IMG/VR virus record: IMGVR_UViG_2541047595_000015
DNA: 35,633 nucleotides
Reading direction: 5' to 3' (one strand)
From: a virus
Taxonomy: Duplodnaviria > Heunggongvirae > Uroviricota > Caudoviricetes
Shown: positions 1-35,633 of the stretch, one piece after another
How positions within the stretch are numbered: the first letter of the stretch is position 1
How the letters are laid out: the number at the start of each line of letters is the position of its first letter
Program-made: the position numbers and the translations under genes
Notes under the pieces: generated by a model
What the model was told of the DNA's origin: nothing
The model's database searches: none
The model's input: only the letters and a program-made list of their open reading frames with translations

Positions 1-1110
1 TCCGGTAAAATAAGGCAACCGATCTGCTGCAGTGGCAAGTCCTGCCAGAGCAGTGAGCGTGGCATCTGCCGGTTGTTTTCCGTTTGCCAGATCGTATGCA
101 GCCTTGACCGCTTTCGGTGTGGCGGCCAGTATTTCAGACGTGCTGTTGATGGCACTGCTCAATTGTATGGTGCCTTTTGCCGTCAGCGAGGCAGCAGGCA
201 CTCCCGTTATCTGACTCCACGGGTGAGTGTGGCTGACGGGCGCCTTGCCGGCTGCAAGGTCGTATGCAGCCTTGACCGCCTTCGGCGTGGCAGCCTCAGT
301 TTCTGATTGACTGTCCGTGGCGCTGCTCAGTTGTACGGTGCCTTTTGCCGTCAGCGAGGCAGCAGGCACTCCCGTTATCTGACTCCACGGGTGAGTGTGG
401 CTGACGGGGGCCTTGCCGGCAGCCAGGTCATATGCAGCCTTGACGGCCTTTGGTGTGGCGGCCAGCGTTTCAGAGGTGCTGTTGGTGGCACTGCTCAGTT
501 GTACGATCCCTTTACGGGTCGTTGTTGCATCCTGGGCTGTGTATTTTCCCCGGGCCAGATCATACGCGATTTTCACAGCCTTCGGCGTGGCAGCCTCAGT
601 TTCTGATTGACTGTCCGTGGCGCTGCTCAGTTGTACGGTGCCTTTTGCCGTCAGCGAGGCAGCAGGCACTCCCGTTATCTGACTCCACGGGTGAGTGTGG
701 CTGACGGGGGCCTTGCCGGCAGCCAGGTCATATGCAGCCTTGACGGCCTTTGGTGTGGCGGCCAGCGTTTCAGAGGTGCTGTTGGTGGCACTGCTCAGTT
801 GTACGATCCCTTTACGGGTCGTTGTTGCATCCTGGGCTGTGTATTTTCCCCGGGCCAGATCATACGCGATTTTCACAGCCTTCGGCGTTTCAGCCTCAGT
901 TTCTGATTGACTGTCCGTGGCACTGCTCAGCTGTACGGTGCCTTTTGCCGTCAGCGAGGCAGCAGGCACTCCCGTTATCTGACTCCACGGGTGAGTGTGA
1001 CTGACGGGTGCCTTGCCGGCTGCAAGGTCGTATGCAGCCTTGACGGCTTTTGGTGTGGCGGCCAGCGTTTCAGAGGTGCTGTTGGTGGCACTGCTCAGTT
1101 GGGTGAACCC
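1..1110. repeat. Tandem ~300-bp repeats (two ~150-bp half-units each) inside the tail-fibre gene
   Basis: Units 307-606 and 607-906 are identical except 2 nt on direct comparison; 907-~1110 and 1-306 are diverged or partial copies. Plus-strand ORF-track entries 307..606 and 607..906 give identical 99-aa antisense translations, an artefact of the repeat. Confidence 0.85.
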
Positions 1111-1329
1111 CTTAGCTGTCAGTGTCGCGTCCGGGTGGTTACGGGAACGTACGTGTTCAGCCAGTGACTGTGCGGCTTCCTCCGTTTTTTTCTTCAGCCA
1201 TTTCGTCCTGTTTGCCAGTTGCCGGGGGGCTCGATTTGATATCCCGTCAGCACCACCCAGAACCGGATCTGATGTCTCCAGTTGATAGATTTTTTCTTCC
1301 CACTTTTCTGTTTCATTCAGGTTTCCCAT
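1..1329 (-). CDS. Tail fibre protein (5' end at 1329, 3' end beyond window start)
   Basis: Minus-strand ATG at 1329 lies 2 nt after the upstream gene stop. Manual translation starts MGNLNETEKWEEKIYQLETSDPVLGG and continues into repeated ...TAKGFTQLSSATNSTSETLAATPKAVKAAYDLA... and ...TTRKGIVQLSSATNSTSETLAATPKAVK... units, which I recognise as the tail-fibre repeat of P2 H / lambda Stf-type fibres. No stop before position 1. The ORF track misses it because it has no in-window stop. Confidence 0.75.
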   Translation of the reverse strand, partial: MGNLNETEKWEEKIYQLETSDPVLGGADGISNRAPRQLANRTKWLKKKTEEAAQSLAEHVRSRNHPDATLTAKGFTQLSSATNSTSETLAATPKAVKAAYDLAAGKAPVSHTHPWSQITGVPAASLTAKGTVQLSSATDSQSETEAETPKAVKIAYDLARGKYTAQDATTTRKGIVQLSSATNSTSETLAATPKAVKAAYDLAAGKAPVSHTHPWSQITGVPAASLTAKGTVQLSSATDSQSETEAATPKAVKIAYDLARGKYTAQDATTTRKGIVQLSSATNSTSETLAATPKAVKAAYDLAAGKAPVSHTHPWSQITGVPAASLTAKGTVQLSSATDSQSETEAATPKAVKAAYDLAAGKAPVSHTHPWSQITGVPAASLTAKGTIQLSSAINSTSEILAATPKAVKAAYDLANGKQPADATLTALAGLATAADRLPYFTG

Positions 1330-1331
1330 AA

Positions 1332-1922
1332 TCAACTGCTCCCGTGGTTATAACTGCCATCATGGATGGCGGTATTGTTATAGCGAATGGCCACAGACTG
1401 ATACTCCAGGCTGGCCAGATGGCAGCGGGCCGGTGCAAATGCAGCGAGCGTCTGACGCAGCATCGCGGCCTGATCGTTAGTAATGGGCTGTTTCAGAATA
1501 ACGCGATAAACCGCCCAGGCGGCTGCATCTCCATGAACAAACAGTCCGTTATAGCTGCGATTGCCGTCGTAACTGAGACGACCTGTGCCTTCAATCAGAT
1601 CCACTTCACCAAAGCCAAAACGGCGGATAACTTCCCGGATTGACCACGGCGTCCCTTTATACCGGTGTAGTTCGATGGCTGCTTTTATAAGCATGCGGCG
1701 AACATCGTCCGATTCCGCCAGCTCCCAGCCATCGCCAGACAGTGAGAACTGCTCGCCCAGCCATGGCAGCGCAGAACTGTCGACGATATCGACGAGAAAG
1801 ACCATCAGTACGCTCAGGTCGATGTTATCCAGCCGCCCTGCCAGTCTTCCCAGCGTCCTGAGACTGATATCACCCTCAAGCGGTGGCGGGAGTTGTAATG
1901 GCTCAGTCATCAGACACTCCAC
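1332..1922 (-). CDS. Baseplate/tail protein I (P2 gpI-like)
   Basis: 196 aa; sits between the J-like and tail-fibre genes in P2 order (V-W-J-I-H); sequence resembles the tail protein I family. Confidence 0.7.
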   Translation of the reverse strand: MECLMTEPLQLPPPLEGDISLRTLGRLAGRLDNIDLSVLMVFLVDIVDSSALPWLGEQFSLSGDGWELAESDDVRRMLIKAAIELHRYKGTPWSIREVIRRFGFGEVDLIEGTGRLSYDGNRSYNGLFVHGDAAAWAVYRVILKQPITNDQAAMLRQTLAAFAPARCHLASLEYQSVAIRYNNTAIHDGSYNHGSS

Positions 1923-3006
1923 TCATGTTAAGTGTGATCGCCGTACAGTTTGCCCATTCGTTTTCTGCCACCACCCTCAGTGCCGGTGTCACCAGTTCAA
2001 CCTGGTACACCCCGGAAACGGACAATGCACTGATAATCTGGCTGGGGACAATATCACGCCCCAGCGTGGCGGCACGTGATGCCACCCAGTTCTGTATGGC
2101 GCTGTTAGCGGCATCTTTTACAGACCTGGCATCCTGATCACGATAGATCGTAATCCTGGCTTCAATGGTGTAATCCACCTTCACTGGTGTTTTAGCCCGC
2201 ACTGTATCAGTGAGTGGCCTGACTTTCTCATCAGAGCAGAAACTCTCTACCAGCGTGAGAACACCGCCGTCCGGCAGACCGGTACTGAGCAGCGGATACA
2301 GATCTACGGTCCCGGGAACCGGGGAAAGCACAGCAACATCGACAATGTTGGGATGGGCCTGCATGGCATGAAAGCGGTATGCGCCACGGCTTCCGGCATT
2401 GGTGAATGACTCCGGGGCCAGCCTGATACGCTCCCGGAGCCTGTCATCGTCTTCCTGTTCTGAACCGCCGGAACTGGCCGTCAGATTGCTCACCAGCAGG
2501 TCGACGTTATCAATCTCATCGAGTAACTGACTGACCTGCGCAGGTTGCCAGCCGTTACCAGCGGTACCGGGTTCGGTACAGGTGGACGTGACATTGACCA
2601 GCAGCAATCCGGCCTTCAGTACCACATCTGTATCGGTGGCAAAAATAACGCTGTCGGAAGCGCTGACGCGGGTGCCTGCCGGGATCAGCACATCAATGGT
2701 CAGTGCCTCATCCACAGAGAACTGAAGTGTGGTGGTGGCAGGCTGCGCGGCAAGGCGGTATACACCAACCAGTTCTCCGAGGTAATCAATCATCGGCTCT
2801 CGTGAAAAGGCGACCAGATTCTGCTTTGCTGCCTCCTGTACCGCAACCCTGACCAGCATTTCGCGATAGGCCCACAGATCAATCAGCAGACGTTCTGCCT
2901 GTGCCGGGTACAGCGTTTTGCCGGTATCCGCTTCATACTTCGCAATCATTTCTGCCGTGATTTTGTCGGCATCGCGTTCAATAAAATCGGGTTCTGTCAG
3001 CGCCAT
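1903..3006 (-). CDS. Baseplate J-like protein (P2 gpJ / Mu gp47 family)
   Basis: 367 aa; baseplate wedge position immediately after the W-like gene; small overlap with the downstream gene. Confidence 0.75.
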   Translation of the reverse strand: MALTEPDFIERDADKITAEMIAKYEADTGKTLYPAQAERLLIDLWAYREMLVRVAVQEAAKQNLVAFSREPMIDYLGELVGVYRLAAQPATTTLQFSVDEALTIDVLIPAGTRVSASDSVIFATDTDVVLKAGLLLVNVTSTCTEPGTAGNGWQPAQVSQLLDEIDNVDLLVSNLTASSGGSEQEDDDRLRERIRLAPESFTNAGSRGAYRFHAMQAHPNIVDVAVLSPVPGTVDLYPLLSTGLPDGGVLTLVESFCSDEKVRPLTDTVRAKTPVKVDYTIEARITIYRDQDARSVKDAANSAIQNWVASRAATLGRDIVPSQIISALSVSGVYQVELVTPALRVVAENEWANCTAITLNMSGVSDD

Positions 3007-3344
3007 AGCAACTCCTGAGTCCGGGTCTGTCCGTCTGAGCCTTTCCAGCTCACCCGGAGCGTAAGATGTTCGCCGTCGACGGCGGGTTTAACTGACATAA
3101 GCTGGCAGCGGGGCTCCCAGCGTCGGATGGCATCGACGGATTCGCGCACCACATGCGGAATGGCCCGGTCTACAGGCCAGTCGATATAAAGATGCAGATT
3201 GCTGCCGAACTCCGGGCGATGCGGGTCGCTGCCGCGGGGAGTCCGCAGGATAATTTGAATCGCCTGCCGGATATCATCCAGCCCCCGGACAATTTCGCCG
3301 GGAGCCTGCAGGGTCGGTTGCCAGAATACTGAGGTTGTTTTCAT
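2997..3344 (-). CDS. Baseplate assembly protein W (gp25-like)
   Basis: 115 aa, size and position typical of GPW/gp25; follows the V-like spike gene. Confidence 0.7.
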   Translation of the reverse strand: MKTTSVFWQPTLQAPGEIVRGLDDIRQAIQIILRTPRGSDPHRPEFGSNLHLYIDWPVDRAIPHVVRESVDAIRRWEPRCQLMSVKPAVDGEHLTLRVSWKGSDGQTRTQELLWR

Positions 3345-3398
3345 GGGGGCAGTATTGCCCCCGTGCGGGAACGCTGATATTAAAGGCGTTTAAAAAGC

Positions 3399-3995
3399 TC
3401 AGTGGGAGTGGTGGCTGGAGTTTTCGCCATCAGACAACATACTGCCCGTGGCATGGGCATTCCCTTTAATCTCGATATTGCCATGGATGGTCGCGGTAAC
3501 ACCTTCACCACCAGAACCCGCCATGCCTCCTTCGTAAATCAGCTTACCCCTGACACGCAGATCTCCGGTAAGTTCGGTTTCCGGTGCGTCAATCGTGGCT
3601 TTCTGTGTTTTCAATACCACATCAGCACCACACTCAATGACAATATGCTCAATGCCGCCCCGGATGATCAGAGTGTGCGTCTTCCGGTTGTAGCTGTACT
3701 CTGCACCATCAGCAAACCGGGTTCCCCGGATATTTTTGTCACTGAACGGTGGTTTATCGACGTCTGAATACACCGCGCCCAGAATAACACCATCCTCGCC
3801 GTTGGCATCGAGCAGCACCTCAACCTGCTCCCCCACGTCAGGGAGCCAGTAATCTTTGTTATCCTGGGTATTGCGCTGCAGCACGTTAAGCCAGTTTGTG
3901 CGCAGGTTATCGCATTCAGGCAGACGAACGCGGGCCTGAACCCTGTCGGCATCAACGGCACTGACCGTACCGACCTGACGAGTGACACCAGTCAT
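3399..3995 (-). CDS. Baseplate spike / assembly protein V (P2 gpV, Mu gp45-like)
   Basis: 198 aa; glycine-rich C-terminal region; located between the D-like and W-like genes. Confidence 0.65.
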   Translation of the reverse strand: MTGVTRQVGTVSAVDADRVQARVRLPECDNLRTNWLNVLQRNTQDNKDYWLPDVGEQVEVLLDANGEDGVILGAVYSDVDKPPFSDKNIRGTRFADGAEYSYNRKTHTLIIRGGIEHIVIECGADVVLKTQKATIDAPETELTGDLRVRGKLIYEGGMAGSGGEGVTATIHGNIEIKGNAHATGSMLSDGENSSHHSH

Positions 3996-5164
3996 TTTTT
4001 CTTCTCTCTTATTACTGTGGACGTGCTGCCGTCCGGTTTATAGATGGTCAGCATCCGGGTTTTGCCGATTTTTTTACCTTTCTTCGCCTTGCCCTGTGTG
4101 ATCGGCCCCCGTGCCACTTCCAGCTCTGTGGTGTAGCCGCTGTTACGGTCAAACGCATGGCGGGCAGTGGTTATGAGCCATGGCCCGGATAACTGCCCAA
4201 AACCCACCAGTTCAATTTTGTTGCCTGCTGTCAGTTGAGGTGTTCCCGTCAGCGTCAGGGAGCCGTTCTGCTGGTATTCGTTATGTCTGGCCAGTGCTGA
4301 ATCCGCTTTAATCCGGGCACTGTCCGGGTCGCTGACGCGGCTGTTAACTTTAAGTGAGTCAGCGCTGGTAACCTTACCACCTTTGAGCTTTTTGTCGCTT
4401 TCACGGGTACCACCATCAGCTTCGTAGACGATCAGTTTTTTACTGCTGCTTTTCTGGTGTTTTACCTTTGCAGATTTATAGACCCGGTTGATGGTGTCAC
4501 GCAGGGAAAAGCGGGCCACATCCTGCGGTTTTAACTGCCTGACCGGCTCCTGACTGCGCAGTGTGGCCAGATGAGAAAAAATCAGCTGGTCACTGACCAC
4601 TTTCACTGCATAACCATACTCGCTGGCCAGCCGGCGCAGAAAACCCACGTCGGTTTCAGCATACTGGGTCACCCGGTCGATTCTGATGGACTCAATGCTG
4701 CCCACCAGTTTCAGCCGGTGCTTTCTGGCAATCCGCCCCGCAACAGCTGCCAGCGTGGTGTTCTCAAAACCACGACTGGTTTTAGTCCGCAGGGCACTGT
4801 TAACCGAGGTGGCCACCCCACGGATAGAAACAACGGAAGCGGGCGAACTCACTTCGATCTCGTCTATAGAGAACGTACCGCAGGACAGCAGCTTCTCGTC
4901 CTGATAGCCCATTTTCAGCGTCAGCGTGTCACCCTTGCCCGGATACCACTTATCCAGCCAGCGGCCATCGGTGTCGTCCAGCTCCACCTCAATGGTATCG
5001 GACTCATTTTTGATGTTATCGCTCCAGGTCACACGGGTGACATAAGGCGCGATATCAGAGGTGATGTTTTTCTGCAGATACCACAGAGTGAACACCGGTG
5101 TCAGCACATCGCTGACGCCGGTTAACGCTGATGTGACTTGCGCAGTGCTGTTTATCTCAGCCAT
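3992..5164 (-). CDS. Tail protein D (late control gene D / Mu P-like baseplate hub)
   Basis: 390 aa; lysine-rich C-terminus; conserved position between X and V; 4-nt overlap with the downstream gene. Confidence 0.7.
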   Translation of the reverse strand: MAEINSTAQVTSALTGVSDVLTPVFTLWYLQKNITSDIAPYVTRVTWSDNIKNESDTIEVELDDTDGRWLDKWYPGKGDTLTLKMGYQDEKLLSCGTFSIDEIEVSSPASVVSIRGVATSVNSALRTKTSRGFENTTLAAVAGRIARKHRLKLVGSIESIRIDRVTQYAETDVGFLRRLASEYGYAVKVVSDQLIFSHLATLRSQEPVRQLKPQDVARFSLRDTINRVYKSAKVKHQKSSSKKLIVYEADGGTRESDKKLKGGKVTSADSLKVNSRVSDPDSARIKADSALARHNEYQQNGSLTLTGTPQLTAGNKIELVGFGQLSGPWLITTARHAFDRNSGYTTELEVARGPITQGKAKKGKKIGKTRMLTIYKPDGSTSTVIREKKK

Positions 5165-5367
5165 GGGGCAATATCCTCTTCTGTACGGGCTTCTTCAGCC
5201 TCAATCACCGGGATCAGTAACAACAGCCCGGAGGGCAGCACCGGCGTGATGGCCACGTGCGGATTGGCGGCAATAATCCGGGGATAGCCCAGCGGGTCAC
5301 CGTAGTACTGCCATGCCAGCGAATCCCAGCGCTCTCCGTCACGGGTAACATGTTCAAGAAACATCAC
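5152..5367 (-). CDS. Tail protein X (P2 gpX-like)
   Basis: 71 aa with the ERWDSLAWQYYGD motif typical of the tail protein X family. Confidence 0.7.
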   Translation of the reverse strand: MMFLEHVTRDGERWDSLAWQYYGDPLGYPRIIAANPHVAITPVLPSGLLLLIPVIEAEEARTEEDIAPWLR

Positions 5368-6248
5368 ACACTCCTCGTCAGTATTCTGGCGGCCATTGCA
5401 CTTAATCCCGGAGACATGCGGTTGAATGCTGTTCCGACGGCGTTAAGCTGCCCGGAAACGGTATCCAGAGCACCTGCAATATTTCTTTTGTCCACACCAC
5501 TCAGCGCAGACTGTGCCTGCTGTACATACGTGGCTGCTTCGCTGGCTGTTCTGGCCAGACTGATGGCATCGGGCATGGATTCAGAGAGTGCGTTAAACGC
5601 CGGAACACTTTTCCCCAGAGCCCCGGAGATATTACCCAGTCCGCTCATCAGCCCCGGCACACGGGTCAGTGCGACAACGGGGTTATCCTTCATTTTCTGT
5701 GTCACTCGAACGGCGCTGATAGTGGTCTGGAGTACAGACTGCGCCTGTTTCGCATAGTTGACGCCGTTGCGGATGAACTGCGCCACCCCGGAAGGTGAAG
5801 GAATGGCACCGGAGACCGCCCCGACACCCGGGAGCTTCGTGCGTATTGCCGGTGGTTGCAGAGGATTTTTCGGGTCACCGGTGTATTCCCGGAGAGACAC
5901 GGTGGCACTGACAGCCAGCACGTTGCCGGTACTGTCAGTCTGCTCGCTGGTTGCAGTCACATCGGTAATCACGAACCAGCCGCGATAGTCACCGTTGCCG
6001 AAGACCAGCGCCAGTGCCTGATGGGCTTTCATGGCTGTTCGCAGTCTCGCCAGCTCCACATCGGGTACACAATAATGCTGATGGAAAACCAGAGTTATCT
6101 GGATTTCGTCCAGCCTGTCGCCGACGAACTGCAGGCCAGGCTTACCCCCGATGCGGGCATGCTCCGCATAATCGACGCCGAACGTGGCCTCGAAGCCGTC
6201 CCAGTAGGTAATCAGCTCAAACTCAATATCACCCAGTACGGCAAACAT
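5364..6248 (-). CDS. Tail protein, gpU-like / DNA-circularisation-like
   Basis: 294 aa; directly downstream of the tape measure gene as in P2 (T-U-D); the N-terminus resembles tail protein U. Assignment is positional plus weak similarity. Confidence 0.5.
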   Translation of the reverse strand: MFAVLGDIEFELITYWDGFEATFGVDYAEHARIGGKPGLQFVGDRLDEIQITLVFHQHYCVPDVELARLRTAMKAHQALALVFGNGDYRGWFVITDVTATSEQTDSTGNVLAVSATVSLREYTGDPKNPLQPPAIRTKLPGVGAVSGAIPSPSGVAQFIRNGVNYAKQAQSVLQTTISAVRVTQKMKDNPVVALTRVPGLMSGLGNISGALGKSVPAFNALSESMPDAISLARTASEAATYVQQAQSALSGVDKRNIAGALDTVSGQLNAVGTAFNRMSPGLSAMAARILTRSV

Positions 6249-9200
6249 CAGCGGTACTCCTTACGTTGTTTCTGAGCCAGCAGACGCTCCAGCATTTTTT
6301 CCAGCTCATGCAGACTCATATTCAGGGCACCAGTCAGTCCTGCAGGCGCTGTGGTTTCCCTGCCATTGAGGAAAAACTGAGGATTAAAGCTGACCTGGAT
6401 ACCACCAGACGTTCCACCGCCGGTTGCAGCTGCACCACGGCCTGAATATCCGGCAGCCAGGATTTCAGGCGAGGGGATACGGGGAACATCCGGTGTCATC
6501 TCATTTGCCAGACGTTGCCCTGGTAAAATCGATGCCCGGGTGGAGAGCGGAATAACGGGCATGGAAGACAAACTATTGATTACGGCTCCGATCGCATTTT
6601 TAGCAGACGACATAAACCCATTGATATCGGGCAACGGCATACTGAAGCGAACACCTGAAGTGTTATCCCGTATTTCTGGCCCCTGAATGCTCACGGGCAT
6701 TCTGGGGAGCAGTTCACTGGCCATTCGCTGCCCGGCCAGAGCTGCAAGCGGAGTGGTCCGCTGCAGGCCAATGGCGGCCCCCTGCGCGATATTGTCACCA
6801 AAGCCCATAAACACGCGGCTCGGCGAATGAATGCCCAGCTTTTCGCTGAACCAGCCACTGATGCTGTCACCCATTCCGGTTACACTGGATTTGAGCGACT
6901 CCCATTTGTTTTTGATACCGTTAATCAGACCGTCGACAAGATGGCCACCGAAGTCGGTGAACTTTGCCGGCAGATCAACACCAAGATATTTCAGCGCAGC
7001 TGCAAAGGCTTTATAGAGCAGACCTGCCGGCGACCAGTTAATCAGCAGCTTACCAGTTCCCGCGATACCGCCGTTAAAGGCTTCCTGAATGTCAGCCCAG
7101 CACTGTTTAAACCAGCTACTGATGCTGTCACCCATTCCGGTTACACTGGATTTGAGCGACCCCCATTTGTTTTTGATACCGTTAATCAGACCGTCGATAA
7201 GATGGCCACCGAAGTCGGTGAACTTTGCCGGCAGAGCAACGCCGAAATATTTCAGCGCAGCCGCAAAGGCTTTATAGAGCAGGCCTGCCGGCGACCAGTT
7301 AATCAGCAACTTACCAATTCCCACAATTCCGCCGTTAAAGGCTTCCTGAATGTCAGCCCAGCGCTGTTTAAACCAGCTACTGATGCTGTCACCCATTCCG
7401 GTTACACTGGATTTGAGCGACCCCCATTTGCTTTTGATACCGTTAATCAGACCGTCGATAAGATGGCCACCGAAGTCGGTGAACTTTGCCGGCAGAGCAA
7501 CGCCGAAATATTTCAGCGCAGCCGCAAAGGCTTTATAGAGCAGGCCTGCCGGCGACCAGTTAATCAGCAACTTACCAATTCCCACAATGCCGCCGTTAAA
7601 GGCTTCCTGAATGTCAGCCCAGCGCTGTTTAAACCAACCACTGACAGCCCCCCAGTTGCGGTAGATAAGGTAAGCTGCTGTCGCGACAGCGGTGATAACG
7701 AGACCGATGGGATTCATCATCAGCGCTCGCCCAATCCAGAGAACGGCACGTGCAGCGCTCATAAAACCGCGAACGAGGCTGCCCGCCAGAACTTTGCTGA
7801 GTTTCAGTCCTCCGCTGGTCAGTCGGCTGAATCCAGTGACAAGCCAGCGTAATTTGCCACCTTCTCCGAGTGCGGTAGTCAGTCGATGCCAGTTGGTCCG
7901 GAGTAAAACAGTAGTTTTCCAGACGTTCACAAAGGGGGAAATAAGGAGATTCAGCCCCAGTTTGAGACCAATAGTCGCTATCTTAATCGCAAGGAGCGCA
8001 CTGATGAGCTTAAAAGCCCCACTGACAAATTGCGGGTGAGTCGCTACCCAGTGTTTTGTCCCCTGAATGAGTGGGAGCAGTTCCTGAGTCAGAGAAATAA
8101 AAGATGGAGCTAATTGATCGCCCAGCGTAATTGCCAGATCGCGACTGCTGACCATAAGTGTTTTAGTGGCTTCAAGGGGAGATTTCAGCCGCTGATCATA
8201 AGCACTGGCAAGCAAATCGTTATCCGCAGCCCTGAGAGCACCGGCACGGATCTCTCGATATCTGTCCATGTTGGCCAGCATCGGGCGGATAAATGCCATG
8301 ACCTGCATATCCGCGAACATATCGCCCAGACCAAAGTTTTTCGCCAGAGCCTGAAGTGCCTCATCTCTTGCCGTATCATTCTTTATTTTCATGGCTGATT
8401 TGAAGCCGGCCAGCGCTTCGGGGCTTTTGGCATTGAGGTAACGTTCTATAACACTCAACATCCCTTCAATCGGAGAGATCCCCGCAGCTTTATAACTCGC
8501 AATAGATCCCTGCAAATCAATACCCAGATCAGCAAACTGTTTCTGAGTATCGCGGGCAAAAATTTTGGTAAGAAAGTTTTTAAAATTATTGGCTGCTTCG
8601 TCGGTGGAACCTGCACCGATTTTTGCTATCTGGAGACTGGCCCCGATTTCAGCAACAGCCTCTTTTCCACTGGCAAGACCCGCCATCATTGGGGCCAGGG
8701 ACTGCATCCACTTGACCTGATCCGGGATTTCAAATGACCCCTGGTCACCGGCATAAGCCATAATATTCTGAACGGCACCAAAATCTCTGGCCGCACCTTT
8801 CAGGGAGTTTTGCCAGACTGCGGCCACTTTTGCCCAGTCCTGAGCAGACGTGCGTGTTGCCGTTGCCGCGCGGGCAATATCCGGCATCAGAAAACCGATA
8901 TCTGACACATTATCAATATTGTCGCTGATGAGTGAACCCACCGCCTCCTGCAGCTCATCCTGATACTGATTGTATTTAAGCGCCCAGCCTTTTATCTGTC
9001 CGGCAAGTGCATCCCGCGTTTTATTGTCATATTTTGCGGTGATCGACATATCAATCATTTTGTCCTGAAAAGACATGGACTGCTGAACGGCAGGGGAAAC
9101 CGTATGATAAACAGTCTGTGCCATGCCATACGCTTCAATCCCCTGACCATACAGCGCCATGCGGTTAGCTTTCAGCGCATCACTGGTAGCGGATGCCGCT

Positions 9201-9460
9201 GACAGACGGCGCTGCTGGCGCTCAATTTGCTCCATGGTGCGGCTTACCCGCAGCAGCTCGCTGTTGAGATGCTGCATCCGGGAAGAACCCAGTTGACCAT
9301 AACGTTCTGTTGCACGGGTTAAAGCGTTCTGACGTTCCTGCAGGCGGCGTGAGGTATCGCTCAGGGAATCAAGCGCACGGCGGGTACCGCTCATTGCAGA
9401 ACGGAATGTGCTGCCAATCATCCCGCCGATAACAACGCCGACTGAAAACTGTCCCGACAT
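6248..9460 (-). CDS. Tail tape measure protein
   Basis: 1070 aa; largest gene of the tail module, after the chaperone pair; GGAGG 10 nt upstream of the ATG at 9460; contains three tandem 87-aa repeats. Confidence 0.85.
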   Translation of the reverse strand: MSGQFSVGVVIGGMIGSTFRSAMSGTRRALDSLSDTSRRLQERQNALTRATERYGQLGSSRMQHLNSELLRVSRTMEQIERQQRRLSAASATSDALKANRMALYGQGIEAYGMAQTVYHTVSPAVQQSMSFQDKMIDMSITAKYDNKTRDALAGQIKGWALKYNQYQDELQEAVGSLISDNIDNVSDIGFLMPDIARAATATRTSAQDWAKVAAVWQNSLKGAARDFGAVQNIMAYAGDQGSFEIPDQVKWMQSLAPMMAGLASGKEAVAEIGASLQIAKIGAGSTDEAANNFKNFLTKIFARDTQKQFADLGIDLQGSIASYKAAGISPIEGMLSVIERYLNAKSPEALAGFKSAMKIKNDTARDEALQALAKNFGLGDMFADMQVMAFIRPMLANMDRYREIRAGALRAADNDLLASAYDQRLKSPLEATKTLMVSSRDLAITLGDQLAPSFISLTQELLPLIQGTKHWVATHPQFVSGAFKLISALLAIKIATIGLKLGLNLLISPFVNVWKTTVLLRTNWHRLTTALGEGGKLRWLVTGFSRLTSGGLKLSKVLAGSLVRGFMSAARAVLWIGRALMMNPIGLVITAVATAAYLIYRNWGAVSGWFKQRWADIQEAFNGGIVGIGKLLINWSPAGLLYKAFAAALKYFGVALPAKFTDFGGHLIDGLINGIKSKWGSLKSSVTGMGDSISSWFKQRWADIQEAFNGGIVGIGKLLINWSPAGLLYKAFAAALKYFGVALPAKFTDFGGHLIDGLINGIKNKWGSLKSSVTGMGDSISSWFKQCWADIQEAFNGGIAGTGKLLINWSPAGLLYKAFAAALKYLGVDLPAKFTDFGGHLVDGLINGIKNKWESLKSSVTGMGDSISGWFSEKLGIHSPSRVFMGFGDNIAQGAAIGLQRTTPLAALAGQRMASELLPRMPVSIQGPEIRDNTSGVRFSMPLPDINGFMSSAKNAIGAVINSLSSMPVIPLSTRASILPGQRLANEMTPDVPRIPSPEILAAGYSGRGAAATGGGTSGGIQVSFNPQFFLNGRETTAPAGLTGALNMSLHELEKMLERLLAQKQRKEYR
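6850..7636. repeat. Three tandem ~261-bp repeats inside the tape measure gene
   Basis: The segment WFKQRWADIQEAFNGGIVGIGKLLINWSPAGLLYKAFAAALKYFGVALPAKFTDFGGHLIDGLINGIK.KWGSLKSSVTGMGDSIS occurs three times in the TMP. Antisense plus-strand ORFs at 6831, 7089 and 7350 are spaced 258-261 nt apart with near-identical translations. Confidence 0.85.
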
Positions 9461-9535
9461 AGTGGTTAACCTCCGGGGAAGGTGAAAAGACGTGAGGGGA
9501 TAACGCAGAACAGCCGCTACTGGCGGCTGTCTGTA

Positions 9536-9793
9536 CTATGATTTGTCGCCGTACTCGCTTTTGATTTGCTCTTCAGCCTGCTCCAGCCACATCTCCAGAT
9601 CGTCAGTATCGAGGGCATCAATCTCCCCCGGCTGAAACCGGAACCATCTCGCCAGCAGCCCCTGCGCCTGCGTCAGCGCCCTGGTTGCTCTCACCCATCC
9701 CCGTGATGAGCTGAAATCGTTTCTGTAACTGCAGGTAATCAGCCAGATCCATATTGTCGAGATCTTCCGGGAGAAGACCAGTACTGCGGGCAA
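9536..9793 (-). CDS. Overlapping second-frame ORF, likely the frameshift extension of the tail assembly chaperone
   Basis: ORF in another frame overlapping the 3' part of the chaperone ORF, with an acidic C-terminus (EIDALDTDDLEMWLEQAEEQIKSEYGDKS). This is the conserved two-frame arrangement upstream of tape measure genes. Confidence 0.45.
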   Translation of the reverse strand: MPAVLVFSRKISTIWIWLITCSYRNDFSSSRGWVRATRALTQAQGLLARWFRFQPGEIDALDTDDLEMWLEQAEEQIKSEYGDKS

Positions 9794-9953
9794 TCAGCGG
9801 TTCGTCCCAGTCTGCCGGGTTTTTGCTGATTTTGCGCACCTGCTTCAGGTCTTTTACCGTCAGGCGTTTCAGTTCAACCAGCTCAATTCTGGTGCCTGCA
9901 GCAGTGGTGAAGGGATAAGACAATTTAAAAGTATCGGATGGGGTCTGTGACAT
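9618..9953 (-). CDS. Tail assembly chaperone (P2 gpE-like), upstream frame
   Basis: 111 aa; GGAG upstream of the ATG at 9953; position between tube and tape measure. Confidence 0.6.
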   Translation of the reverse strand: MSQTPSDTFKLSYPFTTAAGTRIELVELKRLTVKDLKQVRKISKNPADWDEPLIARSTGLLPEDLDNMDLADYLQLQKRFQLITGMGESNQGADAGAGAAGEMVPVSAGGD

Positions 9954-10050
9954 GATTGTGCTCCTGTGTAAGTTCAGGGCAGTATGTCGGGAGAAGCGCG
10001 TGACGGATATTAAAGGAGATTAAGAAGAAGGGGCCGGAGCCCCTGTGATG

Positions 10051-10332
10051 TCAGCAAGTGCGAAACCCCTTGCAGTTACGCAGGAAAGCGATGAGAAGCG
10101 TCTTTCCCTCAGATTTGCCGATGCCGGAGAACCAGTGGTCGGGAGGCTCCCATGCTTCAATCAAATCCGCCAGTTTGCGGGCCTTTGAACGTGTGCAGTC
10201 AATCGGGTCATTGGTTTTACGGGTATTAAAAAGGGTTTCCACCCCCGGAATATCAAGGAGGGTAAACCACGTACCATTTGACATGCCCAGTGCCGCACAT
10301 CGTCCTCCTTTATCCGTCAGTTCAACACTCAC
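10051..10332 (-). CDS. Hypothetical protein (GTG start) between tube and chaperone genes
   Basis: 93-aa ORF starting at a GTG 2 nt after the tube stop, followed by a GC hairpin (10030-10043). No recognisable motif; the coding call is weak. Confidence 0.3.
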   Translation of the reverse strand: MSVELTDKGGRCAALGMSNGTWFTLLDIPGVETLFNTRKTNDPIDCTRSKARKLADLIEAWEPPDHWFSGIGKSEGKTLLIAFLRNCKGFRTC

Positions 10333-10334
10333 CG

Positions 10335-10856
10335 TCAGCCCCCGATATTGATACGGTAGTCAGTCAGTTGATCAACACCGCCGACCCGGAAGATGTTGGC
10401 CAGATAGTCCAGTTGCAGCAGCTCTTCACCATCCAGTACCTGTCTGATATACGTGCAGGTGAAGCTACTGGAGAACTCGGCGTTCTCGTGCTGTTTGAAC
10501 GTCCCCAGCGGGTTCTTCTTGAACATAATCGTCAGGAAGGTGACCAGCGGGATTTCGTCAATCAGCCCCTGCGAGCTGTAGCGCTGGACGCTGGAACGAC
10601 ACTGCAGTGCCAGCGACCTGTACGGGTTCGCGGCAGACAGCATCGCATCGCGGTAAAAGCTGTTCCATTTGATTTCGCCTTCCAGCTTGTCAAAACCAGC
10701 CGGGAGTTCCACCTTACCCACCATCCCCAGCGCCTTGTGTTCCTGCATAATCATGGAGACATCGGGGAGTTTGACTTCCTCAGCCCGTCCCAGCAGGTTA
10801 GTACCATCCAGATAGATGTTGGCATTCGTGATGCGGTTTATCTCAATCTTTGACAT
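10335..10856 (-). CDS. Tail tube protein (P2 FII-like)
   Basis: 173 aa, directly downstream of the sheath gene; size and sequence character of the major tube protein. Confidence 0.8.
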   Translation of the reverse strand: MSKIEINRITNANIYLDGTNLLGRAEEVKLPDVSMIMQEHKALGMVGKVELPAGFDKLEGEIKWNSFYRDAMLSAANPYRSLALQCRSSVQRYSSQGLIDEIPLVTFLTIMFKKNPLGTFKQHENAEFSSSFTCTYIRQVLDGEELLQLDYLANIFRVGGVDQLTDYRINIGG

Positions 10857-12283
10857 CAGTTGCCCCCTTTCAGGGTTAACAGGTATTCCGAGGTGATCTC
10901 AGTCTCAAACGTCAGTCGCTCCAGCGGCGGTGGTGGCGTATATTTGTAGCTCAGCAACAGGTGCCCGGCGGCCAGCTCCGTCTCCGGATTGCGGGCCGGA
11001 TCAAACCAGCAACGGAAGCCCAGTACCGCACCATCACCAGTCATTTTGCGACCGTAGGCGTTGACCGACTCCGTCAGTGCATCAATCAGCGCCTGAGTAA
11101 TCGGCATGTCGATGTACTGCTGGCTGAAATAACGAATGGACTCGTTGATCACATCACCGGTGCGGCGAACGTTCTCAAAGTTACGCATATGGGTGACCGT
11201 TGGCCATGCTGCCGTCCGGTTACCCCACAGACGAAGGCCGCTGCCGTAACTGCTGAATACCGTGGTGATCCCCTGTTCGTTAAGCAGGTTCACCTCACTC
11301 TGCGGGTCATCAATCATCGCGGACAGCTGGCGCTCCACGCCGGTGATCCCCAGAATCTCCTGATTGGAGGATGACCACCAGTAGCCCTTGTCCAGATCGA
11401 CTCTGGCACGCAGACCTGCTGCACGCTGGCTGAGCGGCTCCAGACGCTCTGTGTTTGTCACCGGGTCATATACCTTCACATGCGGATAGCACAGACGGAC
11501 GCGGTCGGAGCTGGTATTGAAGTTGATGGTGCCTTCCGGGCCACGACCTGCCAGAGCCTGTGCAAAGGTGGTACCGACAGGCGCATCAATGTAGGTTACC
11601 GCGCCCAGCTTCTCTGCCATGGCGATAAGCTCAACTGCGACACTCTTCTGGGTGCAGAACACCGGCGCAATCAGAATTTTGGCGAAATAGCCGTACAGGT
11701 TGAAGCTGTCGTTAAGCAGCTTCATGCCGGTTCGGTTTCCGGCGCTGTTCACCCCGCCGATGATGTCCGCCGCAGCCACCTTCGACGGGTCCGCGTACTC
11801 ATAGCTCACCTTCACGCTGCCACCGGCCTCAATAGCCTTGCCCAGGTTCGTGAGCACACCCGCCTGCGCATCAACACGGTAGTCCGTGTTCGCCGTGTGG
11901 GTGGTGCTGCCTTCACTGTTTTTCACCACCACATTAGCGACAACCGGATGCGCCAGTCTGGCCTGCCCTGTCGATTTGTCAAAGGTAACCACCTCATCCT
12001 CGATCGCCGTTTTATGTTTCGCCGGGTCGAGGACGTTAATGACCAGAACGGTGCCTGCACCATGGTCATAAATCGCATCCAGCGCCTGCGGAATGGTAAA
12101 GCCGGTGAACTGGCTGCCAAATGCCGCTGCGTCTTTCTCAGACAGGCACTGTACCAGCGTATTGACATCCCCCATCGGGGCGGTACCAATCAGGCCAATA
12201 ACGGCAGATTTCACCGTTTTAACCGGGCGGGCTCCGTTTTCCACCTCAATGGTTTCGGGACCATGCAGATAGTTAGCTGCCAT
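10856..12283 (-). CDS. Contractile tail sheath protein (P2 FI / Mu L-like)
   Basis: 475 aa; position and size; sheath-tube gene pair. Confidence 0.85.
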   Translation of the reverse strand: MAANYLHGPETIEVENGARPVKTVKSAVIGLIGTAPMGDVNTLVQCLSEKDAAAFGSQFTGFTIPQALDAIYDHGAGTVLVINVLDPAKHKTAIEDEVVTFDKSTGQARLAHPVVANVVVKNSEGSTTHTANTDYRVDAQAGVLTNLGKAIEAGGSVKVSYEYADPSKVAAADIIGGVNSAGNRTGMKLLNDSFNLYGYFAKILIAPVFCTQKSVAVELIAMAEKLGAVTYIDAPVGTTFAQALAGRGPEGTINFNTSSDRVRLCYPHVKVYDPVTNTERLEPLSQRAAGLRARVDLDKGYWWSSSNQEILGITGVERQLSAMIDDPQSEVNLLNEQGITTVFSSYGSGLRLWGNRTAAWPTVTHMRNFENVRRTGDVINESIRYFSQQYIDMPITQALIDALTESVNAYGRKMTGDGAVLGFRCWFDPARNPETELAAGHLLLSYKYTPPPPLERLTFETEITSEYLLTLKGGN

Positions 12284-12527
12284 GGGCGTCCTCCGTTTTC
12301 ACTTCGCTGTCACTGCTGCTTCTGCGCTTTGGTGACTGCACAGCCGGTGTGACGGCGGGTTTAGTATCTTCTGGTACCGGCGTCAGATGCTTCAGCGCCA
12401 CCAGTACCTTCACGTAGTCATGCTCCTCCGGCAGGGAAACCGTCTTCCCCGGCCAGAGCAGGATTTCGGTTCCGTCCGACAGCGTGACGCCGCTGGCCGG
12501 GCCGGAATAGCGGTATTCTTTCATCAC
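12273..12527 (-). CDS. Small hypothetical protein upstream of sheath
   Basis: 84 aa; translationally coupled to neighbours; proline/serine-rich C-terminus. Confidence 0.4.
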   Translation of the reverse strand: MMKEYRYSGPASGVTLSDGTEILLWPGKTVSLPEEHDYVKVLVALKHLTPVPEDTKPAVTPAVQSPKRRSSSDSEVKTEDAHGS

Positions 12528-12988
12528 TCGCTTTCCTCATAGTTCACTTCGGTTAACAGCGGGCCGGACGGTAAATCGCTGTCTTCGATAAAGATGCTTT
12601 CAGTCGCGAAGTCGAGGGCGTATTGCCACAGCCCCCTGACTTCACCGATAAACACCTCGCGGGTCAGCCAGATACGGCAGCGGCACCCGGGCGGGGTGTG
12701 GCCACCGAGAATGCGGCGGACAGCATCCAGGACATTAATCGCCCCTTTTTTACCGTTGAGCTGGCGGAAGACCACCGTGACGCAGAGCTGGATAGTCTGA
12801 GACTGGATCACCGCACCGGTATCATCCGGCCTGTCAAAGCGCGAACCGGCATAGCTCAGCAGCAACGCGCCAACCGGATGGTTCAGGCGATATTCAGCCG
12901 GTTTCTCCGGGAAGTACTCCACCTGCAGTTGCGGCAGCTTCTCGCGTAACCGGGCCAGCACCGCATCAAGGACGGGCAGAACGTTCAT
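12524..12988 (-). CDS. Mu gp37-like head-tail joining/completion protein
   Basis: 154 aa; position between head and tail modules; resembles the DUF1834-type Mu gp37 family (from memory). Confidence 0.5.
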   Translation of the reverse strand: MNVLPVLDAVLARLREKLPQLQVEYFPEKPAEYRLNHPVGALLLSYAGSRFDRPDDTGAVIQSQTIQLCVTVVFRQLNGKKGAINVLDAVRRILGGHTPPGCRCRIWLTREVFIGEVRGLWQYALDFATESIFIEDSDLPSGPLLTEVNYEESE

Positions 12989-13434
12989 CAGTATTTCTCC
13001 AGTAAACCGTCACGACCGCCGAAAGTGGCCGGGCGACTGCGTACACGAAACTCGCCAGGCTCAGGCACATCTTTCTGAGTGGACGGCAGCCCCAGCGTGA
13101 GCCTGTTATCACGTAACTCCCTGAGTTGCCGCAGCGCTTCTTTGTGGTCATCCTTCACCGTATCCGGGAGGTCACCTTCCGGGCGGCGGGCGTAGAGCCG
13201 GTAACGGACCAGCGTGATGGCAATGTCCCGCAGAACAGTCGGTATCTCTGCCAGTGGCAGGATATAGCGTCCGCGCAGATGGGCATCAATCAGCTCGTCG
13301 GCATAGCGGATACAGCTGTCCACCACACGGGTATTCACTGTTGCAGGCGAGTCGAAGTCCATCTCTTCACTGGTGAGTTCGATAAGCGTCCGCTCCGGCA
13401 CCTGCGCAAGCAAATCCTCCAGGGTGCAGTACAT
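12988..13434 (-). CDS. Mu gp36-like protein (DUF1320-like)
   Basis: Start placed at the internal ATG at 13434 (MYCTLEDLL...), 1 nt after the upstream gene stop. The longer track ORF (to 13596) would overlap the preceding gene by about 160 nt. Confidence 0.5.
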   Translation of the reverse strand: MYCTLEDLLAQVPERTLIELTSEEMDFDSPATVNTRVVDSCIRYADELIDAHLRGRYILPLAEIPTVLRDIAITLVRYRLYARRPEGDLPDTVKDDHKEALRQLRELRDNRLTLGLPSTQKDVPEPGEFRVRSRPATFGGRDGLLEKY

Positions 13435-13435
13435 G

Positions 13436-13774
13436 TCACACCCCGCGCAGGATACGAATGACGTCGCCTTCACCCCCGGCTTCATCAAGTGCAATACCAC
13501 AGGATTTACCGTCGCCGGACTGCGGCACGGCTCTGGCCTGAGCATCTGACTGAACAGCCACACCACGGCTGACAGCGGCCCCGGCCTCGACAGCAATAAT
13601 GCCCAGAACGCTCACCGGCGTGCTGTCGCCGGTAACAGCATCCACTTCGGCAACCCCGAGCGCTGCGGCACCGGCTTTACAGGGGGTATTATCTGCCCCG
13701 ACAAAACGCTGCTGTGCCAGTGCTGCCCCTGCCGTTACGGTTGTGATCAGAATGACCTGCTGAGTGGTTCCCAT
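13436..13774 (-). CDS. Small Ala/Gly-rich head-associated protein (DUF2190-like)
   Basis: 112 aa; immediately downstream of the major capsid gene; Ala/Gly/Val-rich composition typical of small head decoration-like proteins in Mu-like phages. Confidence 0.45.
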   Translation of the reverse strand: MGTTQQVILITTVTAGAALAQQRFVGADNTPCKAGAAALGVAEVDAVTGDSTPVSVLGIIAVEAGAAVSRGVAVQSDAQARAVPQSGDGKSCGIALDEAGGEGDVIRILRGV

Positions 13775-13783
13775 AACGCCTCC

Positions 13784-14737
13784 TTATTTACTGATACCGG
13801 TAATGAGATACCCGGCATCGCCACCAACCACGGCGACTTTGTAGATATCGGTATAACGGCAGTACTTCACCTTGCCACCGGCTCCGTCGTATTTGTCGGC
13901 AACAGGCATCCCCTTACGACGCAGGGTGTAGCCGAAGGACGGCTCGTTCTCGTCCGCGCTGTCCGCCCCCGGCTGCGGTTTGCCGACATAGTGCAGCATC
14001 AGATTGTCTCCCCAGATATCCGCCGGCACGCTGTTCTTATCCATTGCCGCTTTCATGGACGGCAGGGAGACTGGGGCACCGATGACGATCTCTTCGATCT
14101 GAAAGAGGTCCTGCAGGATTTCTGTGGTGATGCGCTTGCGTTCGTTGGCTCCGATGGCGGCCTGAATCGCCGGGTGGAACTTCAGCAGCGCCATCACGCC
14201 GGCCCCCATGGTCATCAGGTTAGGACGCAGCCCCGTGGCCGTACGGACCGCTTCCATACCGGCTTCAATCACCCCGATGGGGTCCCCCTTACCACCGGCC
14301 CAGCGATCACTGGCTGTCAGTTTTTTGACGTGCCCGGTACGGTAGACCTTTTCATCCTGAGCCAGACGGGCAGCGATAAGTTCACGGCGCAGGTTCACGC
14401 CATTCGTGGCGCGACGGATGGCCTTGCTCTCTTCGTTAAACATGGACTCCGCCTGCTCGCGATAGTCCACCGGCGCAGCCAGATCGTGTTCACCCAGCAC
14501 CAGGTCCAGCGTGCCTGTTTTTTCACGGACCAGAACATTGCTGTCCGCCCCGACGGCACGCTCGGTGTCATATTCCACAAAGGCGGTTTTCCCGAAGGTC
14601 GGTACACGCACGCCTTCCTTGTCCGTCAGCACGACGGGGAAAATACGTTCGCCGATGAATGCGGCATTTTTATAGCCACGGGCGATACTGGTCAGTACCG
14701 GATCAACGACACGTTTACCTTTTAAGTAATCAGACAT
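13784..14737 (-). CDS. Major capsid protein (Mu T-like)
   Basis: 317 aa; follows the protease/scaffold gene; sequence character of the Mu-like major head subunit. Confidence 0.85.
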   Translation of the reverse strand: MSDYLKGKRVVDPVLTSIARGYKNAAFIGERIFPVVLTDKEGVRVPTFGKTAFVEYDTERAVGADSNVLVREKTGTLDLVLGEHDLAAPVDYREQAESMFNEESKAIRRATNGVNLRRELIAARLAQDEKVYRTGHVKKLTASDRWAGGKGDPIGVIEAGMEAVRTATGLRPNLMTMGAGVMALLKFHPAIQAAIGANERKRITTEILQDLFQIEEIVIGAPVSLPSMKAAMDKNSVPADIWGDNLMLHYVGKPQPGADSADENEPSFGYTLRRKGMPVADKYDGAGGKVKYCRYTDIYKVAVVGGDAGYLITGISK

Positions 14738-14751
14738 GCTCTCTCCTTAAA

Positions 14752-15867
14752 TTACAGGCAGCGTGCGACAGCAGCCTCATAGCTGATGCCTTCTTTTTTG
14801 GACAGGGCCACTGCTTTCTGATGCAGGGCCAGACGCTCAGGATCGGCTTCCGCAAACTCTGCCACATCCACCTTCACCGTGTCGCCGACACGCTCTTTTG
14901 TGGCCTGTTCGGCGAAATTCATCACCGGCTCCCCGTCGGAGAGCAATGAACGAAAGGCGGTGGCCAGCGGTGTGCGGCTTTCCCCCTCAGCAAACTCCAC
15001 CGGCTTGTCGCCACCGGCGACGGCATCCAGCAGGGCAACCACCACGGAGGAGGCGCGGGGAGCCAGACGGCCCTCTGCGACCAGTTTTTCTGCAAAGGCC
15101 ACATTGTCCTTATGCAGTTGCTCCTGTCTGACCTGTGCATCACGCGCATCGCGATCAGCAGCCTGCTGCTTCAGGCGGCGGTTCTCCTCCTGAAGGGTTT
15201 CAATCTCTTCTTTTGTCATCGATGATTCCTCGTTACTTGCGGAAGACGGCCCCGGGCCTGTCTCACTGAATTGTGCACCTGCTGCATCCTGCGACAGTGT
15301 GTCGCGGTACGCCTCTTCGCGCAGACTGTTGAGCTGCCATTCCGGCAGGACTTTTTCTGCCTCGTCCAGACTGAAGCGGGCGATCAGAAAATCGCGCAGC
15401 TTTCCCCACAGGGAGGCATTCGTGATGGCCTGCCAGTCGGCGAACTCCACCACACCTTCTTCCTGCTCACTGAAGGACACCTGTTTCAGCCCCTTGATGG
15501 AAGGTGGCTGTGCCCCGAGAAAGCCCACATGGCGAAGGTAGAGCACGCCGGGCTTCGGATTGGACGGTGAATCCGGGAGGTAGAAAGAGGCGGACACTTT
15601 TTTGAATCGTCCGTCGGTGACCATCTCAGCAAACTGCGGGTCCAGCTGGGCAGGCTCTGCCATCAGATCGACGCCGCTGAGCGACAGGGCTTTCACCCAG
15701 CCCCACGCCGGGTCTTCCGTTCTGGGATGACCAATCACGAGTGGTGCTTCATGGACGGACGGGTCATAGGCTTTCACGCAGGCGGCAAGATCGTCTGGCG
15801 TGAACGGCAGTTTTTTGCCGTGCATATCGGTATGAGTACCGGCTTTAAAAATGTGAATGGCTGACAT
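14752..15867 (-). CDS. Head maturation protease / scaffold (Mu I/Z-like)
   Basis: 371 aa; N-terminal protease-like region followed by a charged coiled-coil region (EEIETLQEENRRLKQQAADRDARDAQVRQEQL); position upstream of the capsid gene. Confidence 0.75.
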   Translation of the reverse strand: MSAIHIFKAGTHTDMHGKKLPFTPDDLAACVKAYDPSVHEAPLVIGHPRTEDPAWGWVKALSLSGVDLMAEPAQLDPQFAEMVTDGRFKKVSASFYLPDSPSNPKPGVLYLRHVGFLGAQPPSIKGLKQVSFSEQEEGVVEFADWQAITNASLWGKLRDFLIARFSLDEAEKVLPEWQLNSLREEAYRDTLSQDAAGAQFSETGPGPSSASNEESSMTKEEIETLQEENRRLKQQAADRDARDAQVRQEQLHKDNVAFAEKLVAEGRLAPRASSVVVALLDAVAGGDKPVEFAEGESRTPLATAFRSLLSDGEPVMNFAEQATKERVGDTVKVDVAEFAEADPERLALHQKAVALSKKEGISYEAAVARCL

Positions 15868-15989
15868 TTTGCTGTCCCGCGTTATGTTGTCGGAGACAGT
15901 TTGTGAGAAATGCAGGCCCGGCGATTTTAATCTGCTTTAGAAAACATCAGGGGAGAAGGACAGGGAAAGCAATGCGGTGAACCGGAGGC

Positions 15990-16035
15990 GGTTATAAAAC
16001 AGAGGCTGTAAAGCCTTTATAAAGGTAATACAGCC
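15990..16035 (-). terminator. Hairpin plus U-tract between the G-like and protease genes
   Basis: GGCTGTA ... TACAGCC stem (16004-16035) enclosing the inner palindrome CTTTATAAAG, followed on the minus strand by CUCUGUUUUAUAA; lies in a 214-bp intergenic gap of the late operon. Confidence 0.35.
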
Positions 16036-16081
16036 CCTCATTCTCTGGCAATGATAAATCACCCGCCTGAAGAGAGAAAAC

Positions 16082-16540
16082 TCAGCGACGGGCCGCTGAT
16101 TCAAGATGGCGGACAATGGTATCGAGGATGGGGATTACCACTTCAGGCTGTAGTTCTCCATCCCCCGTCACCGGCAGGAACGGGCGGGCCGGAAGTTCAA
16201 CAGACTCATTACGCCCCGTTTTACCCCCGAACTGGTGAATGGCACCGTAAACAACGTTGGTCCCCACAACAGCCTGCCGGTCGTCATGGTCGGTTGATAC
16301 TGACCCCATCAGACGCCCGGTATCCTGCAGTGTCTGCCCGTCACGTTCTTCCGCTGCCAGCGAGGGCATCCACCCCGGACGCCCCTCATCAAGAAAGTTA
16401 AACTGTGTTTCCGCCAGCAGGGTTCCGGCGATTTTGCGCATCGCGGGCTCCAGGTCTGTGGCAGCAAGATCCAGCGCACGGAGGCTCCGGCGCAGGGATT
16501 TATCGTTAATGGTGATACTGACCAGGTTATCGGAAGCCAT
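16082..16540 (-). CDS. Virion morphogenesis protein (Mu G-like)
   Basis: 152 aa; directly after the F-like gene; resembles the Mu gpG family. Confidence 0.7.
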   Translation of the reverse strand: MASDNLVSITINDKSLRRSLRALDLAATDLEPAMRKIAGTLLAETQFNFLDEGRPGWMPSLAAEERDGQTLQDTGRLMGSVSTDHDDRQAVVGTNVVYGAIHQFGGKTGRNESVELPARPFLPVTGDGELQPEVVIPILDTIVRHLESAARR

Positions 16541-16542
16541 TG

Positions 16543-17364
16543 TTATCCTCTCAGTTCCTGTTGTGCCAGTGGCTGAAGCGTACCCTGATAGCGGGCCAGG
16601 TCGGGACGGTATGCTGCCCCCGGTGCATAAGACCAGCCGACGTCGGTGGTCACCTTCGTGGTGCCGGTATTAAAGGTGGCCACGTTCCGCATTTCGCCGG
16701 TTTTCTCTGAGACCAGTTTCAGTTCCTGGCCCATGGCAGAGCCGGAGCTGATAACCTTCAGGCCACGGGCACGTACATCCGCCGCACTCAGGGCAATCAC
16801 ACTACAGCGGCAGCGCCAGCCGTTCGGCGGGTAAAATGCCTGCCAGAACGGGTCATCCCAGCGCAGCACCAGACCATGCAGCGCCAGATGGCTCCTGCGG
16901 GTATGGCTGTCGTTGATGCCGGTATACATCCAGTACGGCCTGTCGTCGACGTTTTCCATCTGTTCCGCCCAACGACCGGCGCTGTAGAGTACGGACATAT
17001 TGGTGCGAAAGATGGTATCGAGCCGCCACGGACTGCCCTGCTGAATGGTGACCGGCTCACCCGTTACCGGGTCAGTCGTGTCACGTGGTCCCCACCATCC
17101 CTTACGCTTCAGCACCGGCTCCAGCTCCTGCCGGAACCAGCGATCGGTTTTTCCTTCATCGACAGCCTGCTGCAGTGCCCCGCGAATATCTTCCAGGATA
17201 TCCAGGCGGGTCACTTTAGCAACGGTAAAGGCGCGGGCATGGGCCTCCTGCCACATTTCTTCCCAGTCCCAGGTAATCTGATACCCTTTGGACTTCAGGT
17301 AGTTGATTGCCCGCTTCGGGGGAAGCGTCATGCAGTACGCCAGTTCAGCCGTTGTCACGCTCAT
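16543..17364 (-). CDS. Head morphogenesis protein (Mu F-like minor head protein)
   Basis: 273 aa; overlaps the portal gene 3' end by 20 nt; conserved position after portal. Confidence 0.75.
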   Translation of the reverse strand: MSVTTAELAYCMTLPPKRAINYLKSKGYQITWDWEEMWQEAHARAFTVAKVTRLDILEDIRGALQQAVDEGKTDRWFRQELEPVLKRKGWWGPRDTTDPVTGEPVTIQQGSPWRLDTIFRTNMSVLYSAGRWAEQMENVDDRPYWMYTGINDSHTRRSHLALHGLVLRWDDPFWQAFYPPNGWRCRCSVIALSAADVRARGLKVISSGSAMGQELKLVSEKTGEMRNVATFNTGTTKVTTDVGWSYAPGAAYRPDLARYQGTLQPLAQQELRG

Positions 17365-18841
17365 GCAGACGCCCCCAGATATTTGTCACAAAGAGAATGC
17401 GGGCCAGCCGCTCCTGCAGATCGTCCGTGTTCATCTGAGGGTAGAGCTCCGCCAGTTCGCCCAGCAGCTCAGACGGGTTAACCCCATTTTCGACCCGCCT
17501 GAACAGAGGTGCCAGGACGGGTTCCAGCGTGCCATTTAACGCGCCTCCGTTCATCAGAATGTCCAGCGCGTCGTCAAGCTGCTGCTGAGCCTGAATATCA
17601 GCATCAATCGCCTCGGCAAATGACAGCGGCAGCATGTTATTCTGGCGTTCCGACGGTGGTGTCTCGTCAATATCGCCGTCCTGCAGTTGGTACTCACGCT
17701 TGAAGTACTGCGGGGTCAGACGCAGACCCGCCCGGGTGAGTTTTTCGTCGCGGGTGGCACGGGTGTCATCAATGGCCTCCTGTTCCCACATGGCCCAGAC
17801 CGGACACGGCACATCGCCGAAGTTCAGGGTGACCACCGTTCTGATGACCTGATTCACTGCCGCCTGAATGATGTCCGCATCCGCATCGCGGATATCAGCC
17901 GTTACCTCCAGCCCGGCCTGTGCAGAGGCCTTGTTACTGTTCGCTTCCGTGGTCTGATTCTGACCGAGTAATGCAATGGAGATCTCACTGCGTGACAGTG
18001 TGATCAGCTCGCGAAATACCTCGCTGCTGTCTGCCTTGCCATCCGCTGCCCTGAGCTCAATACTGCTGTCATCGGGGATGGCGGCCACCGCGTCCTCCAC
18101 CATCTGCTCCATGGAGTCCAGCAGTTTTTCAATCTCTGCATCATTTGCGCCCCTCGGGTGCTTACCGATCACCCACGGGGAGCCAAACTTTTCGGCAAAG
18201 CGGAGCCAGAATTTCATCCCGCCTTTCTTGAAGGCGACCGGCCAGAAGCACATGGACAGGTCCGGGAAACCGTAAGGATTGTCATACGAGGCATCCTGTG
18301 CCGGCACCACGAATTTTGACGGTGACAGCAGCTCACCCTCCACACCCGCATCACGCGCCCGGAAGCGCAGGCAGTTGTCCGTATCAAACTGAAACCACTC
18401 AGGCGGTTTGCCGACAATATCCGTCACCGCCCACGACCTGACCGAACGGCCCCACATGATTTCACAGGGCTGATACCCGTAGAGCACGGCATCGCTCATT
18501 TCACCGATGATGCGGGACAGATCCAGATCGTCGAGCATGTCGCGGATGAAACGGAAGACCCGGGCAGAGGCGTGACCACGCTCCAGTCCACGCTCCAGCG
18601 ATTTGAGCGCTGCTTTACGTCTGCGGATACAGCCCCCGACCAGCGGGTCGGTGCGCAGTTCGCGGTAGATACGGATATCCCGTCCCTGAGCCTTGAGAAT
18701 GGGATCAGGATTGGGCAGATACATGCCCAGTCCGTAAAAGTCGATCGCGCGGCTGCGGGAGGCAATCTGCGCGGTCAGTGATTTCTGAGGCTCAGAAAAA
18801 GCAACAAATTCATCGGGTGAAACCCAGATACCCCTCGCCAT
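17345..18841 (-). CDS. Portal protein (Mu gp29-like)
   Basis: 498 aa; follows the large terminase with a 1-nt overlap; size typical of Mu-like portals. Confidence 0.8.
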   Translation of the reverse strand: MARGIWVSPDEFVAFSEPQKSLTAQIASRSRAIDFYGLGMYLPNPDPILKAQGRDIRIYRELRTDPLVGGCIRRRKAALKSLERGLERGHASARVFRFIRDMLDDLDLSRIIGEMSDAVLYGYQPCEIMWGRSVRSWAVTDIVGKPPEWFQFDTDNCLRFRARDAGVEGELLSPSKFVVPAQDASYDNPYGFPDLSMCFWPVAFKKGGMKFWLRFAEKFGSPWVIGKHPRGANDAEIEKLLDSMEQMVEDAVAAIPDDSSIELRAADGKADSSEVFRELITLSRSEISIALLGQNQTTEANSNKASAQAGLEVTADIRDADADIIQAAVNQVIRTVVTLNFGDVPCPVWAMWEQEAIDDTRATRDEKLTRAGLRLTPQYFKREYQLQDGDIDETPPSERQNNMLPLSFAEAIDADIQAQQQLDDALDILMNGGALNGTLEPVLAPLFRRVENGVNPSELLGELAELYPQMNTDDLQERLARILFVTNIWGRLHERDNG

Positions 18842-20436
18842 CAGAATCCCTCCAGCATACGGGCCGCCTGACGACGACGGCGTGAGCTTGCCTTCACCGG
18901 CCCTTTGTTAATTTCACGGCTGGCGAAATACGCCAGCGCCAGTGCGATGGCTGAATCCCCGTGGCGTTTACCACCGTCAGCCTTTGCTTTTGAGCGTTGC
19001 TCCGGTACGCGGGGGACACCGTTCACCACCTGAACGGCCCGCAGGTCATCCAGTGTGTCTTCATCCTTTGGTAAGTCCACCAGGTTACCGTCTTCCAGTG
19101 CAGCTTTGACCGGAGGCATATGCTCCCGGTACCAGCCTTCGGTTGGCATCACCTGCTGAACCCGGCTGGAGCCGTAGCGCTGCATGGCGTATTCAGCCAG
19201 ATAGGCACCATTACCACGGGCATCAAACGCTGCACCCAGCAGACCGGGCAGGCCATCCATCAGATACCAGGTGATTTGCTCCTGCTGTCTGAACGGCACG
19301 TTACGCAGCTCCAGTACGAATGGCACGCGTCGTACCAGGTTCTTCTCCTGCAGCAGGGGATAGTCCACCGACAAATCACCGCTACGGCCAAAGTCGCGCC
19401 CCAGGAAAGAGCGGGCATCAGTGGGGAGTGCCTCCAGCAAGGGTTTCAGATACTCATCAAGCCAGTCCTGCGTCTCGCGGAAGCGAACCTCATCAGACAG
19501 CAGTTCATAACCTTCCTTGCAGGTCAGACGCAATACCGGCGTATCAGCGGACATGCGGGACTCTATCAGGGCACGGGACAGCCAGGCACCGCCACCGTTG
19601 GCCGGAATACAGTCAAGCTCTTCGGATGCGCCGGCACCGTAGAATTTGTACACCGATGCCATCCAGGCTTGCTCGGATGCCTCCGACCATTCCTTCCCGG
19701 TGCGCAGACAGACGCGCCGGAACAGCCCCTCAGATACGGCTTCCCGGAAAGTGATGCGATGTATGCTGCCTCCCTGACGTCCGGCACGGATATCCCCGAT
19801 AAGCGTATTGAACGGATTGTCGTCACCGTCATGGGTGGAGATAACGCGTACCTTTCCCCCCCAGATAAGCATCGCCAGCGCCGCTTTCAGCAGTTCGTCC
19901 AGTTGCTCATGGAACGCCGCTTCGTCGATAACAATAATACCCTGACGGCCACGCAGGTTAGACGGGCGGCTGGAGAGCGCAACAATACGAAAGCCGGAGT
20001 CAGGAAATTTGATGGTGTAAGTCTTGATGTGTTTGTCGTCGTCGTCCTCTTCCCAGAATCCTTCTTCAATTTCACTGGCCGCATAGTTGAATGCCCGTGC
20101 CCACATCGCACACGCCTGAATGTATTCGACGGTCATGTCCTGGTTATAAGCGATGTAATACACATTCATCCCGCCTGCTGGCGCAGAAGAGGCGGCGGTC
20201 AGTACGTTATCGGATGCCTCAGCCCATGTAATACCGGTACGACGGCTCTTTTCTATCACCTTAAGCGGAGAGGTGTCTGCCACCCAGCGCTGCTGGTAAG
20301 GCAACAGAACGGGAGGGGCATCCAGCGCCGAGGTATCAGGCAAAACGGGAGCAAGGTTATTCCTCCCGTCCATGGGACTCATCCCTTCGGGGCCGCCGCC
20401 AGCGGCGTTTAAAATCACTCCGGATGATTTTGTCAT
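18841..20436 (-). CDS. Terminase large subunit
   Basis: 531 aa; follows the small terminase with a 4-nt overlap; acidic patch EEGFWEEDDDDKH and overall resemblance to Mu-like large terminases. Confidence 0.85.
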   Translation of the reverse strand: MTKSSGVILNAAGGGPEGMSPMDGRNNLAPVLPDTSALDAPPVLLPYQQRWVADTSPLKVIEKSRRTGITWAEASDNVLTAASSAPAGGMNVYYIAYNQDMTVEYIQACAMWARAFNYAASEIEEGFWEEDDDDKHIKTYTIKFPDSGFRIVALSSRPSNLRGRQGIIVIDEAAFHEQLDELLKAALAMLIWGGKVRVISTHDGDDNPFNTLIGDIRAGRQGGSIHRITFREAVSEGLFRRVCLRTGKEWSEASEQAWMASVYKFYGAGASEELDCIPANGGGAWLSRALIESRMSADTPVLRLTCKEGYELLSDEVRFRETQDWLDEYLKPLLEALPTDARSFLGRDFGRSGDLSVDYPLLQEKNLVRRVPFVLELRNVPFRQQEQITWYLMDGLPGLLGAAFDARGNGAYLAEYAMQRYGSSRVQQVMPTEGWYREHMPPVKAALEDGNLVDLPKDEDTLDDLRAVQVVNGVPRVPEQRSKAKADGGKRHGDSAIALALAYFASREINKGPVKASSRRRRQAARMLEGF

Positions 20437-20978
20437 GTGGCAATCCCCAGAATCTCGCGACGAAGCGCCTGTACTGCGTCGCTTGACAGTCCCCCCTTAC
20501 GGGCAATTTTCTCGGCGTTGCTGGCTGCCTGCTGCGCTCTGGCCCGTACTTCAGACTGGAACTTTTTGAGGTTGACGGACGCGCGGGACAGCGTAGCCAC
20601 ATTCTTCGCCACCTTCGACAGCAGGGCCACGCGTTCTTTAGGATCGACTTCGCCTTCTTCCGCCTCCTGCAACTGGACAATACTCTCGAACAGCTCGGTC
20701 TGAATAAGGGCTATCACAGCCTCCGAACGCGCATCCTGATCGTCTGCTGCGCCTTCGGTCAGCATGCGGGCCGCTTCTGTTGCCGCACGGATAGCACCAT
20801 AGCGGCGCTCAATCTTCTGTCCATAGCGATGGATAGCGGATTTGCTGATGACGTACCCCCGCTCACGCAGCAGGGACTCCAGCTCGTTATACCCGCTGAA
20901 GCCGGATTCAGTCAGCGCCCGTTCAAGCCAGCGGCGCACGTCTTCCGGCAGCTTTTCTATTGTGCTGCGTCTGGCCAT
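20433..20978 (-). CDS. Terminase small subunit (DUF3486-like)
   Basis: 181 aa; N-terminal MARRSTIEKLPEDVRRWLERAL... typical of Mu-like small terminase/DNA-binding subunit. Confidence 0.7.
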   Translation of the reverse strand: MARRSTIEKLPEDVRRWLERALTESGFSGYNELESLLRERGYVISKSAIHRYGQKIERRYGAIRAATEAARMLTEGAADDQDARSEAVIALIQTELFESIVQLQEAEEGEVDPKERVALLSKVAKNVATLSRASVNLKKFQSEVRARAQQAASNAEKIARKGGLSSDAVQALRREILGIAT

Positions 20979-21289
20979 TATTCACTCCAGTACTTTTCCG
21001 GGCGGGCAATACCCGGACCACATTCCACGGTGTATTCCACCAGGTCTACGCCGAGGCGGGTCAGGTCAGCAAACCAGTCGCCAGAAGGTTTTTTCTCCAG
21101 ATCAACCATTTTACGGTCAGCCAGATAATCCAGTTCGCGGCGCAGTTCCAGCGGTGTGGTGTCCGGGTAGATGGCACGGGACACATCCAGCAGCAGCGTC
21201 TCGCTGGCGGTGTAAGGGCGGGTCTTGTTCAGGGCAACCAGCAGACTCCAGCGCAGGGATTCGCGGCGTACCCGGGTAATATCGACCAT
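20978..21289 (-). CDS. Hypothetical protein
   Basis: 103 aa; translationally coupled between the lysis cassette and terminase genes. Confidence 0.4.
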   Translation of the reverse strand: MVDITRVRRESLRWSLLVALNKTRPYTASETLLLDVSRAIYPDTTPLELRRELDYLADRKMVDLEKKPSGDWFADLTRLGVDLVEYTVECGPGIARPEKYWSE

Positions 21290-21615
21290 TATTGACCTCC
21301 GGTATTGCGGTACTGCTGTACCACTTCCAGTTTGTTATAAAGCGCGTCCAGTTTGGCCTCAATGACTGTCTGGCCACGGATATAATCCTCTCGACGGACA
21401 TAATTCAGCGGTAAATCCGCTTTAAATCGCATAAATTCTTTTTCCAGCTCGCCCCAGTTGGAGGCGGATTGTTGCAGGGCCTGTTCAAGGGAGGCGAATC
21501 GTGCCGCCTGGCGTTCTTCTGTTTTACTGAACAACCATTTGGCGAGCCCTCCCACAAACCCCATGAAGGTGAGCAGAAAACTCACCACCGTCCAGAATTC
21601 AACCTGCAGTGTCAT
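21289..21615 (-). CDS. Membrane protein with N-terminal TM helix and coiled coil (DUF2730-like)
   Basis: 108 aa; hydrophobic N-terminus (VVSFLLTFMGFVGGLAKWLF) followed by a helical region; ATGA overlap with the spanin gene. Confidence 0.45.
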   Translation of the reverse strand: MTLQVEFWTVVSFLLTFMGFVGGLAKWLFSKTEERQAARFASLEQALQQSASNWGELEKEFMRFKADLPLNYVRREDYIRGQTVIEAKLDALYNKLEVVQQYRNTGGQ

Positions 21616-22262
21616 TTCTGTAATCCTTCCCGTTCATCCAGTAACGCGTTTATCTGGTTCCGCCAGCGACGACATTGTCCTGCGTTGTCGATGATGTTGG
21701 CGAGAACGTCACGCTGGGAGACACCCGAATCGCGTAACCGGGTGTCAGTGGTTTCAGGTTGCCCGGTCGCTGTGCCAGAGCGGGTGCCAGCGGCGGCAAC
21801 TGAGTCTGAATGACCGGTGTCGACGGATGCGTTGTCATATCCGAGTGCGGCGTTGTACTGGCGCACGAAACCGCGAGTAAACACGCACTCAATGGGATGG
21901 CTCTTACCTTTTTCATCAATCCAGCGCTGTGTGACATCGTTAATTTGCCCCTGTAGTTGTTTATTCCGGCTCTCCAGTTGAGCAATCTGCTCAAGATAAC
22001 CGGCTTCAGCCCGCTGCCCGGCGGCCACCTGCTCCTGATACCGTCTGGCCCAGGCCCGCAGCGCAGCATTCTCAAGCGTTGCCTGCTCCGTTTTGTACGC
22101 GTCAAATGCTGACTGCAACTGACTGAGCGCGGTATCACCGTCACGCTTTGCAGAGTCATGACCACTTCTGTATCCCATGGCATACAGGCCGACCAGAAAG
22201 GCATTGATAAGAATGGCCAGCAGAATGCCGCGCCACGGCAGCTTTTTAATCAGATGCCACAC
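21612..22262 (-). CDS. i-spanin (Rz-like)
   Basis: Start placed at the GTG at 22262, which has GGGAGG 8 nt upstream. N-terminal TM helix (WRGILLAILINAFLVGLYAMGY) followed by a periplasmic coiled coil. The longer track ORF (to 22364) would overlap the endolysin by about 120 nt. Confidence 0.6.
   Translation of the reverse strand: MWHLIKKLPWRGILLAILINAFLVGLYAMGYRSGHDSAKRDGDTALSQLQSAFDAYKTEQATLENAALRAWARRYQEQVAAGQRAEAGYLEQIAQLESRNKQLQGQINDVTQRWIDEKGKSHPIECVFTRGFVRQYNAALGYDNASVDTGHSDSVAAAGTRSGTATGQPETTDTRLRDSGVSQRDVLANIIDNAGQCRRWRNQINALLDEREGLQK
21650..21916 (-). CDS. o-spanin (Rz1-like lipoprotein) embedded in the i-spanin gene
   Basis: Internal ATG at 21916 in a different frame gives MKKVRAIPLSACLLAVSC-ASTTPHSD..., a signal peptide with lipobox-like LAVSC, followed by a proline-rich mature region (PSTPVIQTQLPPLAPALAQRPGNLKPLTPG). 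Confidence 0.6.
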   Translation of the reverse strand: MKKVRAIPLSACLLAVSCASTTPHSDMTTHPSTPVIQTQLPPLAPALAQRPGNLKPLTPGYAIRVSPSVTFSPTSSTTQDNVVAGGTR

Positions 22263-22986
22263 AACTGCTGCCTCCCCATGTGAGATATCGCGGTGCCAGT
22301 TCGCGCAGGATGCGCTGCGGATAATGGCGGTTCTCCCGCCAGCTGGCCGCATTGCGTCCGGCATTCACCGTGGCGACATGTCCGAACCAGCGGGTGCTGT
22401 CCAGACCTTTCTGTGATGCAAGCCGCCTGTCCCGTTGTACCCAGCCCAGACCACCGTTATAGCCCGACAGTGTCATGGCCATACGCTCGCAGTCACTGGC
22501 GGCGCTGACACGCTGCCACAGCCAGCGGTCATAGCTGACCAGCGCCCGGATAGCCCATGCCGGATTAAACGGCTCACGACTGCTCAGCATCGGTATCAAC
22601 TGGCTTATCCAGTCGGCAGTGGCAGGCATGAACTGCGCCAGTCCCTGAGCGCCAGCCGGCGAGATCGCATCAGGTCGCCAGCCGCTTTCCTGATGCAGTT
22701 GCGCGGCGAAATCGGCCACCGGCGCAGACAGTCCCCATTCAAGCCGGGCATTACGGATCACATCATCGCGATACTGCAGCGCAGCCTGCGGAGGTTGTGC
22801 TGCGCATGCCTGGCTGAAAAAGCCGCCACACCAGAGCAACATTGCGACAAAGAATACCCATGCCATATGAACCAGAAAGGTCCCGGCGCGGACTGACAGG
22901 CGTTCGGTTCTGATGAAGACCCGAAAGGCTTCGAAAGCCAGTTTCAGGGACATGCATACAATCCAGGTGATCTGCGGCCAGTTCAT
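22246..22986 (-). CDS. Endolysin: lytic transglycosylase with N-terminal signal-anchor (SAR-type candidate)
   Basis: SLT catalytic motif LHQESGWRPDAISPAGAQGLAQFMPATA; hydrophobic N-terminal segment (MAWVFFVAMLLWCGGFF). An alternative start at the ATG at 22866 is possible. Confidence 0.8.
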   Translation of the reverse strand: MNWPQITWIVCMSLKLAFEAFRVFIRTERLSVRAGTFLVHMAWVFFVAMLLWCGGFFSQACAAQPPQAALQYRDDVIRNARLEWGLSAPVADFAAQLHQESGWRPDAISPAGAQGLAQFMPATADWISQLIPMLSSREPFNPAWAIRALVSYDRWLWQRVSAASDCERMAMTLSGYNGGLGWVQRDRRLASQKGLDSTRWFGHVATVNAGRNAASWRENRHYPQRILRELAPRYLTWGGSSCVASD

Positions 22987-22988
22987 GA

Positions 22989-23339
22989 TTAAAGCCCCAT
23001 CGCAACAGCCAGGCAGACCGCTGCAACAATCAGTGCACGGCGGATTAACGCAGCAGAAAACACCAGGTGAAGGCCGGTCTGTACCGGGAAACGCCCTTCA
23101 GCCATCAGCCTGTCGTCATGTTTCAGGTACTGACCGGGACGGGCTTTGGGGAAGAGCGAACGGTCAAGCCAGTAACCCAGCACTGCTGCCAGCGTGATGA
23201 GTGCCAGCTTGTAGATCACAACAGGCAGCTGCTGTGGTGAGACCAGAGCGATGGTGCCCAGCAACAGCACTGAGGTCAGCAGCCAGCCGCTGAGGCGAGG
23301 TTTTTTAACAGGGGGAATGAATTTTTTCAGGTTTTTCAT
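22989..23339 (-). CDS. Putative holin
   Basis: First gene of the late operon. Start placed at the ATG at 23339 with GAGGAG 6 nt upstream. Two to three hydrophobic segments read by eye (LLTSVLLLGTIALV, IYKLALITLAAVLGYWL, LIVAAVCLAVAMGL). Immediately precedes the endolysin. Confidence 0.55.
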   Translation of the reverse strand: MKNLKKFIPPVKKPRLSGWLLTSVLLLGTIALVSPQQLPVVIYKLALITLAAVLGYWLDRSLFPKARPGQYLKHDDRLMAEGRFPVQTGLHLVFSAALIRRALIVAAVCLAVAMGL

Positions 23340-23342
23340 GTG

Positions 23343-23365
23343 TGTCTCCTCGTTTGGTGGAGACA
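23343..23365 (-). promoter_or_regulatory. Hairpin in the holin 5' leader that sequesters the Shine-Dalgarno sequence
   Basis: Minus-strand RNA reads UGUCUCC-ACCAAACGA-GGAGACA-CAC-AUG: 7-bp stem, 9-nt loop, with the SD (GGAGA) in the 3' arm. Confidence 0.4.
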
Positions 23366-23469
23366 GCATCACAAATACAGGGCGCAAAGGATTTTAAAGC
23401 GCGTTAAGAGAGCCGGGGATACGGGATGTGCAGGATAAACGATGAATTATTCACAGAGGAGAATACGAT

Positions 23470-23946
23470 ATGACGCACACACTGAATCCGGTCATCACTG
23501 TCACTGTGTCCGGTCCTGTGGGCAGCGGTAAAAGTTACGTACTGGCGCGGATAGAAGAGATGGTGAAACAGGAACTCGGAAACAGCGTCATTGTCGATGC
23601 TGCTGACGTGGAGAATGAGCGCCGTATGAATGGCGAAGATCTGACGACCTGGCAGAAGCCACGGGGTGGCACAGTGATCAGGCTAGAGGAATACACGGGA
23701 CAGGGCCTGTTGTCATACGGCGAGGAGCGTATCTGTCGGACGAATGAGCTGCTGGATGTTATATGCCCCACGGGCCGGCAACCCTGGATACTGCCCGATG
23801 CACTGCATGCCACCATTGCGGCACTGATGACAGTTTACGATCAGGAGCTGCTCATGAAGGAGTTACGTAAACTCACCGGTCAGCCAACAGAATGTTGTTC
23901 GTCTCCGAAGTACGGCAAACAGGAAAACGCCCCGGATAATCCTTAA
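23470..23946 (+). CDS. P-loop NTPase-like hypothetical protein
   Basis: 158 aa; N-terminal Walker A-like GPVGSGKS; GAGGAG RBS upstream of the ATG; transcribed divergently from the late operon; cysteine pair near the C-terminus (ECCSSP). Confidence 0.5.
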   Translation: MTHTLNPVITVTVSGPVGSGKSYVLARIEEMVKQELGNSVIVDAADVENERRMNGEDLTTWQKPRGGTVIRLEEYTGQGLLSYGEERICRTNELLDVICPTGRQPWILPDALHATIAALMTVYDQELLMKELRKLTGQPTECCSSPKYGKQENAPDNP

Positions 23947-23950
23947 GATA

Positions 23951-23981
23951 CCTCCTGAACAGAAACAGCCCTGAAGGGCTG
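23951..23981 (-). terminator. Rho-independent terminator candidate ending the repressor-linked operon
   Basis: Perfect hairpin CAGCCC-TGAA-GGGCTG at 23966-23981, directly after the stop at 23984. On the minus strand it is followed by UUUCUGUUC. Confidence 0.55.
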
Positions 23982-23983
23982 CA

Positions 23984-24574
23984 CTAAAAAAAGAAGTGTA
24001 TTATTGCCCAAACAGCTATAACGATGATTCCCAGCCCAAGAGCCGATTCTAACTTATCTTTGGCAGTCATTTTTACTGTTGTAGCGGGCGCAGGTAAGTC
24101 TTGCTGCTGTGGATTTTCTGTTAGTTGTTTACGAGAAGAAACATCGCCCCTATTAGTTTGCTTCATGTTGATTACAGATGCGTTATGGGCATTATCAGCA
24201 GCAATTGACTGAAGTTTTACAAAAGTTTTTGAATCTGTTTTAGCCAGAAGTAACCTATTTCCCGTAAACATTGCCTTAAAAGTGATAGTTTTTTTCGTCT
24301 TGTCCGCCGCACCAAGCAAACCTCCAATGACCAACCCTGCACCACCAAAGATTAATCCACCAAGCAAACCTGCGCCTGCCGCCTTACCTATACGGCTTTC
24401 CTCTTCACTATCCGCAAGTTCAATCGATAAAAGCTCTTCTTTCAGATTTAATACAATATTTTCAGGAAAGCCTTGTTTTGGTTTTTTGGCAAACACGATG
24501 GTACCGAACCCCATGCTTGCCCACCCTTTAGGAAAACTTCCTGCGATAACCTGAATCCCTGCCATGTTCATCAC
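23984..24574 (-). CDS. Membrane protein with glycine-zipper segment and C-terminal hydrophobic tail
   Basis: 196 aa; GAGLLGGLIFGGAGLVIGGLLGAA glycine zipper; C-terminal LGLGIIVIAVWAIIHFFF; AT-rich codon usage unlike the phage core. Confidence 0.5.
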   Translation of the reverse strand: MMNMAGIQVIAGSFPKGWASMGFGTIVFAKKPKQGFPENIVLNLKEELLSIELADSEEESRIGKAAGAGLLGGLIFGGAGLVIGGLLGAADKTKKTITFKAMFTGNRLLLAKTDSKTFVKLQSIAADNAHNASVINMKQTNRGDVSSRKQLTENPQQQDLPAPATTVKMTAKDKLESALGLGIIVIAVWAIIHFFF

Positions 24575-24655
24575 CTTTTACATTAAAATTTCAGAACGCA
24601 GCATGATGCCGCCTTTGTCTTTTTTCTGATCCCATGGTAATTCAGCTGTTATTTT

Positions 24656-25642
24656 CTATTTAAGAATAAAACGGTATTTACTGTCAGGAGTGCTTTGCTG
24701 ATCAAGTAGCAGTGAACGACATGGAGCAGTCAAAACCCGAGCATAACTACCATCAGGGCTTATGTTAATGTAACAAACCTTGCCCTTAACACTATAATTT
24801 TCGGGGACGGATGCCTTTGCTGATACAGTAAATTTAAGGGTATGCCAGCCCGTTTTTTGCTTGTAGCTTGAAACCGAATGGAAATCATCTGAGTACTTAT
24901 TTAACCCTGGAAACATGCTGCGCAGTGCGGGGATGGAATCTTCTATTATTTTATCGTTGGTTTTAATGTTAAAAACGCTGGTTTCAGTAGAAGCTACTGC
25001 TTTGGCATTTCCCCATTTACCAGCGAACACAATCATTCCCACGAAAAATATTGCTACAAGAACTAACACTCCCCCCAACACTACTACATGAGGCTTCCGG
25101 CTTCTGGTTGGTACAGTTGCGACTGATTTTGCACCGCTTTCCGATGGAGGTGATAGAGTTTTACTCTCATCACGAATATTCAGCAGATCATCAAAATAAC
25201 CAAACACAGCCTGCAACTGCTCTTTGTCTAGGCCTTTAAGATGGGTTGTACCGAAATGCTTCAGACAGTATCTGTCACGGTCAAGACGATACCCAGGGTC
25301 AGTAAGCGCCATTATTTTGCTGACCAGAAGATTACAGTCCTTCATATTCTGGATCTGTTGTGCATATCTCTGAAGGATCTCAACCGCACCATGATAATCA
25401 GCCGCAGTCATTTCATTAACTGTTTTGGTATTAAGTTTCGTGTGGATCGTCATCCATAGCTCGCGCTTACTTTCCCCCAGATCAACCAATTCATCCATCA
25501 ATCTGTGTAAATCGCGTTTTTGCAGCAACGAAATTGGTTGCTGGGCCGAAGGAAGTATGTCAGCAGAATAGTTATGAATGGTAACATCACCGCTGACAAC
25601 GTTACCCACATCCCCGTTAACTGTTTGCTTCTCTTTACTCAT
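24656..25642 (-). CDS. Single-pass membrane protein (cytoplasmic N-domain, TM, C-terminal ~110-aa domain)
   Basis: 328 aa; one hydrophobic helix (HVVVLGGVLVLVAIFFVGMIVFAG) in the middle; ATGA overlap with the upstream HTH gene; AT-rich. Confidence 0.5.
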   Translation of the reverse strand: MSKEKQTVNGDVGNVVSGDVTIHNYSADILPSAQQPISLLQKRDLHRLMDELVDLGESKRELWMTIHTKLNTKTVNEMTAADYHGAVEILQRYAQQIQNMKDCNLLVSKIMALTDPGYRLDRDRYCLKHFGTTHLKGLDKEQLQAVFGYFDDLLNIRDESKTLSPPSESGAKSVATVPTRSRKPHVVVLGGVLVLVAIFFVGMIVFAGKWGNAKAVASTETSVFNIKTNDKIIEDSIPALRSMFPGLNKYSDDFHSVSSYKQKTGWHTLKFTVSAKASVPENYSVKGKVCYINISPDGSYARVLTAPCRSLLLDQQSTPDSKYRFILK

Positions 25643-26100
25643 CTTCTCTTGGTATTTTTGTTCATTATTCCACCTGTTCCTATGGTTACGTTACCTTTGA
25701 TAACATTCCCCAGAACATCTCCATGAATAACCTGTTCCGCCCGTTCTCTGGAGGAGCCAGTAGTCAAGGCCGACAAAACTGAACCTTTGACCTGTAATGG
25801 TGCCTGCCGGTAGTGCTGCAGTAACTCCATTTCATCACGTGATAAAGTTATACCTGATGACTCCCCGGTAAGAATGAACTGTACATTGGCCCCAATTCTT
25901 GCAAAGGCTGCAAGTAACTCACCTCCGGGAACAGCAACCCCTCGTTCATATTTCCCCCACATTTCTCTTGAAACGCCACAAAGGGCTGCTACTTCAGCCT
26001 GCTTGAGTGATAACCGCGAACGCTCAGCTTTGAACCGCGACGCGCAAAGAGAATCAAAATTCACATAAACCTCATTGACAATGAGAACAATAGTTCTCAT
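25639..26100 (-). CDS. XRE-family HTH transcriptional regulator (candidate prophage repressor)
   Basis: 153 aa; HTH_XRE-type motif LSLKQAEVAALCGVSREMWGKYERG; divergent from the Ner-like early gene as in the Mu c/ner switch; start codon lies inside an inverted repeat. Confidence 0.7.
   Translation of the reverse strand: MRTIVLIVNEVYVNFDSLCASRFKAERSRLSLKQAEVAALCGVSREMWGKYERGVAVPGGELLAAFARIGANVQFILTGESSGITLSRDEMELLQHYRQAPLQVKGSVLSALTTGSSRERAEQVIHGDVLGNVIKGNVTIGTGGIMNKNTKRR
26081..26100. promoter_or_regulatory. Inverted repeat (operator candidate) overlapping the repressor start codon
   Basis: ATGAGAAC-aata-GTTCTCAT: 8-bp arms with a 4-bp spacer; minus-strand ATG at 26100-26098 lies within one arm. 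Confidence 0.45.
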
Positions 26101-26150
26101 AATCTATCACATATAAAACAAACATCATTGCATCAACAAAGGAGACAACA

Positions 26151-26339
26151 ATGACTTCCGAACAAGTTAAAAATCTCTTCCGTCAGCGTGGTATCACGTT
26201 TACCCGCTGGGCCGAAGAACACGGCTACAGCCGCAATGAGGTCTATCGTGTTCTCAATGGACAGACCAAAGCTCGTTACGGCAAAGCCCATGAAATTGCC
26301 GTAAAACTGGGATTAAAACCCACGTCAAATGCGGCATAA
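26151..26339 (+). CDS. Small Ner/Cro-like DNA-binding regulator (first early gene)
   Basis: 62 aa; AGGAG RBS; HTH-like TRWAEEHGYSRNEVYRVLNG; divergent from the repressor gene; resembles small DNA-binding proteins of BcepMu-like phages (from memory). Confidence 0.6.
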   Translation: MTSEQVKNLFRQRGITFTRWAEEHGYSRNEVYRVLNGQTKARYGKAHEIAVKLGLKPTSNAA

Positions 26340-26391
26340 ATTTTCCACATATGCAACAGGTTATCACATATTGCAAAAATGGAAATGTGAC

Positions 26392-26700
26392 ATGAGTAAA
26401 GTAAATATTTCCAGTTCTGGGACCCGCATCCTACGTGTACTCAAAGCTCTACGCGGTCATGCTCTGAACGGTGTTTCTAACGGTGAACTGGCATCAGCCC
26501 TGGGGGAGTCCCCAGCGAATATCAATCGAGCACTTAATACCCTTATTGAAGAGGGACTGGCCATGAAATTAGAGAACGGACGTTTCGCACCGGGAATCCA
26601 GTTACTACAGATCGCCATGGCTCACAGTCACGAGATGGCGCGTGCACAGGATCGTATTAACGAAATCAACCAACGAGTTATTTCAGGTAGTCGTTTGTAA
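26392..26700 (+). CDS. Winged-helix DNA-binding protein (hypothetical regulator)
   Basis: Start placed at the ATG at 26392 (MSKVNISSSGTRILRVLKALRG...); MarR/IclR-like HTH region GVSNGELASALGESPANINRALNTLIEEGLA. Confidence 0.45.
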   Translation: MSKVNISSSGTRILRVLKALRGHALNGVSNGELASALGESPANINRALNTLIEEGLAMKLENGRFAPGIQLLQIAMAHSHEMARAQDRINEINQRVISGSRL

Positions 26701-26710
26701 GGAGTAATCA

Positions 26711-27625
26711 ATGGGACGCACCAAATCACCCGTTAACACTGAACTGAATGTTGAGGTTCCGCTGTCAGATAACATCAATGTCAATTTGAACGCTATGACA
26801 CAGCATCGCATGGAAATTATGCAGCAGTTTGGTGATGGACTGCCTTATGAACGTGATCGCATTGTTCACGAAGCACGTTTTTATATGGCGCAGAGTGCTG
26901 AATCTATGCTGGAAGCGGGTAAGCGGCTGATCATCTTAAAAGAAAATGAGCCACACGGTGATTTTACAAACATTTTAGAAAATGAACTCGGACTTGCACC
27001 ACAAGTTGCTCGCCGCATGATGCAAGCCAGTATGAAGTTTTTGGGAGAAGGTGATGAGCCAACAAAACGCTCAACGTTGAGCGTTTTGGGGAAAGCCAAA
27101 CTGTACGACCTGATGGTTCTGGATAATGAAGAACTTGATGAATTGGCCGACGGCGGCACAGTTGCCGGCCTGACGCTTGACGACGTTGATCGCATGTCAG
27201 TACGTGAATTGCGTCAGGCCCTGCGCGAAGCGCGCGAAACCAACGCAGCACAACAGCGCGTACTCGCTGACAAAAATGAAAAAATAGACTCACTCTCCAC
27301 CAGACTGGAGAAGAAATCCCGTATTCAGCCGCCTGAGCCTGATGAAGAGGTTAAGAAGCTGCGGGCGGAAGTGACAGCATTAGCGGTTGAGGCGGAATCT
27401 GCTATCGCCGTTCGACTGTCCAGCGCTTTTGAGACGCTGTGCGCATATTGTGCTGAAAACATGATTGATACCCCCAGAGACTTCATGGCAGGCCTGGTCT
27501 GTCAACTGGAAAGCACAGCGCGTAGCCTGCGCTCCACATTTGACCTGCCGGATGAGCCAACAGGCAATGCCGCGCCTTCATGGCTGACTGAGCCGACGCC
27601 ACAGATTAACGGGCTGGAGGCATAA
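26711..27625 (+). CDS. Hypothetical early protein (acidic, coiled-coil rich)
   Basis: 304 aa; AGGAG RBS; immediately upstream of the transposase gene. Confidence 0.5.
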   Translation: MGRTKSPVNTELNVEVPLSDNINVNLNAMTQHRMEIMQQFGDGLPYERDRIVHEARFYMAQSAESMLEAGKRLIILKENEPHGDFTNILENELGLAPQVARRMMQASMKFLGEGDEPTKRSTLSVLGKAKLYDLMVLDNEELDELADGGTVAGLTLDDVDRMSVRELRQALREARETNAAQQRVLADKNEKIDSLSTRLEKKSRIQPPEPDEEVKKLRAEVTALAVEAESAIAVRLSSAFETLCAYCAENMIDTPRDFMAGLVCQLESTARSLRSTFDLPDEPTGNAAPSWLTEPTPQINGLEA

Positions 27626-27628
27626 CCA

Positions 27629-29398
27629 ATGAATGCTGCCCTGACTGAACGACTGGTTTATGTCGCCCGCGCGGCACGTGACGCGGGGCATGGTAAACGC
27701 GGTGCAATATACGACGCTGCCTGTGCTGAACTTGGCATGTCCCGCGCCACTCTGCTGCGCAGGCTGAAGGAGGTCTCTGTGACTGATAAACGCAAAAAAC
27801 GCGCTGATGCCGGACGCAGCGCCCTGACCCGCGACGAAGCCGCGCTGATATCTGCCACACTGCGTGAGGCCACCCGCAAGAACGGTAAACGCCTCTATTC
27901 CATCGCAGATGCAGTGGAAACCCTGCGGGCTAACGGCTTTATCACCGCAGGCAGAACAGATGAAACCACCGGTGAGTTTTTCCCGTTGTCTGAAGATGCC
28001 ATCAGCCGTGCTCTGCGTAACTATGGCCTGCACCCGGAACAACTGGATGCTCCTGCACCGCATACCGAAGTGGCCAGTCTGCACCCCAATCATGTCTGGC
28101 AGATTGACGCCTCACTCTGCACGCTTTACTACCTGAGCAATGGACATAAAGGGCTGCAGGTGATGGACAGCGCGAAGTTCTACAAGAACAAGCCCGCTAA
28201 CCTTGCCCGTATCGCCAGTGACCGCGTGTGGAGTTACGAGATTACCGACCATGCCAGCGGCTGGATTTACGTTGAGTATGTGACGGGCGCGGAATCAGGT
28301 GAGAACCTGTGTTCTGTGCTTATCAACGCCATGCAGGAGCGTGGCGGCGCAGACGTGCTGCACGGCGTGCCAAAAATACTCTATCTCGACCCCGGCTCGG
28401 CAAACACCGCGGGTATGACGAAAAACATGTGCCGCTCACTGGGCATCGACCTGATAGCGCACAAGCCGCATAACGCCCGCGCCACCGGACAGGTGGAAAA
28501 GGCGCGGGACATTATCGAACGCAAGCTGGAGCCGGGTCTGAAGTTCCGGCCGGTTCACAGTCTGGAAGAACTCAATGCGCTGGCCGCGAAATGGCGCAGC
28601 CACTTTAACGCCACGGCTGTTCACAGCCGCCACGGTAAAACCCGCACGGATATCTGGCTGAAGATTACTGCTGAGCAGCTGAAAAAAGCGCCTTCCGTTG
28701 AGGTATGTCGTGAACTGGCTGTGGCGGCACCAGAACTCCGCAAAGTCACGCCAAAACTTCGTGTCTCGTTCCGGGGCACTGAATTTGACGTATCAACGGT
28801 ACCGGGCGTACTGGTCGGTGAAAAACTGATGATTACCCGTAACCCGTGGCGCAGCGATGTGGCACAGGTGGTTCTGACCGGTGAGGACGGCCACGAGACG
28901 TTCTTCCTGGTCGAAGAAGTCAGAAAGAACGAGTTTGGCTTTGCTGAAGGCGCGGCGGTATTTGGCGAAAGTTACAAAGCCCTGCCGGAAACCCCGGCGC
29001 AGATGGCGGCAAAAGAAACCGAAGCGCTGGTCACCGGTACAGACAACGCCGCAGATGCAGCTGCCGCACGCAAGGCGAAGGCGCTGCCGTTCGGCGGGCG
29101 GCTTGACCCATATAAACATATTGATGACGCCACACTTCCGGCCTATATGCCGAAGCGAGGTCAGGCCTCTGACGTACGCGGGCCGCGCACTGAACAACGT
29201 CCCATGACTCATGTGGAGGCCGCGAAAGCCCTGCGCGATAAGTTCAGCGCCGACGGCCTTACCTGGACGCCGGAACATTACCGCCAGTTAACGGCACAGT
29301 ATCCGGACGGCGTACCGGAAGCCGCACTGGATGAAGTCATGGCCACGCTGACCACGCCGGCCCGCAGCAGCGTTATCAGCATTGTTAACGGCAACTGA
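27629..29398 (+). CDS. Transposase (rve/DDE integrase-core type, Mu A functional analogue)
   Basis: 589 aa; N-terminal HTH-like region; HVWQIDAS... integrase-core-like motif; followed by a translationally coupled AAA+ ATPase gene, the A-B pair of transposable phages. Confidence 0.8.
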   Translation: MNAALTERLVYVARAARDAGHGKRGAIYDAACAELGMSRATLLRRLKEVSVTDKRKKRADAGRSALTRDEAALISATLREATRKNGKRLYSIADAVETLRANGFITAGRTDETTGEFFPLSEDAISRALRNYGLHPEQLDAPAPHTEVASLHPNHVWQIDASLCTLYYLSNGHKGLQVMDSAKFYKNKPANLARIASDRVWSYEITDHASGWIYVEYVTGAESGENLCSVLINAMQERGGADVLHGVPKILYLDPGSANTAGMTKNMCRSLGIDLIAHKPHNARATGQVEKARDIIERKLEPGLKFRPVHSLEELNALAAKWRSHFNATAVHSRHGKTRTDIWLKITAEQLKKAPSVEVCRELAVAAPELRKVTPKLRVSFRGTEFDVSTVPGVLVGEKLMITRNPWRSDVAQVVLTGEDGHETFFLVEEVRKNEFGFAEGAAVFGESYKALPETPAQMAAKETEALVTGTDNAADAAAARKAKALPFGGRLDPYKHIDDATLPAYMPKRGQASDVRGPRTEQRPMTHVEAAKALRDKFSADGLTWTPEHYRQLTAQYPDGVPEAALDEVMATLTTPARSSVISIVNGN

Positions 29399-29408
29399 GG
29401 AGGGATAC

Positions 29409-30575
29409 ATGCTGGTACTGAAGCAGCAACTGAAAGAGGCCCGTATTCCACAGGCGGTGGTGGCGAGAGCTGTCGATGTTTCTGAGGCCACGCTGGCCCA
29501 GATTGTGAATCATAACGCGTGGCCCCGCACCAGCCCCGGAGAAGTGCGCCGGCGTCTTGCGTCCTGGCTGGAAAGTCAGGGGATTGATACAACGAAGAGT
29601 TTTGATGCTGTACAGGGCGCGGCCACGCCCCGTACAGCGGGTACCACAGATAAAACGAGCCTCAGTGAGGAAGAGAATATGTTACTCAAAAAACAGGTGT
29701 TATTTCCAGCAACCAAAAAAGCGTTTGGTCTTTTCCGTGACCCGTTCGCCGACGAAGCCATGCAGGGTTCTGATGATGTGTTCACCACTCCGGACATTCG
29801 CTACGTGCGTGAGGCGCTGTACCAGACAGCCCGTCATGGTGGGTTTATGGCCGTCATCGGTGAGTCCGGTGCGGGTAAATCCACGCTGCGCCGTGACCTG
29901 ACTGAACGTATCAACCGCGAGAATGCGCCGGTGATTGTTATCGAGCCATACATCATCGCTATGGAAGACAACGATGTGAAAGGGAAAACCCTGAAGGCAG
30001 CAGCGATTGCCGAAGCCATTATCAGTACCATCGCACCACTGGAAAGCATCAGACGCAGTCAGGACGCCCGCTTTCGCCAGCTGCATCGCGTCCTGAAAGA
30101 CAGCAGCCAGGCGGGGTTCAGCCACGTTCTGGTGATTGAGGAGGCCCACAGTCTGCCCATTCCGACACTGAAACACCTCAAACGCTTTTTTGAGCTGGAG
30201 TCCGGTTTCAAAAAACTGCTGTCCATCGTGCTGATTGGCCAGCCGGAACTGGCGACAAAACTGTCTGAACGCAATATGGAAGTCCGTGAAGTCGTTCAGC
30301 GCTGTGAGGTGGTCGAACTTCTGCCTCTGGACAATAACCTTGAAGAGTTTCTGACGTTCAAACTGCAACGGGCCGGTAAACAACTGACGGACATTATGGA
30401 CGCCAGCGCAGTGGATGCCATACGTGCCCGCCTGAGCAATCCGGGAAGTCATCGTAAAAATATGGTCAGCCTGCTGTATCCGCTGGCCGTCAGTAACCTG
30501 GTAATAGCCGCCATGAATCTGGCCGCTGAAATCGGGGTTCCACAGGTCAACGCTGACGTTGTCAAAGGGGTTTAA
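29409..30575 (+). CDS. Transposition ATPase (MuB/TniB-like AAA+)
   Basis: Start at the ATG at 29409 with GAGGAGGG RBS; Walker A GESGAGKST; N-terminal HTH-like segment; follows the transposase. Confidence 0.8.
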   Translation: MLVLKQQLKEARIPQAVVARAVDVSEATLAQIVNHNAWPRTSPGEVRRRLASWLESQGIDTTKSFDAVQGAATPRTAGTTDKTSLSEEENMLLKKQVLFPATKKAFGLFRDPFADEAMQGSDDVFTTPDIRYVREALYQTARHGGFMAVIGESGAGKSTLRRDLTERINRENAPVIVIEPYIIAMEDNDVKGKTLKAAAIAEAIISTIAPLESIRRSQDARFRQLHRVLKDSSQAGFSHVLVIEEAHSLPIPTLKHLKRFFELESGFKKLLSIVLIGQPELATKLSERNMEVREVVQRCEVVELLPLDNNLEEFLTFKLQRAGKQLTDIMDASAVDAIRARLSNPGSHRKNMVSLLYPLAVSNLVIAAMNLAAEIGVPQVNADVVKGV

Positions 30576-30577
30576 TA

Positions 30578-30847
30578 ATGAAATCCACCACAGGTATCAA
30601 CCAGCAAATCAGCAAAGTGCAGTCAGCCATTATGGCGCTTAAGGCGACGAACACGGATGTACAAAGCATCACCATCAGGGGTAACAAACCTGTCATCCGC
30701 GTTTCCCGGAGTGCGCATTGCATGCGCATGCTTGAGCAGGGAAAGGCCTGTTATCTGTATACCGGACATGACCACAGGGGATATTTCCGTCAGGGCGTTT
30801 TCGAACTGCACGGCTGTCGCGTCGTGTGGCCGGAATCTTTGTGGTAA
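30578..30847 (+). CDS. Hypothetical protein (Kil-position small early protein)
   Basis: 89 aa; 2 nt after the B stop, with RBS; no recognisable motif. Confidence 0.4.
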   Translation: MKSTTGINQQISKVQSAIMALKATNTDVQSITIRGNKPVIRVSRSAHCMRMLEQGKACYLYTGHDHRGYFRQGVFELHGCRVVWPESLW

Positions 30848-30874
30848 TCAGCACAACTGGAGAAATCATAAAAA

Positions 30875-31405
30875 ATGGCAAAAAGTACAAAAGGTGCAAA
30901 ACGTATCAAGGCCGCAGCAGCACTCTGGGTGCCGGGGACACGTGAAGAGGTCATTGAGGGAATCAGACTACTCGGTGACGCACAACGTGAACTGGTCAGG
31001 GCTGAAACAGAAATGAATGACGCCATTGGCGATATCACCGCACGTTATGCCCCGCTCACCGAGAGCCTGAAAAAACGCATGGCCGAACTGCAGTCCGGTA
31101 TTCAGACATGGTGTGAGGCACACCGTGATGAACTGACCGGCAACGGGAAGGTGAAGTTCGCTAACCTCACCACCGGCGAGGTGCAGTGGCGAAACCGTCC
31201 GCCATCAGTCAGTATCCGTGGGGCGGATAATGTTATTGAATTACTGAGACGTCTGGGGCTTGAGCGCTTTATTCGTGTAAAAGAGGAAATAAATAAAGAC
31301 GCTATCCTGAATGAAAAAGAGGCCGTGAAAAATATTCCCGGTATTTCCATTAAAAGCGACATTGAGGATTTTTCAATAATTCCTTTTGAGCAGGATGTGC
31401 AGTAA
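30875..31405 (+). CDS. gam: Host-nuclease inhibitor protein Gam (Mu Gam family)
   Basis: 176 aa; strong resemblance throughout to Mu Gam (e.g. MAK..KRIK.AAA, ETEMNDAI, WCEA.RDELT.NGKVK.ANL.TG.V.WR.RPPSVSIRG, IEDFSIIPFEQ), recalled from memory. Confidence 0.85.
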   Translation: MAKSTKGAKRIKAAAALWVPGTREEVIEGIRLLGDAQRELVRAETEMNDAIGDITARYAPLTESLKKRMAELQSGIQTWCEAHRDELTGNGKVKFANLTTGEVQWRNRPPSVSIRGADNVIELLRRLGLERFIRVKEEINKDAILNEKEAVKNIPGISIKSDIEDFSIIPFEQDVQ

Positions 31406-31502
31406 ACACACCACGTTAATTATTTAATAAAAACATTTTCTTTTTTATTCCGGCGTCAGCGCCGCGGGCTTCTGCACGCCGGAAACAGAGGAGAATTAAA
31501 TC

Positions 31503-31697
31503 ATGATATTTAAATGTATTCAGTGCGAGAGGGATATAACAGCCCTGCGTTTTCACAGCGCCATCGCCGTGATGTCCGGTAAATACCACATCCCTGCGGT
31601 ACGCGTCACCCTGGTCTGCCCGTACTGCAGCCAGCATTTTTCGGCAGACGTGCCCGTCATGGAATTCTCCCGCCCTGACAGGGAGGACTCGCAATGA
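31503..31697 (+). CDS. Small zinc-ribbon-like protein
   Basis: 64 aa with C-x2-C ... CPYC cysteine pairs; GAGGAG RBS. Confidence 0.4.
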   Translation: MIFKCIQCERDITALRFHSAIAVMSGKYHIPAVRVTLVCPYCSQHFSADVPVMEFSRPDREDSQ

Positions 31698-31966
31698 TTA
31701 CCCCACAGGAAGCACGACAGCGCACCCGAACCCTTGTTGAACACTATGTCAACGAGTGTGAATGCCGCGACCTCACCGATGTGAAGCACGTCCTGACGGC
31801 GCTAATCAGCATGACCGCTCAGGCCATTGTGGCGACCAACGGAAAGGCGGCTGCCCTGCAGGTACTGGTGAACACACTCACCCACACGGCAGAGCATGAG
31901 GTGCCGTACCGGATGGAAACCACTGCAGAAGGCGGCCTGCACATCACCGTCAGCCGGAAGCACTGA
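31694..31966 (+). CDS. Hypothetical protein
   Basis: 90 aa; ATGA overlap with the upstream gene; GGGAGG RBS. Confidence 0.4.
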   Translation: MITPQEARQRTRTLVEHYVNECECRDLTDVKHVLTALISMTAQAIVATNGKAAALQVLVNTLTHTAEHEVPYRMETTAEGGLHITVSRKH

Positions 31967-31975
31967 GGGCGCGGC

Positions 31976-32272
31976 ATGACACGGAACACCATACTCACCC
32001 GCACCGCCCTCTACCGTCTGGCCCTGCAGCGTTTCGGGCCGGACGCACAGGCCCTGAAACTGACAGAAGAGGCCGCTGAACTGGCGGCCAGTGCTGCCCG
32101 CAATCTGAACGGACAGGGCAGCGAAAGTGACCTCGCGGCAGAGCTGGCAGACGTGGAAATCATGACAGAGCAATTGCGCCTTCAGGGGATGGACCGGCTG
32201 ATTGACTTCCACAAACAGAAAAAACTGGAACGTCTGGCTGCACGACTGGGCGTGATTTACACGAACGAGTAA
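31976..32272 (+). CDS. MazG-like nucleotide pyrophosphohydrolase domain protein
   Basis: 98 aa; KLTEEAAELAAS ... ELADVEIMTEQL matches the EExxE ... ExxD all-alpha NTP-PPase signature. Confidence 0.55.
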   Translation: MTRNTILTRTALYRLALQRFGPDAQALKLTEEAAELAASAARNLNGQGSESDLAAELADVEIMTEQLRLQGMDRLIDFHKQKKLERLAARLGVIYTNE

Positions 32273-32286
32273 CCGGGAGGCATTCA

Positions 32287-32502
32287 ATGGCTGACATACT
32301 CAGGGAAATCACCGCATGGACACTGATTCTTACTGGCCTGGCGACATGCCTCAGTGCGGGGGCAGCCCTGGCTGCCCTGCTGATGCACATAACAACACAG
32401 TGGTTATGGGAAAAGCTTAAAGCAGCATACAGCCTGAAAGAGCTGTCCGACGCTGTCCGGGCATGGAAACGGCAGAAAAATACCGGAGATACAGAACAAT
32501 GA
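32287..32502 (+). CDS. Small membrane protein
   Basis: 71 aa; one hydrophobic helix (WTLILTGLATCLSAGAALAALLM); RBS present. Confidence 0.35.
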   Translation: MADILREITAWTLILTGLATCLSAGAALAALLMHITTQWLWEKLKAAYSLKELSDAVRAWKRQKNTGDTEQ

Positions 32503-33182
32503 CAGACCAGAATAAACACATTGAGAAACTGAAAAAGTTGCTGGCGCTGGCCGCATCCGGCAACCCGCACGAGGCCGCTCTGGCACTGCGCCGAGCCCGT
32601 AAACTGATGGATGTTCACGGCATCACACATTCCGACATTGCTATGAGTGATATTGATGAAACCATCAGTCATTACTGGCCGACAGGCAGTCTCCGTCCAC
32701 CGCGCTACATGCTGGGCCTGATGAACATCATCCGCGAGGCATTTGGTGTTAACTCCATCATTCACCCCGGCACGCATCCGTCTGTGGGGTTCTACGGTAA
32801 CCGGGAACGAGCGGCACTGGCTGCGTACACCTGGGAAGTGCTGGTCCGCCAACTGAAAAAGGCGCGTCAGCAGTATATCAGCGCACAGAACAAAAGAATA
32901 AAAAACGCCACCCGTACCAGCCGTGGAAACCAGTTTGCTGAAGGCTGGGTACTGGCCGTTATCAGTGAAATACAGTCCTTTGCCCTGACCGATGATGAGC
33001 GTGAACTGATGCAACAGTGGCTGGAACATAAATACCCGCAAACGCAAACCACCAGGGCGCGTAAACCGGGAAGAAGCCGCAATGGCGACGCCTCGCGCTA
33101 TGCGGGGTTTCGTGAAGGGCAGAACGTCAGACTGCACCGCCCGGTCAGTGGGCAGGAACAACAGAAACTGGAGGCCAGATGA
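32499..33182 (+). CDS. DUF2786-like protein
   Basis: Start at the ATG at 32499 (ATGA overlap); N-terminal KHIEKLKKLLALAASGNPHEAALALRRARKLMDVHGIT resembles the DUF2786 signature (from memory). Confidence 0.55.
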   Translation: MTDQNKHIEKLKKLLALAASGNPHEAALALRRARKLMDVHGITHSDIAMSDIDETISHYWPTGSLRPPRYMLGLMNIIREAFGVNSIIHPGTHPSVGFYGNRERAALAAYTWEVLVRQLKKARQQYISAQNKRIKNATRTSRGNQFAEGWVLAVISEIQSFALTDDERELMQQWLEHKYPQTQTTRARKPGRSRNGDASRYAGFREGQNVRLHRPVSGQEQQKLEAR

Positions 33183-33409
33183 TTACGCTATCAGGTAACA
33201 GCCGGAAATTAAAAGCCTGCCGAATATCTGCCAGATACCTTTTTGCCCGCGCCTTTTTTAAGAACGTCAGGCCGGGGATCACAATTGGTGTTATTGCCGG
33301 ACGCGAACAGGTTGAAAAATACATGTCAGGTGCATGGTGGAATAACGACCCTGTCATTGCTGCCCGTAATATTCATATCAGTTGGGGGGATATTCAGAAT
33401 GACGGCTGA
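33179..33409 (+). CDS. Hypothetical protein
   Basis: 76 aa; overlapping start/stop with neighbours; weak coding call. Confidence 0.3.
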   Translation: MITLSGNSRKLKACRISARYLFARAFFKNVRPGITIGVIAGREQVEKYMSGAWWNNDPVIAARNIHISWGDIQNDG

Positions 33410-33614
33410 ATCTGTTGTATGTGCCCTGTTCTGGTATTGTTTTGCCGGTTGGTGTACTGCTGAACTGCACCGCCGTTCAGGGTTTTATTCACGTTACAGT
33501 GGTGCCGGCTACTGGATTAGCTGGTCGGTGATGTTCCTGTGCTGGCCTGTGGCGCTTCCTTTATATGTCGATTATATCGGTGGCGCAGGTAAAAGGAGCA
33601 ACGATGATGACTAA
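33399..33614 (+). CDS. Small membrane protein
   Basis: Start at the ATG at 33399 after a G-rich RBS; Trp/Cys-rich hydrophobic segments (ALFWYCFAGWC, WSVMFLCWPVALPLYV). Confidence 0.35.
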   Translation: MTAESVVCALFWYCFAGWCTAELHRRSGFYSRYSGAGYWISWSVMFLCWPVALPLYVDYIGGAGKRSNDDD

Positions 33615-34056
33615 ACAACGTCTTATCCAGCTCATTCATATTGCCCGTAATGAACTGGGTATGGATGAAGACACCTACCGCCAGATGTTACAGGGGCTGA
33701 CCGGTAAAGCCTCAACCAAAGGAATGGATACCACACAACTAAACTGCGTGCTGGAATCCATGAAAAGGAAAGGCTTTCGCGTTAAGCCTGCCGGAAAAGC
33801 CAGCTCCGGTTTACCGCTGGATAACCATCCGCAGTCCAGGAAAATCCGTGCGCTATGGCTTGAAATGGCTGCTGCCGGCATTGTTCGTGACCGTTCAGAA
33901 AATGCATTAGCGCGGTGGATCAAGCGGGAAACGGGCATCAGCGCCCTGCGCTGGCTCAATACTGAACAGGCAAGCAGTGTTATTGAGAAACTGAAGAAGT
34001 GGCAGCACAGAGCTGCGGGAGTAAAACATGAGCGACCTGAATCAGTTTCGAAGTAA
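33604..34056 (+). CDS. GemA-like protein (Mu gp16 family)
   Basis: Start at the ATG at 33604 (AAGGAG RBS); MMTKQRLIQLIHIARNELGMDEDTYRQML... resembles the Mu GemA/gp16 N-terminal signature; sits immediately upstream of the mor-like gene as in Mu. Confidence 0.6.
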   Translation: MMTKQRLIQLIHIARNELGMDEDTYRQMLQGLTGKASTKGMDTTQLNCVLESMKRKGFRVKPAGKASSGLPLDNHPQSRKIRALWLEMAAAGIVRDRSENALARWIKRETGISALRWLNTEQASSVIEKLKKWQHRAAGVKHERPESVSK

Positions 34057-34417
34057 AGGGCCGGAACTCCTGGTGGAACTGGCACAGCATACCTCTGAGA
34101 CCGTTCGCGAGATTATTGATATTGAGCCCGCAATTGCCGACCAGATTGGTCAGGCCGTCGCGAACCGCATGATGCAGGTCTGGGGCGGGCAAAACGTTTA
34201 TTTCCCGATGGGCATGGTATGGAAGGTCAGTCAGCGCGACCGGGAAATCTTCAGGGAGTTTAACGGACGTAACCACCATGAACTGGCCCGCAAATTTGGT
34301 GTTTCGCTTCAGTGGGTCTACAGCGTGGTTAAGCGGGTAAGAAAAGAAGAACTGGATCGGATGCAGGGCAAGCTATTTGCTGATGAACCCGATGTAGATA
34401 CGGAGAAAAAAGAGTAA
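34028..34417 (+). CDS. Mor-like transcriptional activator (Mor/C family)
   Basis: 129 aa; GGQNVYFP ... REIFREFNGRNHHELARKFGVSLQWVYSVVKRVR matches the Mor/C family C-terminal HTH region; last phage gene before the element end. Confidence 0.75.
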   Translation: MSDLNQFRSKGPELLVELAQHTSETVREIIDIEPAIADQIGQAVANRMMQVWGGQNVYFPMGMVWKVSQRDREIFREFNGRNHHELARKFGVSLQWVYSVVKRVRKEELDRMQGKLFADEPDVDTEKKE

Positions 34418-34439
34418 TATCTGCAATCAGGCTGGAGCG

Positions 34440-35633
<1,194 letters not shown>

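Follow-up and report, generated by a model that had tools for sequence, protein, structure and literature searches.

Evidence for recent module duplication in the tail-fibre gene of a BcepMu-like Escherichia coli prophage, and an allelic series of repeat arrays among its relatives

The window analysed here is a stretch of 35,633 nucleotides from a virus of the Caudoviricetes (IMG/VR record IMGVR_UViG_2541047595_000015), and it opens inside a tail-fibre gene that contains two adjacent, nearly identical units of 300 bp. We consider it very probable that the fibre has three parts, namely a 68-aa anchor, a shaft of Phage_fiber_2 modules, and a collar with a receptor-binding tip beyond the window, and that the near-identical units arose by a recent in-frame tandem duplication of one pair of modules (B+A) through unequal recombination. 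Among relatives, the same anchor carries at least 16 different arrays, with 3 to 9 repeats.

The N-terminal 443 codons of the tail-fibre gene occupy nucleotides 1–1329 on the minus strand; translation places the ATG at 1329-1327 and leaves the open reading frame open at the left end of the window. This end is also a contig end, the window starting at position 1 of the draft contig CAPK01000022.1 (GCA_000333175.1). Locus L013 shows 0 mismatches to the window across 5,329 bp. In relatives the complete fibre has a length of 630–643 aa. The gene had been called a tail-fibre gene in a preliminary description made from the sequence, and this assignment holds: the 443 residues match PF03406 (Phage_fiber_2) in seven stretches (425.7 bits, E = 9.4e-131, against a curated cut-off of 22 bits), the gene comes after P2-type baseplate genes J and I, and matching genomes label it 'tail fiber protein'. 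There is also a weak match to PF12789 on the HTHPWSQITGVP linkers. Repeated 99-aa open reading frames on the plus strand across the array were rejected as antisense artefacts, the coding strand being the minus strand, and an Rfam scan of the window gave no match.

Comparison with relatives defines a non-repetitive N-terminal anchor of 68 residues (aa 1–68; 1126–1329, minus strand), with 99–100% identity in nearly all length variants and 96% at the lowest. Directly upstream of the fibre gene is a P2 gpI-type baseplate wedge gene (1332–1922, minus strand; Pfam Tail_P2_I, E = 1.3e-24). In phage Mu the N-terminus of gp49 docks onto the gp48 wedge protein (PMC11915804) and, by homology, the anchor presumably docks on the gpI-type wedge protein. 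At the other end of the shaft, past an LPYFTG motif, full-length relatives contain a collar domain (PF07484) followed by a tip like those of T4 gp37 and gp12. AlphaFold2 modelling of a whole 630-aa fibre, as a monomer and from a single sequence, gave a mean pLDDT of 34.

The shaft consists of seven modules of two kinds in the order A-B-A-B-A-A-A(terminal). Type A modules have 56 aa, comprising the repeat core and the linker APVSHTHPWSQITGVPAA (an HTHPWSQITGVP linker), and type B modules have 44 aa, comprising the core and a KYTAQDA linker. The earlier description had proposed repeat units of about 50 aa. Repeat units are indeed encoded, at another size, since each 300-bp unit specifies one 44-aa B and one 56-aa A module. 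All modules lie on the minus strand. From the N-terminal side, A1 (958–1125; aa 69–124) differs from both A2 and A3 at 16/168 nt and is followed by B1 (826–957; aa 125–168), which bears the private Ala-to-Glu substitution (GG to TT at 889-890). A2 (658–825) is the same as A3 at 168/168 nt. B2 (526–657) is a chimaera, with A4-type bases at its 5' markers (columns 27 and 36) and a B-type 3' part, and would mark the site of the unequal crossover. A3 (358–525), with 0/168 differences, would be the duplicate of A2, and A4 (190–357) is a hybrid whose first ~80 nt equal those of B2 and whose 3' half is A-type. The terminal module A5 (22–189) is diverged (60–65/168 nt different) and leads to the LPYFTG motif at the window edge.

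Tandem Repeats Finder revealed a 300-bp-period array at 278–1101, without strand, with 2.7 copies, 98% matches and no indels, and a second, more diverged array at 85–513 with a period of 168 bp and 85% matches. Exact repetition extends over at most 311 bp (278–588 = 578–888), which is far beyond chance. That the two 300-bp units differ at 2 positions, as first noted, was borne out by this program and by direct comparison of 307–606 with 607–906: the only differences are two adjacent ones, with GG at 589/590 and TT at 889/890. On the coding strand the change at 889/890 turns GCC into GAA (Ala to Glu), and the Glu variant is also found in assemblies P0046 and P0047. B1 and B2 differ at 4/132 nt, two of which are this private change. 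Eight synonymous and four non-synonymous codon differences separate A1 from A2; since the older units differ mostly at synonymous codons, the modules are under constraint at the protein level. The unit sizes of 132, 168 and 300 bp are all multiples of 3, and the frame is kept in every allele examined. A contingency locus, in which a slippage-prone short repeat shifts the frame as an on/off switch, was considered and rejected, all unit sizes of the array being in frame.

As the array stands at a contig end, its copy number deserves scrutiny. The preliminary description had warned that such repeats invite assembly errors; this applies in general, as draft assemblies do end at the array, but not to the window, for which there is an independent and identical contig of 5.23 Mb. 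This contig (GCA_900449635.1; locus L012) has the same insertion in prpR and 0 mismatches to the window over 5,329 bp, a stretch that covers both the array and the private GG-to-TT change, and its size implies long reads. Furthermore, when positions 1–1400 of the window were compared with complete E. coli genomes, the best 30 records each gave one ungapped match at 99.8–99.9% identity, and 49 complete-genome records reached at least 99%. Mis-assembly of short reads at the contig end, by expansion or collapse to a copy number other than the true one, would fit a window whose first letter, within the fibre gene, is also the first of a draft contig. It would also fit the frequency with which draft assemblies stop in or just past the array, leaving partial proteins of 435–513 aa, the fragments of 91–97 aa (up to 126 member sequences) among draft proteins, and the coincidence of the tape-measure repeat of the related phage PhiKM with a sequencing gap. 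Many draft contigs break at the start of the array, and a protein search with the 72-aa anchor alone returned only short partial proteins (91–97 aa). With the same array and GG-to-TT change in an independent 5.23-Mb contig, and the same architecture in at least 30 complete genomes, each through a single ungapped 1,400-bp match, mis-assembly is extremely improbable. The independent assembly agrees with the window in copy number; the array is no assembly artefact and its copy number is trustworthy.

In the 5.23-Mb contig the fibre gene has a premature stop at about codon 571 (L012:5680–5716), arising from a 1-nt deletion in a GGGG run near the tip. The fibre P0047 (643 aa), from an assembly with the same Glu variant, is intact, and the deletion is probably a long-read homopolymer error and not true decay.

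The arrays of relatives were read from translations of their genes. Among proteins (t, terminal repeat) we found ABABAAt, the type of the window, together with ABABABAAt, ABABABAt, ABABAAAAt, ABAAAAt, ABABBAt, ABAABAt, AAAAAAt, AAAAAAAt, AAAAAt and others. Loci from complete genomes add AAt (L005, L008 and PhiKM), ABAAt (L003, L006), ABABAt (L004) and AAAAt (L007). Alleles with 0, 1, 2 and 3 B+A units correspond to proteins of 443, 530–543, 630–643 and 730–743 aa, respectively. A comparison of repeat number among related prophages, as suggested at the outset, thus yields no one fixed value. Within close lineages the array is stable (among the genomes listed, at 99.8–99.9% identity). The span of a BLAST match was rejected as a proxy for copy number, since the same span is obtained from different arrays (AAAAt in L007, AAt in L008). 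In the closest relatives, for instance L001, the two 300-bp units are 100% identical, from which it follows that the GG-to-TT change is younger than the duplication. The prophage family is widespread, with matches in about 635–684 of 5,426 complete E. coli genomes, ST131 included.

The annotation of these genes is uneven. In E. coli R3 (NZ_CP107184.1; L005:2898–4229), which has an AAt allele, RefSeq/PGAP gives four pseudogene fragments, and the open reading frame from the conserved ATG is intact at 443 aa. Many ST131 genomes likewise show the pattern 'tail fiber protein x2/x3', and it appears that the repeat array confuses the annotation pipeline. In protein clusters P0026, P0028, P0034, P0041, P0048, P0060 and others, several database sources label the fibre 'short-chain fatty acid transporter', and one source 'putative prophage endo-N-neuraminidase'; both are evidently propagated misannotations.

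The mosaic structure of the modules suggests how the window's allele could have arisen. The likely ancestor is an A-B-A-A-terminal allele, which is still extant in relatives. In such an allele A4 would supply the homology partner: its first ~80 nt nearly match the beginning of B, which lies exactly 300 bp upstream. A misaligned homologous exchange between B and A4 would then produce a chimaeric B (A4 sequence at the 5' side, B sequence at the 3' side) and a perfect second A2, the predicted product from ABAAt being A1-B-A2-[A4 5'/B 3']-A2-A4. The window fits this product: A2 and A3 are identical (0/168 nt), B2 differs from B1, private change aside, exactly at the two A4-type marker bases in columns 27 and 36, and the first ~80 nt are identical between A4 and B2. 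The same process in other registers and between other pairs of units would repeatedly add and remove modules, giving fibres of 3–9 modules on one anchor. As for the enzymology, we infer homologous recombination of the RecA type and not template switching during replication.

Other lineages appear to have expanded in a different register. The nine-module allele L011 has three identical B units of the B1 type, and each of its internal A units joins a 5' part from A2 to a 3' part from A1. L002 has the ABABAAt array of the window at 2.2% divergence, with an A2/A1 chimaera as unit 3 and two identical B units. On these mosaics, L011 and L002 would have expanded via A2 x A1 exchanges and, since the mosaic of L002 differs from that of the window, the ABABAAt architecture would have arisen at least twice. 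Derivation of the window's allele from the nine-module allele by loss of one unit was rejected, given that the L011 mosaic differs (all B units B1-type, A units chimaeric). The A-only arrays contain a 336-bp super-repeat of two units. In every expanded allele examined there are pairs of units 0–3 nt apart, and there are none in AAt and ABAAt. B+A units are 0–5 nt apart within one genome, compared with 11–16 nt at the same position in diverged lineages. Read together, these comparisons show recurrent and recent gain of modules by recombination between units; loss probably occurs by the same route, and gene conversion likely contributes. The recent expansion and ongoing recombination proposed in the preliminary description are upheld by the 0–3 B+A copies of relatives, by the crossover at marker bases and by a second lineage with another crossover, and its mention of gene conversion or recombination by the greater similarity of units within a genome than of same-position units between genomes.

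That last observation would also be expected if the A-B-A-B arrangement were ancient, its near-identity maintained by continuing gene conversion (concerted evolution), and the shorter alleles were deletions. In L002 and L004 derived substitutions are common to each one's own units, and 300-bp direct repeats offer an easy mechanism for deletion. The direction of change cannot be proved from the extant alleles, and the lone B carried by ABAAt alleles (L003 and L006; markers A27 and T36) does not have the marker combination expected of a simple ancestor of B1, so that some polymorphism or conversion must be assumed. This single B is, however, not a deletion hybrid of B1 and B2 either. One B x A4 exchange accounts exactly for the chimaeric B2 together with the perfect identity of A2 and A3, the separate mosaic of L002 (A2 at 5', A1 at 3') within the same architecture fits a separate duplication better than common ancestry, and near-identical pairs occur in all expanded alleles and in no minimal one. 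An ancient array kept uniform by conversion is for these reasons unlikely as the main explanation. Concerted evolution and recent duplication do not exclude each other, and some conversion is probable too. The duplication itself might have come about without RecA, by replication slippage or template switching between the ~80-nt homologous tracts instead of unequal crossing-over. E. coli can form tandem duplications and deletions without RecA where direct repeats are separated by a few hundred bp, and the tracts in play here are short (~53–80 nt of near-identity). Against this, the existing 300-bp identical units are ample substrate for RecA-dependent exchange, and the sequence holds nothing that separates slippage from crossing-over, the difference being one of enzymology only. 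We hold slippage to be a possible but somewhat doubtful route, and unequal recombination remains our preferred reading.

Gene content, varied insertion sites and the classification of PhiKM identify the element as a BcepMu-like transposable E. coli prophage whose tail is of the P2 type. Upstream of the fibre gene, on the same strand, are P2 gpI-, baseplate J-, W-, V-, D- and X-like genes, followed by a GpU-type tail gene and those for the tape measure, tube and sheath. Matches to Portal_Mu, a DDE (rve) transposase and a MuB-like AAA_22 ATPase were found further along the window, and PhiKM, an isolated phage related to the prophage, is classified under Bcepmuvirus. The insertion site differs in every relative genome examined (gcd, ssuB, php, aroA, dinG, otsB and others), in keeping with a transposable phage. 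The prophage of the window interrupts prpR. The first 353 residues of PrpR are encoded at 34572–35633, with a stop right at the phage end (~34,570), and a C-terminal piece of 154 aa is found past the invertase at the far prophage end (L012:8333–8797). The record of PhiKM (PQ738613.1) shows a sequencing gap exactly at the tape-measure repeat (L023:3435–3761), and its fibre gene is annotated as truncated (319 aa) and stands beside early genes, which suggests that the record is mis-joined or rearranged.

Beyond the window, the fibre gene of full-length relatives is followed by a tail-fibre assembly (Caudo_TAP) gene. In L001, where position 1 of the window corresponds to L001:6001, the region to its left (L001:3100–5920) contains a Gin-type serine recombinase, two to three silent C-terminal cassettes and the assembly gene. 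The recombinase of relatives matches Resolvase and HTH_7. Inverted repeats of 226–229 nt join fibre codons ~471–546 to two silent C-terminal cassettes in relatives, and both orientations of the tip cassettes, in varying number, occur among genomes. The relatives thus have, outside the window, the serine recombinase, cassettes and inverted repeats of an invertible fibre of the Mu/P1 type; the window's contig stops 83 bp short of the first inverted-repeat arm. For ST131 prophages of the same kind, tip switches have been reported in a preprint (10.1101/2022.05.07.487787). On this arrangement the array belongs to the part of the gene that stays constant, and receptor specificity falls to the invertible tips. 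The earlier suggestion of variation in fibre length and host range is accordingly supported at the sequence level for length (proteins of 415–743 aa) and not directly for host range, the array lying in the constant part of the gene.

The same prophage contains a second in-frame tandem repeat. The tape-measure open reading frame (6248–9460, minus strand) has a repeat of 261 bp (87 aa) at 6849–7644, with 3.0 copies and 96% matches, of which units 2 and 3 differ at 2/261 nt. Relatives have 1, 2 or 3 copies, corresponding to gene lengths of 2691, 2952 and 3213 bp. The length of the tape measure is, as experimentally established, proportional to that of the tail, and copy number here should change tail length. 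In E. coli SK1402 (L014:1–1245) the tape-measure gene is immediately preceded by ISCro1, an element of the IS66 family, which has removed or displaced the 5' end of the gene. The gene has 2,913 bp, not 3,213 bp, despite 3 repeat copies, and this prophage copy is probably defective.

That the number of fibre modules sets the physical length of the fibre we infer from the sequence. Module number might further be adaptive: a selected, rapidly adjustable setting of reach, and not neutral churn, that matches the fibre to the thickness of the host O-antigen or capsule and is possibly co-adjusted with tail length via the tape-measure repeat. The 1–3 copies of the 261-bp repeat in relatives are in line with this, as are fibre-length haplotypes that track the killing spectrum in Pseudomonas tailocins (bioRxiv 10.1101/2023.04.17.536465). 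Module number and tape-measure copies show a weak association (Spearman rho 0.53–0.54, nominal p 0.02–0.04, n = 15–17 loci) in a sample that was chosen by fibre architecture, is not phylogenetically independent and is uncontrolled. Strict coupling of the two was rejected, as L027 combines an 8-module fibre with 2 tape-measure copies, and an identical 667-aa fibre occurs with 2 and with 3 copies (L024, L025). Coupling is unproven, and we regard adaptive tuning of reach as quite improbable. If true, it would place two recombination-driven rulers, one for the tail and one for the fibre, beside an invertase-driven tip switch.

Among the closest known systems is the tail fibre S of phage Mu (gp49; PDB 5YVQ, 8JU3, 9KI1), which likewise belongs to a transposable myophage and has an N-terminal baseplate anchor. 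Its residues ~113–149, KKGLVQLTSATDSPSETLAATAKAVKIAMDNA, contain the same repeat motif as the window's fibre. The G-segment/Gin system of Mu is also comparable, its N-terminal part being invariant and its C-terminal tips exchanged through a serine invertase that adjoins the assembly gene. In contrast, Mu S has one matched stretch where the window's fibre has seven repeats and relatives have 3–9, and, unlike in Mu, the genes for tail and baseplate are of the P2 kind (gpI, J, W, V, D, X, U). Length polymorphism of Mu S was not found in the literature examined. Stowed Mu fibres lie along the sheath (PMC11915804), and by homology those of the prophage would do so too.

The same repeat family occurs in other PF03406 fibres, namely lambdoid side tail fibres, P1-type S proteins and the fibres of EHEC prophages, where PF03406 is a standard building block (PMC3368898). 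Plasmid-borne P1-like fibres share the 44/56-aa alternation, in 8–11 units, with an unrelated N-terminus. Shuffling of such fibre motifs among unrelated phages was reportedly described by Haggard-Ljungquist et al. in 1992 and by Sandmeier in 1994. These descriptions concern motifs common to different phages, whereas the allelic series seen here is graded and stays inside a single prophage family and on a single conserved anchor, with readable junctions.

Among other length-variable proteins, tape-measure ruler repeats resemble the fibre array as long in-frame tandem repeats in a structural gene whose copy number varies among close relatives; unlike in the tape measure, the link between module number and length in the fibre is drawn from sequence. 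The streptococcal alpha C and M proteins have near-identical in-frame repeats, hundreds of bp long, whose number changes through homologous recombination, and with it the length of an extended structure on the cell surface. They are unrelated proteins, cellular and not of the virion, and the analogy is one of mechanism only. In Pseudomonas tailocins, discrete length classes of the fibre gene within one population correlate with the target spectrum (bioRxiv 10.1101/2023.04.17.536465); these fibres belong to another family, and their length classes are not known to differ in the copy number of a tandem unit.

Repeat-rich, mosaic tail fibres and Phage_fiber_2 have long been known, and the window is an instance of a familiar process and not a new kind of system. 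Literature searches for copy-number variation of PF03406-type repeats in tail fibres returned nothing specific. What is particular here is a graded allelic series with readable crossover junctions in one widespread family, for which we found no describing paper. In practice, drafts often break at the array and annotation mishandles these genes, intact short alleles being called pseudogene fragments. The series could serve the engineering of fibres or tailocins of graded length, and, as a natural set of 3–9 modules on one anchor, it could be used to test whether fibre length bears on adsorption through O-antigen and capsule layers.

Follow-up and report, generated by a model that had tools for sequence, protein, structure and literature searches.

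Copy number of a near-identical 87-residue unit varies in the tape measure gene of a Mu-like Escherichia coli prophage

The gene for the tape measure protein (TMP) of a transposable prophage of Escherichia coli carries a tandem array of 261-bp units, and the number of these units differs between close relatives of the prophage. The observed range per array is one to three units, with two being the commonest number. We analyzed the array in a window of 35,633 nucleotides (IMG/VR record IMGVR_UViG_2541047595_000015), which holds three units, and compared it with the corresponding genes of related prophages. The near-identical units probably recombine in frame and give coexisting TMP alleles of one to three units, by which tail length would be set stepwise. 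The units are 94-99% identical, so that unequal homologous recombination or replication slippage can act on them; whole units would be gained and lost repeatedly with the reading frame unbroken, and TMP alleles of 896, 983 and 1070 aa coexist in the phage population. Each unit would lengthen the tail, since the TMP is expected to fill the lumen of the tail tube and to end the polymerization of tube and sheath.

Repeat array in the tape measure gene

Tandem Repeats Finder located the array at 6849-7644 and gave 261 nt as its sole period, with 3.0 copies, 96% matches, 0% indels and a score of 1459. An independent repeat search returned 274-nt copies at 6849-7122, 7110-7383 and 7371-7644, which are spaced by exactly 261 nt and are 93-95% identical to the reference copy. 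According to the ORF list and the translation, the 261-bp unit corresponds to 87 codons and lies in frame within the minus-strand ORF 6248-9460. The units were delimited within the array as listed in Table 1; beyond unit 3 another unit begins and breaks off after 5 nt (6849-6853), and the 8 nt upstream of unit 1 (7637-7644) are still homologous to the unit ends. The original prediction, three consecutive 261-bp (87-aa) units at 6850-7636 inside a tape measure protein, is borne out in its coordinates and unit size by both searches and by the translation.

Of the 261 nt, 2 distinguish unit 1 from unit 2, and unit 3 is set apart from both of them by 15-16 nt and 8-9 aa. We refer to the first-position type as A and to the last-position type as B (15-16 nt apart), with the order in the window being A-A-B. 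Tryptophans are found at unit positions 1, 6, 27 and 71, and a regular 11-residue aromatic periodicity is absent. A search for degenerate older copies of the unit elsewhere in the same TMP found none above shuffled controls (z 0.1 and 1.1). The Pfam search assigned the unit to no family of its own, and a sequence search of the PDB with the unit yielded only a weak match, to residues 489-577 of the TMP of Brochothrix phage NF5 (E 7.6e-5).

Table 1. Positions of the tape measure gene, its repeat units and other features of the window.
Feature	Position	Strand	Evidence or remark
gpD-like	3992-5164		Gene order from Pfam search
gpU-like tail protein, directly downstream of TMP gene	5364-6248	-	PF06995, E 7.4e-39
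Tape measure protein (TMP) gene, 1070 aa	6248-9460	-	Pfam, NCBIfam, PHROGs, gene order
Unit 3, type B	6854-7114	-	aa 783-869; unit comparison
Unit 2, type A	7115-7375	-	aa 696-782; translation and unit comparison
Unit 1, type A	7376-7636	-	aa 609-695; boundaries set by 87-aa WF motif spacing
Hydrophobic segment, immediately upstream of array	7661-7747	-	aa 572-600; Kyte-Doolittle 19-residue window >1.5
Hydrophobic segment	7937-8032	-	aa 477-508; Kyte-Doolittle 19-residue window >1.5
Tail assembly chaperone (gpE-like), directly upstream of TMP gene	9618-9953	-	PF10109 Phage_TAC_7, E 5.5e-21
Tail tube protein, polymerizes around TMP	10335-10856	-	PF04985, E 2.9e-53
Contractile tail sheath protein	10856-12283	-	PF04984 and PF17482
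Transposase	27629-29398	+	PHROG 310; Mu-type
DNA transposition protein (transposition ATPase)	29382-30575	+	PHROG 296

Family matches and gene position both identify the ORF that contains the array as the tape measure protein, as had been predicted. PF10145 matches aa 159-340 with 74.6 bits (cut-off 33.2) and TIGR01760 matches aa 119-493 with 59.8 bits (cut-off 28.8). Several PHROG families of the category 'tail length tape measure protein' match as well, including PHROG 28 (E 2e-135) and PHROG 794, and in RefSeq genomes with identical sequence the gene is annotated as TMP. The gene order is that of a tail module, with sheath, tube, chaperone and TMP followed by gpU, gpX and gpD homologues, in agreement with the RefSeq annotation.

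The plus-strand ORF 6827-7852 was considered as a real gene and rejected: its Pfam scores are sums over the three repeats, without an individually significant stretch. dN/dS is higher in the frame of this ORF than in the TMP frame. The ORF is an antisense by-product of the repeat.

The prophage carrying the array

Besides the tail module, the window encodes baseplate, head, protease, portal, both terminase subunits, endolysin and spanin. By its genes for the transposase and the transposition protein, the element is recognized as a transposable Mu-like phage. Positions 9461-34000 are 98.0% identical over 90% to Escherichia phage PhiKM (PQ738613), the only deposited phage genome with more than 95% identity, which is of the same phage type as the window prophage and holds 100 N inside its array. 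The record of PhiKM is classified as Bcepmuvirus, and it is by way of PhiKM that the likeness of the window to this genus was judged. From its gene content and its identity to PhiKM the element is an intact-looking Bcepmuvirus-like transposable (Mu-like) myovirus prophage. In a search that covered part of the literature, no paper was found that dealt with PhiKM or described the polymorphism in E. coli.

Six genomes carry the prophage at six insertion sites, next to barA, fdrA and aroA and inside yeiB, cbtA and ssuB. These different sites indicate repeated recent transposition or lysogenization, and prophages with one, two and three units all occur among the six independent insertions.

Unit number could alternatively have drifted neutrally in decaying, non-functional prophages in which no selection is left on the TMP, and the one-unit genome MLI114, in which the annotation marks an internal stop in the neighboring chaperone gene, would fit this explanation. 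However, the TMP ORF is open in 10 of 10 alleles that were translated, and dN/dS between the units is ~0.3 in the TMP frame. Against decay also speak the full complement of structural, lysis and transposition genes, the insertion sites, three of which interrupt host genes, and the existence of a GenBank phage record as similar as PhiKM. We consider drift in dead prophages very unlikely. A defective prophage, which the original prediction had named as a possible objection, is thus not what we found as far as gene complement, insertion sites and phage record are concerned; the family looks active.

Unit number among related prophages

Searched against the complete E. coli genomes in RefSeq, the TMP gene has matches in 636 of 5,426 (about 12%). 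The phage type is widespread, its hosts including ST131. Spans of the matched gene are 3213, 2952 and 2691 bp, equivalent to three, two and one units, and in the alleles that were fetched the ORF is intact, its length of 1070, 983 or 896 aa agreeing with these unit numbers. The repeat number, which the original prediction proposed to compare among related prophages, is not invariant: relatives whose flanks of the array are 96-100% identical have one, two or three units.

A query consisting of a single unit detected 1473 unit copies in 629 genomes (mean 2.34, median 2, maximum 9). When 60 evenly spaced genomes were drawn from these 629, six had one copy, 35 had two, 14 had three and five had four or five; four of the six one-copy genomes belong to a diverged sister lineage. 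Frequencies of copy number were taken from two evenly spaced samples of 60, and both are consistent with the mean of 2.34 units per genome in the whole population. Three genomes with 4-5 copies were examined, and each of them contains two prophages with ordinary two- or three-unit genes. This check, made on genomes of 4-5 copies, detected no array of four or more units, and no 1157-aa protein was present in the 120 best-scoring clusters. Distinct unit patterns in the best 120 database clusters comprise at least 12 with three units, more than 20 with two units and seven with one unit.

A simple-sequence contingency locus, as known from phase variation, in which short repeats turn a gene on and off by changing its reading frame or promoter spacing, was considered as well and rejected: the unit is 261 nt long (3 x 87), and the alleles stay in frame and at full length. 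Variation in the array changes the TMP in size and does not switch it on or off.

Gain and loss of units

Alleles were grouped into three backgrounds according to the sequence of the gene on either side of the array (2430 nt). Background I contains the window (three units) and L005 (two units) with 0 flank differences; L005 is A-B, and its unit 1 consists of the 5' part of window unit 1 and the 3' part of window unit 2. In background II, again with 0 flank differences, L004 has two units and L002 one; the unit of L002 starts as the 5' end of L004 unit 1 and continues as the 3' remainder of L004 unit 2, with an exact match throughout. Background III comprises L006 (three units) and L003 (one unit), which differ at 10 nt of the flanks; in the middle unit of L006 a type B 5' end is followed by a type A 3' end, and in the L003 unit the order is reversed (A 5', B 3'), with a different breakpoint. 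Unequal crossing-over in an A-B array would be expected to leave just such a reciprocal product as the middle unit of L006.

The chimeric units, the varied breakpoints and the occurrence of these changes in three backgrounds with identical or nearly identical flanks point to at least three independent gains or losses, in both directions. They indicate that unequal homologous recombination, or slippage, changed the unit number at least three times independently. Losses were seen besides gains of units.

The last units of the two-copy L005 and of the three-copy L006 have the same sequence as window unit 3. Units 1 and 2 are separated by a dS of 0.017, types A and B by one of 0.128. Judged by these values, the array is two-tiered in age, unit 3 having split off long before units 1 and 2 separated, and before the backgrounds diverged. 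The recent duplication that had been proposed from the high identity therefore holds for units 1 and 2, but not for unit 3, which is much older.

Differences in copy number could also be produced by assembly, if a tandem repeat of near-identical units were collapsed or expanded. The gap in the array of PhiKM shows the kind of problem that is meant; several 896-aa proteins are known only from Logan short-read assemblies, so low-copy alleles from short-read drafts could be collapsed repeats that inflate the one-unit count, and a collapse made by the assembler would yield a chimeric unit, too. All genome counts given here, however, come from RefSeq assemblies at the complete-genome level, and the array is just 783 bp long and easily spanned by single long reads. 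At least 27 independent complete E. coli genomes contain the three-unit gene of 3213 bp with 100% identity, showing that the triplication did not arise in the assembly of this window, and two-unit genes recur in hundreds of complete genomes. Moreover, collapse cannot create an expansion chimera like the B-5'/A-3' unit of L006, and the single unit of the sister lineage has a sequence of its own. Artefacts of assembly are thus an extremely improbable source of the differences, and recombination between units within the gene is the explanation we favor.

Sister lineage and wider family

The sister lineage is about 88% identical and has an 821-aa TMP. It is represented by L007 from E. coli and by Klebsiella phage KP12 clone KP12_2 (OM835952), for which the identity is 85-86%. 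L007 (821 aa) carries one unit; that KP12_2 is single-copy was judged from this E. coli member of equal TMP length. The single-copy state of the sister lineage suggests that a single copy is ancestral.

Using one unit (unit 2) as query, we obtained 604 representative TMP clusters at E <=1e-3. Among the best 150, 24 of 91 full-length representatives contain two to four tandem or near-tandem copies, with periods of 55-156 aa, and copies within one distant TMP are 35-74% identical. Such diverged arrays of two to four copies in distant TMPs show that duplication of the module is ancient and recurrent; that these proteins keep them indicates that multi-copy states persist for long times under selection.

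Expected effect on tail length

In other phages it is established that the length of the TMP determines that of the tail. The length-ruler experiments on lambda gpH were reportedly done by Katsura and Hendrix (1984) and those on the TP901-1 TMP by Pedersen (2000) and Mahony (2016), and the ruler principle is said to hold for contractile tails too, following work on T4 gp29 attributed to Abuladze and colleagues (1994). A natural tandem-unit polymorphism in T4 gp29 is not known to us. In TP901-1, in-frame deletions in the TMP shorten the tail stepwise, from 118 to 65 nm (PMC5099701). As in lambda gpH and the TP901-1 TMP, an in-frame gain or loss of a unit would be expected to alter tail length proportionally. 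The effect is extrapolated from lambda, TP901-1 and T4 to this phage family, and, unlike the engineered siphovirus mutants of lambda and TP901-1, the alleles described here are natural ones of a contractile-tailed Mu-like prophage.

A working figure of 0.15 nm for each amino acid is in use (PMC9928086), and the transposable myovirus KS10, with a TMP of 811 aa and a tail of ~140 nm, gives 0.17 nm per residue (PMC2628397). With these ratios, each unit would account for ~13-15 nm (87 aa x 0.15-0.17 nm/residue), equivalent to roughly 3-4 rings of tube and sheath, or to ~9% of tail length by our estimate. Tail length therefore probably differs between relatives with one, two and three units.

A single-sequence AF2 model of aa 571-897 is almost all helical, but with a mean pLDDT of 44.6 it is too poor to establish an extended helical shape of the unit; helices within each unit are joined in this low-confidence model by a loop at LPAKFTDFG. 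Helical hairpins are conceivable on this model. The copy number might alternatively vary in a module that lies outside the length-determining stretch of the TMP, for instance in a compact fold, at the baseplate hub or chiefly as a membrane channel formed after ejection, so that the tail would change little or disproportionately. The unit directly follows two hydrophobic segments, is itself rather hydrophobic and rich in glycine, and passages in two papers cite reports that TMPs form a DNA conduit (PMC8616913, PMC12917162). Results from TP901-1 argue against such an arrangement: loss of the transmembrane-like Tm2-3 still shortened the tail, from 118 to 107.6 nm, and deletions in the central and C-terminal repeat region shortened it proportionally (PMC5099701). 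In NF5, the part of the TMP including residues 489-577 could not be resolved by the authors, who modelled the C-terminal residues 648-674 at the tip of the tail lumen; the tip plug is touched by these last 27 residues only, and the region aligned with the unit lies upstream (PMC12917162). In the window, about 200 residues follow the array on its C-terminal side, which argues that the array is not the hub-binding terminus. A module that varies outside the length-determining stretch is hence unlikely, and stepwise setting of tail length by the number of units remains the reading we prefer. Together with the adjoining hydrophobic segments, the unit may also serve the TMP in ejection or as part of a channel.

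Relation to known tape measure repeats

Belcaid et al. (2011) described TMP repeats of 11 residues (or 11-11-18), marked by W/F, which have been duplicated or lost among related prophages (PMC3271669). The array reported here resembles them in being tandem within a TMP gene, in varying in number between close prophages and in allowing duplication and loss to be read from the units. It differs in that the unit is 87 aa long, which is not a multiple of 11, in that the copies are nearly identical at the DNA level, and in that the phage is a Gram-negative myovirus, whereas the cases of Belcaid et al. are short, degenerate units mostly from phages of Firmicutes (PMC3271669). Repeats in the TMP were proposed by Mahony et al. 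(2016) to ease duplication and deletion (PMC5099701). In a survey of tandem repeats and homorepeats in 45,500 TMPs, Moreno-Rodriguez et al. (2026) found that tandem repeats contribute to variation in TMP length and that myovirus TMPs are characterized by having no tandem repeat (PMC13585406). Compared with this survey, which is silent on copy-number polymorphism within a lineage, the array in the window belongs to a minority class among myoviruses.

The case illustrates a known principle clearly and in natural alleles, and the mechanism is not a new one. Distinct are the 87-aa unit, the near-identity at the DNA level, the occurrence in a contractile-tailed Mu-like phage of E. coli and the clear population evidence for repeated recent changes. 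A more far-reaching proposal is that the array acts as a selected dial for tail length. Unit number would then be changed frequently by RecA-type recombination, and lysogen populations would release virions of two or three discrete tail lengths, matched to hosts with different depths of capsule or O-antigen. Selection rather than chance would then account for the limit of three units and for the prevalence of two. We regard this proposal as decidedly improbable.

The array also affects how these prophages appear in databases. Short-read phage assemblies break at the array, as in PhiKM, and PGAP mislabels intact three-unit genes as pseudogene fragments, so that functional prophages can look defective. 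If the expected phenotype holds, the alleles with one, two and three units constitute a ready-made natural allelic series, in which the two pairs of alleles with identical flanks are suited for tests of contractile tail length against tape measure length. One pair is carried by strains of the 2016C-3878 type (three units) and S7 (two units), the other by strains 4/4 (two units) and TUM14759 (one unit). The series could then also show whether tail length affects the infection of encapsulated clinical E. coli.

Annotation and Assembly of the Repeat Array

The tape measure protein (TMP) genes of three related loci with a 3-unit allele (L006, L014 and L017) are each labelled by RefSeq/PGAP as an "incomplete" pseudogene, in a single piece or broken into two. 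Translation yielded a single intact ORF of 1070 codons for each of them, and homology-based annotation appears to be misled by the TMP repeat. PhiKM (PQ738613) is the sole deposited phage genome with >95% identity. In its record the array is interrupted by 100 consecutive N, and the TMP is annotated as two separate CDS features.

Coordinates of the features described in this section
Feature	Sequence	Position	Remarks
Near-identical tandem repeat, tail fibre gene	window	85-1101	second such repeat; minus-strand ORF extending past the left end of the window; TRF
Divergent patch, TMP gene	window	~7760-7928	gene nt 1532-1700, aa ~511-570; a little upstream of the array
85-codon ORF	window	9536-9793	different frame, overlapping the gpE-type chaperone gene
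gpE-type chaperone gene	window	9618-9953	
3-unit TMP genes labelled "incomplete" pseudogenes	L006; L014; L017	301-3513; 1373-4585; 11809-15021	RefSeq/PGAP
100-N run within the repeat array	L001 (PhiKM PQ738613)	3853-3952	
Prophage end	L009; L010; L012; L017	3241-4530; 2479-3952; 1162-2004; 2384-3872	a short way past the left end of the window

Further Variation in the TMP Gene and Its Surroundings

Comparison of a 1-unit (L003) and a 3-unit (L006) allele with the window showed that ~60 differences are concentrated in ~170 nt, while the remaining gene is nearly identical. Judged by this distribution, the divergent patch looks like a mosaic segment brought in by recombination. A separate in-frame duplication of ~101 aa (EGGKLRW...GTGKLL), distinct from the unit repeat, is present in the database protein P0001, a 2-unit TMP allele of 1084 aa. 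It covers the second hydrophobic segment and the beginning of unit 1. P0001 is a singleton from one NCBI contig of 22.8 kb, and the duplication could be either genuine or a misassembly.

Upstream of the TMP gene, the chaperone gene and the ORF overlapping it (window 9536-9953) have the same layout as the conserved E/E' programmed frameshift found upstream of TMP genes, making this a candidate frameshift based on the ORF arrangement.

Prophage Number, Prophage Ends and Tail Fibre Repeat

Some complete E. coli genomes contain four to nine unit copies in total. The three genomes inspected (AVS0196, p11B and B771) each carry two related prophages, every one with its own 2- or 3-unit TMP; therefore, some genomes harbor at least two members of this prophage family. 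Truncated host genes at the prophage junctions are yeiB, cbtA and ssuB. At the prophage end, a recombinase-family (invertase-like) gene is found together with tail-fibre C-terminal genes in opposite orientations, an arrangement that resembles the Mu G segment.

The tail fibre repeat comprises 2.7 copies with a period of 300 nt and 98% identity, and a period of 168 nt is nested with it. Seven Pfam Phage_fiber_2 repeats were detected in the translated tail fibre ORF. Like the TMP, the fibre may therefore change in length by whole units.

Follow-up and report, generated by a model that had tools for sequence, protein, structure and literature searches.

Programmed frameshifting that joins a tail assembly chaperone to an extension in another frame is known in phages in the -1, -2 and +1 directions, so the principle is not new. 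In phage lambda, an abundant short chaperone (gpG) and a rare frameshift fusion (gpGT) are encoded just upstream of the tape measure gene, and the shift is -1 at the heptamer G_GGA_AAG. In phage P2, gpE and the 142-aa E+E' protein are encoded between the tube and tape measure genes and consist of a Phage_TAC_7 domain followed, in E+E', by an E' segment; Pfam model PF06528 covers this frameshifted segment at aa 104-139, and the -1 shift takes place on a U6 run (G_UUU_UUU_G) at the Phe codon that ends the chaperone domain. For phage Mu, the GenBank record carries the note 'verified -2 translational frameshift', and that record, together with reviews and other papers citing Xu, Hendrix & Duda 2004, describes a slip of -2 on CGG_GGG_CGA about 19 codons past an FQ motif, with an efficiency of ~2.2%. 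An earlier note on the DNA analysed here had mentioned a -2 proposal for Mu-like phages, correctly by these sources. Its statement that non-canonical chaperone frameshifts are rare was too strong, as +1 shifts make up 350 of the 2,718 positive SEA-PHAGES-annotated cases.

Three further systems bear on the comparison. In influenza PA-X, experiments have established UUU_C as a +1 P-site slip motif, at which tRNA-Phe re-pairs from UUU to UUC within UCC_UUU_CGU (PMC3498833). In yeast Ty3, which shifts +1 at GCG_AGU_U and in which CGA can replace GCG, the P-site codon is read by inosine wobble and the incoming tRNA pairs in the +1 frame; Ty3 shifting involves a hungry codon in the A site and a stimulator on the 3' side, and does not need P-site re-pairing. 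In the record of phage BcepMu (AY539836), gp42 is a distinct 'G' gene that starts at an AUG of its own, and ribosomes are proposed to slip from it into gp43.

We analysed a 35,633-nt stretch of viral DNA (IMG/VR record IMGVR_UViG_2541047595_000015), referred to here as the window. It shares 99.8% identity with Escherichia phage PhiKM, a phage placed in Bcepmuvirus, and carries the tail module of a BcepMu-like transposable prophage. The tail genes at the locus lie on the minus strand in the order sheath, tube, small ORF, chaperone plus extension, and tape measure:

10856-12283, minus strand: sheath gene (Pfam PF04984 and PF17482), upstream of the tube gene
10335..10856, minus strand: tail tube gene (173 aa; Pfam Phage_tube, E=2.9e-53), upstream of the chaperone pair
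10332-10051, minus strand: small ORF of 93 aa between tube and chaperone
9618..9953, minus strand: tail assembly chaperone, frame-0 product of 111 aa, equivalent to P2 gpE, Mu gp41 and lambda gpG
9536..9712, minus strand: extension, in the +1 frame after the proposed shift (58 aa plus the stop codon at 9538-9536; PHROG 8286, E=8e-34)
6248..9460, minus strand: tape measure protein gene (1070 aa; Pfam PhageMin_Tail, PHROG 28 'tail length tape measure protein'), downstream of the chaperone pair

The 111-aa ORF matched Phage_TAC_7 (PF10109; described in Pfam as 'tail assembly chaperone proteins E, or 41 or 14') over aa 8-81 with E=5.5e-21 and 74.8 bits, compared to a cut-off of 25 bits; it belongs to PHROG 166 'tail protein' and is named 'phage tail assembly protein' in RefSeq. 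A second open frame on the same strand runs from 9793 to 9536 and overlaps the chaperone ORF by 173 nt. Near the end of the overlap, frame 0 reads GCC GGG GGA GAU UGA and the second frame CCG GGG GAG AUU, and this codon-by-codon reading places the second frame in +1 (equivalently -2) relative to the chaperone. The frame relation given in the earlier note is thus confirmed, and its description of a two-frame tail chaperone that needs a +1 or -2 shift, unlike the -1 of lambda G/GT and P2 E/E', is supported.

The same relation holds widely. We collected ~190 related loci from IMG/VR, a set with one genome per species and a phage collection. In the first two scans, the extension lay in the +1 frame at 108 of 112 loci, and the four exceptions carried 1-nt deletions by which the frames are fused or broken, apparently the result of decay or of homopolymer errors. 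The third scan yielded 50 unique anchor contexts, 45 with the extension in the +1 frame, four with it in the -1 frame and one without a detected extension. The +1 arrangement spans E. coli, Salmonella, Brenneria, Lonsdalea, Ralstonia, Pseudomonas and Burkholderia, with chaperone identity down to 31%, and the counts below refer to 134 unique +1-frame sequences, from Enterobacterales to Burkholderia, which are related by descent and not phylogenetically independent. Among complete E. coli genomes, 641 of 5,426 (~12%) carry the chaperone/extension region, mostly at an identity of at least 99%, and in many of them the region is 100% identical. This recurrence indicates that the frame change is neither a sequencing error nor a one-off; the 1-nt error that the earlier note had considered, by which a canonical -1 pair might appear out of phase, does not account for it.

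Fusion of chaperone residues 1-80 to the extension gives a predicted protein of 138 aa, which in translation reads ...LQKRF followed by SSSRGWVRATRALTQAQGLLARWFRFQPGEIDALDTDDLEMWLEQAEEQIKSEYGDKS. On this predicted fusion, PF06528 (Phage_P2_GpE) matched aa 100-132 over the full model with E=0.0015 and 18.4 bits, compared to a 23-bit cut-off; the same model matched 8 of 12 diverse family members, with a best E of 6e-6, and hhalign aligned the extension profile to P2 E' with E=1.9e-4 and a probability of 47%. The matched segment is:

9557..9655, minus strand: conserved E'-like domain of the extension (LARWFRFQPGEIDALDTDDLEMWLEQAEEQIKS), from PF06528 and hhalign against P2 E'

By profile similarity, the extension is probably homologous to P2 E'. 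With both modules apparently homologous to those of P2, the locus has the P2 E/E+E' design, joined through the opposite frame.

Databases carry this arrangement incompletely. PhiKM and RefSeq annotate the 111-aa chaperone alone and leave the extension out, and in other NCBI records the extension is a protein by itself, 39-52 aa long, with inconsistent starts and the name 'GpE family phage tail protein', suggesting that gene callers take whichever start codon is available. Neither the predicted 138-aa +1 fusion nor a 139-aa -2 fusion was present among ~15 billion deposited proteins.

To place the shift, we determined for each locus the permitted window, which begins after the last +1-frame stop and ends before the first frame-0 stop, and anchored the loci on the invariant Phe that ends the chaperone domain. 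The resulting features of the window are:

9693..9724, minus strand: intersection of the permitted shift windows (32 nt; -8 to +23 from the first U of UUU)
9713..9719, minus strand: proposed +1 shift site CGA_UUU_C (Arg79 CGA, 9719-9717; anchor Phe80 UUU, 9716-9714; C, 9713)

The lower bound of the intersection is set by +1-frame stops ending at -9 in seven loci and the upper bound by frame-0 stops at +24 in four. Within these 32 nt, the sole shared feature is UUU followed by C, 27 codons upstream of the frame-0 stop in the case of CGA_UUU_C in the window. The alignment with related phages that the earlier note had recommended for finding a conserved slippery site yields this candidate: UUU_C was present at the anchor in 134 of 134 unique +1-frame sequences, compared to baseline TTT shares among Phe codons of 51% in enteric loci and 22% in Burkholderia/Pseudomonas loci. 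At the anchor, the -1-frame relatives (Pasteurella phage AFS-2018a and four unique sequences found in the viral scan) have UUU_A, UUG or UUA, or no Phe at all, in place of UUU_C; in these relatives the lambda heptamer G_GGA_AAG occurs a few codons further downstream.

Conservation at the site is nucleotide-level. In 78 unique sequences of the 'RF' clade, Arg79 was CGA and Phe80 was UUU without a single exception and with zero synonymous variation, whereas all other conserved degenerate codon columns had synonymous variation of 0.1-1.9 bits. CGA makes up ~9.5% of Arg codons in these loci and is absent from the one further conserved Arg column; in the remaining conserved Phe column, 41 TTC and 32 TTT were counted. 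Stop codons in the +1 frame occurred at 0.052 per codon over the 74 codons upstream of the anchor, the nearest four codons away, and downstream of the anchor none occurred for 53-78 codons. The frame-0 tail past Phe80 is of low complexity and ranges from 7 to 35 aa among relatives, suggesting that the functional chaperone domain ends at about the proposed shift site. The +1 frame is weakly constrained for ~12 codons past UUU_C, where ACN Thr codons vary freely and give L, R, Q or P in the +1 frame; with so linker-like a stretch, synonymous-site analysis alone cannot pin the junction.

As an amino acid, too, Phe80 is conserved in the chaperone domain. Its conservation is thus partly a protein-level effect, which leaves the exclusive use of UUU, or of CGA before it, still to be explained. 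We also considered AAA_CGA as a site, combining a slippery tRNA-Lys with a slow CGA codon, and rejected it because the codon 5' of CGA varies among relatives (CGU, GAC, GAG, ACC).

These patterns point to a +1 programmed frameshift at CGA_UUU_C (9719-9713), a reading of site and direction together that we regard as likely; that some programmed shift yields a chaperone-extension fusion is, on the same comparative evidence, very likely. The majority of ribosomes would stay in frame 0 and make the 111-aa chaperone, and a small fraction would shift +1 at CGA_UUU_C. In one route, peptidyl-tRNA-Phe with its GAA anticodon, held on the P-site UUU by wobble pairing, would re-pair with the overlapping and better-matched UUC; alternatively, Phe-tRNA could enter on UUC out of frame while an I:A-wobble-paired tRNA-Arg occupies CGA. 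Both routes would give an identical protein, as the ribosome would read the +1 frame through to the stop at 9538-9536 and produce the 138-aa fusion of the chaperone domain and the 58-aa extension. If the two products work as in lambda G/GT and P2 E/E+E', the shorter one would coat the tape measure protein and the rare fusion would tie it to the tube protein, starting tail polymerisation.

Several observations bear on the direction and the codons involved. A +1 re-pairing from UUU lands on UUC in every +1-frame relative. The codon two bases back from UUU is GAU, CCU or UGU in nearly all relatives (GAU in the window), which makes -2 re-pairing impossible in nearly all of them, and the direction is thus most likely +1 rather than the -2 of Mu. 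An E. coli cell-free assay places UUU among the P-site codons most prone to shifting (bioRxiv 10.1101/2025.10.02.679949), and CGA belongs to the small set of codons that, in the P site, allow Ty3-type +1 shifting, via I:A wobble (PMC5009743); we infer that this wobble may be the rationale for the invariant CGA. The predicted fold of 9730-9600 was no better than that of shuffled sequences (z=-0.56), no SD-like stimulator was seen by eye in the upstream CUG CAG UUA CAG AAA CGA, and the zero-frame A-site codon in the window is CAG, which is not rare. Such a result of the searches for a downstream RNA structure and an SD-like stimulator is compatible with the few-percent efficiency typical of tail-chaperone systems.

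Compared to the described systems, the locus is closest to P2 in its modules and its position between the tube and tape measure genes; the predicted fusion, at 138 aa, is similar in size to the 142-aa P2 E+E', and both shifts fall at the Phe codon ending the chaperone domain. P2, however, shifts -1 on its U6 run, whereas the extension in the window is in +1 and CGA_UUU_C contains no U6 run. The window resembles Mu, according to the Mu record and the papers cited above, in coming from a Mu-like transposable myovirus, in having the extension in the +1/-2 frame and in having CGA as part of the site; it differs in that Mu has UUC at the homologous Phe and slips at a different position, on a G-run, and the family of the window has no conserved G-run within the permitted window. 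The chaperones differ as well: Mu gp41 matched PF23746 (Gp41_Mu; 8e-34) and only weakly Phage_TAC_7, whereas neither the window protein nor BcepMu gp41 matched Gp41_Mu. Lambda shares the plan of a short chaperone and a fusion encoded just upstream of the tape measure gene, and its heptamer recurs unchanged in some -1-frame relatives of the window family, but its shift is -1 and the window proteins have no detectable sequence similarity to gpG or gpT.

At the level of the site itself, the closest likeness is to PA-X, with which the locus shares the UUU_C tetranucleotide; Burkholderia/Pseudomonas relatives read UCC_UUU_CGC, UCC_UUU_CGU or GUG_UUU_CGG and are nearly identical to the PA-X site. 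PA-X is decoded by eukaryotic rather than bacterial ribosomes, and its CGN codon stands 3' of UUU, whereas in the window (CGA_UUU_CAG) it stands 5'. Ty3, likewise eukaryotic, shares the inosine-wobble codon and the possibility of +1 pairing by the incoming tRNA; tRNA-Phe re-pairing is also possible in the window, and we treat the likeness to Ty3 as a resemblance only. In BcepMu, gp41 is the chaperone homologue and gp42 the extension homologue, in the +1 frame of gp41, and the gp43 frame looks non-coding and has no counterpart in the window. We favour a gp41-gp42 +1 fusion at UCC_UUU_CGC, and on this comparison the deposited gp42/gp43 annotation is probably wrong.

Other explanations for the two frames have to be weighed against a +1 shift at CGA_UUU_C. 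The earlier note had proposed as slippery site a G-run just before the frame-0 stop:

9623..9631, minus strand: G-run CCGGGGGAG at +85 to +93 from the UUU anchor, encoding Pro-Gly-Glu within the extension domain

In the window alone, a Mu-like -2 or a +1 slip at this place would be feasible, because frame 0 is open across the five-G run and tRNA-Gly could re-pair +1 on GGG, and the verified -2 site of Mu is also a G-run. The relatives exclude it. In most of them frame 0 reads GAG GUG GUU UAG and ends 21 nt upstream of the G-run (+75), and in other lineages the frame-0 stop lies +24 to +51 past the conserved Phe codon, again before the run. The run itself varies (CCUGGGG, CCAGGGG or CCGAGUG) with Pro-Gly/Ser-Glu preserved in the +1 frame, and it lies 3' of both the conserved start of the extension domain and the conserved LLARWFRFQ motif. 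Because LLARWFRFQ shows +1-frame synonymous changes, this motif upstream of the run must already be read in +1, and a slip at the run would skip this strongly conserved part of the E'-like domain. The E. coli lineage also has a CAG to TAG variant at frame-0 codon 91 (+33; two loci, 42 contigs). This variant is synonymous in the +1 frame and ends frame 0 well upstream of the run; it would be tolerated only with an upstream shift and thus bounds the shift window in that lineage. Slippage on the G-run is accordingly very improbable. A programmed shift at some other, lineage-specific position of the overlap, or by -2, is an unlikely reading, even though the overlap of 173 nt in the window contains several short G-runs, the +1 frame just past UUU_C is weakly constrained and one relative (UUU_UUU_CGG) could re-pair at -2. 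The candidate motifs GGG_AUG_G (9707-9701) and GCA_GGG_GCU were rejected, as their G-runs are unconserved in relatives (GGG changes to GGC, GGU or AGC, and GCA_GGG to GGC); several such motifs fall outside the intersected window, and the codons two bases back from UUU speak against -2 in nearly all relatives.

The extension might also be translated without any frameshift, yielding the small 'GpE family' protein that appears in the annotation of RefSeq and other records. The many stand-alone NCBI entries of 39-52 aa, the AUG assigned to BcepMu gp42 and, in the window, a GUG after GGGGA (V34 of the open frame) that could serve as a start are in keeping with this reading, which we nevertheless judge quite unlikely. 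Candidate starts are conserved neither in position nor in presence: 110 of the 134 unique sequences lack an SD-preceded ATG or GTG before the domain, and the deposited starts and lengths disagree, so the conserved start of the downstream frame that the earlier note had named as evidence against a fusion was not found. Nor would independent translation explain why UUU_C and CGA are invariant, why UUU_C goes perfectly with the +1 frame and why that frame is free of stops from the anchor onwards, and in the homologous P2 system the E' domain is made solely as a fusion. Sequencing error, pseudogene decay or transcriptional slippage is scarcely credible as an explanation. The 1-nt deletions in four loci show that frames can be fused or broken in this way, but identity of the region across hundreds of complete genomes and conservation of the arrangement across bacterial orders effectively refute error or decay, and no A/T homopolymer long enough for transcriptional slippage occurs at a conserved position.

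A more specific pattern surrounds UUU_C. The 134 unique sequences fall into two flavours, CGA_UUU_C(A/U)N (n=92) and NNN_UUU_CGN (n=42), with none having both or neither; the second is the Burkholderia/Pseudomonas type, and the window, with CAG after UUU, belongs to the type with CGA before it. A weaker relative outside the filtered 134 reads GCG_UUU_CAG and has no adjacent CGN codon. We raise tentatively, as a rather doubtful possibility, that the bacterial +1 signal is bipartite and that an Arg CGN codon must adjoin UUU_C, either as CGA before it or as CGN after it. A preceding CGA, read by an inosine-containing tRNA-Arg, would then act through a Ty3-like 'special peptidyl-tRNA' effect, a following CGN would act as in influenza PA-X and amalgaviruses, and the two flavours would be interchangeable. 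To our knowledge, the Ty3-like effect is undocumented for natural bacterial genes. If the bipartite reading is true, a very common E. coli prophage would provide a natural and genetically tractable model of +1 shifting at UUU_C/CGN.

The biology of the locus is ordinary, but its site pattern is unusually clean and the annotation gap is widespread: the predicted fusion gene is missing both from the deposited phage records and from the annotation of a prophage that ~12% of complete E. coli genomes carry. Our literature search for UUU_C in a phage tail chaperone returned a general review and the PA-X paper and no description of such a site. The strict CGA_UUU_C / UUU_CGN pattern thus offers a testable natural +1 signal in E. 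coli for a motif that has so far been studied mainly in eukaryotic viruses. Homologous chaperones of one Pfam family appear to use -1 sites (U6 or G_GGA_AAG), a -2 site (Mu) and, as proposed here, +1 sites (UUU_C), which would make this chaperone family a clear example in which the outcome of recoding is conserved and its mechanism has been replaced.

In the published annotation of phage BcepMu (AY539836, positions 7603-8364), gp42 stands as a gene of its own, from which slippage into gp43 is proposed. The gp43 frame is GC-rich, encodes an Arg/Gly/Asp-rich sequence and overlaps the start of the tape measure gene, and a counterpart of gp43 is absent from the enteric relatives. The gp42/gp43 annotation is probably a misannotation of a +1 fusion of gp41 to gp42 at UCC_UUU_CGC.

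Among the related loci, two (L020 and L021), as well as protein P0005, carry a CAG-to-TAG variant at the position equivalent to 9683-9681 of the window. This change, which is found on 42 contigs, shortens the frame-0 chaperone to 90 aa and is synonymous in the +1 frame (ACC to ACU). Thus, the short chaperone appears not to need its 21 C-terminal residues.

Single-base deletions also occur in relatives, and the five-G run resembles an indel hotspot; in three of them (L076, L094, and L081) the site is equivalent to window positions 9625-9629. In the two Erwinia tracheiphila loci, L076 and L094, one base is missing at this run, which fuses the chaperone and extension in frame, and L081 has two 1-nt deletions at the equivalent position. 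In a fourth locus, from Apirhabdus (L099), a single nucleotide is deleted a few codons 5' of the Phe codon of the proposed shift site. The deletions in these four loci probably reflect prophage decay or homopolymer sequencing errors.

The locus filed under 'Arthrobacter sp. GMC3' (NZ_PJIO01000028.1) is an 8.2-kb low-coverage contig in an actinobacterial assembly, and its chaperone is 99% identical to that of the E. coli prophage in the window; its presence in this assembly is probably contamination. The record 'Klebsiella phage KP12' (OM835952) is classified in the Vequintavirinae, a taxon of large virulent phages. This 35-kb record (KP12_2) holds a BcepMu-like element and is therefore probably a co-purified prophage.

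Four features of the window lie around the chaperone gene or within the tape measure gene:

10051-10332, minus strand: 93-aa ORF between the tube and chaperone genes
10029-10044, minus strand: terminator-like hairpin AGGGGCUCCGGCCCCU, then UCUUCUUAAU, after the 93-aa ORF and before the chaperone start
9506-9533, minus strand: stem-loop ACAGCCGCC-AGUA-GCGGCUGU after the extension stop and before the tape measure start
6849-7644, minus strand: tandem repeat within the tape measure gene (6248-9460)

The 93-aa ORF matches PHROG 1239 (E=5e-48) and, weakly, the Pfam family DUF7739; P2 has no gene in the corresponding tube-chaperone interval. With hairpins at 10029-10044 and 9506-9533, the chaperone gene is flanked by stem-loops on both sides. 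The latter, immediately 3' of the extension stop codon, is stable (z=-3.5 versus shuffles) and is retained in relatives, with a different stem sequence in some (for example, GCAGCCGG...UGGCUGC) and a U-rich tail at its end in some. This hairpin could act as a partial terminator or RNA-stability element at the boundary between the chaperone and tape measure genes.

The tape measure repeat comprises 3.0 copies of a 261-bp unit with 96% identity, and the encoded protein accordingly contains three 87-aa repeats. In the record of Escherichia phage PhiKM, the tape measure gene holds a sequencing gap, and the Klebsiella KP12 record has a 'tail protein' of ~821 aa at the tape-measure position, compared to 1070 aa in the window. 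Repeat copy number in the tape measure gene may therefore vary, and tail length may vary with it.

Follow-up and report, generated by a model that had tools for sequence, protein, structure and literature searches.

A small P-loop gene divergent from the holin gene of BcepMu-like Escherichia coli prophages belongs to a phage-restricted family conserved in a Walker A module

The window analyzed here, a stretch of 35,633 nucleotides, is a BcepMu-like (Bcepmuvirus-type) transposable Escherichia coli prophage. Between its late and lysogeny operons lies a short gene whose product carries a Walker A motif. An initial annotation, made from the sequence, had described this product as a stand-alone P-loop protein, too small for a typical AAA+ ATPase, that could be a small kinase-like or nucleotide-binding effector encoded by a moron. 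We asked what kind of P-loop protein this is, when in the phage cycle it would be made, and what it may do. The genes and signals that define the locus are listed below.

21612-22364, minus strand: Rz-like spanin gene
22246-22986, minus strand: SLT endolysin gene
22989-23339, minus strand: holin gene (PF13272), first gene of the leftward lysis/late operon
23470-23946, plus strand: the P-loop gene, 158 codons plus stop, a short allele of the PHROG 3787 family
23965-23982, minus strand: intrinsic terminator of the repressor operon, where the low-GC downstream cassette starts
25639-26100, minus strand: HTH repressor gene, in an operon that also encodes 328-aa and 196-aa proteins
34028-34417, plus strand: Mor/C-family activator gene, with no second such gene in the window; it follows gemA and closes the early operon

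Beyond the lysis cassette, the minus strand carries the terminase, portal, head, and tail genes. The repressor operon (23984-26100, minus strand) converges on the P-loop gene, and the rightward early operon encodes Ner-like, IclR-type HTH, DUF3102, transposase, MuB-like AAA, Gam, GemA, and Mor proteins. The P-loop gene is transcribed opposite to both the late operon, which begins with the holin gene, and the repressor operon, as the initial annotation had it, and its accessory position in the mosaic region between the late and lysogeny operons was also borne out. In every locus examined, the holin gene is the divergent neighbor of the P-loop gene. All E. coli alleles occupy the same slot, with the gene start 130 bp from the holin start codon, and the slot is shared by three multi-module relatives (L042, L044, and L045) whose holin is only about 65% identical. 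Downstream, the genes are highly variable between loci. Most relatives carry a co-oriented Dam methylase gene there, a cassette that is absent from the window. The GC content of the P-loop gene is 0.50-0.55, like that of the late genes, and that of the adjacent cassette is 0.41-0.46; this low-GC stretch is the truly foreign DNA, and it starts at the P-loop stop codon. No plus-strand terminator was found after the P-loop gene.

The P-loop gene was divided into the following elements.

23457-23462, plus strand: RBS GAGGAG, 7 nt 5' of the ATG
23470-23700, plus strand: N-terminal minimal P-loop module (N-module), residues 1-77
23512-23535, plus strand: Walker A motif GPVGSGKS, residues 15-22 (G15-S22)
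23716-23877, plus strand: helical 'module 2', residues 83-136, three predicted helices, with the core PWILPDALHATIAALMTVYDQELLMKELRKL
23878-23946, plus strand: predicted-disordered tail, in which similarity to the 242/247-aa alleles stops at about 23934

The P-loop ORF is a real gene under purifying selection (dN/dS 0.09-0.29). Pairwise dN/dS among four allele classes was 0.22-0.28 overall and 0.09-0.26 over the N-terminal 77 codons; between the 158-aa allele of the window and a second 158-aa allele it was 0.29 at a dS of 0.34, and the ORF was intact. Relatives of the protein were found at the protein level in distant phages that have no DNA similarity to the window. The RBS is real as well, and its AGGA core and the ATG are invariant in an intergenic alignment of seven diverged loci. 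An antisense ORF at 23535-23816 was judged spurious: its product is Ser-rich and of low complexity, and the sense frame is homologous at the protein level in distant phages. A stop-free antisense frame of about 100 codons is kept in all alleles, and its dN/dS is close to that of the sense frame; this control is uninformative because the wobble positions of both frames coincide. Positions 23300-24100 are 100% identical to E. coli IAI39 and CE10, in which the protein is RefSeq WP_000149906.1, named 'ABC transporter ATPase'. A literature search for WP_000149906, WP_000194951, or the accessory genes of the window's prophage returned nothing. The sequence predicts a soluble, mildly acidic protein, and no TM segment or signal peptide is visible in it. 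DNA mimicry by the N-module was considered and dropped, the module being only mildly acidic (median pI 5.2). BLAST of the flanking ORFs in eight contexts found neither a conserved partner gene nor a split NTPase, in keeping with a stand-alone small protein.

Residues 1-77 are the only part conserved across the wider family. Alignment of 32 diverse homologous N-modules (29-53% identity) gave the pattern [IV]x[VI]SGPxGxGKSx[VI]LxxIExAL…G…L..ER…D…W..P…T…L.E. G20 and K21 are invariant in the 32 sequences; G15, S22, I28, and G37 each occur in at least 90%, and E50, W61, and E74 in more than 80%. The Walker A-like GPVGSGKS near the N-terminus was thus correctly recognized, and the motif has the form GxxxxGK[ST] between a beta-strand and a helix, which AF2 places at residues 8-13 and 21-39, respectively. 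Some family members have GKN where GKS is expected. The predicted order is beta1 (8-13), Walker A (15-22), helix (21-39), beta2 (41-43), a long loop, and beta3 (69-74). The loop holds the conserved E50, R51, D57, W61, and P64, and beta3 ends in the conserved E74. A canonical Walker B motif was not found in the 32 homologues; the check was negative because D43 of 'VIVD', present only in the enterobacterial alleles, is not conserved, and the conserved acids E50 and E74 lie outside any hhhhD/E context. The core of the protein is predicted by AF2, with moderate confidence, to have only three strands (mean pLDDT 61; about 70-75 in the N-module; below 50 in the loop at 44-68). With models of this moderate quality, the '3-strand' fold and the oligomer discussed below are both predictions. 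No significant structural match was obtained.

The window protein matched PHROG 3787 with an E-value of 2.1e-107 (359 bits) over profile positions 1-157 of 242. The profile corresponds to the long E. coli allele, and the window protein is without its last approximately 85 positions. All distant relatives tested also matched PHROG 3787, through the N-module. An exhaustive profile search of 1.84 billion representative proteins retrieved 66 relatives, most of which share only residues 1-75. Their lengths run from 70 to 364 aa, and many of them, at 70-90 aa, stand alone. Neither Pfam nor NCBIfam has a model for the PHROG 3787 family. The N-module defines a rare, phage-restricted, and uncharacterised family. 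Judged by its sequence, it looks like a P-loop core fragment with conserved residues of its own added, unlike any known complete NTPase. A natural, selected family conserved only in a Walker A module of about 75 residues is unusual.

To place the protein among the known P-loop classes, it was compared with family models. Pfam, NCBIfam, and PADLOC gave no model at threshold, and all matches were generic P-loop matches within residues 4-60. The ABC transporter ATPase class was rejected: Pfam ABC_tran scored 13.6 bits against a cut-off of 25 and covered residues 4-49 only, the NCBIfam ABC equivalogs scored 14-15 bits against cut-offs of 266-875, and the 158 residues contain no LSGGQ-like sequence. 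The RefSeq/PGAP name is wrong for this protein on the evidence of its sequence. AAA+, KAP, and STAND classes were likewise rejected (AAA_30, AAA_22, KAP_NTPase, AAA_16, and nSTAND5, 12-18 bits against cut-offs of 20-34, residues 4-60); the protein is too small for AAA+, as first noted. The guanylate and uridine kinase models of NCBIfam reached 12-13 bits against cut-offs of 180-263, and the thymidylate kinase PHROG gave an E-value of 0.079. With no kinase, AAA+, ABC, or KAP model at threshold and only about 75 residues conserved, the suggested kinase-like nature was not supported. No PADLOC-DB defence model was significant; the best match (SngB, E-value 0.007) was confined to the P-loop.

By profile, the nearest solved proteins were the nucleotide-binding domains (NBDs) of ABC transporters (E-value about 5e-5), followed by cytidylate kinase and designed 'phosphate-loop' proteins, and these matches span only beta1, the P-loop, and alpha1, and sometimes beta2. 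The Walker A strand, loop, and helix are alike in the P-loop protein and ABC NBDs such as MalK and ABCB1. An hhalign comparison with MalK gave a probability of 95% over residues 11-58 and stopped at MalK 72, short of the Q-loop; this match is a lead only. In the segment after Walker A, MalK contains ITSGDLFIGEKRM, which the family consensus 'G-x-v-x-i-x-S-x-D-L-x-x-E-R' resembles. The equation of E74 with the Gln of the ABC Q-loop is unsupported, the alignment ending at residue 58. Unlike ABC NBDs, the P-loop protein has no A-loop hairpin, Q-loop alignment, LSGGQ, Walker B, D-loop, or H-loop; its conserved unit is 75 residues, compared with about 200-250 in ABC NBDs, and no transporter partner genes are present beside its gene. 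Small P-loop kinases and SIMIBI NTPases (thymidylate kinase, gluconate kinase, dethiobiotin synthetase, and ArsA/ParA) are also among the closest known systems. The designed minimal 'phosphate-loop' or beta-(P-loop)-alpha prototypes (PDB 6c2u, 9jix, and 5gaj; Tawfik laboratory) are laboratory constructs that, as oligomers, bind NTPs, polyphosphate, and ssDNA, and they provide a precedent for ligand binding. The phage family differs from them in being natural and selected and in having the extra conserved E50, R51, W61, and E74.

In contrast to the N-module, the C-terminal part of the protein varies. Allele lengths are 141, 158, 182, and 242/247 aa. Among complete E. coli genomes, about 483 carry the long form (242/247 aa), as does PhiKM, and about 100 carry the short 158-aa form of the window. 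DNA identity between the window and the long alleles is about 97% up to about 23934 and then ends; the 141-aa form has a different end, and the 182-aa form has an internal deletion. The core of module 2 (approximately residues 100-136) is the natural C-terminus of P0034, P0036, P0067, P0069, and the 141-aa allele. Module 3, absent from the window allele and present in the long alleles, recurs in P0038, P0042, and P0047, and other C-terminal modules of the family match separate PHROGs without assigned function. The second 158-aa allele (L053, 83% identical) has the same last codons and stop (…CCGGATAATCCTTAA), ending in '...PDNP-stop'; the two sequences part right after the TAA, and their downstream genes differ. 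Because GC falls from 0.50-0.55 to 0.41-0.46 at the stop codon and L053 shares this stop in front of different genes, the 3' end of the P-loop gene is a recombination boundary for swaps of the downstream cassette. Moreover, dS between the window and PhiKM is 0.24 in the N-module and 0.02 in codons 78-136, which indicates recombination inside the gene as well. The short 158-aa form is an established allele, not debris.

The slot itself is modular. Phage KP12 has no P-loop gene, yet the intergenic palindrome and hexamer (CAGAAT) described below, the RBS, and the ATG are kept. An unannotated 107-aa ORF takes the place of the gene, with 40-41% identity over 64 aa to the C-terminal module of P0041 and P0060 (E-values 2e-9 to 2e-11). 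This replacement indicates that the promoter-proximal slot carries a variable protein built from a pool of small modules, of which the P-loop module is the commonest member. As KP12 does without the P-loop module and some members have GKN, the essential activity may be something other than phosphate binding. The possibility that the gene is merely a common conserved hypothetical of Mu-like phage cores was borne out in part: the slot is kept in the enterobacterial BcepMu-like group, but the C-terminus is variable and KP12 carries a protein without a P-loop instead.

Stand-alone members occupy several contexts. In a Yersinia prophage (L005), one is found between the spanin genes, which it directly follows, and HNH and terminase genes; in Acinetobacter prophages, one lies just upstream of the small terminase gene; and in a marine prophage, one adjoins the integrase gene. 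One (L046) precedes holin and endolysin genes. GC-rich viral contigs carry stand-alone members in lysis, replication, or integrase neighborhoods. Stand-alone members also come from 73-79-kb phage contigs, and in one of these contigs Acb2/Tad1-hairpin and Sequestin-type genes lie no more than 5 kb away. P0087, known from one 2.9-kb contig only, is a homologue fused to a peptidoglycan-binding domain. With some stand-alone homologues in early, replication, or integrase contexts, late expression is not family-wide.

The region between the holin and P-loop genes was then considered for promoter signals. In the intergenic alignment, conserved islands stand amid diverged sequence: the holin RBS, the block GGAGACAGCAT, a palindrome, CAG(G/A)AT, and the P-loop RBS and ATG. 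The elements relevant to transcription are as follows.

23365-23373, minus strand: mirror-image extended -10 TGTGATGCT of the holin/late operon, 23 nt from the palindrome, predicted start at about 23358
23393-23407, no strand assigned: palindrome TTTAAAGCGCGTTAA, core 23394-23407, centre 23400.5, candidate Mor/C-type activator site for two divergent promoters
23431-23436, plus strand: -10-like hexamer CAGGAT (CAGAAT in some relatives), predicted start at about 23443
3380-3394, no strand assigned: second palindrome copy TTTAAACGCCTTTAA, in the gap between two baseplate genes, with AATACT 23 nt later

Across loci, the palindrome has the form TTTAAAG(C/G)GC(G/T)TTAA. The hexamer lies exactly 23 nt from it in eight of eight loci despite diverged spacer sequence, and in the window the 14-bp palindrome core is 23 nt from a -10-like element on each side. 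If CAGGAT or GATGCT is taken as the -10, the centre of the palindrome is at about -42.5 in either direction. As a -10, CAGGAT is weak. The P-loop gene has no sigma-70 consensus promoter. The Mu activators Mor and C act at promoters that have a -10 and no -35 element, with a 16-bp dyad centred at -43.5 (PMC4390567, PMC2582627). The putative promoter arrangement in the window is like these Mu middle (Mor) and late (C) promoters in its -10-like hexamer, the missing -35, the dyad near -43, and the Mor-family activator that the phage encodes after gemA. The rightward transcript in most relatives also heads toward a DNA adenine methylase gene, as the com-mom late transcript of Mu does. Unlike in Mu, one dyad appears to serve two divergent promoters, and a single Mor/C homologue is encoded in the window. 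Mu has nothing equivalent to the P-loop protein.

The palindrome family occurs at three loci in the window, compared with 0.09 expected by chance. The copy at 3380-3394 is a possible second late promoter; its AATACT hexamer sits in a hairpin loop. The model does not include the third, palindrome-like site (30562-30575), around which no promoter geometry is seen. The control region of repressor and ner contains no copy of this palindrome. We propose the window's Mor-family activator (34028-34417) as the regulator that would bind the palindrome, although another regulator, such as the IclR-like HTH protein, could bind it instead. From this layout, we infer a bidirectional promoter pair dependent on a Mor-type activator, with the P-loop gene co-expressed with the lysis/late operon in the lytic cycle. 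A Mor/C-type layout common to the lysis promoter would imply expression in the lytic cycle and not in the lysogen, which argues against the earlier classification of the gene as a moron, as do the slot conserved in prophages with an approximately 65% identical holin, the late-like GC, and the lack of a sigma-70 consensus promoter. The palindrome with its mirror-image promoters offers a testable model for late transcription in BcepMu-like phages, driven by one Mor-type activator. On this model, the P-loop gene and, in most relatives, the downstream Dam gene would belong to the lytic programme and not to lysogenic conversion.

On the sum of these comparisons, the most likely role is that of a phosphate- or nucleotide-binding accessory protein. 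The N-module would bind a phosphate-bearing ligand, which may be a nucleotide or possibly a nucleic acid or polyphosphate, and it would act probably as an oligomer, without canonical ABC/AAA-type hydrolysis. Choice of a partner or target would fall to the variable C-terminal modules. Transcription would occur during lytic growth from a promoter dependent on the single Mor-family activator of the phage, through one dyad operator common to the P-loop promoter and the divergent holin/late promoter. We hold this combined reading tentatively, at slightly less than an even chance.

Other explanations were weighed against this accessory, ligand-binding role. A true minimal enzyme, an NTPase or phosphotransferase whose active site would be made complete either inside the 75-residue module or between the subunits of an oligomer, is unlikely. 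E50 or E74 would then be the Walker-B-like acid, R51 an arginine finger, and W61 a residue stacking on the base. Consistent with catalysis, the protein has an intact, invariant Walker A as well as conserved acidic, Arg, and Trp residues beyond that motif, and constraint within the gene is strongest in the N-module; in addition, designed P-loop polypeptides are reported to mediate phosphoryl transfer (PMC10119929). It is opposed by the missing hhhhD/E Walker B, the three-strand predicted core, GKN in some members, the lack of any enzyme family model at threshold, and the lack of an apparent substrate-binding domain. Somewhat less probable is a counter-defence effector that would either soak up a nucleotide immune signal or, by Walker A mimicry, poison an oligomeric P-loop defence ATPase; made late with Dam, it would ready the progeny for infection of the next host, and this role and the preferred reading are compatible. 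The pairing of a conserved N-module with hyper-shuffled C-terminal modules is what arms-race genes typically show, Dam has the same orientation as the gene in most variants, and the family is restricted to phages. The stand-alone homologue near Acb2/Tad1-hairpin and Sequestin-type genes also fits, but this neighborhood is a single locus, and PADLOC and known anti-defence families match only as generic P-loop noise. Anti-defence genes are mostly expressed early, whereas this promoter looks middle or late, and no sponge is known to be a P-loop protein.

The chance that the gene is a moron expressed in the lysogen, for toxin/immunity, exclusion, or host fitness, is slim. It lies in a mosaic inter-operon region, is transcribed independently of both operons, and has highly variable genes downstream; nevertheless, its slot and promoter layout are conserved across prophages with holins only about 65% identical, its GC is like that of phage late genes, and it lacks a sigma-70 promoter, a plus-strand terminator of its own, and a partner gene. 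A lysis-timing regulator or other lysis-linked helper has a slimmer chance still. Divergence from the holin gene at a common putative operator in all enterobacterial loci would agree with such a role, as would the homologues directly after the spanin genes (L005) and before the holin and endolysin genes (L046) and the peptidoglycan-binding fusion P0087. However, the protein appears soluble, the fusion comes from a single contig, and the flanks of lysis cassettes are generic hot spots for accessory genes, with other homologues found in replication or integrase contexts. We consider it hardly credible that cassette insertion truncated an ABC-type ATPase gene and left a remnant without function, a reading for which the PGAP name and the absence of about 90 C-terminal residues of the commonest allele would speak. 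The two 158-aa alleles have kept an intact ORF (dN/dS 0.29 at dS 0.34) and the same stop codon in front of two different downstream cassettes, the combination of N-module and module 2 is a natural architecture in other members, and no full-length ABC relative exists among the 1.84 billion representative proteins.

A bolder form of the preferred ligand-binding role would make the 70-80-residue N-module the smallest natural autonomous Walker A domain, one that binds nucleotides or nucleotide-derived immune signals as an oligomer and serves as a late-made counter-defence or regulatory factor. We regard this as rather improbable. If true, the 'ancestral' beta-(P-loop)-alpha prototypes, known so far from protein design only, would have a living counterpart in this mini P-loop of three strands and one helix. 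The family would also give a tractable experimental system for how little structure a working P-loop needs.

The gene is present in about 583 of 5,426 complete E. coli genomes (approximately 11%, or about one in nine), many clinical ST131-type strains among them. All copies are chromosomal, lie in BcepMu-like prophages, and diverge from the holin gene. In E. coli genomes it bears the misleading annotations 'ABC transporter ATPase' and 'KAP family NTPase'; renaming it 'phage minimal P-loop protein, function unknown' would keep it from being miscalled as a transporter or defence gene. Among 50,697 isolated phage genomes, the E. coli form was found in PhiKM only.

Around the start of the holin gene, the inverted repeat GTCTCC…GGAGAC (23344-23364) is conserved and flanks the holin RBS on both sides. 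The predicted activator-dependent start (~23358) falls within this repeat. In transcripts begun further upstream, the repeat could base-pair with the RBS and mask it; it might act as a safeguard against translation of the holin from read-through transcripts. A possible second start codon lies next to the repeat:

23367-23369, minus strand: upstream ATG, in frame with the holin, which would extend the protein by 10 residues (MLSPPNEETH)

A holin with this ATG would resemble the dual-start layout of lambda S, and the block holding the codon is unchanged in seven loci. Since the proposed -10 element overlaps this block, the promoter rather than a second start may account for the conservation.

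A second copy of the palindrome that precedes the P-loop gene, and a third site resembling it, were located in the window:

3380-3394: second palindrome core, a perfect copy (TTAAACGCCTTTAA), where 54 bp separate two baseplate genes
30562-30575: third palindrome-like site (TCAAAGGGGTTTAA), with one mismatch, overlapping the MuB-like gene's stop codon

The hexamer AATACT, 23 nt beyond the second copy, is the loop sequence in a GC hairpin (GGGGGC-AATACT-GCCCCC) immediately 5' of an ATG; an internal late promoter and an RNA structure are both possible readings of the site. No -10-like hexamer was found at the 23-nt spacing from the third site.

Within the P-loop gene, the complementary strand carries a long stop-free frame:

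23535-23816, minus strand: antisense ORF, 93 aa, Ser-rich

This frame stays open in all alleles, with a dN/dS close to the sense-frame value. Rather than an overlapping gene, it is probably a side effect of the alignment of wobble positions.

The slot of the P-loop gene and its downstream side vary among related phages:

L003 (Klebsiella phage KP12, OM835952) ~5506-5829, plus strand: unannotated ORF, 107 aa, at the usual slot of the P-loop gene
L002 5705-6109, minus strand: convergent gene, 134 aa, of the ST131-type prophage and PhiKM

The KP12 ORF is preceded by the same palindrome, hexamer, and RBS as the P-loop gene elsewhere, and its product shares homology with the C-terminal module of two members of the P-loop family, P0041 and P0060. 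Where the long allele is present, the 134-aa gene runs into the P-loop gene from the opposite side, with an overlap of 25 nt at the latter's 3' end; this convergent gene is missing in the window, where an operon converges on the P-loop gene:

23984-26100, minus strand: three-gene operon, GC 0.41-0.46
within 23984-26100, minus strand: HTH repressor, 153 aa
23982-23965, minus strand: terminator closing the operon

Besides the repressor, the operon encodes a 328-aa protein with a Flk-like N-terminus (NCBIfam, E 2.9e-12) and a hydrophobic, TM-segment-like stretch at residues ~185-207, and a Gly-rich 196-aa protein with a hydrophobic C-terminus. As a candidate membrane module expressed in lysogens, the operon might serve exclusion or lysogenic conversion. 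Its position holds other genes in other prophage variants.

One ORF helps to place the right end of the prophage:

34572-35633, minus strand: ORF with PrpR_N and sigma-54-activator domains

Because of these domains, the ORF looks like host prpR; therefore, the right end is placed between ~34420 and 34570.

Relatives of the mini P-loop module were also found elsewhere. In the metagenomic protein P0087 (L052 1919-2398), a peptidoglycan-binding domain (PF01471, E 5e-15) is fused to the module, an odd pairing with an ATP-binding domain that is represented by one protein on a 2.9-kb contig. A DUF7484 gene lies less than 3 kb from a stand-alone mini P-loop gene in both L004 (3785-4585) and L012 (2806-3627). 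These phage contigs are 73-79 kb long and look unrelated to each other. In L012, Acb2/Tad1-hairpin and Sequestin-type genes are also close by.

Follow-up and report, generated by a model that had tools for sequence, protein, structure and literature searches.

Signaling through matched motifs is so far known from fungal and bacterial immune pairs and from one Abi system of Escherichia coli. In these amyloid signaling pairs (Bab/Agp with BASS11; HET-S/NWD2; BASS1-10 of filamentous bacteria), the upstream gene product ends, and that of the adjacent downstream gene begins, with a motif of about 20-25 amino acids (aa); the bacterial motifs have been reported to be enriched in G, N, Q, V and I, depleted in K, P and L, and about 25 aa long. 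Bab/Agp is a working precedent in E. coli, where the matched C-terminal and N-terminal motifs belong to the products of adjacent prophage genes and a membrane death effector is activated. In phage lambda, the cI repressor gene is followed, in the same operon and divergently from the early lytic operon, by the genes for membrane-associated proteins rexA and rexB; RexB is a polytopic channel protein, and the Rex proteins share no motif with cI. A stand-alone lipoprotein encoded in a lysogeny operon is the classic format of exclusion proteins that block receptors or entry, such as Cor and Llp. For the Mu repressor, control by ClpXP operates via the C-terminus. E. coli, Salmonella, Serratia and Yersinia commonly carry BcepMu-like and P2-like prophages, whose non-cleavable repressors are switched in a manner that is poorly understood. 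In the locus described here, the first ~20 residues of the membrane protein encoded next to such a repressor copy the last ~20 residues of the repressor itself.

The window, that is, the whole stretch of 35,633 nucleotides that was analyzed (IMG/VR record IMGVR_UViG_2541047595_000015), contains a minus-strand trio of genes at the repressor position of a BcepMu-like transposable E. coli prophage, encoding an XRE repressor, a 328-aa membrane protein and a glycine-zipper protein, in this order. Membership in the BcepMu-like group follows from the identical region of E. coli CE10, in whose RefSeq annotation the early arm, divergent from the repressor, encodes Ner-like, DDE transposase, ExeA/MuB-like, Gam and Mor proteins. 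The late arm consists of holin, SLT, Mu-type head and P2-type tail genes, with the repressor located between the two arms, and the nearest phage record is PhiKM, classified as Bcepmuvirus. The control region between the repressor and the divergent Ner-like gene at 26151 contains a sigma-70-like putative early promoter facing that gene, recognizable by consensus match (TTGACA-17-CATAAT; 26075-26103, plus strand; 11 of 12 consensus matches). A cluster of operator-like repeats, CAATGAG(A/G)/GTTCTC, which form inverted repeats I1-I4, extends across this promoter (26065-26107), and an inverted-repeat search detected a second such cluster at 26233-26259; both are putative operators.

The three ORFs named in the preliminary description of this locus are present on the minus strand (25639-26100, 153 aa; 24656-25642, 328 aa; 23984-24574, 196 aa), and its account of a cI-rexA-rexB-like layout (a repressor gene coupled in translation to that of one membrane protein, then a further membrane protein gene and a terminator) agrees with our reading. 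The stop codon of the repressor gene and the start codon of the 328-aa gene overlap as the claimed ATGA, as read directly from the sequence (25639-25642, minus strand; ...AGAAGATGAGTAAA), an arrangement indicative of translational coupling. The clean terminator that had been reported corresponds to a terminator-like hairpin, GCAGCCC-TTCA-GGGCTGT, with a 7-bp stem including 5 GC pairs, followed by a T-rich tail (23982-23965, minus strand), and no terminator-like site was seen in the operon between the repressor and this hairpin. Judging from this architecture, the three genes would be co-transcribed and expressed in the lysogen. The same 4-nt overlap of repressor and partner is found in loci L005, L007, L010, L011 and L136-147; it is kept in relatives from Serratia, Yersinia and metagenomes. 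The existence of homologues with 46-82% identity in Salmonella, Serratia, Yersinia and Morganella indicates that the genes are real. The AT-richness attributed to this operon is genuine, with a GC content of 0.437 within 23951-27000 versus 0.558 outside and a sharp left edge near 23950, but it is not confined to the operon and continues to ~27000, across the early regulator genes of the Ner-like and IclR types. Because low GC thus spans the whole immunity and early-regulatory region, it lends no support to independent acquisition of the 328-aa gene as cargo. The region is mosaic, and many complete E. coli genomes contain it with 100% identity.

The first ORF, which the same description had assigned to the XRE-type HTH genes, matches Pfam HTH_31 (E 4.7e-7) and HTH_3 as well as PHROG transcriptional regulator and repressor families. 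Its true start is probably GTG 26064, yielding a 141-aa protein, because a GAGG Shine-Dalgarno sequence is located 5 nt upstream of this codon, and the homologues begin with VNFDSL and have an in-frame stop upstream. The HTH DNA-binding domain occupies residues ~22-68 (25897-26037, minus strand; Pfam match coordinates), and the tail motif that aligns to the N-terminus of the 328-aa protein, RAEQVIHGDVLGNVIKGNVTI, spans residues 120-140 (25681-25743, minus strand), followed by a short basic end. The tail motif is conserved in the relatives, with the exceptions given below (the type 4 lineage; repressors without the partner). The repressor resembles the HTH-XRE antitoxins of type II toxin-antitoxin (TA) systems in being a small HTH protein with a flexible C-terminal tail, encoded upstream of its partner with a 4-nt overlap. 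Unlike those antitoxins, it occupies a prophage immunity position, and its partner, with 328 aa and several domains, is a membrane protein without a known toxin domain; no toxin family was matched by the latter in Pfam, PADLOC or NCBIfam. Assignment of the repressor to type II antitoxins was rejected given that the HipB, MqsA and PezA models of NCBIfam give only 16-20 bits, far below the cut-offs of 62-290.

The 328-aa protein (24656-25642, minus strand; PHROG 10002) consists of an N-terminal motif, a Flk_N-like domain, a transmembrane (TM) helix and a periplasmic domain. The motif, QTVNGDVGNVVSGDVTI, identified by local alignment as a copy of the repressor tail, encompasses residues 6-22 (25577-25627, minus strand) and hardly varies across the family alignment (G10, G13-G18, V20-I22); residues 1-29 are disordered, with low pLDDT, in the AF2 monomer model. 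The helical, cytoplasmic Flk_N-like domain (residues ~31-160; 25163-25552, minus strand) was identified through NCBIfam (E 2.9e-12) and by hhalign comparison to Flk_N, PF27202 (probability 76%, E 2.2e-5), and members of the 328-aa family carry precomputed Pfam Flk_N annotation; the domain is similar to protein-binding helical modules and not to pore formers. A single hydrophobic segment, in keeping with the single-pass protein initially proposed, forms a TM helix at residues ~185-208 (25019-25090, minus strand; Kyte-Doolittle 3.05). Orientation with the N-terminus inside is indicated by the RSRKPH sequence N-terminal to the TM helix and by the C-terminal domain, which contains two conserved cysteines and has lipoproteins as homologues. 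This periplasmic alpha/beta domain (residues ~221-328; 24659-24982, minus strand) is modeled by AF2 with pLDDT >90 and includes the conserved C290 and C308; no Pfam or PDB relatives were found for it. It matches a separate 177-aa lipoprotein of locus L010 (BLASTP E 1e-15), and a homologous lipoprotein is encoded downstream of the partner gene in 19 of the 30 type-3 loci, so that in the lysogeny operons of sister prophages the domain exists as a stand-alone protein (domain fission). Like the exclusion lipoproteins Cor, Llp and Ltp, these homologues are lipobox lipoproteins encoded just 3' of a repressor; unlike in those proteins and the Sie membrane proteins, to which no sequence or fold similarity was detected, the domain in the window is fused to an inner-membrane anchor and is not a lipoprotein.

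Local alignment of the repressor tail and the partner N-terminus in the window gives a score of 55, compared to 30 +/- 4.6 for shuffled sequences, with 0 of 2000 shuffles reaching 55 (z about 5-9). The matching recurs in about 140 other prophage loci, both BcepMu-like and P2-like, with the motif type co-varying between the two proteins. A matched tail is present in 80 of 80 P2-like IMG/VR loci (38 distinct pairs) and in all 28 readable loci of another lineage, and additional loci yielded further motif types and partners. Altogether, at least five sequence types were found, each matched within a pair, and different types occur in prophages of the same host species. Tail/N-terminus scores are ~51 within a motif type versus ~24 between types (permutation P 1.2e-4). 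In the best full-length alignments of 73 distinct pairs, the matched block has a median length of 19 aa (range 13-55), at the short end for amyloid signaling motifs, and is located, by the median, 4 residues from the repressor C-terminus and 2 residues from the partner N-terminus. Identical residues are encoded by the same codon in 38% of the cases versus 35% expected by chance; hence, the similarity is kept at the protein level rather than at the DNA level.

In composition and position alike, the motif conforms to the amyloid signaling pattern: G, N and V are enriched (2.2x, 3.9x and 1.6x, respectively), L, P and K are depleted (0.23x, 0.11x and 0.44x), Q and I are not enriched, and the two copies are C-terminal in the upstream product and N-terminal in that of the adjacent downstream gene. 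Other common features include several pair-matched types, a membrane-directed partner and the prophage setting. This sequence-level likeness has limits. Neither protein of the pair contains an oligomerizing sensor (NLR/STAND, TPR) or a death effector (Bell, HeLo, TIR, CHAT) domain, no second copy of the motif was found of the kind that forms the pseudo-repeats of HET-s-type systems, and here the C-terminal motif belongs to a DNA-binding repressor and the N-terminal one to a Flk_N-type membrane protein. Furthermore, in the type 4 lineage (L017, L022, L155, L180) the partner is of the Flk_N type, yet similarity between tail and N-terminus is undetectable, so the motif is not universal.

The 328-aa gene and the repressor C-terminal/junction segment are each found in 127 of 5,426 complete E. 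coli genomes, and in all 127 they co-occur. The 328-aa gene follows the repressor in every relative examined and is retained when the DNA-binding domain is swapped between two HTH types, as in L004, L005 and L007, where an HTH of the other type replaces that of the repressor and the C-terminal half is unchanged. Conversely, the tail motif and the partner are both absent where the repressor precedes an integrase or another gene, and both are absent from BcepMu-like prophages with other repressor types. The preliminary description had viewed the 328-aa gene as horizontally acquired cargo, a view that is contradicted by the 127/127 linkage, by its survival of the HTH swap and by the copying of the repressor tail at its N-terminus; these sequence patterns suggest that the 328-aa protein is not free-standing defense cargo. 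The partner proteins with a matching N-terminus are diverse (Flk_N-TM proteins, 2-TM proteins of 136-143 aa and CPxC proteins). The membrane protein is the variable element across the loci, which also fits the direction in which the repressor acts as sensor and the membrane protein as effector.

The third gene shows different behavior. It starts at ATG 24565, the RefSeq start that is also the start in all homologues, and encodes a 193-aa protein (MAGIQ...; 23984-24565, minus strand; the 196-aa ORF call is from GTG 24574) that consists of a split PH-like domain, a glycine-zipper insert and a C-terminal anchor. Apart from the corrected length, the glycine-zipper membrane protein announced previously is confirmed, with the zipper at residues ~64-92 and a C-terminal hydrophobic segment at 178-196. 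The hydrophobic insert, KAAGAGLLGGLIFGGAGLVIGGLLGAADK, is located between PH strands 5 and 6 (24299-24385, minus strand), and the anchor at 23987-24043 (minus strand; Kyte-Doolittle 2.49); in the relative P0037, a SHOCT domain takes the place of the anchor. The PH-like beta-sandwich with a C-terminal helix and a glycine-zipper insert place the protein in Pfam PF27000 (PH_gly_zipper), a family for which we found no assigned function. Of the 127 E. coli genomes with the pair, 97 also contain this gene; elsewhere, the slot is empty or occupied by other genes, and the gene is also found behind a different repressor with the partner absent. The notion of acquired cargo thus fits the third gene, which behaves as an exchangeable element, but not the 328-aa gene; the third gene is a candidate exclusion or abortive infection protein. 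As stated initially, no Rex or defense likeness is recognizable: in a PADLOC scan, the best match of the 328-aa protein was not significant (E 0.014) and the 196-aa protein had none, and there was no defense family among the Pfam and NCBIfam matches of either protein. Among 50,697 phage records, only remote partial matches to either membrane protein were detected.

The explanation that we favor, and to which we give about an even chance, is that the leftward (lysogeny) operon of a BcepMu-like transposable prophage encodes a repressor together with its cognate membrane partner, which bind each other by matched motifs, and that the third gene is an independent moron. Under this scenario, gene 1 would be the immunity repressor, in which an XRE HTH precedes a short helical C-terminal region and a G/N/V-rich tail of ~20 aa, and gene 2 its membrane partner, made in step with it through the ATGA overlap. 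Because the same matching recurs across the other prophage loci, we infer that the two proteins dock on each other in a homotypic link; the matching motifs most likely bind directly, possibly through a beta-strand contact as in amyloid signaling motifs. In that case, the membrane protein would tether or template repressor molecules, such that the state of one protein is passed to the other. We prefer the direction in which the membrane protein targets the repressor, sequestering it, inactivating it or concentrating it at the membrane, and would thereby give envelope input to a repressor that lacks a LexA-type cleavage domain. With 1:1 coupled synthesis, simple sequestration would leave no free repressor, so that some regulation of the contact must be assumed. 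Gene 3, in the variable slot, would present its split PH-like domain to the cytoplasm, held at the membrane by the glycine-zipper hairpin and the C-terminal anchor, and could act there in exclusion or abortive infection.

A Rex-like reading, under which both membrane proteins are exclusion or abortive infection cargo driven by the repressor promoter and the shared motif is functionally irrelevant, is partly supported: the operon architecture and terminator, the AT-rich, mosaic region and the variable slot of the third gene all fit, as does the occurrence of periplasmic-domain homologues as stand-alone lipoproteins even behind an unrelated repressor without a Flk_N gene (KP12_2). However, unlike in lambda, translational coupling and a copied terminal motif link the second gene to the repressor, and neither sequence nor profile comparison shows similarity to RexA or RexB; PADLOC matches are absent, and the phage records contain only remote, partial relatives. 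The 127/127 co-occurrence with the repressor C-terminal part, the survival of the pair through HTH-domain swaps and the co-varying motifs remain unexplained, and we consider this reading unlikely. The inverse direction of control appears improbable as well. Here, the repressor would be the sensor, and a toxic or membrane-perturbing partner would be checked or triggered via the motif, as in Bab/Agp or type II TA, so that destruction, aggregation or titration of the repressor by a foreign anti-repressor would free or activate the partner and kill or arrest the cell. The constancy of the repressor against the diversity of small membrane partners with a matching N-terminus, the TA-like gene order and overlap, the weak matches of the HTH to antitoxin NCBIfams and the E. 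coli prophage precedent for motif-activated membrane killing are compatible with such a device. Against it, the known amyloid pairs carry the C-terminal motif on the effector and the N-terminal one on the sensor, whereas here the membrane protein carries the N-terminal motif; the Flk_N domain does not resemble pore formers, and the chromosomal relative Flk is a non-toxic regulator. Stable carriage of the pair in 127 E. coli genomes points the same way, although it would be equally true of a TA pair.

Two further alternatives dispense with binding between the phage proteins or with a role of the motif. A single host protease or chaperone might recognize both motifs, with the membrane protein serving as a decoy that protects or exposes the repressor, in analogy to the relationship of lambda CIII to CII and FtsH. 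In the monomer, the motifs, terminal and exposed, are predicted to be disordered, ClpXP control of the Mu repressor C-terminus provides a precedent, and membrane anchoring would put a decoy beside FtsH. A common enterobacterial host factor, however, should fix the motif, instead of which there are multiple types, matched within pairs and differing within a host species, the pattern expected of partner-specific recognition that avoids cross-talk; we regard this alternative as very unlikely. Finally, the 328-aa protein could be a phage-borne Flk (Fluke/RflH of Salmonella and E. coli) that modulates the flagellar type III export switch in lysogenic conversion, for example, blocking flagellotropic phages, with a purely transcriptional linkage to the repressor. 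The homology of the N-terminal helical domains is significant, and two-hybrid assays have shown binding of FlhA-C by Flk, which is cytoplasmic and membrane-anchored. Both proteins have a cytoplasmic domain held by a single C-proximal TM segment, and true tail anchoring, as in Flk, is seen in short relatives of the phage protein. The similarity nevertheless spans only about 120 residues (the match to the whole-protein equivalog NF007987 is limited to residues 19-147 and yields 46.6 bits versus the cut-off of 353), and an exhaustive search reached true Flk proteins only at E ~1e-4. Flk is a chromosomal protein (pdxB-flk) of 330-430 aa with repeated helical modules, tail-anchored and all cytoplasmic, without an N-terminal G/N/V motif or a partner repressor, whereas the phage protein has a periplasmic domain of about 120 aa after the TM helix. 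This explanation also leaves the matched repressor tail unaccounted for, and we consider it hardly probable.

If the docking of repressor and membrane partner is borne out, pair-specific coupling of this kind would connect the cell envelope to the lysogeny switch or, should the opposite direction apply, form a suicide device guarded by the repressor. More tentatively, and with considerable doubt, two unrelated temperate lineages, BcepMu-like and P2-like, may both couple their repressor to a membrane protein via a diversifying, pair-specific motif akin to those of amyloid signaling. In that event, a lysogeny switch or a guarded death effector would be run by templated beta-assembly at the membrane, not by cleavage or a soluble anti-repressor. 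The motif offers a simple sequence rule to find cognate repressor-partner pairs and, through proline or swap mutants, a handle on the control of prophage induction, and the third gene adds an uncharacterized membrane PH-like family to the lysogeny-operon morons of interest for phage exclusion. Should the more tentative, amyloid-like reading hold, amyloid-type signaling would gain a new class in prophages of enterobacteria, and the repressors of such prophages a new route of input. The proposed contact would also extend matched-motif signaling past NLR-type immune pairs to the core regulator of a virus.

The three-gene operon is a real feature rather than a chance arrangement, and the evidence separates its two membrane proteins. 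In outline, the operon resembles lambda cI-rexAB, and the preliminary description had read it as a candidate lysogeny-expressed, Rex-like exclusion or abortive-infection module; the resemblance stands and that reading is supported in part, but the 328-aa protein is, on the sequence evidence, a conserved, co-evolving partner of the repressor. All three genes are on the minus strand. The repressor gene (25639-26100, 153 aa) matches Pfam HTH_31 and HTH_3 as well as PHROG repressor/regulator families; its stop codon overlaps, in an ATGA, the start of the gene for the 328-aa protein (24656-25642), which contains one strongly hydrophobic segment. The third gene (23984-24574, 196 aa) encodes a protein with a glycine-rich segment and a C-terminal segment, and a terminator-like hairpin (23982-23965, minus strand) closes the operon. 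These features bear out the layout proposed earlier, namely, an XRE-type HTH gene at the repressor position, translational coupling, a single-pass and a second membrane protein, and a hairpin terminator. The claim of an AT-rich block held in part: the GC content is 0.437 in 23951-27000 compared to 0.558 in the rest of the window, dropping sharply at a left boundary near 23950, but the low-GC stretch extends beyond the operon and also includes the genes for the IclR-type and Ner-like early regulators.

The start codon of the third gene is ATG 24565 (193 aa), in agreement with RefSeq and all homologs. The repressor probably starts at GTG 26064, yielding 141 aa, because its homologs start at VNFDSL and have an in-frame stop where the window has the upstream extension (26062-26100), and GAGG is located 5 nt before the GTG. 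The annotated repressor ATG (26100) falls within the -10 region of the early promoter. Operator-like repeats, CAATGAG(A/G) / TGTTCTCA(T/A)TG, form two clusters, one of which (26065-26107) overlaps the early promoter, and the other one (26233-26259) is within the Ner-like gene, at a distance of about 160 bp; such spacing is suggestive of candidate repressor or Ner sites, with possible looping. A programmed frameshift that would fuse the repressor with its partner is disfavored given that a stop codon in the partner frame lies 7 codons upstream, no canonical slippery site is present, and 10-16 nt separate the two genes in pairs from P2-like prophages.

Many complete E. coli chromosomes, e.g., those of CE10 and IAI39, contain the operon region with 100% identity. 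The annotated CE10 copy is a transposable prophage in which the three genes lie between the late arm, running leftward from the holin, and the early arm, running rightward and encoding Ner-like and IclR-type HTH proteins, DUF3102, a DDE transposase, an ExeA/MuB-like ATPase, Gam and Mor. The closest sequenced phage is PhiKM, a Bcepmuvirus, which lacks the three genes, only the flanking P-loop gene being in common. The layout of the arms and the kinship with PhiKM place the HTH gene at the immunity repressor position of a BcepMu-like phage. The CE10 copy is probably defective; it contains an IS3 insertion in the early arm (29892-31069) and late-gene pseudogenes (gp25-like and DUF3486). The convergent P-loop gene (23470-23946, plus strand; 'ABC transporter ATPase' in RefSeq) encodes a 158-aa protein that covers only positions 1-157 of the 242-position PHROG 3787 profile, and the PhiKM version is 242 aa long; the window gene is a shortened form or else a short variant in its own right, the short version being present also in locus L010. 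The P-loop gene is much more widespread among E. coli genomes than the operon; 605 genomes match parts of 23400-26400. Klebsiella phage KP12 clone KP12_2 (OM835952), although filed under Vequintavirinae, also carries a BcepMu-like module (transposase, IclR-type regulator, holin and lysin) and may be a co-assembled prophage-derived sequence.

Homologs of the 328-aa protein form a small family that is confined to Enterobacterales. In the AlphaFold2 model, a confident helical domain (residues 31-160) and a confident alpha/beta domain (221-328) flank a transmembrane helix, and the first 29 residues are disordered. Sequence comparison shows the helical domain to be a relative of the N-terminal domain of Flk, a flagellar regulator: it matches NCBIfam NF007987 with an E-value of 2.9e-12, albeit far below the family cut-off, aligns with E. 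coli K-12 Flk with an hhalign probability of 76%, and Flk_N is the precomputed Pfam assignment for members of the family. An internal repeat was sought in this domain at the sequence level and was not significant. The C-terminal domain contains two conserved cysteines in the family alignment; a Foldseek search of the PDB returned nothing better than an E-value of 0.16, Pfam gave no match, and sequence relatives with solved structures were detected neither for this family nor for that of the third gene. The C-terminal domain is homologous (E-value 1e-15) to a separate 177-aa lipoprotein of sister prophages that is encoded directly after a truncated Flk_N-TM gene. Homologous lipoproteins follow the partner gene in 19 of the 30 loci of another lineage, and in KP12_2, one sits behind an unrelated repressor. 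This homology fixes the topology, with the N-terminus inside and the C-terminus outside, and shows the window protein to be a fusion of two modules usually found apart. In agreement, an exhaustive search of 1.84 billion representative sequences gave mostly tail-anchored proteins of 185-225 aa as matches to the N-terminal domain and proteins of 130-200 aa as matches to the C-terminal one, with only three matches containing both. A polypeptide combining the HTH and Flk_N domains was found in none of the 115 representatives. Two short Flk_N partners (L024, 1998-2636, and L021, 3001-3621) showed weak matches (E-values of 4e-4 and 1e-3, respectively) over the first helical module to phrog_245, 'anti-repressor Ant', for which the window protein is below the threshold.

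The partner gene is tightly linked to the repressor. It is present in 127 of the 5,426 complete E. coli genomes, the repressor C-terminal/junction segment likewise occurs in 127, and the third gene accompanies the pair in 97. The repressor HTH domain comes in two unrelated versions, each joined to the same C-terminal half and followed by the same partner. In every relative whose context was read (Serratia, Yersinia, metagenomic contigs, P2-like prophages and phage 520873), a Flk_N-type gene is located immediately 3' of the HTH gene at the repressor position. In Escherichia phage 520873 (NC_049344), this gene (3284-3896) is unannotated, is flanked by the repressor gp04 and the integrase, and is apparently frameshifted, being split into 55-aa and 115-aa ORFs; the encoded N-terminus, NSNGSNNRVAGRDFHE, is a match to the repressor tail, NISGGNNRIAGRDYNE. 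In L024, a gene between the Flk_N partner and the integrase (2654-3550) encodes a 298-aa protein that has a BRCT domain at its N-terminus, and such proteins occupy this position in the lysogeny operons of 11 of the 80 P2-like loci.

The two proteins of a pair share a terminal motif. The window repressor ends with ...RAEQVIHGDVLGNVIKGNVTIGTGG..., and the partner begins with MSKEKQTVNGDVGNVVSGDVTIHNY; the local alignment score is 55 compared to 30 +/- 4.6 for shuffled sequences, with none of the 2000 shuffles scoring as high, and both copies are retained in all family members. In other lineages, the motif differs in sequence, yet the two copies within a pair still match: LNISGNASRIAGRDF and LNVGGDNNRIAGRDF in another BcepMu-like prophage, ITGSGHRVAGRDYNE and NSRGTDNRIAGRDFHE in P2-like prophages, FHGSVGQSVAGNVTNKSGVTFNVG and FHGDVGQAAAGDINNYGVSISL in a third group, VVHGDVGQTVKGNVTI and IIHGDVGIVAEGDVI in a P2-like element, and FNGDISGQFAGNQIIN and FNGTAQGQFSSRDIIN in a fifth group. 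The matched tail was found in all 80 loci of one IMG/VR scan (38 distinct pairs) and in all 28 readable loci of a second one; alignments A3 and A5, being too diverse, yielded no usable locus scans, and scans with proteins P0055 and P0050 found no viral loci. When tails were scored against N-termini in a 9x9 matrix, the high scores fell into diagonal blocks corresponding to the motif types (scores of about 51 within and about 24 between types; permutation P = 1.2e-4), with each cognate pair 4-12 SD above shuffles. When 73 distinct pairs were aligned at full length, the best block had a median of 19 residues and was located 4 residues from the repressor C-terminus and 2 from the partner N-terminus. 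The tail is missing from repressor homologs that precede an integrase or some other gene, and both tail and partner are missing from BcepMu-like prophages with repressors of other types.

Gene conversion and a repeated DNA segment were rejected as the source of this similarity. Identical residues are encoded by the same codon in 38% of the cases compared to 35% expected by chance, nucleotide identity between the copies is 57%, and the window motifs align at the DNA level only with gaps; given that same-codon use is not above chance, the similarity is maintained by selection on the peptides. A repressor-based scan also recovered matched pairs with downstream proteins other than Flk_N, so that the motif behaves as a portable adaptor. 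Copies of the repressor tail begin two-TM proteins of 136-143 aa in L158, L169 and L173, and CPxC proteins of 118-120 aa in L151, L153 and L154. In type-4 pairs (L017, L022, L155 and L180), a Flk_N partner is present without detectable similarity between tail and N-terminus, and any coupling there would need another interface. These repressors end with a helical segment, ...(I/V)LKLV(V/I)N(R/H), and their partners have an extra N-terminal helix followed by GNSxNINFGTQLN.

The matched blocks are enriched in G (2.2-fold), N (3.9-fold) and V (1.6-fold) and depleted in L, P and K. Bacterial amyloid signaling motifs show the same bias, span about 25 aa, and occupy the C-terminus of one product and the N-terminus of the next; in Bab/Agp, an Abi system of an E. 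coli prophage, the shared BASS11 motif passes activation by amyloid templating. The repressor-partner pairs resemble such systems in the position and composition of the motif but include neither an NLR-type sensor nor a Bell or HeLo effector. A systematic test of the fetched loci found no HET-s-like pseudo-repeats in repressor or partner. The N-termini of the distant Flk_N partners P0051, P0057 and P0062 look duplicated by eye, e.g., NRAAGRDFNE ... LIGRDIVNI.

The third gene shares no motif with its neighbors. It had no match in PADLOC or among 50,697 phage records, and the 328-aa protein had none in PADLOC, in agreement with the earlier statement that neither membrane protein resembles a known defense protein. 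In Citrobacter BcepMu-like prophages, the third gene follows a different repressor (Phage_CI_repr type) without a Flk_N gene, and a version ending with a SHOCT domain lies behind an HTH/Flk_N pair in a compost contig. Variants of the operon have, in the third slot, a 203-aa protein together with a DUF2441 protein, a 249-aa membrane protein, the lipoprotein or nothing. In E. coli 503025 (L003), which carries such a variant of this prophage, the 203-aa and DUF2441 proteins (2395-3991) take the place of the third-slot PH_gly_zipper protein, and no P-loop gene is present. The third gene is best seen as a moron, occupying a slot of the lysogeny operon whose content varies; it may plausibly act at the membrane in exclusion or abortive infection, without support from homology.

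That the motif has diversified into pair-specific types in prophages of shared hosts speaks for direct recognition between the partners rather than for a host factor common to them. We favor a model in which the repressor tail and the partner N-terminus make a direct, homotypic contact, which would link the repressor to the inner membrane. The signal may run in either direction: the membrane protein may control the repressor, as the gene order and the non-toxic Flk relative suggest, or the repressor may guard a membrane effector, in keeping with a constant repressor and varied partners. The fused periplasmic domain, a lipoprotein elsewhere, may have a sensor or exclusion function, and for this domain and the third gene, defense survives as a possible, candidate role. 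The repressor-membrane protein coupling is apparently undescribed: we found no account of the repressor/Flk_N pairing, or of a repressor with such a motif, in open-access papers and preprints. Of most interest is that a matched terminal motif appears to couple the prophage repressor to a downstream membrane protein in about 140 loci.

Follow-up and report, generated by a model that had tools for sequence, protein, structure and literature searches.

In phage Mu, the c-ner switch comprises the operators O1-O3, the promoters Pe and Pc, a Ner site and an IHF site, and Pe is blocked by a repressor whose winged-helix domain is shared with MuA. The operators of lambda and 434 are shared by Cro and the repressor, and operators located between the −35 and −10 hexamers are known as well, e.g., the Arc operator of P22 Pant. 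The systems with homologous genes are those of the phages B3 and Fc02 (Beetrevirus). According to the sections consulted of a report on Fc02, strand-specific RNA-seq indicated that its repressor is transcribed from the proximal promoter pC2, which overlaps pE, and in lysogens from the distal promoter pC1, located beyond the ner-like gene (PMC9936078). Operators are not defined in these sections of the Fc02 lysis-lysogeny literature (PMC9936078), and our literature search yielded no paper on the operators of the BcepMu family or on the function of DUF3102.

The DNA analysed here (35,633 nt, referred to as the window) is a BcepMu/B3-like transposable prophage of E. coli; the family is also found in many other Proteobacteria. 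Its early region has the same gene order as B3 and Fc02, with an XRE/P22-C2-like repressor gene (25639-26064, minus strand) divergent from a gp16-family ner-like gene (26151-26339, plus strand), followed by the winged-helix regulator gene (26392-26700, plus strand; second gene of the early operon), the DUF3102 gene and the transposase gene. As in these phages, a short intergenic switch with overlapping divergent promoters is predicted. Unlike the window, B3 and Fc02 carry two additional genes between the ner-like and the winged-helix gene, ORF16 (gene 10) and the CII-like ORF15, and whereas the distal pC1 lies beyond gene 10 in Fc02/B3, the window has at this place a 52-nt spacer carrying TTATCACATAT.

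The repressor, 36% identical to the ORF18 repressor of B3, matched only HTH_31/HTH_3 (XRE) in Pfam and phrog_8, with RstR/DicA-like models remaining below their cut-offs. Pfam detected no S24 peptidase domain, and the matches in Pfam, phrog and NCBIfam were XRE-type, with no Mu-type winged-helix DNA-binding domain among them. The gp16 protein, the positional analogue of Ner/Cro, is 71% identical to B3 ORF17 and belongs to TIGR04111 BcepMu_gp16 (NCBIfam; 94.4 bits, cut-off 34). In Pfam it gave only a sub-threshold HTH_31 match and none to the Ner family, which we take to be HTH_35. Its predicted fold most resembles those of the 434 repressor DNA-binding domain and 434 Cro, and no Ner chain was present among the PDB sequence matches to gp16 or the top 50 fold matches. 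The winged-helix protein (IclR-HTH-like; Pfam HTH_IclR, phrog_1368) is 57% identical to B3 ORF14, and the transposase (589 aa) is rve/IS481-like.

In this transposable phage, as in Mu, the repressor gene points leftwards, and the early operon, which points rightwards, opens with a small DNA-binding protein and continues with transposition genes. By analogy to Mu, the repressor would block Pe, and the small protein would be expected to lower repressor synthesis through a non-operator site. The differences from Mu are the XRE-type helix-turn-helix of the repressor, the position of gp16 outside the Pfam Ner family, the rve/IS481-like transposase, and the presence of two simple dyads about 30 bp apart instead of three composite operators with an IHF site. 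With lambda, 434 and P22 the window shares dyad operators suited to a dimeric helix-turn-helix repressor, paired operators overlapping the lytic promoter, and the exchange of heteroimmune repressor and operator cassettes among otherwise similar phages. Unlike lambdoid phages, it has two operators and not three, no CII gene and a repressor without an S24 peptidase domain. Judging from the sequence, the immunity switch of this prophage likely occupies 26047-26114, comprising two operators (O1 and O2), the early promoter Pe, a GTG start codon and motifs of the gp16 module. Such an arrangement is an ordinary, classical repressor-operator phage switch and is conceptually not new.

The early promoter Pe (26075-26103, plus strand) consists of TTGACA (26075-26080), a 17-nt spacer and CATAAT (26098-26103). 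It matches the sigma-70 consensus at 11 of 12 positions and is the only match of at least 11/12 on both strands of the 35.6 kb, with 0.19 matches of 11/12 expected per shuffled window. A preliminary description of this DNA had proposed an operator-like inverted repeat at the repressor start. Indeed, the perfect dyad ATGAGAAC-aata-GTTCTCAT is present exactly at 26081-26100 (O1), where it occupies the whole Pe spacer and overlaps the first three bases of the −10 hexamer. O1 is the sole match in the window even when three mismatches are allowed, and a search for its half-site ATGAGAAC across the prophage returned no further copy, O2 being the only other site. Since perfect repeats with 8-nt arms and loops of 0-8 nt are not rare (11 in the window vs a mean of 5.3 in shuffles), it is the position of O1, rather than its existence, that is the non-chance feature.

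The same layout, i.e., −35 hexamer, palindrome and −10 hexamer upstream of gp16, recurs in most of about 60 related loci, the palindromes being of different sequence in heteroimmune relatives (TGCTCATAATTATGAGCA in PhiKM). In phage B3, the promoter is TTGACA-17-CACTAT with a dyad in the spacer. This architecture and its conservation were computed directly, as was the covariation of the operator with the repressor described below. The role in the repressor/Ner-like switch that had been suggested for the repeat is borne out by its place in the Pe spacer and by this covariation, and we conclude that the repressor very probably has its main operator at O1, within the early lytic promoter. With a dimer of this divergently encoded XRE-type protein on O1, RNA polymerase would be excluded and the genes for transposition would stay silent. 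O1 is predicted to act mainly by repressing the early promoter. Pe would drive gp16 ('Ner-like') and, after it, the genes for the winged-helix protein, DUF3102, the transposase and the ATPase; repressor binding and promoter activity are predictions, as is the Pe transcription start at ~26109-26111. In the second intergenic region, between gp16 and the winged-helix gene, no acceptable −35/−10 pair for a rightward sigma-70 promoter was found.

The operator sequence follows the repressor. For repressors at least 60% identical, 15.8-16.2 of 18 operator positions matched, and for those less than 40% identical, 6.8-6.9 of 18; operator similarity correlated with repressor identity with a Spearman coefficient of 0.415 (permutation p ≤ 0.0005), compared to 0.19 for gp16 identity. 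These comparisons indicate that the palindrome changes with the repressor type and not with gp16. The distribution among 5,426 complete E. coli genomes is consistent with module exchange: 125 of them contain the immunity region at an identity of at least 99%, while in another 446 homology exists only from 26098-26100 rightwards, the leader being shared by 573. Since these 446 genomes match only rightwards of 26098-26100, the module junction coincides with the right edge of O1. That O1 serves instead as operator of the winged-helix protein or of gp16, which has a 434-Cro-like predicted fold and could share operators with the repressor like a Cro protein, is highly improbable. The winged-helix protein is 91-100% identical across phages differing in O1 sequence. 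In heteroimmune E. coli prophages the leader DNA is ~94% identical and yet the palindromes are unrelated; similarly, PhiKM has an unrelated palindrome despite a gp16 (P0020) that is 85% identical to that of the window, and it is repressor identity, not gp16 identity, that operator similarity tracks. Because the Cro analogue gp16 is conserved while the operators vary, it cannot share them, unlike lambdoid Cro.

The repeat had been reported to overlap the repressor start codon. It does overlap the start in RefSeq, which corresponds to the longest open reading frame (153 aa, ATG at 26100-26098 on the minus strand, N-terminus MRTIVLIVNEVY...), and this ATG lies within O1. Homologues of the same type, however, have as start codon a conserved GTG (26064-26062 on the minus strand) or, at this position, ATG, preceded at the same spacing by a Shine-Dalgarno sequence (GAGG, GGGG, GGAG or GGTGA; in the window GAGG, on the plus strand CCTC, at 26070-26073). 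In six of the seven distinct same-type loci the annotated upstream frame contains a stop codon, reading ATG-TGA, TTG-TGA, or TGA directly 5' of the ATG start; the window reads ATG-AGA at this point. It is therefore probable that the ATG inside O1 is an annotation artefact, not a functional start, and that the GTG is the true one, which would shorten the protein from 153 to 141 aa. This bears on the idea that the dyad acts at the repressor's own start, as an autoregulatory operator or as an mRNA hairpin masking the ATG, and not at the early promoter. Besides the overlap with the RefSeq start, it could be argued for this idea that a leftward repressor transcript must cross O1, so that bound repressor could be a roadblock; but translation in six of seven same-type loci would start 36 nt further in, behind a Shine-Dalgarno sequence that the ATG of the window lacks, and the dyad is found between the Pe −35 and −10 hexamers in every immunity type, regardless of its distance to the repressor start. 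We regard action at the start codon as improbable. With only ~2 nt between the Pe −35 hexamer and the repressor ribosome-binding site, the start point for transcription of the repressor gene must be located rightwards of O1, and the transcript must cross both operators.

The second, weaker candidate operator O2 (AAGAGAATCAAAATTCACAT, 26047-26066) has its centre 34 bp leftwards of that of O1 and extends over the GTG and the initial repressor codons. With a weight matrix built solely from the O1 sites of other loci, O2 ranked second in the whole window (17.3 bits, next best 7.1 bits), and its score was reached in 1 of 200 shuffles. It is present at an offset of −33/−34 in every same-type locus; since this coding sequence is homologous among them, the recurrence is not independent evidence, except for locus L077, whose first codons differ. 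Among 26 operator types, the best second match was found at −28 to −34 in 17, with ~0.6 expected by chance according to our own arithmetic. O2 would probably support paired binding and negative autoregulation of the repressor. Cooperative binding is uncertain, since the O1-O2 spacing (34 bp; 28-34 bp across types) does not correspond to a strict whole number of helical turns. Autoregulation is still plausible because O2 overlaps the probable true repressor start, but it would proceed via O2 and not via O1.

Recurring CACATAT motifs had also been noted in the two short intergenic regions of the early operon. We found TATCACATAT at 26105-26114 and CACATATTGCAA at 26365-26376, as described, and CACATATGCAA at 26346-26356, one base to the left of the interval given for it. 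The first is part of the leader motif AATCTATCACATAT (26101-26114, plus strand), located at about +1 of Pe; the copy of CACATAT at 26346 (26346-26352, plus strand) lies within TTTTCCACATATGCAA, and the last overlaps the element GCAACAG-G-TTATCACATAT (26353-26371, plus strand), 20 nt 5' of the winged-helix gene start. The total number in the window corresponds to expectation (3 observed vs 3.18 expected), but all three are on the plus strand within 264 nt, in two intergenic stretches for which the local composition predicts 0.009 and 0.007 copies. The three copies are thus there, but conservation in relatives extends to two of them only. PhiKM and most relatives lack the one at 26346, which has changed to CATATAT in L093, whose winged-helix protein is 96% identical to that of the window; it is probably there by chance. 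The pattern of CACATAT motifs is therefore only partly real.

The downstream element has the family consensus GTAACAG-A-TTATCACATAT, and a single copy of the exact 11-mer TTATCACATAT (26361-26371), with position and strand unchanged, is present in 33 of 84 loci, always with gp16 directly upstream and never without it (27 vs 19 contexts); a different sequence occupies its position in L011-L014 and L077. While this copy is invariant, the leader copy is semi-conserved among Enterobacterales loci, irrespective of their immunity type, as CTAWCACAYAT or CACGTAT, with CACACAT, CACGTAT and CATGTAT as variants. The variation of the leader copy between genera and the constancy of the downstream copy argue against one shared ligand with the same needs at both sites. 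CTAWCACAYAT is, together with the block CATCATTGCATCA (26123-26135, plus strand), a conserved non-operator element of the leader; the spacing of CATCATTGCATCA to the gp16 ribosome-binding site is constant from E. coli through to Pseudomonas and the Betaproteobacteria (CATCTTTGCATCA), and the block is a candidate site for the gp16 protein. From their distribution, we assign the two conserved TATCACATAT copies (26105-26114 and 26362-26371) to a gp16 module common to heteroimmune phages.

The motifs had been proposed to bind one regulator, i.e., the repressor, the Ner-like protein or the winged-helix protein. Since they are found unaltered in phages whose repressors and operators are unrelated, the repressor cannot explain them. 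This also disposes of the leader motif as a third repressor half-site: it is kept alongside unrelated operators, so that the resemblance of TATCACAT to GTTCACAT is coincidental. The winged-helix protein is an unlikely ligand, because the motifs are absent where its gene is not preceded by gp16. Its autoregulation at TTATCACATAT was rejected, since KP12-type phages encode a ~91-92% identical protein without having the site, and in L016, L031 and L036 the site precedes a different open reading frame. Comparison by eye with the consensus sequences for IHF (WATCAANNNNTTR) and CRP (TGTGA-N6-TCACA) and with the LexA, Fur and DnaA boxes revealed none that fits the conserved element; a relaxed DnaA box fits only the non-conserved copy (TTTTCCACA, 26341-26349) and is mutated in a close relative. 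The second intergenic region could be read as an N-terminal extension of the winged-helix frame (open from ATG 26329), but in relatives the motif occurs in all three frames, with in-frame stops.

Three readings of the conserved motifs were weighed, their function being predicted from sequence in each. In the one we prefer, their reverse complements (TGTGaTAGATT and TATGtGATAAY) would be the extended −10 elements of leftward repressor promoters, a proximal and a distal one whose counterparts in the homologous phage Fc02 would be pC2 and pC1. On the minus strand, the leader motif reads TGTGaTAGATT, a candidate extended −10 of the proximal promoter, and the downstream element TATGTGATAAC (in the family TATGTGATAAT), a candidate for the distal one. 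The best minus-strand candidates coincide with both motifs, the leader one being the best in most leaders (p ~0.03-0.09 per locus), and loci without the leader motif have other good −10 hexamers on the minus strand nearby (TATAAT in L023, TACAAT in Photorhabdus). The scores of the candidates at 26101-26111 and 26358-26370 are marginal, with per-locus shuffle p values of ~0.02-0.3. The preferred reading is further weakened by the distal hexamer of the window, GATAAC, which lacks the key final T, by the full invariance over 11 nt, which exceeds the need of a −10 element, by the differing distal site in L011-L014 and L077, and by the absence from the window of the CII-like gene found with the distal-promoter region of B3. 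Compatible with leftward promoters is a tentative second reading, in which the TATCACATAT copies are sites of gp16, through which this 434-Cro-fold protein, bound at ~+1 of Pe and just 3' of its own gene, would lower early transcription and shut off leftward repressor synthesis, like Ner in Mu. For gp16, a small DNA-binding fold of the XRE/434-Cro type is predicted. Given its strong conservation, the protein could not recognise operators as variable as these and would need a separate, conserved site; the two conserved copies lie on either side of its gene, equally oriented, and accompany it in inheritance, and the 11 nt of the downstream copy that are invariant across genera point to a sequence-specific ligand. 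On the other hand, gp16 of L011-L014 is near-identical and has the same helix-turn-helix residues, yet the downstream element has diverged there (7-8 of 11 positions). Lonsdalea and L023 have kept the downstream copy but not the leader copy, Pseudomonas/B3 relatives with a 66-75% identical gp16 have neither, and the motif has no dyad symmetry; CATCWTTGCATCA, the only leader block also present in these relatives, is the better candidate for a universal gp16 site.

It is rather unlikely that the recurrence is largely coincidental, with neither a shared ligand nor a leftward promoter, the downstream element being a translation or mRNA cassette or a host-factor site and the leader motif the initial transcribed sequence of Pe. 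The chance-level total of CACATAT, the non-conserved third copy and the different constancy of the other two agree with this, as does the fixed distance of 17-20 nt from the downstream element to the next ATG, even where a different open reading frame is inserted after it (L016, L031, L036). Against it stands the exact 10-mer shared by two intergenic regions of ~50 nt, with a local expectation of ~0.01, and the repressor gene would still need a promoter to the right of O1. Nor was an RNA structure predicted: RNAalifold found no pairs in the alignment of the gp16/winged-helix spacer, and the Rfam scan returned only a chance-level match (E = 0.78). A candidate hairpin CACAU...AUGUG around the winged-helix ribosome-binding site was rejected, since its pairing is lost in L002, L031 and L035 and it showed no compensatory pairs (0 double-sided changes, no better than shuffles). 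Leftward −10 elements or gp16 sites are possible functions of the motifs. GTAACAG-N-TTATCACATAT and its leader twin could, with some reservation, form a second layer of the switch, consisting of a CII-independent distal repressor promoter (PRE/pC1-like) reading antisense through gp16, and/or a gp16 operator set. The distal promoter may then resemble PRE of lambda, which likewise lies beyond cro and reads antisense through it. If true, BcepMu-like phages would have a three-promoter switch in which cassettes of repressor, O2, −35 hexamer and O1 are swapped through recombination within the promoter spacer, while the anti-repressor layer is universal.

For this family of transposable prophages, the analysis provides a concrete and testable map of the lysogeny switch, with the predicted repressor sites O1 and O2, the promoter that they would silence and the recombination point of immunity modules in the promoter spacer. 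It could be used for predicting heteroimmunity, induction and superinfection behaviour, and for phage engineering. The parts that could lead to something new are the invariant 11-mer and a covarying palindrome unrelated to the immunity switch. For the arms of the latter, the search for a covarying protein gave weak correlations only; the palindrome itself is perfect over 24 bp and is located at 27064-27087, within the DUF3102 gene.

The sequence examined holds the control region of a transposable (Mu-like) prophage of the BcepMu/B3 type. The minus strand encodes a helix-turn-helix repressor of the XRE type (Pfam HTH_31/HTH_3), and the plus strand carries, in order, genes for a 62-aa HTH protein (26151-26339), a 102-aa winged-helix protein (HTH_IclR; 26392-26700), a DUF3102 protein, a 589-aa rve-type transposase and an AAA ATPase. 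The 62-aa protein was assigned to TIGR04111, the 'BcepMu gp16 family' (94.4 bits against a cut-off of 34), and is called gp16 here. Among deposited phages the nearest is Escherichia phage PhiKM (Bcepmuvirus), and the 1.1-kb region was found at at least 95% identity in about 125 complete E. coli genomes. Pseudomonas phage B3 has homologous proteins and gene order (identity 71% for gp16, 57% for the winged-helix protein and 36% for the repressor). A 328-aa minus-strand ORF (24656-25642) was assigned to phrog_10002 but to no Pfam family. It overlaps the repressor gene by 4 nt at the stop, and the two are presumably transcribed together in lysogens, making the ORF a candidate lysogenic-conversion or exclusion gene.

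The exact dyad ATGAGAAC-aata-GTTCTCAT at 26081-26100 (O1) had been described as operator-like. Allowing up to three mismatches, no second match to it exists in the window, and the proposed search for its half-site across the prophage found no copies elsewhere in the window. Since the window holds 11 perfect inverted repeats with 8-nt arms (mean of shuffles, 5.3), such a repeat alone is not rare, and the signal is its position. O1 exactly fills the spacer of TTGACA-17-CATAAT (26075-26103, plus strand; Pe), the predicted early promoter reading into gp16 and the sole 11/12 sigma-70 match on both strands of the 35.6-kb window (0.19 expected per shuffle).

We compared 80 gp16-anchored loci, one genome per species, together with PhiKM, KP12 and B3. 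Nearly all loci with a divergent repressor had, in the 130 nt upstream of gp16, a -35 hexamer, a palindrome filling the 16-18 nt spacer, a -10 hexamer and a conserved leader. The palindromes themselves were wholly different between loci: TGCTCATAATTATGAGCA in PhiKM, TATACACgtttGTGTATA in Erwinia, GTCCCATttATGGGAC in Brenneria and Photorhabdus, TGTGATCTATAGATCACA and GGTATAAAttTTTATACC in Pectobacterium, GGTATTCattcGAATACC in Pseudomonas and GGTGCAAtattTGGCACC in B3. The window's type of dyad, ATGAGAAY-n4-GTTCNCAW, occurred in the related loci L018, L035, L062-L066 and L077, whose repressors share the window's recognition region CGVSREMW(G/S)KYERG. Among 39 distinct repressor/operator pairs compared over 18 operator positions, operators matched at 15.8-16.2 positions when repressor identity was at least 60%, versus 6.8-6.9 when it was below 40%. 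Operator similarity correlated with repressor identity (Spearman 0.415, permutation p ≤ 0.0005), compared with 0.19 for gp16 identity. From its place in the promoter spacer and its covariation with the repressor, which bear out the operator-like character of the repeat, we infer that O1 is the predicted repressor operator of Pe, where a bound repressor dimer would occlude the promoter.

O1 also adjoins a break in homology. The E. coli collection contained 125 genomes with the window's immunity region at at least 99% identity, while another 446 complete E. coli genomes aligned only from 26098-26100 rightwards, at about 94%. O1 ends on its right side at this point, where the Pe -10 hexamer begins. 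The boundary between a variable immunity cassette and a shared early module thus lies inside the promoter, indicating that immunity cassettes are swapped by recombination within it.

A weight matrix built only from the O1 sites of other loci with the same type of dyad ranked AAGAGAATCAAAATTCACAT (26047-26066; O2) second in the whole window, with 17.3 bits (next site, 7.1 bits), a score reached in 1 of 200 shuffled windows. Every locus of this type has a counterpart at -33/-34, and in L077 the GA.AA...GTTC pattern is kept, yet the encoded residues differ (MNFSYQ vs VNFDSL). When the 160 bp to each side of O1 were searched for a second match in 26 operator types, the best one fell at -28 to -34 in 17 types, with about 0.6 expected by chance according to our own arithmetic; paired operators about three helical turns apart are therefore a family trait. 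Within O2 is a conserved minus-strand GTG (26064-26062) with GAGG in front of it. RefSeq WP_001259268.1 (153 aa) begins the repressor at an ATG inside O1, whereas homologues point to this GTG, 36 nt downstream. The codons aligned to the window's ATG-AGA are ATG-TGA in L018 and L035 and TTG-TGA in L062-L066, and L077 has a TGA immediately before an ATG at the position of the GTG. In the window's phage a one-base difference in O1, whose right arm is GTTCTCAT instead of GTTCACAT, leaves the frame open, so that ORF finders and RefSeq give the longer protein. We conclude from the homologous sequences that the repressor most probably comprises 141 aa with a GTG start. An operator over the repressor start codon, as suggested in the preliminary description, is accordingly found in O2, which covers the GTG, and not in O1, whose upstream frame is stopped in homologues.

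The second proposal concerned recurring CACATAT motifs as binding sites for one regulator. TATCACATAT at 26105-26114 is exactly repeated at 26362-26371, and the window as a whole has three CACATAT copies (26108, 26346 and 26365), all on the plus strand. This total equals expectation; the copies sit in two intergenic stretches for which local composition predicts fewer than 0.01 copies each. The position first given for the leader copy was correct, but that of the middle copy should read 26346-26356 instead of 26347-26357. The leader past the -10 hexamer, CTAWCACAYAT...CAAACATCATTGCATCAAC, is common to phages with unrelated repressors and operators, as is the downstream element past gp16 (26353-26371). 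The exact 11-mer TTATCACATAT (26361-26371), preceded in the alignment by a near-invariant GTAACAG, was present once per locus, on the same strand, 22-37 nt past the gp16 stop, in 33 of 84 loci. Recurrence in relatives thus applies to this 11-mer and the leader but not to the 26346 copy: PhiKM and most loci lack it, and it is mutated in L093, a locus with a winged-helix protein 96% identical to that of the window. TTTTCCACA (26341-26349), which holds that copy, fits the relaxed DnaA-box consensus, TTWTNCACA; it is mutated in L093 and absent elsewhere, and the fit is probably due to chance. In many genera (Photorhabdus, Xenorhabdus, Lonsdalea, Pectobacterium, Brenneria) a second, degenerate copy, TTATCA(C/A/G), stands exactly 20 nt upstream of TTATCACATAT, reading TGaTAAAAT on the minus strand in Photorhabdus (for example, L045, ~3195-3236); the window's own upstream copy is 19 nt away and differs in sequence.

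Being kept across phages with unrelated repressors and operators, the motifs are ruled out as repressor sites. The downstream element is not coding, as its register with the following ATG takes all three values among the loci and in-frame stops intervene; no conserved RNA hairpin was found there across relatives, and no Rfam family matched. Among 46 distinct contexts upstream of the winged-helix gene in viral contigs, the motif was present in 27/27 with gp16 directly upstream and in 0/19 without it, including KP12-type phages, whose winged-helix protein is ~91-92% identical. Since the motif follows gp16, and the element stands before an inserted ORF in L016, L031 and L036, the winged-helix protein is an unlikely ligand, which leaves gp16 as the only candidate of the three regulators proposed. 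The inserted ORF (MKPS...; ~3190-3260; Brenneria, Pectobacterium) was inserted exactly at the ATG that follows the cassette of TTATCACATAT and ribosome-binding site. Phages of the KP12 type (KP12 itself: L003, 2281-2505) lack this cassette and have, instead of gp16, an unrelated 74-aa HTH gene overlapping the winged-helix gene start.

We tentatively prefer to read the motifs as leftward promoter elements. The repressor ribosome-binding site lies ~2 nt from the Pe -35 hexamer, so the repressor promoter must be to the right of O1, in the shared module. Extended -10 promoters have the consensus TRTGn. The minus-strand sequences of the leader motif, TGTG-a-TAGATT, and of the downstream element, TATG-t-GATAAT (GATAAC in the window), both resemble such promoters directed at the repressor gene. 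A simple -10 matrix ranked them first on the minus strand in most loci and always above the plus strand, with per-locus shuffle p values of just 0.02-0.3. Loci without the leader motif have other good minus-strand hexamers nearby (TATAAT in L023, TACAAT in Photorhabdus), and those with a diverged downstream motif have TGtTACACT 12 nt off. Homologous DNA offers a precedent: in phage Fc02 (B3 family), strand-specific RNA-seq indicates repressor transcription from a proximal promoter, pC2, overlapping pE, and in lysogens also from a distal pC1 past the ner-like gene, giving a ~1.7 kb transcript antisense to that gene (PMC9936078). In B3 the distal-promoter region adjoins a CII-like gene, which the window's phage lacks.

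Binding of the motifs by gp16, compatible with leftward promoters, is considered only slightly less likely. Against it, L011-L014 encode gp16 with the same HTH residues, yet the element has diverged (7-8/11 positions), the leader copy is missing in Lonsdalea and L023, and Pseudomonas relatives lack both copies. We consider it improbable that the recurrence is a coincidence combined with some other cis function. Only one block of the leader is retained with gp16 throughout: CATCWTTGCATCA (26123-26135; also delimited as CATCATTGCATCA), whose distance to the gp16 ribosome-binding site downstream is constant. It is kept from E. coli to Pseudomonas phage B3 and Betaproteobacteria (CATCTTTGCATCA), a wider range than that of the CACATAT motif, and may be a promoter element or a site for gp16, itself highly conserved. 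The predicted fold of gp16 (pLDDT 86.9) most resembles 434 Cro and the DNA-binding domain of the 434 repressor, with weak Foldseek matches (E = 0.09-0.2), and Mu Ner was not among the top 50. The operators are too variable to be read by gp16, so its presumed target is a conserved leader site.

Repressor dimers bound to O1 and O2 in a lysogen would silence Pe and also limit the repressor's own transcription, because its transcripts must cross both operators. Once repression is lifted, Pe would fire from ~26110, gp16 and the transposition genes would be made, and convergent transcription would interfere with any leftward promoter. The switch is of a classical repressor-operator kind and would work like the Mu c/ner and lambdoid switches. 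The region is homologous to that of B3/Fc02, and the defining features of the Mu repressor and Ner protein families were both absent when tested in the window. The operators of this phage family are apparently undescribed in the searchable literature.

A perfect 24-bp palindrome, AAAACGCTCAAC|GTTGAGCGTTTT (27064-27087, extending to 27063-27088), lies in coding sequence inside the DUF3102 gene (26711-27625), for whose function a literature search found nothing. It was rejected as a canonical terminator, having only 3-4 T past the stem, and no clear case of a protein covarying with its arms was found. Among relatives, the homologous codons hold 12 or more different palindromes, all perfect. Across 24 distinct cores 96.2% of cells pair, versus at most 47% in slid controls, with double-sided changes in 8 of 12 pairs and a covariation score of 0.573 (0.169 in shuffles; 0/500 reached 0.573). 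The DUF3102 amino acids change so as to preserve the symmetry. Even the central bases (ACGT or GCGC) are symmetric, as would not be expected of a hairpin loop, yet the sense strand has an excess of G.U-type mismatches. Folded as RNA, the sequence is stable at -22.2 kcal/mol (z-score -2.65).
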